DNA from: Eledone cirrhosa
Taxonomy: Eukaryota
DNA length: 64,000 bases
Direction: 5' to 3'
NCBI GenBank assembly: GCA_964016885.1
Contig: OZ024746.1
Span: forward strand, 44,826,001-44,890,000
Position numbers and translations under genes: made by a program. Below, piece by piece: positions 1 to 64,000 of this stretch (positions are counted from its first letter, which is position 1; each line of letters starts with the position of its first letter). The notes beneath the pieces were generated by a model. That model had not been told where the DNA came from. It ran no database searches and worked only from the letters and a program-made list of their open reading frames with translations.

Positions 1-639
1 AGTTTGTTTGTGTGAATGTATGTGTGTGTTTGTGTGAATCTATGTGTATTTGTGTGAATGTATGTCTGTGAGTGTGTATTTTTAAAAGTGTGTCTATATT
101 TACGTGTTTATAATTATATACTCATACATATTAATGTATGCATATCCACATACACGTCAGCGTGTTGAAAAACATTCTAGCAATTTATACCTCTGGTGTA
201 ATGAAACATCATTGTTCTCGGTTAATTAGTATCTATTACTCTTGTATTAAATTCTAATCTGTTCCATTTTAACAATGTTCTCTTTCCCTCTCTCATTTGA
301 GATCTTATCTATTCTTGATTATTCGTGGAATCATTTATATATTTATATATTTGTACTTGATATAGATTTATTTTCTTGTTCATACAAGGCGTACGATATA
401 TCTTTATTATTGTATATTCATTTCCGATTATGTTTAGTACATATTCTAAACCAGCTATTATCCTCACATTAGGTTGTCTTAAGGGAAACTTAAAATTGAT
501 TTCTATACTTTGCACAAAACGTTAAATACTTTTATAAAAAATGGTGACTGATCAACTTCCTATGGTATTTATATACATATTTCGTTTGATTTAGAATTGT
601 TTTAAATATTGTTATATTTGTGGTTGGTCATGTTGACAA

Positions 640-1400
640 ACGATTCAATTAAAATACATCGATTTTCATACAACCTTATTATTAGTTAATGCTAGTTAGT
701 CAAAATTCTTTCGTCACACATCCTGTGACCCCCTTTTTTTCTCTGCCTCTTCTTCTTTCTGCTTTTATTTTGTTGACTTTATCTTGTCATTAAGTGTTAC
801 GTTTCCGGGTCTGCGCATATGGTTTTATCTTATGTGCGTATGTGGATCTGTATATTTCCGTGTTTGTGTCTTCCTAAGGGATTTTGTTATGTGTCCGATT
901 CTGTCTTCGGGTTTTCGGTTGTTGGGTGAGGCTGTTATTAGTCCATTCTTGTTTGCTCTAGAAGTTCAGTCTACTCTCCTAATATCAGTGTTGCCTCTGT
1001 AATTTGTCTGACCATTGTGTTGGTTCTATATGTGGATAGGATCCTTACTTCAATGTTATCTATTGAGCCTCCATGTTCCAGTTTAGCCTGTTGTTATAAC
1101 CCTTTCGAGCATTTCTCCCGTTTGAGTTATCACCAGTGTTTCTTCATTCTCTCTCCTATGCTGTAGGTATACACTGCATTTTTAGTCTTCCAGGTTACTC
1201 CTTAGACAGTTAATATCGGTACAGGGGTTTCCGTAAATGGATATATCCTACTGATGAGGGATTTTAAGGGAGTTCTTGTTTTTTCCAACAACTTTAATTA
1301 TTAGGTTTAGTTTATCTAAGTGTCTGCTAAATATTTCAATATTGCTGCAACATGTTACATGCTCTGGCTATGTGTTTTTCCTGACGCGGTCAGTAGTCAA
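640..1400 (-). mobile_element. Degenerate Penelope-like element 3' fragment (GIY-YIG C-terminus and 3' UTR)
   Basis: Minus strand around 940-1050 reads roughly ILSTYRTNTMVRQITEATLI...KQEWTN, like the ...RQITEAIHI...RKYEWN end of the 12609 ORF. 700-730 matches the HHR-bearing terminal repeat at 12622-12655. Confidence 0.6.
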
Positions 1401-1525
1401 ACATCGTCTCTAATATCCTCAAATGAAATATAAATGTAGCTGATCAAAGTTTCATGTCGTTGATATAAATGGGACCGTGGTTCTGTGCCAGGAATTATAT
1501 ATATGTTGTCATTATTGTACATAGA

Positions 1526-1716
1526 AGGGCGGTGGATTGGCAGTATCGGTAGAGGGTCGGACGCCATGCTTTCCAGCATAGTTACGTCTCTTTACGATCT
1601 GAGTTCAAATCCCGCCGAGGTTAACTTTGCCTTTCATCCTTACGGGTTCGATAAAATAAAGTACCAGTAATGAACTGGGTAATTGCTGGCCTTGTGCCTA
1701 AAGTAGAAACAATTAT
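1526..1716 (+). mobile_element. tRNA-derived SINE (octopus-type)
   Basis: ggcggtggattggcagtatcggtag...gagttcaaatccc (B-box-like)...gaggttaactttgcctttcatcc...gataaaataaagtaccag...agaaacaattatt. Near-identical copies at 22712, 38574, 40962 and 62406. Confidence 0.85.
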
Positions 1717-1944
1717 TGTACATAGAAGAAACTGGTAGAATTGTGAGCTGAATAATCAAACAATATTGTGGGGTTTACGGTTATATGAAATTCATACATT
1801 GGTGGGAAAATGAATATCTCATGTTTGGAATTAAATACCAGAGTTGCGAACGTTACATGTTGAATACAAAAGAGTCCTATTAACAGATAATTACTTATAA
1901 TGATTAAAGTGGCAGAACAGCTTCATTGATGGATTGACTAACAC

Positions 1945-2050
1945 CTCAGCCAGATCACATTCACATACTAATGAAGAGACTCAGCCAGATCACATTCACA
2001 TACTAATGAAGAGACTCAGCCAGATCACATTCACATACTAATGAAGAGAC
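1945..2050. repeat. 35-bp tandem repeat x3
   Basis: ctcagccagatcacattcacatactaatgaagaga repeated three times with no spacers. Confidence 0.9.
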
Positions 2051-2782
2051 ATTGTTTTGACACAAGATTAACTGCTATTTGATTATCTATATAATACATG
2101 AAGCAACTAACGGTACGGGATGGAAGTGGTAGCAGCTATGCTTGCAATTATGTTGATATGTTAATAGTGTAGCGTTTTAAATTGCACTGGAGTTCTCACT
2201 ATAGCGAATATATAACATATTCTTTGAATTTTGATTGAACTTGTTCACATATGAATAAATTCCGGCAATAGTCAATAGCCTGAATGTGATTACTTGATTA
2301 GGCTATTGCACTCAGTATAATATATGAGGTTAAATGTACACCTTTTTAGTCATAATCCAAATGCTCGGAGCGAATATTTGGCATAAAAATAGAATTATGT
2401 CGCTGATACAATGTTAATTTGATCCAAATCTTATTAACATGTATTGCCTAATTTATATTGTTCGCTTTAAAGTCCATTTTAGAAGGGAGCTGAAGCAGAC
2501 GATACATCTGAGTACACATCTGTAACTATACCTCAGAATTTCACAATAGAGTCTGTAATACCTAGTGTTAAACGGCTAGCAGAATACACTACGCCTTTTA
2601 TTTGTACAGAATGGATAAAACTGATCAATTGTATAGGCTATACTGATCCACTGAAAATATGTTTCCGTGTGCGAATGTGAGAAATAATCAATTTTGATCT
2701 AGTGATCCCAAAATGATTATGAACTTTATTCGCCTACTTACAAGCTACCATTTCAGAATATATATGATACATGATATACATG

Positions 2783-3006
<224 letters not shown>

Positions 3007-3064
3007 TGAAAAAATGGGGAGAAGAATACTGCAGGTTGCACATGGATAACATGTAATAAAATAA

Positions 3065-3165
3065 GTCCCTCATCAGTGATTTGCCGACGATCATAGATAT
3101 TTCATTGCATTAAAAATCATATACCTCACGTCGGTGCAATAATAACTAAATTAAGTTATTAGGAC
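3065..3165 (-). ncRNA. Candidate non-circularly permuted hammerhead ribozyme (copy 1)
   Basis: Minus strand: gtcc taataact taattt agttatta ttgca ccgac gtga ggtat A tgattt ttaa tgcaa t GAA atatc tatgatc gtcgg c aaatca CTGATGA g ggac. Every segment has a complementary partner. Confidence 0.75.
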
Positions 3166-3572
3166 AATTAAAACGCGTAAAGCGAGTGAGACAAGATAAC
3201 AACAAAGAGGAGAGCTAGCCGTAGAAGGAAGGGAACAAGCTTCATAGTTATTCTGTTAGCATAAGCTAGGTGAATATATGAGCGCTTAGATAAAAGACCT
3301 TTCGGGAACGAATTCAAATGTGAGAAAGAGAGAAAATGTTTTCGTCGCGAACGGGGTGAAGTGAGAAGAGGAGAAACAGTGAGTGAGTGAGTGGAAGGAA
3401 GAGTTAACTGACATGACAGAGGGGGCGAAAGAAAGTAGGAGAAACAGAGAGAACAAGGGAGCAGTAAGAGAGAGAGAGAGAAAAAAACAGAATAGCAGTT
3501 TAGGTAAATATATGTGAAAAAATGGGGAGAAGAATACTGCAGGTTGCACATGGATAACATGTAATAAAATAA

Positions 3573-3673
3573 GTCCCTCATCAGTGATTTGCCGACGATC
3601 ATAGATATTTCATTGCATTAACAATCATATACCTCACGTCGGTGCAATTATAACTAAATTAAGTTATTAGGAC
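3573..3673 (-). ncRNA. Candidate permuted hammerhead ribozyme (copy 2)
   Basis: Tandem copy of 3065-3165 with point changes in stem I and in the side hairpin. Confidence 0.65.
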
Positions 3674-4065
3674 AAATAAAACGCGTAAAGCGAGAGAGAC
3701 AAGATAACAACAAAGAGGAGAGCTAACCGTAGAAGGAAGGGAACAAGCTTCATGGTTATTCTGTTAGCATAAGCTAGGTGAATATATGAGCGCTTAGAAA
3801 AAAGACCTTTCGGGAACGAATTCAAATGTGAGAAAGAGAGAAAATGTTTTCGTCGCAAACGCGGTGAAGTGAGAAGAGGAGAAACAGTGAGTGAGTGAGT
3901 GGAAGGAAGAGTTAACTGACATGACAGAGGGGGCGAAAGAAAGTAGGAGAAACAGAGAGAACGAGGGAGCAGTAAGAGAGAGAGAGAGAGAAAAAAACAG
4001 AATCGCAGTTTAGGTAAATATATGTGAAAAAATGGGGAGAAGAATACTGCAGGTTGCACATGGAT

Positions 4066-4132
<67 letters not shown>

Positions 4133-4173
4133 AAATGAAAATCTGAAGGCAAGGTAAAATTCCAATCATTTAA

Positions 4174-4247
4174 TCACGACACATGTTTCAATAAGAGATA
4201 GAGCAATTGTGAAGCCATGATCGATTATCACTGATCTGATCAGGTGA
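4174..4247 (-). ncRNA. Degenerate type I hammerhead motif
   Basis: tcac CTGATCA ... GAAAC atgt GTC gtga. Stem I tcac/gtga and palindromic ACATGT are present, but core G8 is replaced by C. Confidence 0.4.
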
Positions 4248-4423
4248 AAATGAATTGTCTTTAAATTCTTGATATGAGGGAGAAAAAAATAACGATGTTC
4301 TCTCACAGAATTCATTCCCTCATATGCCCTCAAAGCGTGGAGAACTTAATATTGTTTTTGGACCATTTTTCACAACCAATGATGCACCTTGCTATATATA
4401 TATATCTCTCTATATATATATAT

Positions 4424-4457
<34 letters not shown>

Positions 4458-7166
4458 GTAGCATTTTACGTCCGCTTTTCCCTGCTTGCAAGGGTGGGAC
4501 GGGAACTGATTCTGGCTTATCTATATATATAATTTTGGGTTATCTATATATAGGTATAATGAAATATTCGTGACACCGTCGGAGTCCCGAAATTTTCATT
4601 TTAACCACTCTACTACACCAAGTATCGTGTATGTATGTGTGTGTGTGTGTGTGTCAGTGTCTGTGTCTGTGTTATTATCTATATATAATTGCTGTATGCT
4701 TGTGTGCCTTTGAATATATATAGAGTCCCTCGCTAAAACATACAATTTTCAAAATAATGTTATGTTTATGCCAGTAGTCTACAGAGATACTAAATAGGTA
4801 AAGTTATTCAACCCGGTGACACAGTTTTCATTCTCGGCTTCAGACGTTGCATTTCAGTAAATCAATATTTTCATTGTGTAAATATAAACCATGTGTTTGT
4901 GTAATAAAGAATACATGCATTTGGAGACATCTGCAAAATATCGATAACAAATTTTTTTAAAGCAAATATTTATTTGAAATCTATATTAAATATAGGCATT
5001 CCATTGTCAATATTACAAAACATTTAAATTATCATGCTGAATATACATGTTTCATGTACATGCACGAGAGACATATAAAATGGATAAGCAATTAGCGAGA
5101 ATATGATATATAGAGGGACAGTGTTTAGAAATGTAATGTCTTTTCAACTGCCGTGTGCAATATCGGGTCACATGATTCAGTGAGATTGAATGGGTTAACA
5201 TGTGAAATGCAGAAAGTAACGTATATAAATCTGCTGTTGAGTTTATTGTTTATTTGCAGCAAAGTCATTCCACGCATGATCAGCTGTAGCCAATATAATA
5301 TACTTGAGTAAGCTTTAGGGGGGTATTTATTTGTTATTTGGTATATGTTTTTCGTGCGTGCGATACAAAAGATAATATCATAAACGCTATCATAATTATT
5401 TTTAGATTTCTCATACTCAACCCCATGGCTATTAGTTGAGAAATATTTCCAACATACAGTTTTAAAATTTTGATTTGTAATTCCACTATTTTAATTCTTT
5501 GTGTATCATTGATAATAATCATCATATTAATCGTCATACTGAAATATTTTCATAACAATATGCTGGATTTGGTAGATACCCTGAAAAAAAAATTTCTTTC
5601 GAAACCTTGTGCATCTCTAGATCACAAAATTATGTGATGAATTTGCACAAGATGAGGCTGACAAAATTTCATCAAAGTTTCGAAGAATCCGCAATACATT
5701 AGGCTCTACGAATTATGAAGACTGTTTAAGAGATTCTTCCAGATCCACTTTGCCTTTCATCCACAAGTTTTATACGATTTACTTTGCTTCTTAAAACTCC
5801 CGGGAGTTCGATAAATCTAAAGTGATATATAACTCTGTAAGGAAATCAGGATTTAATTCGGAAAAATGTTGCACGTTATGTACGAGGCTGACTATGAAGG
5901 AGTGATGCTAGACCTGTGAAATCTTGCATGCATTAATTTTAGCTCATTTTATTAATAACTGCATTGTTTCTTTCCAGGGACTGTGTTGAAAATTAAACAT
6001 CATTTGGGTATTCCATGAAAGTTGAACGTTTCAGCCGACCATCGTAGCTCAGCCTGTATAAATTACTGATACATGTTGACTCTTAGAAAATGCGGTACAT
6101 TGAACGATATACGTATTCTGTTCACATAGTCCCCGTCCCGAAAAAAAGACAAAAAACAAAACAAAACAAAACAGTTAGTTAACTTTTCCTGAAATGACTC
6201 GATTTAATCGTGATTACTTGGTAATGAAAAACAGGGCTACTGACTTAATAACGCCCATAATATTTGTTGGTACATATATTTAATATTATCTGAGAGACGT
6301 ATTTACTCAGAGGTGAGATAGCATTCAACCCATTACGTCATATCGGCACTACATGAAAGCATTATGCATCTAAAACAAAATAATTTAAACAACACCGTCC
6401 TTCGGAAGAAATTATGATGGGGTGGTATGACATAAGAAACACAAACGAATAAAATCATTTTGCTATCACCCGACGTATAACTGAGCAATCCAGCTGCGAG
6501 TATATTTTTTACATCTAGGAAGAAGTGGCTACGTTTGAATTAATTGTTGTAGCCATCGTAGAAGCACGGTGTTTTGGTTATGTAAAAGTATATTGGACTG
6601 TCGCCAGTTTTGCAGTGACGGTTTAAGAAATCCAAAATTGAGAACAATCTTCTTGTATGTAGTCTACATTAAATACTAATTATATTTATTCAATTTTTAT
6701 ATTAGGTTTGAAATATTTTTTAAAAGAAGTGTTAGCTGTAAACAAAATTTAAAGTTTGTTGAAAATATATATTTGAAAGTTGAAAACAAATATTTTATAG
6801 TGATATTTTTCCAATGATTAATTTCTAAATAGACATTGGGGAACAACGGTATATACACTCACATTAATCTCTTTACTTTTCTCTTTCACTGATCATTTTC
6901 TTTTTGTTTAGCGTAAAATTATCGATGAAAAATTAGTATGTATGTTTCCATACACAACCGCGCGCGCACACATTTATATATACATACATCACGATATAAA
7001 ATAAAGTTTAGACAGTGCACATATAAATCACTCTTTCGTTGCATAGGAAAACAATTTAGTCTACTTTAGTATAGATGAATTCTACTTCAAAAATACTACC
7101 GATATATATATGCTGACTTCAAAAAGATATATATGCGTGTGTGTGTGAATATATATATAATGTATA

Positions 7167-7199
<33 letters not shown>

Positions 7200-7203
<4 letters not shown>

Positions 7204-7947
7204 CGCTCTACATGGCTGAATACAATAAATATAATCTGAGCTTTTCGAATATTAATACTAACATTTGATTCGTTTGCAATTATGTAAACAGACCTCATTT
7301 TTAAAGCCATGTCAGTAGAATGAACCCTTCATTCTTGCTCTTGTGTTGGAATGTAAACAGAACTGCAGACACCAATGTTTCTGGATATCAACCTTCATCA
7401 GTACAGCTCACTGTTCACCTATCAACTGTCAGAGCTAGTGAAAATATATGCTATTTTCTAAAATATATAGTGACTGATCGGTCTGATTTGCATATTAGCA
7501 GACTGGCTGATCAGTCAGATCTGCATATTAGCAGAACCACTGATCAGCCAGATTTGCATATTAGCAGACTGGCCAGTCAGTTTCCTGTATACGAGCGATA
7601 AATGGCCGGCTTTGCCACATTCAAATAGAAAAAAAAAGATCAGTGGATCTGCTAATATGCAGACCTGACTGATCAGCCAGTCTGCTAATATGCAAATCAG
7701 TCCGATCAGTCACTGTATATTTTAGAAAATAGCATATATTTTCACTAACTCTGGCAGGTGAACAGTAAGCTGTACAGATGAAGGGTGATACCCGGAAACA
7801 TTTGTGTCTGCAGTTCTGTTTACATGCCAACACAAGAGCAAGAATGAAGGGTTCATTCTACTGACATGGCTATAAAATTGAGGGTTGTTTGCATAATTGT
7901 AAACGAATCGAATGTTATTATTTATATTCGAAAAACTTAGATTACAT
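7200..7947. mobile_element. Inverted pair of a 438-bp HHR-bearing repeat unit
   Basis: 7200-7620 and about 7637-7947 are mutually inverted. Same family as the tandem array at 41150-41787. Confidence 0.85.
7363..7406 (-). ncRNA. Type I hammerhead ribozyme
   Basis: ctgta CTGATGA aggttgatatcca GAAAC attggt GTC tgcag. Stem I ctgta/tgcag, GUC site. The inverted copy at 7770-7813 (+) has core CAGATGA. Confidence 0.7.
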
Positions 7948-7976
7948 TTATATATATATATATATATACACACACA

Positions 7977-8011
<35 letters not shown>

Positions 8012-8772
8012 TTATATGTGTGTGTGTGTGTGTCTGTGTGTGTGTGTGTGTGCGTGTGTGCGTGCGTGCGTGTGTGTGTGTGTGTGTGTGTGTGCGTGTG
8101 TGTGTATATAAATAGATAGTTCTCTAAATTTATGTTTAAATATGTATTTGTATATGAGTATCATTTTGTTTTAGACGGGGATACATTGGTACTTTAGCAA
8201 ATGCTTCTGTAAGAGTTTCTGTGCAGGGAAAGCGTCTTGACTTGTAGTTAGGCTCATGGACTCATGAGCGTAATGCCAGGGGGTCGATTCCTGTATGAGT
8301 GAACGCGTTGATATCATCAGCAAAAACCAATTTACGCTGCTCGTTCTGCCAGGAGTTGGGAAAGCGAGATAATTCCAGTAATGGAAACACGAATGGAAAT
8401 TTTGTTTTCGTGTCTGACAATCGGTTCTTCTCTTTTCCTTTCCTTTACTTTTTCCTGTGTAGTAATATGGCGCATTTTATGTAGGTATACTCTTTTACTC
8501 TTTTACCTGTTTCAGCCATCCGGCTGAGGCCATGCTGGGGCACCGCCCTTAGGTATGTATCAAATTATATGGGCATCTCCAGGTTTGTGTCGGTGAATTT
8601 ATGTGTATGTATATAAAAGATGTATATCGTTTTTGCTTATGAGTCTCTATACGTGTGAGGAAAAGTGTGCGCGCACACGCGCGCGCAAACTCGCACACAT
8701 GTATGTTTATAAGTGTATAAATATGTATATGGGTGTGTATTTTATTTAGGTACACATACATGCACACATGCA

Positions 8773-8835
<63 letters not shown>

Positions 8836-9914
8836 ATGTATATATATATATATATAATATGTGTGTGTGTGTATGTGTGTGTGTGGGTATATGTATGTAA
8901 GTGCGTGTCAGTGTAAATCCCGTGTAATATCGGACGTGGGGGTCACAGTCAGAAAAGGTCACTCAATATATTAGTAGAGTGTCAGCATCTTTATCTAATA
9001 TAGAAATGGCTTCTACAGGATTAGAACTGGTTCATTCTGTTGTTTATTTTTACTACTATATATATGTGTAATAATAATATATATATACACACAGACACGG
9101 ACACACCCACACACCCACACACACACACACATACACCCACACACCCACACATACACACACACATATATATATATTTATTTATATATGTGTGTGTGTGTTT
9201 GTGTTACTGTGCATGTATTTGTTTTTACGTGTGTTTATGGAATGGTGTGTAGTTCATTTTGTATACGCGTTTGTATGCGCCTAAAGGAGACATTGAAGTC
9301 TCTTCAGAAATAACACCCATATCTACTGCAATTGTCGTATCTGATTTTAAATATTAACTATCTTCACACTCACCACATCAAATTTAATATTGATAACTGT
9401 TACTCATAATTAACACAATTTACATTGATTAAAATCCTCCCCATTTTAACCAAATTCCCCATCTGCTTTATAGAATAGGTATTTACTATATACCCGTTGT
9501 TTACTTTCTCTTTATAATTTGAACAATTAAATACAGGCTGTCATACTCAATAAAGTTAGAATTGCTTATATTATATCTGTTAATCGTGATTATGAGTTAT
9601 AGTTGTTAAACAAAAACTTGAATCTCTTATTCTTAATATAAACACTCTGCATATCATGCCAATAACAAATAGATGTCTGCATCAGCATACACGTTTAAAA
9701 TTGAATATCCATTTCCCCTAAAAGTAAAGAAAAGTCAAACTGGTGCCAACCATAATAGCAAGGGAATACCAACTATAAGTTCCTATCTGAAGGAAAGCAT
9801 TAACAACTGGACAGCTTGTTCTCAGGTGTCGGGTGTCAAACCACACCATTATTAACGGCTACACACATATATATATATATTTATATAGTAATACTAGTTT
9901 ACCTTGATCTATAT

Positions 9915-10090
9915 ACAGCCAGGAAACCGTGTCAGAACCCATCCTCCAGGGTTTAGTTGCATGATGGTGAAGAAGCGGCAGGCAAAGACGATCCTGATTA
10001 GACAATATCAAGAACTGGACTAATCACAACACTGCAAACCTTCTCCGCATGAGTAAGGATAGAGGCCAGTGCAGAATGCTGACTGTAATA
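9915..10090 (+). mobile_element. RTE-like LINE 3' fragment
   Basis: Reads ILQGLV...GRQRRS*LDNIKNWT...LLRMSKDR, resembling RTE-clade ORF C-termini. Confidence 0.55.
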
Positions 10091-10452
10091 AAGGTCTAGA
10101 TTGGTAAACCTATGACTTGCTGTACCAGTAACGGAAAGAGACTGATAGTAATGCATAAAATTAAAAAAGATAATCTAATTCTTCAGGTCTATAATAAGCA
10201 TATAATGCCATTTAGGTTATATCAGGGCCTTAGTTAATGATAGGAAGTTACGTTTTGCAGTTGTCTCGATGTCAGTGGATGTTCAATGACAGAACCATTT
10301 CTCCGAAACACCCCCGTGATTTCTTTATGAATCCTAAAGAGATGAATGGAAAAGTTCTCCATGGCATAATATGAAGGCTAAACACACTGAAGAAAAACAG
10401 ATACTTAAATTTATTCCATCGAACTATTTAACGACATTGCAAATTCGCCACC

Positions 10453-10528
<76 letters not shown>

Positions 10529-11044
10529 GAGAGAGAGAGAGTGAGAGAGAGAGGGGGGAGAGAGAGGGAGAGAGAGAGAGACCGAGAGAAAGAGTGTGTG
10601 AGAGAACGGAAGGAGTGAGAAGATGCATCAATAGATATATGTACGTGTTAAATGTATTTAGATCTATTTAGTGTTTAATTTCTAGCTCTGTTGTTTCGAA
10701 CATTTAGTTTAGCAATAGCCTATATAACTGTGGTTAGGCAACCTCTAACTATGACTGGCGAGCATAAAAATCTTTAAAATCTGTGTGTAGTTCAAAGGAT
10801 AGCCTGTGACTGCATAATTTAATGACAATTTAATGTAAAGCTACGCATAGAATTCTTTCAGTTGCCATAATCTAATAGAAACTATTAAGTGAGTATACAA
10901 TGGCAGACGCTGTATGAAACCTACATATTTGTATGTTTCGCTATGATATATTTCCTAACTCTGTGTTGTAATGTAAACATTTATTTAGTACAAAGGGTCT
11001 CTCCACTCCCCCCTCTCACTATATATATGTGTCTCACTCTCTCT

Positions 11045-11144
<100 letters not shown>

Positions 11145-11253
11145 ACAAGAACCCTATCTACCGTCGAGTATCATTAGGTTATACCTATATAGATACGGAG
11201 TGTGCAACCGATACACCACCAAATGTTTATAAATATATACATTATATAATATT

Positions 11254-11400
11254 GTTATACTTGGGGAGGGTCATATTTGCGTAATATTGCCAGAATTAAT
11301 AACAGAACACACTCACTGTTTGGTTGGTTTTCGCTTCTCGCTGTCTTTTATATCTCGGTCCTCAATGTTGCCATTGACTGACCGACGGTCAAAAATAATA
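11254..11400 (-). mobile_element. PLE terminal-repeat fragment
   Basis: Near-identical to 28125-28288; shares the gttatactt(t/g)ggagggtcat end with 12465. Confidence 0.7.
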
Positions 11401-11597
11401 CATGAAAATTGAAAATAATTATAAACATCATTAATCAAGTTTCTGATCTTTTGGGATCCTCATCAGAAGACGTGTATATCATTAAATCAACTAGAAGAAA
11501 ACATACACACACAGACACACAGACACACACATATACACACACAAGCGCATATACATACATATATATATATATATGTAAAGATATGTATATGTGTGTG

Positions 11598-11668
<71 letters not shown>

Positions 11669-11876
11669 GTAAGTATATGTGCATGAATCTTTTTCTCACG
11701 AGTCAGTTCTTTCGTTGCTACGAACCCCGGCTGAATTACCGGTCGCTGTCTTCATTTTGCAAAGCCCTTTAAACTGTATGTTATTACTCTGAGGTCCTAT
11801 ACCTTGTCGAGTGCACTGCTGAAAGAATTCGTCGCCTTAGTTGAGGCTCTGGCTTCGAATATGCTGTACTTCCATT

Positions 11877-11914
<38 letters not shown>

Positions 11915-12189
11915 GGTTTGAAGGACTTGAGGGCGACCGGCTAAAGTGGAAGCTGCTAGTTGGTCGGTCGTCCTCGGGTCTATGATTTTCAGCCCCATGG
12001 ATTTTATTTGTTACATTTATTTATTATGTTTCGAATACCTGATGATATCACTGGATTCATACGGAACCTGGTCATTGAAATGATAATTGTATAATAAATC
12101 TTTCAAGGATTTACACAAGTCCAGCCTCCTGTTATTTTATTTTATATATATGATGTGAGAAAACCCACAGACCCTCCATTTCAACTCTA

Positions 12190-12225
12190 CTTTTGAAAAG
12201 CAGAAGAACTGCGAAACCGGTAAAG
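12190..12225 (+). ncRNA. Minimal PLE-type hammerhead, core degenerate
   Basis: ctt TTGAAAA gcag aagaa ctgc GAAAC cg GTA aag, followed by AATAAA. The core differs from CTGAAGA at 2 positions. Confidence 0.5.
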
Positions 12226-12389
12226 GAACCAAATAAATATATATATTTAAAAAAAAAATAAGACTCCAGTTGCATTTTCGATTTCATCTCTTTATCTTTA
12301 TACTTTCACTCGTGTAGGACACCTCGGTTATTTTTCAATTTGTAAAAAAAACCTCACTTTCTAATATATATATATATATATATATATGT

Positions 12390-12468
<79 letters not shown>

Positions 12469-12665
12469 TACTTTGGGAGGGTCATGTTGCCAATAAGAAA
12501 AACACGCACCAGTTGCTTTCACTTCAATTTATTATAATAAATTTATAAATTTAGGAATTTATAAATTAATAAAATTCTCATTGGTTGGTTGGTTCCACAA
12601 CCAGATAGTTGTTTATATATTGTCAAAGTTCTTTCGGCACACATTCTGTGACCTCTTCAGTGACT

Positions 12666-12995
12666 TATGCTATACATAAGTATAGCATAAGATGTACTGA
12701 AGGACAATGTAGAGACACAAATATAGTGTACATAGGTGAGACAGCTCGTAGTGTAGGGGAACGGATAAATGAACACTGGCGAGACCTTCAAGATAGTAAA
12801 GAATTATCTGTACTCTACCAACATGCTAAAATAGAACATAAGGGTAAATTAGAGAACATAGAAATAAAAATAGAATCTACACACAGAAAAGACGCAATAT
12901 TTAGACAAATCACAGAGGCAATACACATAAAAGAATTACAACCAAAATTAAATAGAAAATATGAGTGGAACAGCAACATCACAACTTACAATTAA
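12666..12995 (+). pseudogene. PLE GIY-YIG endonuclease C-terminal fragment
   Basis: YSIRCTEGQC...VYIGETARSVGERINEH...LYQH...RQITEAIHI...PKLNRKYEW: YIG, catalytic R, E and N motifs. The 5' part of the annotated ORF lies in the inverted repeat. Confidence 0.85.
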
Positions 12996-13197
12996 GGACA
13001 AAAATGAAAACACACACGCACATACAACAAACAACCAACCGGTAACATATAAATAAACAAATAAATAAACGAATATAAACACACACATACACCCGGATGT
13101 GGCGCATGCGCAGACTGAGCACACAACACACACACAGAAACAAAATGGCGTAGGACAGAACAAAGGAGAGGCACAAAAACAAAGAAAAGAATCCCCA

Positions 13198-13240
13198 GTC
13201 ACTGAAGAGGTCACAGAATGTGTGACGAAAGAACTTTGAC
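13198..13240 (+). ncRNA. Minimal hammerhead in PLE pseudo-LTR (inverted copy 12622-12664)
   Basis: gtca CTGAAGA g gtcaca gaatg tgtgac GAAA g aa c TT tgac. Confidence 0.65.
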
Positions 13241-13456
13241 AATATATAAACAAATATCTGGTTGTGGAACCAACCAACCAACCAGAAATTTATAAATTTA
13301 TAAATTCCTAAATTTATAAATTTATTATAATAAATTGAAGTGAAAATAACTGGTGCGTGTGTTTCTTATTGGCAACATTGCCCTCCCAAAGTATAACAAT
13401 ATCGGTTTCAACACACGATTTCAGATAAAGAATCTTGCTAAACAAATTCAGAAATG

Positions 13457-13494
<38 letters not shown>

Positions 13495-13884
13495 AAATAA
13501 CAGGAGGCTGGACTTGTGTAAATCCTTGAAAGGTTCATTATACAATGTAAGATCAATACATCTATGAGAACATATTCTGTATATCAGTACAGAATGATAT
13601 TAGGTATAACACATTTATATATAACACATTTATATATAACACATTTATATATAAACGTATAAAGAGCAGGAGAGAGAAAGAGTAATATGCCTTTCATACC
13701 TAATATTCTGTACTGAGATACAGAATATGTTCTCATAGATGTATTGATCTTACACACACACACCCACAGGCACACACACACGCACACATATATTTATGTG
13801 TGTGTTTGTGTGTTTGTAATGTATGATGTGTGTCCGAATGTTCTATCTATCTTTCTATCTATCTATCTATCTATCTATTATTAT

Positions 13885-13998
<114 letters not shown>

Positions 13999-14212
13999 TA
14001 TTTACGTATCGAGAAAGAGAAAAAAGAGGAGGATAGGTGATACATATAGTTATTTGCCAAGTAGCGTATGCCAAAGGTGCTCGATACTAGTGCTTGCAGT
14101 ATTAAATTATCGAAGTGTTAATATTTAGTGGGCTAGAGAGCTAGCAGAGCGTAAGCACGTGGGAAAGTAAAAAGTCGGAGAATAGACCGTTAAAAGATGT
14201 TTATTTAAAATA

Positions 14213-14252
14213 GCACCTACGTACGTTTCGCCCAGCTGGGCTTCTCAAGGGC
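14213..14252 (-). ncRNA. Hammerhead-like motif in the PLE 3' region
   Basis: gccc TTGAGAA gccc agct gggc GAAAC gtac GTA ggtgc. Perfect stem II and palindromic ACGTACGT; core is variant. Confidence 0.5.
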
Positions 14253-14538
14253 ATAAATAATGAAAAGTGTTCCTTATATTGCTCGGAAATAGTTTTTGGA
14301 GTTAAATCCACATCAAGGTTCGGAAAAATAGCTTGTGTTGATTTTGCAGCAGGTCAAGGGAGGTAACTCCGGCCGGTGTTAGGGCAGTCTTTCTCGGACA
14401 ATTTTTTTTTTTTTTTCTTTGCGCATCTGTTTGTCTGAGGCTGGGTCTGGTATGCAAGGATTGTTTCCAGGGTGTTATTTTGCAGCGCATGCCCGCCGGG
14501 GTGTTAAGACTTGTTGCAGGGAGATCCGGTGTACGGTT

Positions 14539-15423
14539 TCACTCCTCATCCTTAACCCATCTGAAGAAGGATATTTTTAAGCGATGTGTACAACTTATCG
14601 CTGTTTCAGCTCTGCTGTTGATGAGCTCGTGGGGTGCAGTTATGATGTGGTAGAGCTCCATGAGGCAAAGATCGCATTTCCTCTTGAAGTTGTACGGTGC
14701 AGCCCTACCGACAATCTCCCAGTGCGTGGAGAAGCTGATGTTTAAGTCCTTTAGTGATGTGATGTAGTCCGCGAGCGAAGTGGAGTGCCTTAGTTTTATA
14801 TTTGTGAAAGAGTGGAGATATGTTCGAAACCTAATTTTGAACGGGCCGGAGGTAGCCCCTATATAATGTTTAACGCTATTGTGGCTAGTAATAGTGCATC
14901 TATATATAACCCTATCAGTCAAGCAGTATCCTCTAAGGGGGCAGCGTCCTCTGTCGCGGCAGTTGCAATTTCTGTCGCGGTTCCGTCTATTTCCCACGGT
15001 AAGGCTATCATTGTTGCTGCCTACGTTGTTACCTACGCTATCGCAGCTGTCGTTAGCACCATTCCAACCCACAGCACGCGGGGTGGTGCGATTGTTATTC
15101 CGCACGTCATGTCCTGCATGTTCCCCAGTTATTTCGCGGTTATGCTGGTTGCGTCTGCGGATGCCGTTGTCAACACTATTGGATGCTGCCAGGGAGTTGT
15201 TAAGGCCGATATAGTTATTGTCAGGTGTAAGTGCGTCTGTGACGAGGTGCTGTGTCTTGGTGATCTTACTGTGGTTCGTTGTTCCTATGATGTCTGCTAG
15301 GTTAGGAGTAGCAGAGAAGGATATTTTTATATTGTTCCTGTTAAGAATTTTTCTATATCTATGGTTGGGCGGGAAGTTCTTCTCTAAGGCTTTGAAGAAC
15401 ATCCGGGGTATGTTGGAGGCCAC
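14539..15423 (-). pseudogene. PLE ORF C-terminal part (RT thumb/linker + GIY-YIG), 5'-truncated
   Basis: FPPNHRYRKILNRNNIKISFSATPNL...CNCRDRGRCPLRGYCL..VIYRC...YIGATSGPFKIRF...T.LADYI...CDLCLMELYHII...LINSRAE...CTHR. Upstream PPYS motif, then truncation at a (TA)n tract. Confidence 0.9.
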
Positions 15424-15549
15424 ACTTCGAGAGTAGGGGGGGGTGGAACCATAGGACGTTACGGTGGCGATTACGTGTCCTTGTACTTTATATATATATA
15501 TATGTATGTATCTATATATATATATATATATACATATATATTATATATA

Positions 15550-15590
<41 letters not shown>

Positions 15591-15605
15591 GTGTGTATAT
15601 ATATA

Positions 15606-15753
<148 letters not shown>

Positions 15754-15955
15754 GAAGAGAAAGTGAGCAGTAACGTGATTAGACTTTTCATACTCAATAT
15801 CTTTCGTATTATACTGGTATTCATATTTATTCGAAATTTCTGCATACGAATATATAATTAAACTCATGCAGACAATGACACAGACAGCTGTATATATGAA
15901 AAAATTATACACAGACACAAACACAAACACAGACACAGTGACAGACACACATACA

Positions 15956-16059
<104 letters not shown>

Positions 16060-16860
16060 TGTCTGTATATATATACTTTTACATACACACATATACATAT
16101 ATGTAATATATATATATAGTCCATTTAGTCCAGAATTAGCCGTCGAAACGGCTTGAGCTCAGCTGTCGGGGTCTTACTGGTTCCTATATATATATATATA
16201 TATATAAACATATATACATGTGTCTATATATATATACTTTTACATACACACACATGCATATATGTAATATATATATATATATACTTTTACATACACACAT
16301 ATGCATATATGTAATATATATATATACATATATATGTGTGTGTAGGTGTGTATATATAATATATATTTACCATGACGTATGGATACATAGCTGTCCATAC
16401 AATTATAAATGTAAATATATTGCTTGAATGCTTTGACTACGAGAGCCTTTATTGGACATCGTCCTTTGAGGTTTAGAAACATTATAATTTAACCTATTGA
16501 AGTTTAGAAAAGCGTGTCTTATACCCACACAAATGGAAATGACTGTATTTCTTACAGTATATTATCTGACACATACCTAACTCAACTTACTTTTCAAGTA
16601 ACAAATATATAGAAAAGCACAAGATGAATATTTGATGGAAAGTTTGATTGTTTGATATCGCTAATACATTTTACTTCATGCGTGAAATGGAATACACACT
16701 GGTATAAAAACCTGATTTTACAAAACTATAAAATAAGGAAATAGTCATGGCTAGAGGTTTATTAGCAAGTTTAGCTTCATAAATCGTCCCTTTTTCACCC
16801 GTGCACACTCCCCTACAAACAGACATGAACATGTATATAATATATATATATATATACATA

Positions 16861-17040
16861 TAAAAGGGAAAACATATGACCCCGACGGCAGAGCTCAACC
16901 CCCGAAACGGCTTGAGCTCTGCCGTCGGGGTCATAATTTTTCCTTTTTCCCACTCTACTACACTAAGTATTGAGTACTCTGGTGAGTTATGGTCCATCTG
17001 GTTCCTTACTACAATTACTACAATATATCTTACTACAATA
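16861..17040 (+). mobile_element. PLE terminal repeat with fold-back 3' hammerhead half (family also at 16119-16186, 25858-26050, 42966-43175)
   Basis: GAAAC ggc ttgagctc (t/a)gcc GTC ggggt followed by a ...ccactctactac...agtattgagtactc tail. Present as inverted pairs. Confidence 0.7.
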
Positions 17041-17746
17041 TGTAACCCATGTGCAACCACGCAGTATTCATTCTTCTCATGTTTTATATATATATGTGAT
17101 TTTCCAACCTTCATTGGTATTTCATTGCTTTAAAAATCATATAGCTCCAGTTGGTGCGAGCAATAGCTAAATAAAGCTATTGGGACAAGTAAATCGCGTA
17201 AAGCGAGCGAGACAAGTAAACAAACATAGAAGGATAGCAACGCAAAGATAGGAAAAAAAAGCACATGGGAGTCCGATCAGCTTAAGCTGTGTGGATTTCA
17301 TGGGCGAGAGACAACAGACCGTGTGACGCGAGTGAGGTGTAAGCAAGAAAGGACCCCACTTCAGGCCAAACGGGAGGAAGTGAGAAGGGGAGAAACAGAG
17401 AGTGAGTGAGTGGAAGTGCGAGGAAGAGGCCAGTCGAGAGAAAGTGTAACTGACAGAGGGGGCGAAAGAAGGTGAGAGATACAGAGAGAGGGAGGACAAG
17501 CAGTAGGAGAGAAACAGACAAACGCAGTTGGGGAAAATATATATAAAAAACATGAGAAGAATGAATACTGCGTGGTGGCACATGGGTTACATATGGTAAA
17601 AATAGTCCTTCATCAGTGATTTTCCAACCTTCATTGGTATTTCATCGCTTTAAAAATCATATACCTCCAGTTGGTGCGAGCAATAGCTAAATAAAGCTAT
17701 TGGGACAAGTAAATCGCGTAAAGCGAGCGAGACAAGTAAACAAACA
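17039..17746 (-). mobile_element. 520-bp partial-tandem repeat related to the 3007-4066 family
   Basis: gtgattttccaacc at 17096 and 17616 (period 520). 17039-17085 is an inverted copy of about 17547-17592. Confidence 0.85.
17605..17706 (-). ncRNA. Candidate permuted hammerhead ribozyme (family 2)
   Basis: gtcc caatagct ttattt agctattg c tcgca ccaac tgga ggtat A tgatttt taaa gcga t GAA atacc aatgaag gttgg aaaatca CTGATGA a ggac. Confidence 0.75.
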
Positions 17747-18339
17747 TATATATATATATATATATATTTATAATGAAGTAACGGAGAAACGAAAGTAAGA
17801 GCAAGGCGGAATATGATCAAAATTGAGAATGCTTGTTTAACGGTCTGGAAATGTAAGAAGAGAAATTTAGTACATAATGTTTAACGTTAGGTTCTTCGTT
17901 AGATGGTAGCTATATGAAAAAAAAAGAAGAGGGCAAGTGGGAGTGAATACATGATATATATATACCGATAAATATTGGGTTGTTGTGTAAACTACAGTCG
18001 ATGGCTGAACTAGTGAACACCATTTTCCGTGAGCGTTTTTGACCACATTATGCTTTCTCTTTTGTATATCGAAGTAATTACTTTTTCAAAGCTAAGATTC
18101 CTCAAAGTGAGAAAAAGGCCTGTGGAATCGACTTGCATGACATGGTAAAAATAAAATATCTCGTTGCCATTTGCGTGAGGAGACAGGCTACCAGGCTACT
18201 TGAGATCTTTCTGCCCTCAACAGTAAACAGCGAACCAAAAACCACCCTTGCTGCTAAGCCCAGGGCCCCAACCAGGACGCTTACACAACAACGTCAAGTC
18301 ACTAGCGATATATATGACAGCTGATAGCGAGACCATGAT

Positions 18340-19215
18340 TTTGGACATGCCCGTACGCTGGGACGGTGTGAAAGTACCTGATAAAAGCGGATCAGTCTGG
18401 ATCCCCAGGTGGATAGATAGGTATTGAGCAAATGAGTGGAGTGGTCACTCTTACCCAGCAATGATCCAAACACAACTATCCCTGAAATATGGGGCTGAGC
18501 TCGTTATCGTGTACGTCTCCTCTGTTATATATTACAGTCGTGCCCTTCCACTGTTTGCCTCTTACCAGGTTGGGGTGACCGCTCTATCAATATTTGTGGA
18601 AGCGAAAGGTTCCGTTGTTCAAGTGGTTCATCTGCTATGGACACCATTTTCGGGGAGGGTTGCGCATGTCGTGTTTGATGATGCGCAACCATGCGCTGAG
18701 GTTACAGCATTTGCAGATATTCCTAAACTGTGAACAGATGTGGTCACCGTTTGTAAGGTTCGACTTTCCGCAGCACGTTTCATGGACTGAGCTGCAATCT
18801 TTGGTCATGTGCTGAGTGAAACTCTATGCCTGACATCTGGAATTTTGTCTGGTGCTCATAGATTTCTACGAATCGGACAATGTGATCGGTGGAAATTCAA
18901 TATTAGTGTTCTGTAGAGGAGTAGTGGTGGGCAGGTCCGACAACATTCTTGGAGAGACTCTTCACTAGAACGAATTAGCCACTCTTTTACCGTGATCCTT
19001 TGGTCCGGAGCCTATAAATAATTTCAAGAGACTCTACTGGCACGGAAAGGCTGTCAAATGGAGTTCTCAGCAATGTGCGTGGAGCTAGAAATGTGTCCGG
19101 CCATTGCTGATTTGGAGGTTTCTCGAAAAATTATTTTGACTTGTAGGACGGATCCGGCTATCGGCTGTCTCCACCATGAAGATCGCCTCACCATTTTCTA
19201 TTGACTGGGACAACC
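18340..19215 (+). mobile_element. Degenerate L1/Tx1-like LINE ORF2 fragment
   Basis: Frameshifted segments LSLKYGAELVIVYVSSVIYY and LWKRKVPLF...GGLRM...MMRNHALRLQHL resemble post-RT regions of L1/Tx1 ORF2. Confidence 0.5.
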
Positions 19216-21199
19216 AGTCAGCTTTTCTCTAGTTATCCTCATAACCAACAGCAGCAACAGCAGCATCACCAACAGTAGTACGAACAGCATCATCATCATC
19301 GTCTTCATTCTCATCATCGTCATCATCACCATTGTCACCAGTTGCACTATCACCATCATGATCATTATAATCATTGTATCATCATTATTGTATAATAGTG
19401 GAGGTGGAGCAGTAAAACTGCCAATACTGTCGATATATCTAATGTATTATTTTTTACACTACTAATGTCCTTGCCACGTCTTTGCGCCTCTATTTGTTCA
19501 AACTATATTTTATTTGCCATTTCTTCTACGGGAATTGAGAATATTACATAATTATTCTATGTAATTCCAAGCAATTTGAGTTTCGTGAAAACTTTTTGTT
19601 GCGAATGACAGAATAATGGATGTTTTTCCTGGTAGCACTTTTGTTGAAACTTTTGCACATTTCATTTTTTATTTGTGTAATTGGAGTTTTAGACGAGTAA
19701 AGTGTCTGTAATTCGTGTTTTTTTTTTTAGAGGAGAATGCTACGCGTGGGATACAAATATACAGAACGAGTTTTTCTAAACTCCTCCAGACCCTTAATAG
19801 ATGTGTGTCGGGTTTGTAAGGTGTTACTTCCCATGTTAGTTTAAGTGACTTTAAAATTGGGATGATATTAGGGTAGTGGTAGTGACGGTGTAACTAGCTC
19901 TAGCTTTTACTGATTGCGGTGATTACATCAGTCCGTCTCTATTTCAGGCGAATATTCGCAATTATTTCAGAACATAAGGATTTTTTGTTGTAATTTAGCT
20001 CTTTATTATGTAAGTGACTGGTAAAAGGAAAGAGTGAAATTCACGTTTTTCTTTCTTGCAAATGTTCTCTGTTCTTTTTATGATGTGGTAATTGCTTTAT
20101 ATAATCTTGGACCACTTATTTTGTATTCACATTGAGTAAAACATAATCAAGATATATTTTATTTCTCTCTTGTGTAGTGTTTCTATGTTGTTTTTAACAT
20201 CATTTTGTCTTTTACATTTTGACCATTTCAGAAGTATAATTGGGCTTGAATATTTGCTTTACCTTATGAGATATGATTTATAAAAAAAAATCTTTAAGAT
20301 AAATTGCCTGGTGTTTGACGTATTGTTGAGTAGAGTGAATCTTAATTCTGTTTCTTCGTCAAAATGATTCCATTAAACTTTTCTGATCGTGTTTTCATTT
20401 TATTTTGTTAAATGATATGTGGCTGTGTTTTAGGAATAATGATGTCATTATGTGTCATTTAGGTATGGTAGGTAGATATTCTAAGCAGGTGATGTCTGAA
20501 GGGGAATTATCATTGATATCTTGGCATACCAAGGTATGTTGGGAGAAAAGTTTACTTTTGTTACTAGTCCATTAACCCATGTGTCAATTGCGTTATATAT
20601 GTTTTAAATGTTATCTATATTATATATGTATTGAAATATTAAATATATTATATATGTATTTAAAGACCAATCCTGATATATCTCTGCTTTTAATTTAGTG
20701 GGAGTTTTTGTTTCACTCGAGCGGCGTTTTAACAGTCAACATCCAACATTTTAAATTCTGTAAATTACATCCAGGAATAAATTATGCCATATTATTATGG
20801 CATAAATTATGCCATATTATGCCATCCCTTTTCAAGTTGATACGGCAACTTCTTACAGATCCATTGAACACATGACTTGCAGGGTCATGTCCCATCTGAA
20901 TTTTATGATATATATGATGTTGTGAACAATACAACTAACAATGGTATATGATAGGTACATTACTTTAGTGTACATTATAAAGAAAATGTCGTTTACAGAT
21001 GGATAGGTATTCTTTACAAAGAAATTAGTTTGAAAGCAACTACCTTTAGTAAACCACATATGGCTCTAATTAGTATTTTTGGATGGAAGGGGGGATGAAA
21101 AATTAGGGACTACCATTTAGTTGAAAACGAAAAACTGGAAAATGTTTGAATTACCAAATAATATAGAGTAAAATGATAGATATAGAGTATTATAATTGT

Positions 21200-22530
21200 T
21201 TAGGTATAATAAAGCTAAACAGGATAAAAGATGCTCATAAAATGAAAGCACTGAAATACAAAGAAACACGGAAATATATTTTAAACCTGTCAATACGTTG
21301 ACAATCTCTTACAGTACAAGGTTCTTCAAATGAAGTAAAAGAATTAAAGGGAGATTTGGACAGCCCGAAACGCAATAATATATTAAAAAATGAATGATAT
21401 TATATACTTCCATAAAACATGAATGGAATTATATATTTCCATGAAATACATTTCCATGAAATATGCGCGTGGGAGATATAGTTGTCATGGAGGCATTAAC
21501 AGCATATAATTCGTAAGAGATAGTGTACAAAATACTCAAATAGCGATTAAGAAATATAGTATAGCTAACAGAGGATAAAGTACAGCCCTATGAGACGTGA
21601 TATCAAAGAGATGGCTTGGCAAGGATATAGAATATATGGTATTTGATATTTTAAGATAGATATAATCATATAAGAATGCGGATAAATCATAGTTATGGTA
21701 GAAAAAATTCAAATTCAAATCCGAAAATGAAACATTAATCTATGCAGCACAGTAGCAAGTATTGAAACAAACCACATTAGATTCTGCGCAGACAGAACCA
21801 CATATTTATTATGTTGTCGGATGTGTAGCAAAAATGATGAAAGTGCATGCAATAAATTAACTCTGAAGAAATATGAGAAATGTGCAATAATGTCGCACGG
21901 ATCGTCCGGTAGGAATTATGTGGAAATTATAAATTAGAAAAGATAGAGAACTGGTGTGAATATTAACCCCTCGATGTTATAGAAATCCTTCCTATCACCA
22001 TCCAATGTAATTATATAATACACAGTAGTAGACGTGATGTTGAAACACATTTGAAGAGAGCGTGTAATACTTGATGTATTATTGGAGAGCAATTGAATTA
22101 GCTTTACAGAATTAGAAGCAAACGAAGAATATTATTCCTATCTTAAATCAGAGATAGTGTATAGATATCTGCAAACGAATAGAAACGTGATCCCAATTCT
22201 TATACTCCCTATTTCCTATACGACTATAAATTTTATGAATGGACATTGGAAGCATAATGTAAATGGAAGCTATTGACACGATTATTTCATTAAAAAGAAA
22301 TAGAATACCATGAAAGTGTAGACGAGGTGTCAAGAACATAAAAAAAGGATTTAAATACCAAGTTTTCAGTTGTAATTCGCTTTTAGGCAGCAAACTAAAA
22401 GATACGTTCATGGAATGACCAATTGATATTTCATTTTAAACATAGTCCCTGGAACGAAACAATGCATTTATTGATAATAAGAGTTGAAATTGATGCCTGC
22501 AAGATTTCACGACACTAGCATCATTCCTTC
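21200..22530 (+). mobile_element. Degenerate R4/Dong-like LINE (zinc knuckle region)
   Basis: About 21813-21980 reads CRMCSKNDES...NNVARIV.*ELCGNYKLEKIENWCEY*PLDVIE. Followed by (ATG/ATA)n repeats. Confidence 0.5.
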
Positions 22531-22711
22531 ATGGTCAGTCGGTGAACTATTCAATCTACTCTCGTAAAGGAATTGTGGTATTTATAATAAAACTAATTAT
22601 ATCGATGATGATGATTACGATAATAATATTGATGATGATGATGATGAGGATGAGGATGATGAGGATGTTAATAATGATGTTGATAATGATAATAATAATC
22701 ATGATAATGAT

Positions 22712-22902
22712 AATTGTTTCTACTTTTGGCACAAGGCAAACAATTATCCCAGTGTATTACTGGTACTTTATTTTATCGACCCTGGAAGGATGAAAGGCAA
22801 AGTTAACCTCGGCGGGATTTGAACTCAGATCATAAACGGAGGTAACTCTATGCTTCAAAGCATGGCGTCCGACCCTCTACCGATACCGCCAATCCACCGC
22901 CT
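22712..22902 (-). mobile_element. tRNA-derived SINE
   Basis: Reverse complement of the 1526-1716 element. Confidence 0.85.
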
Positions 22903-23157
22903 TATCATGATAATGATAATGGGAAGGTATTCATTGGTACAAACAGATGAAACAGGTAGGTAAATTCGTCCACTCATATATTAAAAGATACTGATTTCAT
23001 CGATCCTAGAGAAAAATAAAGTCGATTTGACAATGATTACAGCCAATAAATTTAACGATTCCCACCTGAGGAATTTACTCTGACCATATACAATGTAGGT
23101 AAAAAAGACAATATAAAATGTCCGTAAAAAATTCCACTACTACTACTACTACTACTT

Positions 23158-24095
23158 TCTATATCAATTAACACCAAACTCTCCGCTCTCTATATCTACT
23201 ACACAGTACTCTCATCCATTCCTCCTCTCTATATCAATTAGCACCAAACTCTCTCTCTTTCTGTATCTGCTACACGGAACCCTCTTCCAATACCCTCTCT
23301 ATATCATTAAACATCAAATATCCACTTCTCTATATCTAACATCATCATCCGGCGGCCTCAGTCGAAATGGACTCAACAATTGATCTCCACGTGGCTCTGT
23401 CGTTCATTGTCGTTGACAAGTCCTGGATTTCAATATCAGAATCTCGGGAGATGACATCGGGATAGGAGAGCTTGCGCCCCCTGTTATTAGTGACTGCTTG
23501 TGGTTTCCAAATCGCTAATGGGGACACAGCCTCATAGGTGGCACGATGTCAGTGGCCAGCAAATCTTACTCTCCTTTTACGTACAACGACAGATATGCGT
23601 GGGAGGCTGGCATATATATATATCTCAAAGTCAGATGTCGCCAACTTATGTTCTGAATGCGTTGAAGCAGACGAGTGTAAATGCCATCAAGGTGCTTTTG
23701 TTGTTTGGATGAAAGCGTCCATGTTTCACTTCCATAAAGCAAGATTGGTTGGATTGTTACTTGGAAGTATCTAATATACAACACACTCTTCTAACCCCTC
23801 TCACTATATCAATTAGCACCAAACTAACCCCCTCTCTATATCTATCCATACCTATCTCTATCAATGCTCTCACTCTATTCATGACTACCAAACTATCCCT
23901 GTATATATATTAACCAAACAACATACTCTCCCAATCCACCTCTCTATATCAATTAGCACCAAACTTATTCCCGCGTTATATCTAATACACAGAACTCACT
24001 TCCAATCCTCCTCTCTATATCAATTAACCCCAAACTCTCTCCCTCTCTATATCTACTATAGGGAACTCTCTTCCAACTCTATATCAATTACCATC
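23158..24095. repeat. Degenerate ~65-70-bp CT-rich minisatellite interrupted by a LINE fragment; related tract at 52910-53210
   Basis: Recurrent ctctctatatcaatta(g/a)caccaaactctct...ctatatcta...gaactctcttccaa. Confidence 0.7.
23345..23770 (-). mobile_element. RTE-like LINE 3' fragment
   Basis: ILLYGSETWTLSSKQQKHLDG.YTRLL and MNDRATWRSIV, with a (GAT)n tail. Possible TSD tatctaa at 23333 and 23768. Confidence 0.7.
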
Positions 24096-24293
24096 AAAAG
24101 ATCGTCGGAGTGGCGTTGGGTAAAATATTACCTCGAAGGACAGAGATGAGCGGCTCGATGTGAGTTGGCTCGAAGGTAAGAAGAGATGATAGGAAGGAGT
24201 TTTCCCATTTTCTTGAGAATTCAAATACACTCATCTCAAAACTCGATATTTCGAGTTAATTGGTATACACGCACATACAGACGTACACACACA

Positions 24294-25860
<1,567 letters not shown>

Positions 25861-26047
25861 AACAAGTAAGACCCCGACGGCTGAGCTCAGGCCGTTTCGA
25901 CGGCCAATTCTGTACAGAATTAGCCGTCGAAACGGCTTGAGCTCAGCCGTCGCGATCTTATTTGTTCCTATTACCCACTCTACTACCCTAAGTATTGAGT
26001 ACTTTGGTGCGTTATGGTCCACCTGGTTCCTTACCACATTTCCTTCG

Positions 26048-26094
<47 letters not shown>

Positions 26095-26835
26095 AATGCA
26101 AGCGCGCATGGTTACACGAACATCCATGTACGCTTTTATAAGAATGTGTGTGTCTGCATAAAATTGAGAATAGTTTGCATTCATAATATTGCAAATATCT
26201 CGGTTCGCTTTATATAAATTAGAATAGCAAAAGGCTTTAAAGATAACAGATTTTAGTTTATAGTTAGTAGTTAGCGAATTGTTAATGTTTCAATGTTGTA
26301 GAGATTTAAAAGGAAATTAGAAATAACTTCGATCCAGGTCTCTAGAACGTGGCATATTTATATTCTGTATAAAGTGACATAAAGCTTTTGTTATGAGTCC
26401 ACGAGAAAATAAAAAAAAAATTAATAAATAAATAAATATATAAAATATAGAATTTAAAGCTCAACCAAAATATCCATTAAAATAAACGTTGGACTTCAAA
26501 GTGAAGAAGAGATATATTTTTCTTCATAATTGAAAATGTGTTTTTCTTTCACGCGGACTTTCTAATGCACTATCACATAATAGAGTGAATCACGGGTGAG
26601 GAAGCATATTATATTTCAGATCAATTTCATGGGGATTTACTTTGACGAGGTAAATATCCATGAAATGAAATGTTAAAGTGATATAGTATAAACATTAAAA
26701 AATACAATATAGTTCAAATTAATTGCAATGAATAACATAGTTTCGCGTTTGTGAGTTTTGTTTGTATTTGGGTAATCCTTAAGAAAATTTAATAAATATG
26801 CTAGGACATGCTCCGGCACAACCATCCATACATAC

Positions 26836-26883
<48 letters not shown>

Positions 26884-26914
26884 ATATATACTTAATTTAT
26901 ATATATATATATAT

Positions 26915-27922
26915 GAATTAAAGTATAGAAATTGTTGTGAGCGTGAAGCCAACAGTATTTCATAATATATAAGTGACTATAACGTCAAAATGGAAAAATA
27001 GATAACGTAAGATGTGGGAAAATAATTCAAACTCAATTTAAAAAAATCAAGACAGATTAATCCATAGAATTTTGTGAAATCCAGGGAAAAATCAATAGAG
27101 CCTTAACTCAGAATAAAATAAAGCTTAAATACTCATCCTTCAATTTGGAAAAACTACAAATGCTCTGGATAATCTTAAAAAGACTATTTCGCGAAACTTT
27201 CAGTGGGGACGGTCACGGTTGGAGTCGTTCATCAGCAGAGCTCAAACACGATAACCCTAAAACCACTGTAGAATATGCCAAAAAGGTAATTTAAATACAG
27301 GCTAGTTCACTTCGTACGTAATTATGAAAAAAAAACGCATATTGAGAGACATGGCTGGTGATGTCAGAATGAGACGAATGTCTGTTTACATGAAACAACA
27401 GCCAAAACACATCCGAAAAAACCCCTACAAGTGTAAGGAGTTCAGCAAAATAGCAATATTATCGCGGTTTTTTTGTTTTTAAAAAGACCGGGATTAGTCA
27501 CAAATAATTTTAAGCACTCACAAATAATTTTAAGCACTCTAGGAGAATTCCGAGTATAAATATAAATTAAAGTATAGAAATTGTTATGAGCGTGAGGCCA
27601 ACAGCATTTCATAATATATAAGTGACTATAACGTCAAAATGGAAAAATAGTTAACGTAAGATGTGGGAAAATAATTCAGACTCAATTTTAAAAAAATCAA
27701 GACATAGATTAATACATAGAATTTTGTGAAATCCAGGGAAAAATCAATAGAGCCTTAACTCAGAATATAATAAAGCTTAAATACTCATCCTTCAATTTGG
27801 AAAAACTACAAATGCTCTGTATAGTCTTAAAAAGATTATTTCGCGAAACTCTCAGTGGGGATGGTCACGGTTGGAGTCGTCCATCAGCAGAGCTCAAGCA
27901 CGATAACCCTAAAATCACTGTA
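26915..27922 (-). mobile_element. ~652-bp partial-tandem HHR-bearing repeat
   Basis: aattaaagtatagaaattg at about 26916 and 27565. HHRs at 27162 and 27814. Confidence 0.85.
27162..27241 (-). ncRNA. Type I hammerhead ribozyme with long stem III (copy 27814-27893 has core CTGATGG)
   Basis: gctctg CTGATGA a cga...tcg c GAA atagtctt ttt aagattat C cagagc. 6-bp stem I, 8-bp stem III. Confidence 0.75.
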
Positions 27923-28124
27923 TAATGTGTATATAGTGGTAGAACACTGGAAGGTAATATCCGTAGTGGTAGAGCGGTCAGTCTAGGGGACGAGTTAGAT
28001 AGAAGTGGTTACACAACAGTTAGTTCACAATACCGAGAACAATTGTTTCACCTTAGCGGGTCCTCAGCTCGTATGGACATTGTTATACGGAACAGGAAGG
28101 ATATATATATATATATATATATAT

Positions 28125-28962
28125 TGTTATACTTGGGGAGGGTCATATTTGTGTAATATTGCCAGAATTAATAACAGAACACACACACTGTTTGGTTGGT
28201 TTTCGCTTCTCGCTGTCTTTTATATCTGCGATCTAACTTAATCGGTCCTCAATGTTGCCATTGACTGACCGACGGTCAAAAATAATAGATACAATATAGA
28301 CACAAACACATATATATAGTTTACATAATTTACATAAATCATTCGTTGCACATCTGCAACATCGTCAGTGGTGTTATATTTTTTCCGCCTGTTGTGTTGT
28401 ATGTCTACGCCATTTTTTATTCAGTCTGTCTATGTATTTATTTATTTATTTGATTGTTTGTTTATTTTATTTTGTCTTCTTTGCGCATGCATTTGCGTGT
28501 GTGTATAGTTTTATGTTTCCTGTGTGACTAGTGTGTATAGTGTTGTGTCTGCTGGGTGACTAGTGTGTGATTATGTGCTTGTTGTTATTGTGCTTGTGTA
28601 TGTATTTATTTATCTTATTTTATTTTATTTTATTTACTTATTTATACTTCTCTTAGGTCAGTGTTGTTTGTTTGGGTGTTGTTGTTGTTCCATTCATTAT
28701 TTCTGTTTAGCTTTGGTCTTCTAATTTCTATTTCACTGGCCTCTCTGATTTGCCTATCTGCTGGGTCATTCCTATGTTTAGATATTATTCTAATTTCTAT
28801 GTTGTCTATGTTACCGTCATGTTGTTGTCTAGCATGTTCGTATAGTACTGACCCGTTTATTCGTCCTTTTAGTTCCCCCCAGTGTTGTCTATCCTTTCAC
28901 CTATGCTACGAGCTGTTTCGCCTATGTATGTTGTCATGTTTCTGCAAGTACCCTCTGCAAGT
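28125..28962 (-). mobile_element. Truncated PLE: GIY-YIG fragment + 3' UTR + terminal repeat
   Basis: 28680-28960 minus reads TYIGETARSIGERI...VLYEHARQQHDG...RQIREASEI...PKLNRNNEW. Hammerhead-like CTGACGA t gttgca gatg tgcaac GAA near 28335-28372. Confidence 0.8.
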
Positions 28963-30311
28963 ACTATATATATATATAGTAATAATAATAAATTTGAAGA
29001 CTAAAATCCAAAGAGGGCTCGATAAGGATAAATATATATCAAATATATAAGAACCGTAGAGCAAATATTTATTAAAATAACAGATTAAAGTTTAAGCAAA
29101 GAATCGCTGCTTTCACGCTTAACGGGATCTTCTGAAACTAACAAAGTCAATCTGTAAACGCAGAAGTGGATATTTCAAAAACCGTTGCAACCGGAAGAAG
29201 ACAGGAAGACGATACTTTGGTTCGTGGAAACGTTCGCTGGCAGAGAACGGGAAAAATGGAATATAATACGTCATTAATAGGAGCGGTGAAAAATAATTAC
29301 GCGCAAAGGCATAACCACGTTTGTGGTATAAAAGAGGTCGTAGACAAATGTTCTCTTAGGTGGTTCATAGAGACATTCTCTGGCAATGAACGAAAAAAAA
29401 CGAAGATAATACGTCATATGTGGACCGTGGAGAACAATAGCACGCAAAGACAAAACCACGTAAATGGTATAGCAGAAGTTGTAGACTAAAATTCTAACTA
29501 GGAGACCGAATGGATCTCCACTACAGAGTTAGGAACAAAGTAAATAAATACAATACAGAAGTAATGGAAATAAATAAATACATACACGCAAACAAATACG
29601 TACATACACAAGCATACGCAAAACACTTACCGTAGGTATACAAAGCCACGCACATATAAATATGGGTGTGTGTGTATGCGTGTATACAAATAAATAAATA
29701 ATTATATAAACGTATATAAATAAATAAATACGTATATAACAAGCGCACACACATACCTACATGTAAATACACGAGTGTTCGGAGACGTAAGTCAACCAAA
29801 CCAGAAGTACACATATACGCGCACCCTACATACGTACGAACCTGCATATTTATACAGACGCAAAACTCCCGTATACACATAGCCAAACCATATGTACCAG
29901 TATATATAAAAATATACGCCATAACAATCAAATATACGTACGGGAATGTATACGTACCTTCACAAAACATACGAGTAATAAATACTTACCTATACCAATA
30001 AGTAATGGTATAAACAAAACATATACTTAGCTCCCACATCAAGACGTAAAATATCCACGTATAGATCGTACTATCCGTTAGGGTATAACGTGGGGCTGTA
30101 ATGCAGGAAAGTTTTGTGCAATTTATGTTTACAAGTCGAAATTGCCTCAGATTTTTTATTTAAGATGTGGTCTGTGGCGTAGAGTATTTCCAGGGCCTCA
30201 GCGGCGCAGAGGCCACATAAGCTGAAAGTGACGTCATATTCCTTCTTAGAGGGTAACGAAAGGAATGGGTATGCATGTAAAGATGCTGCTTGAATCTATT
30301 GGCGGTTAACC

Positions 30312-30914
30312 CTATGTAGGCCCTACGGGACGTGGGTGTACAGCCTTACATTTGTAGACAATGTTACTAGAGAGGCATTTCCCGGATAGGGGGCAATCAA
30401 CCCGATTCCTACAATTACAGTTAGTACTAACTACAGCGTTGCACGTGTTACTACGGCTAGGTAGTTTAGCTAAATTTGAAGCTGTGATGTTATGTGCAAG
30501 TTTAGGAGGCGTAGAGTAAGAAATTTTAATACTATTTCTATTAAAAATGTTACTATATTTACGTGTAGGGGGAAAATGCTTCGTAATAAGGGAAAGAAAG
30601 ATCTTAGCTAATGGTGTGGCCACCTCCATATTATATGGTGGGTTATACCAACAAATGCGACGGGATCTATTTCTTCTAGGTCTATTTTCGTACTCTGTAT
30701 ATGCTACCTTATCGACAAATCCACTTCGAGGAAGAGCTTCATTGTAATAAGTGGATTGGTCGTTGAAGATACGCTCGTTGGTGGAAAGACGGGAAAGCCT
30801 CAACGAAACGTTTCTTACCAGGATCTTGGTTATGCTGGCAGGATGGTTGGTATGCTTACTTATGCAATTAAGCGTATCATTCGGCTTTCTATACGGGTAA
30901 TACAACCCATTCAA
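30312..30914 (-). pseudogene. PLE RT C-terminus/linker fragment
   Basis: ORF track: PYRKPND..SNHP-like, WYNPPYN, FPP...IFNRNSIKISYS, CNCR..CPLSGKCL. Confidence 0.85.
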
Positions 30915-31102
30915 TAAATTGAAGGTAACGTCGAGGTAATTAACGACCGAGAGATTGGCCTCAACCTTTATAGAGAGATTTAAGCCTTTAGAGAAGGCTG
31001 TGTGTTATTTTCTGAATCTGTTGCAAGCACGAGATCCGGACCTCTATACAGGTTGAGGCTAATCTCTCGGTCGTTAATTACCTCGACGCTACCCTCAATT
31101 TA

Positions 31103-31930
31103 TTGAATGGGTTGTGTTACCCGTATAGAAAGCCGAATGATACGCTTAATTACATAAGTAAGCATTCCAACCATCCTGCCAGCATAACTAAGAACCTGGT
31201 AACAAACGTTTCGTTGAGGCTTTCCCGTCTTTCCACCAACGACCGTATTTTCAACGACCATTCCACTTATTACAATGAAGCTCTTGCTCGAAGTGGATTT
31301 GTCGATAAGGTAGCATACACAGAGTACAAAAATAGACCTAGAAGAAATAGATCCCGTCGCATTTGTTGGTATAACCCACCATATAATATGGAGGTGGCTA
31401 CACCATTAGCTAAGATCTTTCTTTCCCTTATTACGAAGCATTTCCCCCTACACATAAATATAGTAACATTTTTAATAGAAATACTATTAAAATTCCTTAC
31501 TCTACGACACCTAACCTTGCACGTAACATCACAGCTTCAAATTTAACTAAACTACCTAGCCGTAGGAACACGTACAACCCTGTAGTTAGTACTAACTGTA
31601 ATTGTAGGAATCGGGTTGATTGCCCCCTATCCGGGAAATGCCTCTCTAGTAACATTGTCTACAAATGTAAGGTTGTAACACCCACGTCCCATAGAGCCTA
31701 CATAGGGTTAACCGCCAATAGATTCAAGCAGCGTCTATACATGCATACCCATTCCTTTCGTTACCCTCTAAGAAGGAATATGACGTCACTTTCAGCTTAT
31801 ATCTGGAGTCTAAAAGACAACCACACCCAATATAAGTTACACTGGGAGATCCTAGCTAGGGCTAGATCGTATAACGGAAATAAAAGACCATGTGACCTCT
31901 GCGCCACTGAGGCCCTGGAAATACTCTACG
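31103..31930 (+). pseudogene. PLE RT C-terminus + GIY-YIG, frameshifted
   Basis: ORFs 31103-31546 and 31741-2043-range frame (31741-32043): YIGLTANRFKQR...TSLSAYIWSLKD...WEIL...CDLC. Confidence 0.85.
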
Positions 31931-32174
31931 TTGCCAGAGAACGTCTCTATGAACCACCTAAGAAAACATTATTCTACGACCTCTTTTATACATCAAACGT
32001 GTTTCTGTCTTTGCGCGTAATTGTTTTTCACCGCTCCTATTAATGACGTATTATATTCGTTTTTTCCCATTCTTAGCCAGCGAACGTTTCCATGAACCAA
32101 AGTATCGTCTTCCTCTCTTCCTCCGGTTGCAACGTTTTTTGAAATATCCACTTCTGCGTTTACATATTGACTTT

Positions 32175-32223
32175 GTTTCAGAAGATCCCGTTAAGGGTGA
32201 AAGCAGCGATTCTTTGCTTAAAC
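32175..32223 (+). ncRNA. Hammerhead-like motif with CAGAAGA core (also 29090-29138 - and about 52447-52494 -)
   Basis: gttt CAGAAGA tccc gttaa gggt GAA agca gcgattctt tgct T aaac. Confidence 0.55.
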
Positions 32224-32240
32224 TTTAATATGTTATTTTA

Positions 32241-32297
<57 letters not shown>

Positions 32298-32331
32298 CGT
32301 GTGCGTGTATATTTGAGTGTGTATGTTTATA

Positions 32332-32372
<41 letters not shown>

Positions 32373-32544
32373 AGACAGGTAGAGTAATGAACCGATACAA
32401 TCACCCTACCAATATAGTGTGTGGTAAATATTTTGTTTAATAAGCAGTCTACATTTATGACAAGAAGTAGTATGTGGCTATTTGCGTATTTTACGCTTCT
32501 GAAACTCATGCATTTTAGGTTTTTCTTTTAAAGGTTAAGTAGCT

Positions 32545-32947
32545 CAAACTGCTTTCTGCATATCTACAGATGATCACATGATATCAGACGTTACATTTTA
32601 TTCGATGAGTGAGAGGAGAGATCACAGGTCAGATACTATGGATATATGGTTAGAATGTCTCAGGAAAGAATCGTTGGGCAGATTTTACGGGAAAACCAAC
32701 TAGCAAGAGACCCAGGTTTAGATCCGGGCAAGATGGCTGGATTACATCCATGAGAATGGCTGGTCACGCGTGGGTATCCAGCCGAATCAGTTGGAGAAAG
32801 TGGCTTCTGATGATGGCCGGCTGGAAGGAGTGTTTCAGGACTCTGGCCCCACTACCCTTTCTAGAAGAAGAAGAAGAAGAAGAAGAAGAAGAAGAAGAAG
32901 AAGAAGAAGAAGAAGAAGAAGAAGAAGAAGAAGAAGAAGAAGAAGAA
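32545..32947 (+). mobile_element. RTE-like LINE 3' end with (GAA)n tail
   Basis: RYYGYMVRMSQERIVGQIL...KRPR...RWLDYI, then (GAA)n at 32863-32947. Confidence 0.6.
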
Positions 32948-33400
32948 ATAATTGTAATAGGTTTAGTGACGCATATTTTGCATTTTAGTATTTGTTTAAT
33001 AATATTCAAACCTGATGTTGTCTCAAGTATTTAGCATGATAAGACTTAGTTATGAAATCTCTTACCATCTATATAAATCATTTTATTTTTGTGTAAAGAA
33101 ACTGAATTGCTGAAAAGCAAATAATTATTTGATTTAAACGATATGTTATATGATATTTAGTACAAGAAAGTATTTCCAATGCTTGAATCATAAAAAATCT
33201 AACATGGCATCCAATACAGAATGATACATATGAGTATTATATTTTAACAAGTAATATTTTCTCATTTTCAATTATGGGAGACAACTCTTAACGATTGCCA
33301 AGTAATTTATGGGCAGAAATATCCTCGGTACCAAACATTTAGTGACCTAATAATAGAATATGTGAGTTTGCATAAATACATACATACCTACCTACACACT

Positions 33401-33520
<120 letters not shown>

Positions 33521-33605
33521 AAAGTTTTATTTAAAATTGTTGGGTAAATATTTTAGTAAATATTTGATAACTGATATAAAGCACTCGACAAGTTTTGGAG
33601 TAGAT

Positions 33606-33924
33606 ATACGATATTAAACAAATGGAAACTATATTTATAAAACCATATTTATTTCATTATACATATTTCGGGGATACCATATTAAAAATATGGCATGCCT
33701 TCTTCAGATAAAATACAATATATAAACAGTTTTATAAATAATTTTGACGTACCATAAATAAAGGTTGGTCAATATTTATGGTACGTCAAAATTATTTATA
33801 AAACTGTTTATATATTGTATTTTATCTGAAGACGGCATGCCATATTTTTAATATGGTATCCCCGAAATATGTATATTGAAATAAATATGGTTTTATAAAT
33901 ATAGTTTCCATTTGTTTAATATCG

Positions 33925-33925
<1 letters not shown>
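33606..33925. mobile_element. ~155-bp-arm palindrome carrying two opposed hammerheads (33652-33713 -, 33820-33881 +)
   Basis: ttttat CTGAAGA agg c atgccatatt ttt aatatggtat cccc GAAA tatgt ATA atgaaa. Confidence 0.75.
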
Positions 33926-33984
<59 letters not shown>

Positions 33985-33986
<2 letters not shown>

Positions 33987-34675
33987 AAAGATGTAAAATA
34001 AGAACATTTTAAAAAAATTAACTTACTTACTAAAATTTTCACTCCAACTAATTAGTTTCTGCAATGGGATATAGACAGTTACGTAATATAACTGTCGAGA
34101 ATTCATTGGGTCATCAGGGAGTCTATTCTCAGCTAAGTCTCCAGACAATGCGCGGACACTGGGGACTCATATAAAAATAATAATAATTCGGTAGATGGAA
34201 CAGCTAGCGGGGACTGGATTCCATGTACTGAAAAGCTCGCTGTCTCTGCTCAAATGGCAGATTCTAAAGAATCAATCACGTGACGCTGAGGCTAGTCGGA
34301 AGGAGTGGGATGGTAAGATGACAGAAGCCTACTAACACACCAATAAATTAGTAGTGGTTTTGGCAGGTTTGCTCAACAAATAAATAATTTGGAGATAAAT
34401 ATAGAGAATTTAGTATATCTACTAACATATGCGTACAGATGTACGCTAATGCGAGCAAATACATAAGTTATGTCATAGTATCTAGGTGGTTCAATGCAGG
34501 AGGATGCAGGACAATAATATAAAAGACGTAAAATAAGAAAATTTTCTTATTTTACGTCTTTTATATTATTGTCCTGCATCCTCCTGCATTGAACCACCTA
34601 GGTACTATGACATAACTTATGTATTTGCTAGCATTAGCGTACATCTGTACGCATATGTTAGTAGATATACTAAAT

Positions 34676-34680
<5 letters not shown>
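33985..34680 (-). mobile_element. Diverged member of the 523-bp HHR repeat family with inverted end; HHR at 34041-34122
   Basis: actcc CTGATGA c ccaatg ... cattgc a GAAAC taatta GTT ggagt. Confidence 0.8.
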
Positions 34681-34757
<77 letters not shown>

Positions 34758-35668
34758 GGTGTGTGTGCATGCGCGTTTGTGTGAATAGAGAACAATTTCC
34801 CTTTCAAACATGCTATATTAAATGCACGACTGTGCCCGAGGATAAACAAATAAATGTTTTATTTATATTTCTTCATTAGTACTTTATTGTTAAATTGAAA
34901 GTATAGTCTTATTTAATCCATAAACCTATTCATGTTTCAGACCTTTTTAATCTTACTACTACCGGGTGAAATATAAGTTATAATTCTTTCGAACATTGGT
35001 GGCACAATGCCAATTGGATGGAAGGCAAAGCTGGTTTCGGCAGCTTTTGAATACAGAACGTAGACAATCCTAACTAAATGTCGCAAAGCATTTTGTTCGC
35101 CGCTCTACCGATACTGCCAATCCACCGACGCCAGTAATAAAAGACGTGCTCATCTATTGATTTGCAGTATGTAGCAATGAATCATTGGACAACCATTATC
35201 GCTGACGAAATCCATAGCAGCGTAATAAACCTTATATGTCGTGGAAAGATATTGGGAAAACGTACAGGAAATATAATTACATAGAAACGATTTGGAGACA
35301 GCAGTGCAATTTTATATAGAATTCCACAAAACTTTAAAATTGTAACTTTGGAAGCATTACAAATAACATACAAACCATAAATAAAAACATAGGCATAGTA
35401 AATTAAAATAAACCATTGCGTTTAGCAAGAAAAACATTGAATAATTTTATATCTAGCGTTGAGGATTTCATCAATCATAACAACAGTTTTTTTCTATGAT
35501 AATTCATGAAATAATACACAGTTTTAACACGCCATTTTATATACTAGGTCATTTTTAAGTCTAGAAACACTAATGGTCGAATGAAATTAGGAACACTATA
35601 AACGAAACAAAGAGGATTAGTAAAGAAATAAGAAAAATCTCAAATGAAAATTATTAAAGACAAAGACC

Positions 35669-35751
<83 letters not shown>

Positions 35752-35814
35752 GTTATTCCGGGTTGAATCGGAGGTAACCACAGTAAGTAAGGTACTCAAT
35801 ACATTGCAGAGTAT

Positions 35815-35937
35815 AAAAGTTTTAATATAGATGAGATTCTACAGGACTAGAACTGTTTCATTCTTTAGAAATCATCCTGATGATTTCTAAAGAATGAAAC
35901 AGTTCTAGTCCTGTAGAATCTCATCTATATTAAAACT
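35815..35937. mobile_element. Fold-back PLE terminal repeat with hammerhead (35874-35919 +)
   Basis: Palindrome centred near 35876. CTGATGA tttctaaagaat GAA acag ttctagtc ctgt A gaat. Family also at 38291 and about 9010. Confidence 0.7.
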
Positions 35938-35949
35938 ATATATATATAT

Positions 35950-36191
35950 ATAAAATATTAAAAAAATAATGAATAAAACAATGAAACAGTTCCTTATATT
36001 AAAAGTTCATTATTTAACGATCGTTTCTAGGATATATATGTGTTAGAATTGGCATGCATATTCATATTTGAATATGCATGCCAATTCTAACACATATATA
36101 TCCTAGAAACGATCGTTAAATAATGAACTTTTTTTGTTTAATATAAAGAACTGTTTCATTGTTTTATTCATTATTTTTTTAATATTTTATC
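35950..36191. repeat. ~115-bp-arm palindrome containing a 3' hammerhead half (GAAACGATCGTT)
   Basis: Arms mirror around about 36067. Confidence 0.75.
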
Positions 36192-36324
36192 TTGACTCTG
36201 TATTCCGTTTATCTTTCACCGAAAGTGATTTTTCATTGCATCTCTTCTTTCCATGATATCCGTATTACATTGAGTTCTTCATACGGATTGGACACTACCG
36301 TAAACTCTTGGTAGAATTATCTAC

Positions 36325-37276
<952 letters not shown>

Positions 37277-37278
<2 letters not shown>

Positions 37279-38112
37279 ATTAGTATATTTACCAACATAT
37301 GTGTACAGATGTTCACCTATGCTAGCAAATATATATGTTATCTCTTAGTACCTTTGTGGTTGTATGCACGGGGATGCAGAACAATTATATGAAAGACGTT
37401 GAATAAGGAAATTTTAAAAATTAAAAATCAACTTACTTACTAAAATTTTGCTCAACAAATAACTTGGAGATAAATATAGAGAATTAGTACATTTACCAAC
37501 ATATGTGTACAGATGTTCACCTATGCTAGCTTAGTAAGTAAGTTGATTTTTAATTTTTAAAATTTCCTTATTTTACGTCTTTCATATAATTGTTCTGCAT
37601 CCCCGTGCATAAAACCTCAAAGGTACTAAGACATAACATATATATTTGCTAGCATAGGTGAACATCTGTACACATATGTTGGTAAATATACTAATTCTCT
37701 ATATTTATCTCCAAATTATTTGTTGAGCAAAACTTGCCAAAATTTACTGCTGATTTATGGTAGTAGTAGGCTCTTGTCATAATACCACCCCGCTCCTAAC
37801 TGATTAACCTCAGTGTCACGTGATTGATTCTTTAGAATCTGCCACTCACCAGAGGCAGTGTATTTTTTCAGTGCTCCGGAATTTAGTCCTCGCTAGCTTT
37901 GTTCCATCCACTGAATTATTATTGTTCTTATATGGGTTCCTAGTGTCCGCGCATCGCCTGGGAACTTAGCTGAGAATAGACTCCCTGATGACGTAAGGAA
38001 TTCTCTATAGTTATATTATGTAATATATCCCCTTACAGAAACTAATTAGTTGGAGTGAAAATTTTAGTAAGTAAGTTGATTTTTAATTTTTAAAATTTCC
38101 TTATTTTACGTC

Positions 38113-38117
<5 letters not shown>
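37277..38117 (+). mobile_element. Third subfamily of the 523-bp HHR repeat; HHR at 37980-38056
   Basis: actcc CTGATGA c gtaagg ... ccttac a GAAAC taatta GTT ggagt. 37277-37530 is inverted relative to the main unit. Confidence 0.85.
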
Positions 38118-38168
<51 letters not shown>

Positions 38169-38290
38169 CAAGGATATTCTAATAATATATATATATATAT
38201 ATATATTCTCGAGTTGTGTCGGGGGTAACCACAGTTATAAAGCTATTCAATACAGTGGTAGAAGCTAGGTGTCTTTATTTCATATATAGT

Positions 38291-38337
38291 CTTCTACAGG
38301 ACTAGAACTGTTTCATTCGTACGGAATCATCAGGAAG
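38291..38337 (-). ncRNA. Type I hammerhead ribozyme
   Basis: cttc CTGATGA ttccgtacgaat GAA acag ttctagtc ctgt A gaag. Confidence 0.7.
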
Positions 38338-38573
38338 GTTTATGTATCTAAACATTCTGCTGGTGCATATATTTATTTAACCATCACTTATTCTAGCATA
38401 GTATTCCACGAAGCAGAACGATTTGACCCCCTATAACGGCTAGTTATTTATAAATCTTTTAAATTTCCTCATAGGGAAGCAAACCAATACTTCTGGATTA
38501 AGGATGAGATCTATGGCTGACAACATTCATCGAGCCGAATAACTAGAAGCACTTTTATTACGCATTATTCCTT

Positions 38574-38752
38574 ATTGGCAGTATCGGTAGCGGGTCGGAC
38601 GCCATGCTTTCCAGCATAGTTACGTCCCTTTACGGTCTGAGTTCAAATCCCGTCGAGGTTAACTTTGCCTTTCATCCTTACGGGGTCGATAAAATAAAGT
38701 ACCAGTAATGTACTGGGATAATTGCTGGCCTTGTGGCAAAAAGTAGAAACAA
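38574..38752 (+). mobile_element. tRNA-derived SINE (5' slightly truncated)
   Basis: Matches 1535-1712. Confidence 0.85.
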
Positions 38753-40729
38753 GTATTCCTTATTTACATTAATACTTGGAATCCCTTTTCTCTCGCTACT
38801 TTTATACTGTACTACATTTTTATTTAGTATATTTATGTAATATCTCTGTATGGCAATCAGTTTTCTGATATATATTAGGTGTTGGCATAGTCCTATCTGG
38901 GTATTTTTCACATTTTTCACACACCCTTTTTTTTATAATATATCATTAATTTAAAAAAAATGTTTTTCTTTCTTTGTATGTATTTTTATCTACTATTTCT
39001 TTATTGGTCTTCTTTATTTGCATCTTATTACTTTCCGGATCATTTCAATCTTAATTCTTGTTGATGCATACTCCATCATATTATCTATGATGATTTTATT
39101 TTCAATACTGCTACTGGTACTACACCATTGATACTGTTCCCTAATCCCTATTATTTAACTGTGGCTGTTTGTGTTGCTCCATTGCTGATGTTGTTAGGGA
39201 TGATAGTTAACATCATCTTCCCCCACTACCGCATGATTTCTTAACATTTCTTGTTTTTAAGCTATCAAAGGCTGGCCGCCATTTAACCCTCTACAGCTAA
39301 AGAACTTACAACTGACCTGATACAAGAACGACACTGGGCGTTCAAGAACAAAAGGAAGGTGTAAGTTTGTAACTATCTTCATCCAATAGATAGGTGTTAT
39401 TTACACCATTTGTGATGATGTTGTGAGGGTAGAGTCGTATATGCCAAGACGGGAGGGGCTATATTTGTTGGTAATTAAACGAAATATGGCAGATTAAGAA
39501 AAGAAAGAATTTTATAAGGGATTGATTTTATTTATTACATTGCGATTCAACGCATTAACGTCATTTCGAATAATGTTGTCATTTCGAATAACTAGTTGTA
39601 ACGTGTGAAGGTTAAGTGCCTCAAGAAGGTTAGATAGAGCAGGATGCGTTAACAGCTTGTATATAGGAAATTGAGATTAAACGGTATCATTGGGAAATGT
39701 GTGAAGGATCATAATATCTGAAATGTAATCGATTGTGTATATATATCTTGTATATTTCTTCTAAAGCTTCAAGGGCTTTGGTTTCATTGCATATCAACCT
39801 CTATTATCAACATGTAAATTACCTACACTATTCATAAGATCAATGTTCCATACAGCTAGAAAACATATGCCTACGTGAAAGTAGTCTATTTAACTTATTG
39901 ACTCAATCATTTCGCATTTACGATCTGACGCATAAATCACCCATGAAAATTATAAACATAAAGACGTGTGTGAATTTATATGTTTGGGCAATTTTCTCAG
40001 GCAAGCTACATACTGCTGAAAATGATCAATATGATTTAAATCAACAAAGAATTGTTCAAATTATTCGGAAATCAGGCTTGACTATTTCATATTAAGCAGC
40101 AGATCTTTGGACTGTTAAGAAGATGCATTCAGGTGAGATTCTACTCACACTGATAGCTTTAATAGTGAACAAAAAAGATTTCGAAATTGGCTCAGCACGA
40201 TAACGGCTCAGATAGAAACGGTGTAAATTTCAAATTTATTTGCTTTTATCCTGGAAATCTGCCACAAATTATATAAGAACTATCAAATAGTCGAATAAGT
40301 TGTGTAAATTACTGTTAGGAAAAAGGATTCTTGGTTCGTTTACCACAGGTGTCTCTGTGCAAGTACTATACATATCCAATGTTAATTTCCGTGACTTATT
40401 TAACTATTCTATAGCAATTATATCAATTGTGGTAGCGTTTATTAATAAAAGCAAATAAATTTCAAAACTTATTGGTTTACACACACACAAACATACCCGT
40501 ACGTGTGTGTGTATATATATGTTTTTGTATATAGATATATATCAATCTATTTATTTAACTACCTATCCAACTATTCACGTTCTATAAAGTGATCTATAAA
40601 ACATCATTTAAAGCTACTTTGCCAATTTGCTACCTCACCATTTTTCCTTTCGATCCGTTTCCTAATTTATTTTTCTTACATTGATTTCAAGAGTCAGTAC
40701 CGGCAGCGGCTACAACTCCATCCATCTAC

Positions 40730-40796
<67 letters not shown>

Positions 40797-40961
40797 ACAC
40801 TCACACGCACCACACACACACACACACATACACACACACACACACACATTCATATATCTATATATATCTATATATATATAAATATATATATATATATAAA
40901 AGAAAATTTCGCTCTACATGGCTGAATAAAATAAATCTAATCCGAGTTTTTCGAATATTAA

Positions 40962-41148
40962 TAATTGTTTCTACTTTTAGCACGAGGCCAGCAATTATCC
41001 CAGTGCATTACTGGTACTTTATTTTATCCACCCCGTAAGAATGAAAGGCAAAGTTAACCTCGATGGGATTTGAACTCAGGCCGTAAAGGGACCTAACTAT
41101 GCTGCAAAGCATGGCGTCCGACCCTCTACCGATACTGCCAATTCACCG
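40962..41148 (-). mobile_element. tRNA-derived SINE at the inversion junction of an HHR repeat
   Basis: Reverse complement of the SINE, lying between the inverted fragment 40903-40962 and the tandem array starting at 41150. Confidence 0.85.
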
Positions 41149-41149
41149 C

Positions 41150-41787
41150 TGGCAGGTGAACAGTGAGCTGTACTGATGAAGGTTGATACCCAGAAACATT
41201 AGTGTCTGCAGTTCTGTCGGCATGCCAACACAAGAGCAAGAATGAAGTGTTCATTCTACTGGCATGGCTATAAAATTGAGGCTTGTTTGCAAAATTGCAA
41301 ACGAATCGAATGTTATTATTAATATTCGAAAAACTCGGATTATATTTATTGCATTCAGCCATGTAGAGCAAAATTTTATTTTTTATTTGAATTTGGTAAA
41401 GCCGGCCATTTATCGCTCGTAAACAGGAAACTGACTGGCCAGACTGCTGATATGCAAATCTGGCTGATCAGTGGATCTGGTAATATGCAGATCTGACTGA
41501 TCAGCCAGTTTGTTAATATGCAAATCAGGCTGATCAGTCACTGTGTATTTTTGAAAATAGCATATATTTTCACTAGCTCTAACAGTTTGGCAGGTGAACA
41601 GTGAGCTGTACTGATAAAGGGTGATGCCCAGAAACATTAGTGTCTGCAGTTCTATTCGCATGCCAACACAAGAGTAAGAATGAAGTGTTCATTCTACTGA
41701 CATGGCTATAAAATTGAGGCCTGTTTGCAAAATCGCAAACGAATCGAATGTTATTATTAATATTCGAAAAACTCAGATTACATTTAT
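41150..41787 (+). mobile_element. 438-bp tandem HHR repeat; HHRs at 41168-41211 and 41606-41649
   Basis: ctgta CTGATGA aggttgataccca GAAAC attagt GTC tgcag. The second copy has core CTGATAA. Period 438. Confidence 0.85.
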
Positions 41788-42520
41788 ATATATATATATT
41801 TCTTTATTTAGCATTTAAACCAGCCATAACTTTCTCACCTCTTTCTATTCAAACCAGCTGTTCATACTTATGTTAAGGTATTGTTCTCAAAATGAATAAT
41901 ACCAAAATCTCATAGATTCGATGTTATGTGTGATATATATATATATGTGTGTGTGTGCGTAAGTATATGTACGGCCGTAAATATATTCATAATGTTGTTG
42001 AACTTCATCACAACGGTTATTCTCATACATACACTTATATAATCAAGTCTGAAAAAATGTATATGTGTATTAATATAATATATCATATAGATATTCTTCA
42101 TGATTGCACATCAATAATAATATATACAACGTTTTTCTATATAATGTTTGCATATTTATAATAATACGAATAATAAAATTGGATTTTAGGGCTAACGGAC
42201 GCTTTTGAATATGTTCAAATCTCATCACATTAATATATAATTTGGCATAAATATGCAAAATAATATGCATTATAATTACTCAGAACATATTATACAAGGA
42301 AATACTCTCATAAAAATGTTATTGATGGAATAACAAGTGTGTCTCATGTTTTGTGGACAGATGCTTCAAAACAAATTTGAAAATACATATTTTTCTATTA
42401 TTAATTTCTGTCACAAGTCTACGGCCATACTAGAACACATCAACAAACATTGTGAGTCTATACAAATACAGAAACACACACCTATACATAGACACGCCCC
42501 ATCACCCTTATATATATATA

Positions 42521-42590
<70 letters not shown>

Positions 42591-42628
42591 AGGAGGTTAT
42601 AGTTCACTTAAAGCATTGTGTAATGAGG

Positions 42629-42917
42629 TATAAACGTTTGTATATGTATAATAAAGCCAAAACAATGCAGGTATGGACATAGAATAAAGAATAAAGATAT
42701 TGTTGACAATTAGATTTATTTAAATGTCCTTAATTTTCGAGATAATATCTCTTCTCCGGAGGGGAGTAAAGCAGTTTAATCAGTGTTCTAAATAGCTTGC
42801 CAAGCCCGCTATTTAGAACACTGGTTTAACCGCTTATATATTTTGCATTTGCATTCTTTATTCTATGTCCATACCTGCATTGTTTTGGCGTTATTCTACA
42901 TATACAAACGTTTATAT
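42629..42917. repeat. Nested inverted repeat, PLE-terminus-like, with degenerate HHR at about 42729-42763 (-)
   Basis: Arms 42629-42692 / 42853-42917. cct CCGGAGA a gagat att atctc GAAA at TA agg. Confidence 0.5.
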
Positions 42918-43577
42918 ATAAAGTAATATAAAAGACTGAAGATTCATCTTATATATATATGTATATAACGAAGGAGGTGTGGTAAGGAACCAGATGGACC
43001 ATAACGCACCAGAGTACTCAATACTTAGGGTAGTAGAGTGGGTAATAGGAAAACGCTTAACCCCGACGGCAGAGCTCAAGCCGTTTCGACGGCTATTTCT
43101 GGACTAAAAAAAAATGTCCAGAAATAGCCGTCGAAATGGCTTGAGCTCTGCCGTCGGGGTTAAACTTTTTCCTATATATAGATATATATATATATAAATA
43201 ATATAAAAGAATGAAGATTCCCCTAATATATATATATATATACATATGTGTGTATATATAGGTGTAAGTGCACTAAATCCCTTTCTATCACGCTCCACTC
43301 TCCTACCCATCACAGGAATATGTATGTGTATGTATATTGCTTCCACCCCCTCACTGACCAGCAGCTGGCCAGTTGGTGATTGCTAAATCTGACCTTTATA
43401 AAATAACCCACACCCCAAATAACTTCTCATTCACTACCAGAAAGGGATACAGCAGTCAACCTGTTGTTGCTACCAAGATGAAAACTGCTATGAAATCCCA
43501 CAATGAATTTTATACTTGAATTTTCAAGTCTCAAATTTTAACTCTTCGTATTATAAATTTTTCTTAATATTAATCAA

Positions 43578-43621
43578 CATTTGAAAAGATGGCTTTTGCA
43601 GACCCATCGAAACCGGTCATT
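43578..43621 (+). ncRNA. Degenerate minimal PLE hammerhead
   Basis: TTGAAAA gatgg cttttgcagac ccatc GAAACCGGTC. Confidence 0.45.
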
Positions 43622-43880
43622 TTTTATACCCTTTATTATTTCCTTACCTTATAAAATTATGTTTTTTCACAAAAAAGTATTCTGTCTCTTATATATTCCA
43701 TGTGCCATTACCAACCTCAATTTTCTCTATAACCTTCGCTTTGTGTAGAAAATTACACTTTTCATATATATATACATATATACATTTACAAATTTATAGT
43801 AACAAAATAAATTATAGCTTTTATTTTGGCCTTTCAAAATTTCCTTATCAAATTGTGTGTGCCTGTGTGTGTGTGTGTGT

Positions 43881-43983
<103 letters not shown>

Positions 43984-44102
43984 TGTGTGTGTCTGGGCTT
44001 TCATGCTCATGCCATCTAACATTTTGCTTACAAACCTTTGATGAACATGAAGCATTAACGGAAACACGCATTTGAACTGAACCTGAAAATGCGTGCTTGC
44101 GA

Positions 44103-44580
44103 GGCAAACTCTTTAATCAAACAGCAATTTGTCAATTATGTACTAACATAAACAAATATGTAGTGCTCTCAGACAATCTTGGTGAATAATAATCCTCTTT
44201 GTGAAAATGTAATTAAAAATATACTGAATATTAGCGAAATTTTATAACTAAATACTGTATATGATATGTAGCAACTCATATACTCTGATTATACTTAGGT
44301 GTTTTATTCAACTGCTTTAAATCGAAAAGATAATTTAAACGCAAACTCTTTAATCAAACAGCAATTTGTCAATTATGTACTAACATAAACAAATATGTAG
44401 TGCTCTCAGACAATCTTGGTGAATAATAATCCTCTTTGTGAAAATGTAATTAAAAATGTACTGAATATTAGCGAAATTTTATAACTAAATACTGTATATG
44501 ATATGTAGCAACTCATATACTCTGATTATACTTAGGTGTTTTATTCAACTGCTTTAAATCGAAAAGATAATTTAAACGCA
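44103..44580. repeat. Near-perfect 238-bp tandem duplication
   Basis: gcaaactctttaatcaaac at 44103 and 44341. Confidence 0.9.
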
Positions 44581-44924
44581 ATTGTATATTCTTATTTTGG
44601 CTTTGTTAAATTCTTTACCTAATCATTAACATATTCTCTTATTTTTTAGCCTCATTTAGATTTAGAAGTTACATATTGATAAAAAGAATATAATAATTCG
44701 ATTCTAAAAATATCATCAACATAATTTCGAGGCAAGCACCTGTGATGCTGTTATTAAAAGAAAACAGTAAAACAGCTAACGGTTGCTTAATAATTATACA
44801 CGTCTAGTCAGTGAATGTGTAGAAGACTTGTCGTTTAGTATTGGGTATAGTCATTTCCCGAAACACAGACACACAGCTATTTGTGTATATCTATCTACCT
44901 CTCCCGCTCTCACTCTGCCTCTCT

Positions 44925-45021
<97 letters not shown>

Positions 45022-45387
45022 CATGTGTGTTTGTGTGTGTGTGTCTGTCTGTGAAGGCGCATGGCTTAGTGGCTAGTTCAATCTCGGGCCGGGAGTGGTG
45101 CGTTGTTTTCTTTAGCACCAGTAAATTGCGTAAAATTAACTATGAAAACCTTCATACCTTAACGATGAATAATTTCTAGTACTATTAGCGTCCATTTGAA
45201 ACTACGTAAACAACTCACCACAAATACGATACTTATTTTGAAGATTGGTCTTTTAGGGTTTTGAAACAATGACAAATATATGAATTCAAATAAAGCACTG
45301 ATAAAGAAAGAGGAAAGATCATTAATAAAAGAAAATATCAAATTCGAACACAGTCAGGTTTACACACACACACACACGAACGCGCGC

Positions 45388-45423
<36 letters not shown>

Positions 45424-48400
45424 GACTTTAACATCTGAAACTGCTTCGCATTTTCTGGTGAGAGAGATGCATGTGGGAATTCAAAGGATAAAGCCTACAA
45501 TATTATATGGCCTTTCTCATTGAATATCAGTTTAACGTTTTTCATCATCGTTGTAATCATTTAATATTTATCTAATCTTAGGAAAATATTGATTTACAAT
45601 TGTCTCGCCTAGCAAGAAATTACCGAATCTAGAAAAGGTATTGCGAGTCAATGACACTTAGCCGTATATATGAAGAGAAACGGGTGAGCTCAGTCCAGCT
45701 ACTTAATGTTTATAGCAGCAGAAATATTGTTTAATTATGTAGGTGTATTACTGCAGAGTCATAGGGGATGGCGCATAATAAAATGTATTTTCTATTGATA
45801 TGTCAATTGTGAAGCAAAACTAAGACCCGAATAAGTTTGTCCTATAGTAATAACAATTATCTTACAAGTAAACGGTTGAACGTGTTAAATGTGTAAAAGA
45901 TAATAGCGGTGTTTGCCGTCGGAAACTACCAGAATACAACTGGTAGTAATGTTTGGTGATAAGAGATGATGCCATTAGATAGTACCAATTCTCCCAAATG
46001 TACGCTCTTCTCATTTCATGTCACAAGATATCCACCCGAATAATTTTGGAATTTGTGGCATATAAGCAGCCCAATGATTTAACTATATGATGGAGTCATT
46101 GCCTAAACATCGTCAGATTCCATTACTTAGAAATAATGAATAATCGGGATATTCACAAAGCACTGTGCTCAATATAAAAAAAAGTTCCATTACTCTCACC
46201 CTTTTCCTATATACTGTTATGTGCTAATGCTATGTAAGGTCTCTATCACATGATAACTAAGGCAAAATGAAATGGTGCTGCAGGAAATACGAATATTGTT
46301 AGCAGAGCAATGAACATAACATCGTTATTATAATGAAGGGCACATTATCAGTGAAATCGAAGAGAATTATAGCATCGCTATAGTTCTGGCTAAGCGAGGG
46401 TAATCACAGTTTCAGTTTTGGTGATATTGATATTTACAATAACGACTCTATTTCAGAAAATCTAATTATGAACATCTGAATTATATTTATTTCCAAATTA
46501 TACTACTTCATAAAAACGACCAGTGGTCGTAACTTATCAAACAGATTCAAGAGTAATCGCCTAAACAAGTTTCAGAAATATAATAAATATTTACTAAAAA
46601 GAATCTTATTGCATTCACTTGGGTCTAATCGTGGTCATATTTCTTATATATTTCTGTATCTAATGCATGTTAGAAATAGAGATAGAAACTTTGTGTGAGA
46701 TAAAGAAAGATGAACAACAACAAAATAATCATTAAGGGTGAAAGAAATAGAAAGCAAGGGGACTACAAATAAAATTATCAAAAACAAAATAAAGGGAGAG
46801 CTATATAGTAGAAAATGAGATAGAGATTCGTATTAAATGAAAGACTGAAATTGGTGAAGAATGGTAAATAGATGAAATTAATGAAAGGAACGTGACAGTG
46901 AAATAAAAAGAGAGAAACAAAAGACGTAAGAGAGTTGGAGAGAAGAGGTAGATTCAGAGAGGGGAAAATTTATTCAGTGATAAAATGTACAAGTAAGGGA
47001 GTATAAAGTATTAAATATAAGATAAAAAGAGAAAATATTACATTGATACCCGGAAATATAATTTGAAATTCTGAATAAACAATTGGTGAAATCGGCATTA
47101 TTCCGATAATAAAATCAGTTCTGGGACATTTAGAAATTGATGTCCTCGCAATCTAATCAACGTAAAGAAGCATTGTCTAAATTCGTAATTTTTCCGCATG
47201 AGTGGTATATAGAGTGAATTTCGCTTCTGTAAAGTTGTTCAGCCTTATTGATCTAATAAGAGAACACATTTCTAAAACCATATCAGCCTGGATGAACAAA
47301 TAAGAATCCATATTAGTAAAGGCAGGTCACTTTGTGGCAAATATTTCTCAAGTCGATTCCGAAACTTTTATGAAGCAATTGTTTGTTATTATACAGTTAA
47401 TCTATTGAAATAAATCAAAGGAATAAAGAAACAGAATACATTATTAAAATAATGAATTATTAATATTCTAGAAATACCAGTCAGGCGTTGAGATTGATGC
47501 ATGTGTCCACACATATGAAAAATATGAAAGAATAGTCGTCATGTGACGTCCTTCCGGATGTTGTATGTTTATAGATAGTAAAAAGTTACAAGCACTTCTG
47601 TTTTGCCGTCCATATGATTAATCACATTCGTTGTCCCTGACCGATGTCTCTCATAGTAAATGATCTATAAATACTTTCTTATTGAAAGTTATCTCCTTTT
47701 ATTATCTCCCGTCTAATTATATCAGGTGAATATTATTTCAGTTTTCAGAATTATGATTACAAATTTTGTATTGGTGGAGAGAATTTCTCTCAGTATTGAT
47801 GTTTTTATTAATTTACAGTTGCGTATATACGTCAAAATTATTGGGGAAAATTATTATTTGATTGTTTGTGTGAAGCAATAATTACAAAAGATGCTGGTTT
47901 AATTGAGTATTCTCCAATAGCTGAAGAGCAAATGATTTAGCAATCTACAATATTTCCATACTTTTACAATGGTTTTAACAACTATTGCATTCATATTATT
48001 CTGTCCGAAGATTCTCATATGATTTAATATCCATACAACTATGACCTACTACAATTTAGTTCCAAATATTTCCGATTAAACATGTCATTTATCATTTGAG
48101 ATAATTATATCAGAGCGCCGCAAACCACTAATGGTAAGTAAACTTCAAGATCGTTCGATGCCCATGATGAGGTTTTGTTGTATCTTGTCACGTTAATTAG
48201 GAAATATGTTATACATAACTATATATATATAGTGCGTTGGTGTATCGCAAGCAACATGTTTGTACGTCTGGTGAGGAAAGAAAGGAGAACAAGATAGTGG
48301 TTGGAACAAACATTCGTGTTAATATTTATTTTATTTATCACTAACCAGGGACTTTGCGCAACTGCATCGTCTACACAACCCATCATAAATATATATGTAT

Positions 48401-48706
48401 ATATAAATATATATACACATATATAGGGGCAGATCGATAGTGGAATCGGGTCCTTAACTCCTATGGGTGACCTTGAGCTAATTCTCTGCGAAATGCGCAT
48501 AACAGGTCGATACACAATAAATATCTGATATATGTAAACACACTTCCTCGTTTTTTTTTCTATTATATATAGTATAAATAAAGTTTCATATACCTAACAG
48601 CTATGAACTTTCTTTATACCAAATAAGCTCTCTTCCAATAGATTGAACTTTTTTTGCTTGAAGTATTACATACGGATATCCTGCACACACACACACATCC
48701 CCCCTC

Positions 48707-48778
<72 letters not shown>

Positions 48779-48932
48779 ATTTGTGTGTGTGTGTGTGTGT
48801 GTGTCTGTGTAACATAGGTTGTTCAGCATTTACTGGTGAGTTTGATAGACTCGCAGAGCGTATGTATTAAGAAAATGTGATGAGGTTTCGTTTAATTGAT
48901 AATCGATAAAATATGTAAACGCTTTTTCTTAA

Positions 48933-49610
48933 TACGAGAGGCGACTGAAAAGTGTTGAGCCTCACACAGAAAACAAATAAGTATACATATGAGATTTTGT
49001 CTGGGAAATCCGGACATGTTCTTTCAGTGCTAGACAGGCTTCATGTTACAAACACTTTTTCATTTCTCTTCGCAGATTCTTAAAGTTGACGTACTCAGAC
49101 CTTTTATGAAAAATAGGGAAACTCGAGTAACGAGACGTGATATAGTATCTGCAGGTGAAAGGCATCACACCAGCTGTGATCCATATGGGCATGCAAGACA
49201 CGTTAGGGAAAGATGCCCCGTCATATGTTACGGTCAAACACCAGGATGAAGAATTCAAATGGGGAAAGGAAGTCAGGGATATGACCCGATGTCTGGGAGG
49301 CCACCAACACTGACCACACCAGCGACACTGAACTTGTGCTTGGGATGGTAATGGTGGATCGACGACCGTTATCTAATCAAATAGCAACCTTATTATGCAT
49401 CTCCCAGGAACGAGCCAATAATATTCCGACGAAAGAGCTTGGTTTGAGAAAGTTGTCTGCACGCTGGGCTCCACGTCATTACAGCGAGGAACAGAAGCAC
49501 ACTCGTAGCACCATGTCCGCCAAAGATTTGGACATTTTTCGTATCCACCATACATGCCAGACGTCGCCCCTCCGACTCCCACCGCTTCCTAAATATGAAA
49601 AAGGATATGA
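48933..49610 (+). mobile_element. Internally deleted mariner transposon
   Basis: TA-starting TIR-like tacgagaggcgactgaaaagt. DAPSYVTVK..EFKWG, GRPPT, LGLRKLSARWAPR (WVPx motif), then a jump to PPYMPDVAPSD (YSPDLAPSD motif). Confidence 0.8.
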
Positions 49611-50448
49611 CAGGGCAATAATGAATGGCTCGATAATGAATAGGTAAATATAAAAGAAGAGACACGTGAAAAACTATGCATTTATATGTATACGTGCATG
49701 TAATAGTTAATAGAAAAAGCATATTTCAGAACACGGTATTAGAAGATTAACACAATGAAAGGTATGTACATTTGAATTACGACACGTATATATACGAATA
49801 ATTGATTTTCGCGTTGAATTTGATTTGTACTTTGGTGTGTTGGCATGTAAATGTCAGGTCATCTGTGCGAGAGTAGTGGGTTCTGAATTTTCTTCAAAGC
49901 ATATATATGTATACACAAAGACACACACACACGAACACATATATATATCAGAAAATTGGAGGCGGTAAAAACCAGTTAGACGATTACTCACAAGAGTACT
50001 CCATACTTGTGGTAGTAGAGTGGGTAATATGAAAAAATTCAGGGCTCGAACGGCTGGGCACCGGTCGTTTCAACAGCTATATATATATAAGTATGTATGT
50101 ATGTTTGAAAGTACGTATATGTATATCTGGGTGTATGTATGTATGTTGGTTTTATATGTAAATGGTTTCAAACGAGATACTGAATGCATACCTATTTGGA
50201 GATTGTCATCTGAGAGTCAAGGCGTATCACTACGTATTATTGCATAATTCAGAGCAGTTGATAGCTTCATCATTGTTTAAGTAATCGTTACATAAAGAAA
50301 AGCAATATTGATCTTTTTCTTCTGATTCAGACACACAGGAAGACACGCTCGCACACACACATACAGACACACTCACTTACACATGCACGCATCCACATAT
50401 GTATATATATATATAAAGAGAGAGAAAGAGAGAAAGAGAGAGAATGAG

Positions 50449-50485
<37 letters not shown>

Positions 50486-50798
50486 TAGAAAGAGAGCGAG
50501 AGAGAGAGAGAGAGAGAGAGAATGAGAGTGAGAGAGTGAGTGAGAAAATGATAGTAAGAGTGTGAGAAACATGAGTTGCTTTATTGCGTCTGTTTACATA
50601 TTACGTAACTCTGTTTCAGAGATTTCCTGAAAGGTTAGGTTTTCACCAGATATCGCTTGTGTAAGTAAACATAGCGAAAACTGAATGAAACCATGAAAGA
50701 AACTTATGTTACACCATCAAAGCGTGTATATACTCTAACTTACCGGTATTGAGTGTTCATTATTTCATTCATATGCATCATGCTATACATACATACAT

Positions 50799-50865
<67 letters not shown>

Positions 50866-50897
50866 CACACACATATACATACACACATATATATACA

Positions 50898-50981
<84 letters not shown>

Positions 50982-51230
50982 TATACATACATATTTGTAT
51001 ATATATATATATATATGTTATATATATGTAAATATATTGGGGGGGGGGGGGGTATGTATGTAGGTAGATAGGTAGATAGGTGCCTGTGAGGGTATGTGTA
51101 TGTGTGTGTATGAGTGTGTTTGGCTGGTCTGCATGATGATGTTCTATGAATTATTAATAAAGACTAGCATTGGGTGACTGAACAAGCAACATTGTAATCG
51201 TATTTGAGTATATATATATATGTATATGTG

Positions 51231-51275
<45 letters not shown>

Positions 51276-51276
51276 G

Positions 51277-51339
<63 letters not shown>

Positions 51340-51391
51340 TATATGTATATATACATATATATATATATACACACATATATATATATATATT

Positions 51392-51468
<77 letters not shown>

Positions 51469-51470
51469 GT

Positions 51471-51508
<38 letters not shown>

Positions 51509-51534
51509 TCGTACGTGCGTGCGTGTGAACATGT

Positions 51535-51638
<104 letters not shown>

Positions 51639-52221
51639 GTGTGTGTGTGTGTTTCTGTGTGTGCGTATTATTGATCGTTAATCTTCCGATTACAATCACT
51701 ATCTAAAAGGAAGATATTTCGCTCTGAAAAAGTTTCGAATATCAAATATTACAAGAGAATTAATAAGGTAAAATGTCAGAATTAAGAGAAATTGCACTTC
51801 GCTAACAATGTTTGCTTATGCTATAAGAGAAATTTCACGTTTGGGGTTGCTTATCAGGAATATTGCCGATATAAAAGTAAGTAGTGTGTACAAAAAGCAC
51901 AAAGAGATAGAATGGTAAGGCATGTCAGTTATTTGGGCATACTGAAATTATAAGAGAAAAATTGATTTAACCTATTTATTCTTTATTCTTTTGTGATAAA
52001 GCTTTGAAGTAGCAATCTATAATATTACATGAAAATATATAATAAGGAAAGTTGTGATCAGCTATAACATTATGCGGAGGAGTTATATTATGATCTATGT
52101 ATATTTTCCATTATCTTATATATTTTTTGTGGCATCCGTTTAAGCTATTGCACTGTATACAAAATATAATGACACAATGAATCATTACATAGAGTATTGT
52201 GCATGTATATATACGTGTATG

Positions 52222-52301
<80 letters not shown>

Positions 52302-52332
52302 TATATATATATTTGTGTGTGTGTATATATAT

Positions 52333-52494
52333 ATAGTAATAATAATAAATTTGAAGACTAAAATCCAAAGAGGGCTCGATAAGGATACATATATGTCAAA
52401 TATATAAGAACCGTAGAGGAAATATTTATTAAAATAACAGATTAAAGTTTAAGCAAAGAATCGCTGCTTTCACCCTTAACGGGATCTTCTGAAA
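52333..52494 (-). mobile_element. Solo PLE terminal-repeat fragment
   Basis: Near-identical to 28977-29137; embedded in (TA)n. Confidence 0.85.
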
Positions 52495-52520
52495 TATATA
52501 TATATACGTATATATATACG

Positions 52521-52605
<85 letters not shown>

Positions 52606-53245
52606 ATATGCATATATATAGATATTTGGTGAGGGCCATATTGTTATAATATTGCAAGAAATAATAATAAAACCCACTCACTGTCTGGCTTTGTTTGGTT
52701 TTCGCTTCCATATATATTATATCCCTAATTTAGCTGGCAATCAATGTTTATCATTTATTGACCAACCATTAAAAATATAGATATAAATATATATATGGAG
52801 TCTATCAAATTACCTTCATCTGTGACATCATCAGTAGTACTATTATATTTTCTCCCGTTGTATTGTAATGTCTATTCTATTTGTTATTCCTTTATTTTAT
52901 TAAACATTCTCTTTCAATACTCCTCTCTATGTCAATAAGCGCCAAAAGTTCTCCCGCTCTCCATATCTACTATACAGAACATCTTCCAATCTCCCTCTCT
53001 ATATCATTTTTTACCGAACTCTATCCCTCTATATATATACTACACGGAACTCTCTTCAAATTCCTCTCTCTATAACAATAAATATCAATCTCTTGCCCTC
53101 TTTATATCTAATATACAACACATTCTCCCAACCTTCTTCTCTACATCATTTACCACCAAACTCCACCACTCTCTATAGCTATATCTATCTGTCCCATCTT
53201 TTTCTACATAACATATACAAACATTGTAGCGGTTATACAAATGGA

Positions 53246-53378
53246 TTCTTCTTCTTCTTCTTCTTCTTCTTCTTCTTCTTCTTCTTCTTCTTCTTCTTCT
53301 TCTTCTTCTTCTTCTTCTTCTTCTTCTTCTTCTTCTTCTTCTTCTTCTTCTTCTTCTTCTTCTTCTTCTTCTTCTTCT
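53246..53378. repeat. (TTC)n microsatellite
   Basis: Directly visible. Confidence 0.97.
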
Positions 53379-54580
53379 CAAGATTCAACACCAAATTGAA
53401 TATAGTGAGTTTGGCTTTTATATCTACTTCCTTTTTATGACCGATTGATGAAGCTCCAGCAATTATTGGATTTCTTTCCGCTCCTGGTTTCTAATGCCCT
53501 CAAACACGGCCCAAAGATAGATGAACTTCTCAACCTCTTCCAAGGTAATTTCACTCACATCCAGTGTTAACTGCGAAGACTTTTTGTGAGGTCAAGTGTC
53601 TTATCCTTAACATTACTATATTTTATTCCTGCGCCGACGAATTCTAAATCACCAATAGAAATCATTTAAATGGATACATGTGCACAAACAGAATAAAACC
53701 CAAAATAAATAAATGAATAAAAATGTTAATAATATGCATTAAAATTTCATTCAATTTCAGCTGCAACAGTGTTGTGAGAAATCCTTTTGTAAATCATCAT
53801 TCAGATGCTACGACGTTTAATGAGTAAATAAGGAAGAAAGAAAAGCAATAGGAAATAAGAGGATATATTGAAATTGGATAAAGACAAAATTTCGCTGATC
53901 TTCAAACAAAATTATATATCTTTCTGCATTTACAAATTCATGTTATAAAAGTACAATATTTAGTTTTCAATGTTCCACCTTCTTTTTAATACAACGAGAA
54001 TAGATTGAGAACTAGGAGAATAGAAAGATACACAAAAACCACAAACATAATGTTAATGAGAAAATAATAAGCTATATATAATAGTGTTAAAAACTTACGT
54101 TAACATTTTATAGTGGTTTCCAATTGAAAATTACATCGCAGATATATCTTGATTTACAAAAGACGTACTTGTCTTGAATTTAAGCAGTCGATGACATTTA
54201 ATAATATCATTCATCAAAACAGAGCATATTTTTGTTCATTGTAACCTGATGTGAAATTCAGATTCGACCAAAATAGGTTGAAGTTGAGTTATTTTGGTCT
54301 TAGAAATATACAATCCATTGATATTGCTGCTACCAAGAAAACTCACTAGAAGAATAACACATGAGGTAGAAAAAGATGCACTACTGAAGTGTTTAGGGCC
54401 TGTCATTATACGGTGAAGAAATGTGATGACATAGAAAGGTGGTAGAATGCAGAGAATCATCGCCAAATCAGATACCATGCAAATACCAATATACATCAGC
54501 AAAATTCGTTTTTCTCTTGTTATCTAATACCAATGGTTTATATATTAATATATATATATATATTAATATATATATATATA

Positions 54581-54633
<53 letters not shown>

Positions 54634-55185
54634 GTCTGTTTTTTTTATCATTAATTTTGTTATGACCTGTTTAGCTTGATTTGCTTTTTGGCTTAGGTGG
54701 TTAATGCTTTCTTCACAATTTTTTCAGTTTTAACATATTGTTTAGCTTGCCAGCATAAATCTGATTTTTGCGTTTCGTTTCGCTTTTTCTACCCGCCGAA
54801 ATGCGATTCTCGCTGAATTTATATTTGTATTAATCTCCCGAGTCTTACAATTAACCTGTTAATAATTCTATTGACAGATTAATTGCATAAGTTTATTTTA
54901 AAATCTACCCGGTTGAGTGCTTATTCGATTTGTGCTATTTATGCAATTTTTTGCATGATATACACATACTGAATTCATTTGCCAAAATCTGGGCTTTTTC
55001 CCCTTGTGAATTACACATGTGCTTTTACGGAGCTCAATGTCATTCACAAATTTGGTACAGAGCAAAATACCTGTTGATAATGTGATATTCCTTGTTCGAT
55101 CATTATACCTAAAGCTTATAGTTTTATCACTTTCTGCTGCTTAAACCATTTTGTTTGTTTACCCTAGCGTCCCCTTTATTTACGT

Positions 55186-55287
55186 GTCCCAACGACTTTT
55201 TTTTAGCCGTTGCTCGCACCAACCTGAGGTATATGGCCTTTAATGCGACGAAATGCCTACGACGGTTGGATGGCCACTGATGAGGAC
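55186..55287 (+). ncRNA. Candidate permuted hammerhead ribozyme (family 3)
   Basis: gtcc caacgact ttttttt agccgttg c tcgca ccaac ctga ggtat A tggcc tttaa tgcga c GAA atgcc tacgacg gttgg at ggcca CTGATGA ggac. The downstream catatgtaacccat tail is shared with the 17.6-kb family. Confidence 0.8.
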
Positions 55288-55419
55288 AAACTTTTTCATA
55301 TGTAACCCATTTGCAGCGCCGCAGCTCTATTATTATCATATTTACATATATATATATATATATAATCTACGAAATATTGGAGCAGATCAGAGAGAGGGGA
55401 TGGGTTAGAAAGTAAAAGA

Positions 55420-57700
55420 CAAAGGGGGCAGAAATAAGGTAGATAAATGTTTGTGTTTGATTCTTTTCTTAGACCCCTTGTAATGAAAGATCGTGTTACT
55501 AGTTAGTAGTTTTACAATAGATTGTTCAGGTAGTGGCTAGAAGAACATAGATTGTGTACGGCCTGTTTGTGATAAAGTATAATTCAATGGTATATGGCTC
55601 GTTTGAATCGATCATAGTTTGTACTTATTAACATTATTCACTGCCTGATACGATTGAATCTAATCTAGCTTAGACAATGGTGGATTGAAATCTGAGAGCT
55701 TACTTTAGATTTCTCCAAGAATCTTCCCACCTTTAACTAATCATGCTTTTGCTAAATTATTTTTCTAAACTCGCTATTCATTTGGAATGTCGTCTTTGTG
55801 TAGCCTCTTTGCTAATTCATCTGCTTTCCTATTTCCCTAATATATATATTGTCTGGTATCAAAATAATTCTTATTTGATTATTATGTTCTTACATATAAT
55901 TATTCTTTCTCTGTAGAACGCCCTCAGTAGCTCTAACTCGACCCATTGTTTTTTTATTGAAACAGATGGGTAAACTAACATTAAATAGAAAACAGTTATC
56001 CATAGCATTTGTTTAGCTCAATCAATGAATAATATCATTTCCCTGTGAAATCCTTGTGTAATTTGAAGTTTATATCAGTATTATAATTATTTTCACAGAC
56101 CAGGTAGCTCTGCACTCCATTAACTATATTTGACTCGGCCGTTAAAACAGTTTGACTGAACAATATTGTTTTCGAATCCTCTTTTTTAATTGTTATTTTG
56201 AAGGGTTGTAATTGTTCTATCTATAGAGGAAGCTGAATATCATGTTATTTTCATGTTTAAGAAAATGAACTGAGAAATTGACAATTTATGTTTCCTAGAT
56301 TCATCTATCAACAAGTCAGTAGGATTTAACCTTGCTTCCTGTTTCGTGAAAAATAGCTATTCTGAGAGTAGGCATGAGACAACCCGATATAATTTACCCC
56401 ATTTGAGTAGGACATTGTCAATTGAAGATAGTCAGTGCTTCTGTCCTCTCATACCCAGCTGCAATACAAAACTTGAGCGTGGATGTGACACTTGGGATTA
56501 TATAACATTTCAAGTGTTTGCATGTTCGGCAGTGGTATTCTTTTAATCACATGCTATGTAGAGGTCATGTATTTCAGTGAATACTTAAGTTGATATTCCC
56601 TTTTCAAAACAGTTTGTAACAAAATACCTATGATCCCTATAAACTTTTCCGGCATTGCCAGCTGCTACATTAAACATATTTCATAACTGAGATTTGAAAG
56701 GCTCGGGATTGTGGAAATGAGTCTATTATGATTCAGAGGGATAAAATTGTTTACTATTTGTGTTTGTCCATTTAGCTGTAGTTGATATTGTTGTGCATAA
56801 TCTAGTTTTATTGTTATGGGTTACGATAATGAAGTATATAACATGATATCATCTGCAAAACCTGACACTACTACAATTTAAAGTAAAGGATGTGTCAAAT
56901 TATGTTGAGTAAAATAGAAATAGAATGGGTTAGACTGGAAAGCCTTGTGGGAAACCCTTTAGAATGTACACAATTTGGCTTTTCTCATTTCTAACAATCG
57001 ATTCTGTACTACGATTAGTGAGAAATCTATCAACTCAGTTGCAAAGATAGTTGGGAATTTTGCAATGATATAATGTTTTAACTAGTCGTGAACTGCCTTA
57101 TTGTAAGTTCTATGCATATATAATCAGATCAAGCTGTTTGATTTAAAAAAATAGTTTTGAGGTTGTGATAAACGTGGTTGTTTCATGTACTCAATCCTCA
57201 ACAATGGAATTGAGATTGATAAACAAATTAGATATCGTATCTGGATCTGTGACCGTTTCCTTCTTAAACACATATTTAACTGATAGTATCTCTTATTCAA
57301 TATTAGGAGGGAGGCGATATTTGAAGTAAGAGGGATAAATTCTTTGTGATAAATTTTTATTTTTATTCTAAAAGAAAAGTTTCGCCAGTTGGGACAAAAA
57401 TTTGGAGATGTCTGAAATTACCTCTCTATTGCGTTCATGTATAAAATACTCTAAAATTGTTTGGATTGATTTTGGTTTAATCATTGATTTTTATATATGC
57501 TATATATGAGCCATGGACTCCAGTTTAGCCTTATTAGTCCAAAAATCATTTTGGGCTTGTTTTGCATGCTTTTAAACCATTTTCTTTGATATTTTATACA
57601 TTTCATAATTGGTATTGCTGGATGGTATTGCATCTTTTAATGAATGGGTTGTTTTCCTTCTTCAATCAACTATGCCTTATTTTACTCGTTATACATATAT
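55420..57700 (-). mobile_element. Highly degenerate LINE with RT and RNase H remnants
   Basis: Minus strand: GFPQG (about 56941-56958), GFADDI (about 56843-56862) and GNRKADELAK (about 55808-55838, RNase H GNxxAD motif), in the expected order. Confidence 0.55.
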
Positions 57701-57819
57701 GTAGATACATACATATCATAACTTATTGCGTGTAATGTTATAAACCTCTGTGTATAATGTACAATTTTTTTACAGTATATGAAAGGCATATATTAGGTTT
57801 TTTTTTAGGTTATATGTCT

Positions 57820-58870
57820 TTATCCGTATGGTGAGCAAATGGGATCCCACGTGCTGGCCTCTCCACAAGTACCGGCGGACAGAATGGAGAAGGTGTTTCC
57901 ACGGAGGATAATAAGGGAGAAGCGCTGGAAGAGCCATTCCAACTCGCGAGGCTCACACCCGCAGCTGGCCATCTCAGCGCCTATTGTGGTGGTGAATAGG
58001 GAGGTAGCCATGGGCCAATGACACCTGAAGTCGCCACTGCCAACGGCACGACCGTGAACCTGTCGGAGAGTGACCGGTACTTGGAGAGTTTGGCATCCTC
58101 AGCTCGACGTGCAGCACTACCTGGGTTAGTCGCAGACTGCACCAGTTTGCGGCTGGGAAGTATCGCTGCAAGTGGCATCCCATACGAGGGGTTTACAACC
58201 GCGGAACGGGAAGATAGTCATATCGTCTGGCCTTTTGCCGTCCCCTCGGTCCAGCACCACCGGCTCGAGCTGGGAAGGGAAACCTGCAGCGTCCAAGCCA
58301 TGCTTTATGACCTCCTTGAGGGCAGCATGGCGTGGAAGGTCGCCGGCACTGTATCGACAGGAAAGCGGGTGGAGGCTAAAAGAGTCCACGGTGGATCCAC
58401 AGCGACATTTATGTGGCTTGCAGATCCGGAGTCCAAGCCTCAAGGAAACGCCGATGCGCAGGCTATCCAGATGCGTGCCAGTGGAGAAGGAGGGCAAGGC
58501 ATGGAGCCAAGCCCCACTGTTGGGTTTGGAGGCCACGCGAAAACAGGCAACGCGTTGCTGGTCGAAATGGCGCGTGAACCTGTCAGAGGCCATGCTACAC
58601 AGGATGGCATCCGAAATGCTTTGGATGGACTTGACGACAGCAGGGGGAGGAGGACGGACGTCTACTGGGCTAAGTCCCAACCGGTCCCACGTCTCACAGG
58701 CGGCCTCACGTTCCCTGATCACAGAGGGTTTCATTGGGATTTGAAGAACCCTGCTGGTGAGGAGGCGGCACGAGGTTACCGATGTAAAAAACGCCGGCAA
58801 AGCCAGCGAGATCGGGGACCGGAGCGAAGGTTCGAAACACCAGTGATCCACAGAAGACAGCTGATAAGCG
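57820..58870 (-). mobile_element. CRE-like non-LTR retrotransposon 3' fragment (zinc knuckle + restriction-like endonuclease), frameshifted
   Basis: SGAWLHALP...LRLG...CRCG...HPLSC...RHAALKEVI...EP...GKRPD...WDATC; K.SKY and FQRFSLIILRGN continue in shifted frames. GC-rich. Confidence 0.8.
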
Positions 58871-60854
58871 GGAATTGTCCTTGTCTTTCTCTTTCTCTTA
58901 CGTTATCTACACACACACACACACACACATGTACATATATGTGCGTATATGTGTATGTGTGTGAGAGAGAGACAGAGTGTATGTATGGTGTGTATACTTT
59001 TGCTAGTATTTGTATGATTTGATAATACATACTATGTTTGTTTAATGCAGGAGGGGAATATCGTATAACTGGGCAAATGGAAATGGTTTTTATATATTTC
59101 AAATACGAAAATGTATATAGTTTAAGTTTTAAAAATATATAGTTTAAGTTTTAAAAATAAATATGTAAACAACTTCACCTGTTCACCCAAATATTTCTTT
59201 TCGAGGAACTCTAAATAAACAGGATGATAAAGTTTAAAATTTCGAATAAAATTTCTTTCCGAAATTGATTTAGTTCATCAAATTACTGAGGGCGCATTTC
59301 ATCTTAAAATAATAGCAGCGATTAGAAGACAACAATATATGCGATATATATTTTCTAAATTGTTTTAGTAATTTATTTTCCTTTTCCATATTATGGCTCT
59401 GATGTTTATATTTAATATATCACTATTATTTAATAAAGTTCGGGTTATTATATTAAAGGCGTTTGATGATAAATCGTAAATTGTAATATTTTTCGTTTTC
59501 AATATAAAAACACCTTTCTGCGCAAATAATTAGTTGCTCTCTTTACAACTTATCGTTGTCTATTCCTTTCATTTTATATCACCCCCCCCCCCTCACACAC
59601 ACACACACACACTCCCTCTTTCTCTCTCTTTCTATTACTCACCTTTTTGAATCTCTTTTTTCAAAACGCTAACTCACTCCCTCAAACAGTTATAACTACT
59701 GTCACCCCCCACCTCCTGCTCCATTTTTGCTATTTTTAAAACACATTCTCGTTATGCTCACACAAAAAGCATTCGCGCGCATATATTCACAGGCAAATGA
59801 ACACATAAAATTTCATTTTCTATCTCTTCATGTTTTTCGCATCCCTTTATTTATTGATGTTTTGATCCATCCTTATCTTCGAAATAAAGTTGAAATAATT
59901 GGTTTTTATACGGATTATATTTAACTTAGAAACTACAAAAACGAATGAAACAATTTTATGTAATTCTAGAATATCCAAACTAAACAATATTGAATTAAAT
60001 TGGGCTGATATTTAATCCAAGATTTAATGAAGTTTCAGCTAGTTTCACAAACTGGTTCATAATGTTACGATAAGCAAAGTCCATTACTGAGTTTGTTAAG
60101 TGATAATTATATATAAGCTCAGAAATATCAGTTTTGGAATTGACAGTTGATTGCATGTTCTGTCGCGATGTGGAGAGCTAAATATTCTTATTCGCTTGGA
60201 GATCGTCAAATAAATAGGTGACCATGGTGATATTTGAACGCAGAACAAAGAGCAACGGAACAAATTCCGCAAGTCTTATGCATTCGCGATTTGGCAAAAC
60301 ATAACTCATTTGGCGAAATAGGAAAGAATATTTTTCTTTTCGTTTAGCTAATTCAACCCTGATCGAGCAGATTTATGCTTAATAACGTTCCAGCTGTGGC
60401 CATTCATTTTATATCTTAGAATACATAGTCAGTTTCCGATTTTATAAAGATGATAGTTTGTGATTTGAGGTAGGATTATTTGGCTATTTCTAGTCAATAG
60501 AATAACTGCATAGTTGCCCACACATTAGTTCTATTTATAATTTAATTGGCAGGCGAAACGTCTCTTATGTTTTAACAAACACAAATAATCAGTCTGTTAC
60601 CAACAATTTCAAACACAATAAAAATACAAATTTACAAAATAGTTATAAACTCTACAAAGTAAAGCGTAATTTGAAGTATTTTTACATAATATTGTACATC
60701 CACATCTTATGCGGATTATATTTTCAAGAATATTTGTAAAAAACTAAAAATATTTCTAAATGGTTTCTAGTAGCAGTAAAATAAATATTAATTGTTCGAT
60801 GAAAATCCATACCCATACTACAGTCTAACATTTATTATCATTTATCTAATGATA

Positions 60855-60889
<35 letters not shown>

Positions 60890-61139
60890 TGGTGTAGGAT
60901 GCTTAGAGCGTCCGTATGCGGTAGGCCGTTTGAGCACTCGATGCTCTCATAGAGCAGAGTTTGATATCACAAAAAAAAAAGAAAAATCTGCTTCGTAGAA
61001 TCAAGACGTATCACAGGACCTTGCGATTTTCAGAGTCAGGCTCGGTCATCACCTCAATCTTGCCTCGAGCTGGTCGCCATAGAAACGATTGTAATATGTC
61101 CAATAAATTCCATTCGTCGCAACAATGATTCTCTTTCTT

Positions 61140-61197
<58 letters not shown>

Positions 61198-61212
61198 TAC
61201 AGACACACACAG

Positions 61213-61314
<102 letters not shown>

Positions 61315-62405
61315 ATGTATGTGTGTGTCACATATATATATATATGTGTGTGTGTGTGTATGAGGATACGACAACAATATGTTACATGTTATCATAGGTA
61401 CAGAGACAAAAATAGACATTTGCAGACAAATAACTTGATTAATTTGTTCCTTTGAGAATTACCTTTCTAGATCTCATGCATGTAGACATAATTTTATACA
61501 AATTATTTTATACAAATCATTTATACTTTCAGGTCAAGCCTGGCTTGTTTACCTCGTTAGGTAAATTTTACATTCGAAGCCAGATCATATATTTACCTGT
61601 TATACATAGATAGTTTAAATTAAATGATTATTATTTCCAGTTTATTTTGAGTGACACTACGATCGGTGCAATACGTTGTTTAATGTGCACAGAGAAATAT
61701 CACAAATTAAAGAATTGCGTGAAGAATTTGAATTTTATGAACTTTTGTTTAAGTAATTACAAACACCAGAGGTTTTTTCAGATGCTGGAAGAGAATATCT
61801 ATGTCACAATACCACCAATACATATGAGAAGGTAGCCGTTATATATAATGTATGCAGCTGCCTTCTACACAAAATATCTTGCAAAATAATTATCCAGACA
61901 GCGGTGTGAGATAACTTTTAATAAACACGCAGATGTTAAAACCTCGCATTTTCGTAAATATTTACCCAAATACAGAAACTACTCTTCATACAAATATGGG
62001 ATATTCAGAAGATTATTTGGAATACTTGGTCGTCAATTAATTTTTTTACCTGAGTATATATATATAATTTGTCCTATACATTTTCACGTAGACGTAATAT
62101 TTTAGTCAACCATTAAATGATTTAGTTTCTGGTAAGATCCCACATTGATTATACTTTCGTAAACAGTATACAGGTTACGGCATCCAATCACATTCTAAAC
62201 CTCATTAATATCCTGTTTATTTATTATTATATCAAAGAAAAGATAATGATTCTGATCGTCCATAGCTATTTTGACTAATGGGATTCATTTTGGTTGATGC
62301 ACAGCTTAAGCATCTATAGGTCATAGTTTTCCGTAGGGTAGGTCACTCGTGAAGGCAAACGTTCTGAGAATGGTTATTTTTTAAAGTAAGGCTTCTGAGA
62401 CACAA

Positions 62406-62592
62406 TAATTGTTTCTACTTTTGGCACAAGGCCAGCAATTATCCCAGTGTATTACTGGTACTTTATTTTATCGACCCCGTAATGATGAAAGGCAAAGTTA
62501 ACCTCGGCGGGATTTGAACTCAGAATGGCAAGGGCCGTAACTCTATGCGTCAAAGCATGGCGTCCGACCCTCTGCCGATACTGCCAATCCAC
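62406..62592 (-). mobile_element. tRNA-derived SINE
   Basis: Reverse complement of the 1526-1716 element. Confidence 0.85.
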
Positions 62593-62639
62593 TACCCTAT
62601 AGTAAATAATATTTACTAAAAAATATGCGGGTGTGCCAG

Positions 62640-63160
62640 GTAGAATTTGGAGGAGGATGTTTCTTCTGTCTAAATAATTGTTCATATCATCTTCTCACAA
62701 CACTTAAATCATTAACTAAACATTTTTGTTCAGGCCACAACTTACATTCCAGGCTGACCCAGAAAATTAGTGTCTGTGTTTGTGTAGAATACTCTTTGCA
62801 GACTTCCAATTACTCTCTTCTAACTTTAAGGAAGCAGATACTAGAAATCATAAAATAGGACAGAAACACATGTTGATGGATAAGTGATCAAACCAAATAT
62901 AAAATAACAAAATATATTAAGCAGATTAGGTGAGCATAGCATGTGGTAGGCACAAATGATCACGGACGGATACAGTTTTGTAATGAATGGAAATCGAGGC
63001 GGACTGGTGTATGAAGTCAAAGAAGAAAGAGTATAAGGTAAATAAATGAGATCGATATATTTATGGGCAATATATGGATCAGGGTGATGAAGGACAGAAA
63101 CAGATGGTACTATCTTGGTAGAGACGTATTCCTTGCAGAGTGTAGTTAATTGCTAAGTAT
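62640..63160 (+). mobile_element. Degenerate RTE-like LINE 3' fragment
   Basis: Weak RTE-like peptide traces (ILEIIK..., WISDQTK, WIRVMKDRNRW). Confidence 0.35.
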
Positions 63161-64000
63161 GGTGATGGTGATGATATTAAAGTTATTAATATATGTATGT
63201 TTATGAACTGAAAATATGTATTTCAGCTGTAGAATGCCAGTCCGTAAAATTCCATTTTACGTTTCATGAAGAAAACTATTGGATAATACAAACACTTTTC
63301 AATACCCTAACGGATATACAATCAGGTTAGTAGACACAGCTATTTAACAATACAGAAACAAATTTAATTCATTTTATATAACAGGTCCTACCTAAATTAA
63401 AATCAATGAAATAAGAGATAGTCTATATAATCTACGTTCATCCTGGCTATACAAATTATGTGAATACCGTAAAAACAAACACTCACATGTAAGAACACAT
63501 CATATAGTAAGCTTATTTATAAACTAAAACTAAAATATATTACAGAAATACCATACTTAAAAAACCTCCTCATTAACGAGCCCAAAAGGTGCTGAACAAA
63601 CCTCTTATTTGGAAATGTATATGTATATATATAAGAAAATACAAAATATCGTTAACAAACAAATAACAGTAAAGTTCTAGATATGATTTAATCATGTTCT
63701 CTCTCAAACAAATTGTACCAATAGTTAAGAAAATTATCTCAAAAAATTGTGCTAATATTTGTTTGAGATGATTTTCTTAATTATGTAAAATATATAGACA
63801 GAAAATATATGAATTTCGACAAAGCTATTAGTTAATTGTGTACTGCATCTATACATTTTCCTGCAGATGTGTCAATAAAATCATGTACAACAGTAATAAT
63901 TACACCAATGTATAAAGTAATTTTCATGTCGGTGCCGAACAACACTGGGTGTAAAAGTTCAGTTACTTCTTTCAGGAGACCAAATTTCGGTAGAACAAGC

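Follow-up and report, generated by a model that had tools for sequence, protein, structure and literature searches.

An S-G-C-ordered hammerhead motif with a split stem II in a Penelope-like tandem repeat of Eledone cirrhosa

The 64-kb stretch of Eledone cirrhosa DNA analysed here (the window) contains a motif which, in sequence terms, is a real rearranged hammerhead ribozyme. Its core is made of block S with the cut site, block G with the GAA and block C with the CUGANGA, in the order S-G-C. By analogy with known hammerheads the RNA very likely cleaves itself. Compared at the level of sequence, the permutation is a known one, and the layout, with a split stem II and a four-way junction, appears to be new, as does the setting in an animal retrotransposon. 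That setting was overlooked by an earlier note, made on this DNA from its letters: it is a Penelope-like tandem repeat with ~9,000 genomic matches, and the same fold stands at the 3' ends of Naiad elements from several animal phyla. The best explanation as a whole joins an S-G-C ribozyme with a split stem II, a Penelope-like repeat of probable Naiad descent and docking between repeat units, and we give it a modest preference.

The earlier note had placed four copies of the motif in the window, and re-reading of the sequence bore out all four, in position and in block order (Table 1). A core-only descriptor, limited to stem III, UH, stem I, GAAA and CUGANGA arranged S-G-C, found exactly the same four, against a background of 0.01 per window in 100 Markov simulations. 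The full descriptor, which includes Pa, the side hairpin H, Pb, Pc and stems III and I, likewise returned these four copies, and nothing in 7.68 Mb of simulated sequence. The nucleotides C3-U4-G5-A6-N7-G8-A9 and G12-A13-A14, the A15.1-U16.1 pair and H17 are present, in hammerhead register, in all four copies. Stems I (5-7 bp) and III (5-6 bp) flank the predicted cut site, and the predicted cut positions are correct, being 3' of A55233 on the forward strand and at 17660, 3628 and 3120 on the reverse strand; cleavage 3' of A17 in block S is itself predicted from hammerhead analogy. Pb had been given as 5 bp throughout, which needs correcting to 4 bp in the 17.6-kb copy and its relatives; Pc is mostly 6 bp and stem I reaches 7 bp. 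A fifth, decayed copy at 17186-17096 on the reverse strand is cut off before CTGATGA, and after it comes an inverted piece of the element tail at ~17028-17085. Standard hammerhead models had been expected to miss the motif, and they did: Rfam at gathering score gave no match in the window, and at E up to 5 none of the best 150 of 239 matches, nearly all of them to microRNA or snoRNA models, lay on the motif.

Table 1. Coordinates of the motif copies, their predicted parts and the insertions that carry them, in positions of the window
Feature	Positions	Strand	Remarks
Rearranged hammerhead motif, S-G-C, split stem II, subfamily C	55186..55287	+	descriptors, alignment
Pa 5' strand	55186..55189	+	pairs with 55285-55287 directly after 10.1; closes the whole motif
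Side hairpin H	55190..55212	+	55190-55197 pairs with 55205-55212 apart from one C-C mismatch; forms an arm of the four-way junction
Pb 5' strand	55214..55218	+	pairs with 55244-55248; distal part of stem II, supplied from upstream
Pc 5' strand	55219..55224	+	pairs with 55264-55269; equivalent of the type-SGC helix that connects stem I with stem II
Block S	55227..55238	+	stem III strand 55227-55232 (U16.1 = 55232), A17 = 55233, stem I strand 55234-55238
Block G	55244..55258	+	Pb 3' strand, C11.1 = 55249, G12-A13-A14 = 55250-55252, stem III partner 55253-55258
Block C, split	55272..55287	+	stem I partner 55272-55276, CUGAUGA 55277-55283, G10.1 = 55284, Pa 3' strand
Single 5'-truncated subfamily C copy (620-nt unit)	55123..55353	+	ends 120 nt past the cut site at an (AT)n run
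Ribozyme motif copy, subfamily B	17605..17706	-	A17 = 17660
Subfamily B insertion	17096..17743	-	made up of 83 nt, a complete unit and another ribozyme motif, which is decayed
Ribozyme motif copy, subfamily A	3065..3165	-	A17 = 3120
Ribozyme motif copy, subfamily A	3573..3673	-	A17 = 3628; one stem I mismatch
Tandem insertion, ~2.1 units of 508 nt	2997..4073	-	between two (AT)n runs; ends 123 nt past the last cut site

In the 3.0-Gb, microsatellite-rich genome the core pattern gave 8,878 exact matches (4,344 + 4,534) and its reversed control none. The window and 62 loci, some of which overlap, yielded 109 motif hits in 75 distinct strings. Our alignment comprised 32 copies picked for diversity, and the core letters are invariant in all 32, which were chosen by a pattern already containing these letters. 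The named structure leaves 93.8% of the cells paired, as compared with 88.6% after shuffling and 29-45% in slid controls, and since the copies are kin by descent both controls overstate the significance. Changes on both sides were seen in 12 of 36 pairs, namely four of eight in H, one in Pb, two of six in Pc, four in stem I and the 10.1-11.1 pair. The Pb change is a CG/UA covariation, with 97.7% of Pb cells paired, and the 10.1-11.1 pair is UA in 19 copies, UG in nine, CG in three and unpaired in one. The earlier claim of covariation in nearly every helix therefore stands for H, Pb, Pc, stem I and 10.1-11.1, but not for stem III, whose changes are one-sided (GC/GU and UA/UG), nor for Pa. The latter does not vary within the window family, where its nine unpaired cells reflect a one-base register shift in three subfamily C rows; in other families its sequence is replaced and its pairing kept.

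The copies do fall into three groups, as had been proposed, but these are subfamilies of one repeat rather than three diverged families: they align along the whole 493-679-nt unit and hence are not independent origins. Subfamilies A and C/D are 70% identical within the motif and 69% over the remainder of the unit (from a crude alignment of pyrimidine-rich sequence), so that support for the motif rests on the pattern of change and not on its amount. A changed U4 occurs at only 99 genomic matches, spread across all subfamilies, and for this reason the copies bearing it look like products of decay after insertion.

The plain stem II measures 1 bp in 99 of 102 copies, 0 bp in two and 2 bp in one. 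Beyond the 10.1-11.1 pair it is continued via a four-way junction formed by that pair, Pa, H and Pb. Sequence, covariation and homologues thus support a non-circular order with a branched junction in place of stem II. With only a single pair in the plain stem II, we discarded the idea that adjoining tandem units together form a standard, circularly permuted hammerhead.

Hammerheads of types I, II and III are circular permutations of one another, with the cyclic order C-G-S. The window motif, reading S-G-C, does not have this order. The blocks S, G and C were defined by Eckert et al. (2023; PMC10085705), who validated type SGC as cleaving in vitro. As the window order is SGC, the permutation itself was already known, and the novelty that had been left to comparison with published motifs does not extend to it. 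According to the available text of that paper, the non-circular permutations known comprise 583 sequences from metatranscriptomes, two from metagenomes and a single weak candidate from a bacterium; the type-SGC RNAs come from metatranscriptomes only, and none of the RNAs comes from the genome of a known organism, save the one weak bacterial GCS candidate.

The window motif shares with type SGC (PMC10085705) the S-G-C order, the full core and a helix that links stems I and II on their other sides, and the linker between the stem I and stem II strands is also similar (3 nt there, 3-5 nt here). The two differ in stem II, which in type SGC is a plain helix of 2-6 bp right after CUGANGA and here consists of one pair and the four-way junction. 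The joining helix uses a 3' tail in type SGC, whereas here it is Pc (5-6 bp, with two covarying pairs), whose partner strand lies 5'. Unlike in type SGC, both Pb and Pc have their partners 5' of the cut site, and the ends of the motif are closed by Pa (PMC10085705). Block C, assumed by Eckert et al. to be uninterruptible (PMC10085705), is split here, and the form seen in the window resides in chromosomal DNA with ~9,000 matches, type SGC being metatranscriptomic only in the material described there (PMC10085705). The published RNAMotif descriptor for type SGC, in our own re-implementation run without a positive control, recovered none of the 109 motif hits, strict or relaxed, and none of four metagenome loci. 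Type CSG (CSG-1 and CSG-2; PMC10085705) has the same cyclic block order, since at the boundary between two units of the window repeat block C is followed by the next unit's S and G and the whole reads C-S-G; the two metagenomic examples described there have an intact block C and no four-way junction. The literature we searched, subscription journals and bioRxiv supplements apart, contained no non-circular hammerhead in an animal genome or retrotransposon and used the term 'type-SGC' in Eckert et al. only; the available text of a 2026 paper (PMC13725137) cites alternative permutations only in general terms.

The carrier of the motif is a non-autonomous, non-coding Penelope-like tandem repeat of the retrozyme type. 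Its unit is pyrimidine-rich, 493-679 nt long and holds one motif (13 units measured; one further spacing proved to be two separate insertions). A repeat finder run on the window returned mainly microsatellites. The insertions are partial tandems with variable 5' ends, often preceded by an inverted, 5'-truncated copy. Among 86 distinct copies, 70 end at most 134 nt past the cut site, 22 of them at +71 to +76, 42 at +113 to +134 and six in between, which places the 3' ends 17-80 nt beyond the motif, and 60 of these 70 ends run into TA-rich sequence. Partial tandems, inverted 5'-truncated copies, two 3' end points and (TA)n microsatellite targets are traits seen in Penelope-like elements (PLEs), for which inverted copies, a tail at one end and microsatellite targets have been described (PMC8557442). 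The tail is ~48 long here and 30-40 bp in the PLE literature, where it has been tied to two internal start points of the reverse transcriptase (RT; PMC11167929). At the loci examined, the flanking ORFs gave no protein family assignable to the unit, nor did the window's own family have an RT gene joined to any of its copies. In one subfamily the unit (L032, unit positions 364-417) includes a 54-nt segment of another repeat that recurs near PLE ORFs and lies in the window at 29088-29141, 32172-32225 and 52445-52494.

Animal non-LTR retrozymes (Cervera and de la Pena 2020, PMC7229834; bioRxiv 10.64898/2026.07.22.740005) are similar in being non-coding tandem units of a few hundred bases, each with one hammerhead, and in their high copy number, and a PLE origin and a circular intermediate have been proposed for them. 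Their hammerheads, however, are of type I rather than S-G-C and were searched for with type I descriptors, and their circles and expression have been demonstrated; for the window element a circular form is proposed by analogy.

The Naiad clade shares with the repeat its (TA)n targets, direct and inverted terminal repeats and a tail (PMC8557442), and differs in having an ORF with an N-terminal GIY-YIG and a C-terminal RT, the window family being without an ORF at the loci examined. Naiads were reported to be without canonical hammerheads and to insert in (TA)n, and eight of them were flagged as 'half core' (Craig et al. 2021; PMC8557442). We read by eye 19 CTGATGA and 18 CTGAAGA places in the Naiad consensus file (PMC8557442, File S5; names by file order), a screen that left out CTGACGA, CTGAGGA and words split by line ends. 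The full Pa-H-Pb-Pc-III-I layout was recognised behind the RT in seven consensus sequences (Naiad_Amil, _Aacu, _Anas and _Plae, Naiad-4_Dst, _Obim and _Ovul) and is probable, on the same reading, in Naiad_Bfor, with a 2-bp stem I, and Naiad_Esco. The nematode elements Naiad-3_Nbra and Naiad_Hpol appear by eye to have type-CSG hammerhead ends with a 9-12-bp joining helix. The remaining CTGATGA places are one ambiguous case and seven coding or unrelated ones, and a single CTGAAGA place of the 18 (Naiad_Ptep) is ordered S-G-C, with an indistinct stem II. All five of the 'half core' Naiads that we read, out of the eight flagged, are non-circular forms by eye. The Acropora, Plae and Dst forms lack the 10.1-11.1 pair, position 11.1 being paired within Pb and position 10.1 within Pa.

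A 31-nt motif of the Acropora consensus has matches in 17 metagenome contigs. Four of these passed the full descriptor (scores 99-102), the others being cut by contig ends or by 5' truncation, or damaged in the core. In the metagenome loci L123 and L125 the motif is preceded, on its own strand, by a Naiad-type RT end, 273 and 250 nt upstream, respectively. In the window's own genome a loose S-G-C pattern gave 223 matches, as compared with 16 for the control. The older family F1 passed the full descriptor at four loci with different stem sequences. Another family, F3, has a decayed S-G-C core after Naiad RT remnants at L172 (E 3e-7) and L173 (E 1e-9) and, at L175, after a remnant recognised by DNA similarity; its CUGANGA stands 150-300 nt past the RT remnant and its outer helices are heavily decayed. 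Among 20 larger loci around loose-pattern matches, a Naiad remnant was found upstream in one (L120). The repeat is probably derived from a Naiad terminal repeat. This origin is likely rather than shown, because the copies of the window family that were examined have no RT and because no S-G-C motif could be recognised downstream of a dead Naiad family (44 matches, 30 loci).

We also noted at least six older S-G-C families with stem I sequences of their own among the loose-pattern loci (L072-L101 onward), one of which resembles the published Octopus Naiad 3' motif. A frequent family has GGTY, GAAACCAGGAT and CCTGATGA in S-G-C spacing (L079, L080, L089, L092, L095 and L100); stem I is not evident in the three of its loci that were printed.

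Several other elements were considered as partners of the repeat. The 712-aa PLE ORF (L039/L068) and the PLE remnants in the window were rejected, as they have a C-terminal endonuclease-like end and no S-G-C motif joined to them. These remnants lie at 14542-15540 (reverse strand) and 30074-31947, the second, an inverted pair, having 77-96% identity with the 712-aa ORF of L068. The PLE nested in L031 was set aside as well, since it carries canonical minimal type I hammerheads; L031 and L033, two 9-kb loci of nearly identical sequence, have S-G-C repeats nested both within this PLE and around it. Back-translated RT motif patterns gave no matches in the genome, and a second pattern gave three, as did its control, two examined matches being antisense to a LINE. 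Viral contigs gave no motif matches. The window further contains minimal type I hammerhead-like motifs in canonical order (CTGANGA, hairpin, GAAA), missed by Rfam, at 13202 (+), 24532 (-; CTGGCGA variant), 25049 (+), 25572 (+) and 14249 (-; CTTGAGA variant, ~300 nt behind the end of a PLE ORF). At 24401-25703, inverted repeats of 444 nt (98% complementary) enclose a 523-nt tandem with such motifs, which is probably a second, type I retrozyme-like insertion. An RT of LINE type lies in pieces just past the 3' end of the window (L071, 5178-8757, reverse strand).

As to how the ribozyme may work, modelling of folds and distances inclines us somewhat towards docking between neighbouring units. A transcript would run through several tandem units, each of which would fold on its own without pseudoknots, Pa closing a multiloop that holds H and a long Pc/stem III hairpin. 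The loop of this hairpin would display the cut site, the stem I strand, Pb' and the GAA, and would dock into the multiloop of the neighbour, with stem I, Pb and 10.1-11.1 forming between the units. The CUGAUGA of the neighbour would then complete the core and the RNA would be cut 3' of A17; circles and an RT step would follow by analogy with published retrozymes and PAc. The Neurospora VS ribozyme docks a substrate hairpin into another protomer. PLE, amphibian and retrozyme hammerheads have been reported as dimers, proposed to spare monomeric circles (PMC4209133, PMC7229834). As in the dimeric minimal type I hammerheads of PLEs and of newt and axolotl repeats, neighbouring motifs would share in building the active site, favouring the cutting of multimers, but in type I dimers it is only stem III that the units share, whereas here they would share stems I and II and each would form its own stem III (PMC4209133, PMC7229834).

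Folding of 32 copies without pseudoknots gave mean pair probabilities of 0.71 for Pa, 0.63 for H, 0.54 for Pc and 0.71 for stem III, and of 0.11 for Pb and 0.05 for stem I, a result that favours the nested part by construction, as the program excludes pseudoknots. The nested fold of Pa, H, Pc and III was returned for subfamily B and A copies individually. Within a single chain, three connections run between the core junction and a further junction (of stem I, Pb and Pc): stem I, stem II with Pb, and stem III with Pc. Stem angles in the hammerhead core were taken from crystal structures. We applied a crude ring-closure bound, with 2.8 Å per pair, 6.5 Å per free nucleotide and assumed angles of 90-150 degrees plus offsets. 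Because stem II is stacked in line with stem III and has stem I packed alongside it (PMC10085705), the path through III and Pc has to run down out of the core and back up to the top of stem I. On this bound the monomer fails for L125 (reach 32 Å, 49-64 Å needed) and for Naiad-4_Dst (20 vs 40-53 Å), is borderline for the window family (36 vs 33-45 Å) and is allowed with the lengths of Naiad_Plae and, in part, of Octopus. A swap between two units, with Pa, H, Pc and III formed within a unit and stem I, Pb and 10.1-11.1 between units, would relieve the strain.

The earlier note had left open a pseudoknotted fold or a trans-dimer, and the helix lengths of the homologues lean to the dimer. That the same ribozyme cuts in cis, as a multiply pseudoknotted monomer, is a serious alternative that we rate clearly lower than docking between units. 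Pc would then either fold back along stems I and III or act as a lock, keeping the RNA inactive, e.g., in the circle, until formation of Pb and stem I melts it. In favour of the monomer, the published type-SGC RNAs, as single motifs, cleave while being transcribed, and they depend on their joining helix (PMC10085705); a single chain accommodates every pair when the structure is drawn, and covariation is blind to the difference between cis and trans; the ring-closure bound, too, is borderline for the window family and passes for Naiad_Plae. Against the monomer stands the failure of the bound where stem III has 14 bp (L125) or has 10 bp and is near-continuous with Pc (Naiad-4_Dst), a distance problem that Eckert et al. 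flagged for their own zero-linker cases (PMC10085705), and a pure lock would differ from the role of the joining helix shown in SGC-3 (PMC10085705).

It seems improbable that the fold is instead a binding or priming signal for a Penelope-type protein, cleaving weakly or only when bound by protein, with cutting not the driver of its spread. Such a signal would agree with the Anolis PLE PAc, whose hammerhead mutants still inserted in vitro and whose cleavage needed protein (PMC11167929), with the poor in vitro cleavage reported for minimal PLE hammerheads, and with the position of the insertion 3' ends beyond the motif. Insertions that span the last cut site derive from RNA uncut or re-ligated there; a circular template explains these uncut junctions equally well (PMC7229834), and the catalytic nucleotides have been kept across subfamilies, older families and distant animals while the stems were rewritten. 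That short words fell into this arrangement by chance in an AT-rich repeat, which copying then multiplied, would fit the descent of all window copies from one repeat and the silence of Rfam at the motif among the best 150 of 239 weak matches, but it is hardly credible given no hits in 7.68 Mb of simulated sequence, changes on both sides in five helices and the recurrence of the six-helix layout, in unrelated stem sequences, at one and the same place behind the RT genes of Naiads.

With docking between units as the preferred mode, we propose, tentatively and with slightly more doubt than confidence, that the ribozyme missing from much of the Naiad clade, and from its non-autonomous repeats in several animal phyla, is a non-circular hammerhead, and that the split-stem-II form is a domain-swapped dimer which would cut multimers and spare single circles; the swap may also explain the zero-linker puzzle of type SGC. 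If this is true, Naiads seemed free of hammerheads because the descriptors sought the wrong order and an intact stem II, and their apparent lack of a ribozyme that other Penelope-like elements carry would be answered. Non-circular hammerhead permutations would then be plentiful on animal chromosomes and linked with a major clade of retrotransposons. The layout would stand outside the six-block scheme, stem II being replaced by a four-way junction, and surveys of invertebrate ribozymes and retrozymes would need new descriptors. Short natural RNAs of this kind would allow cleavage, dependence on dimers and structure to be tested together.
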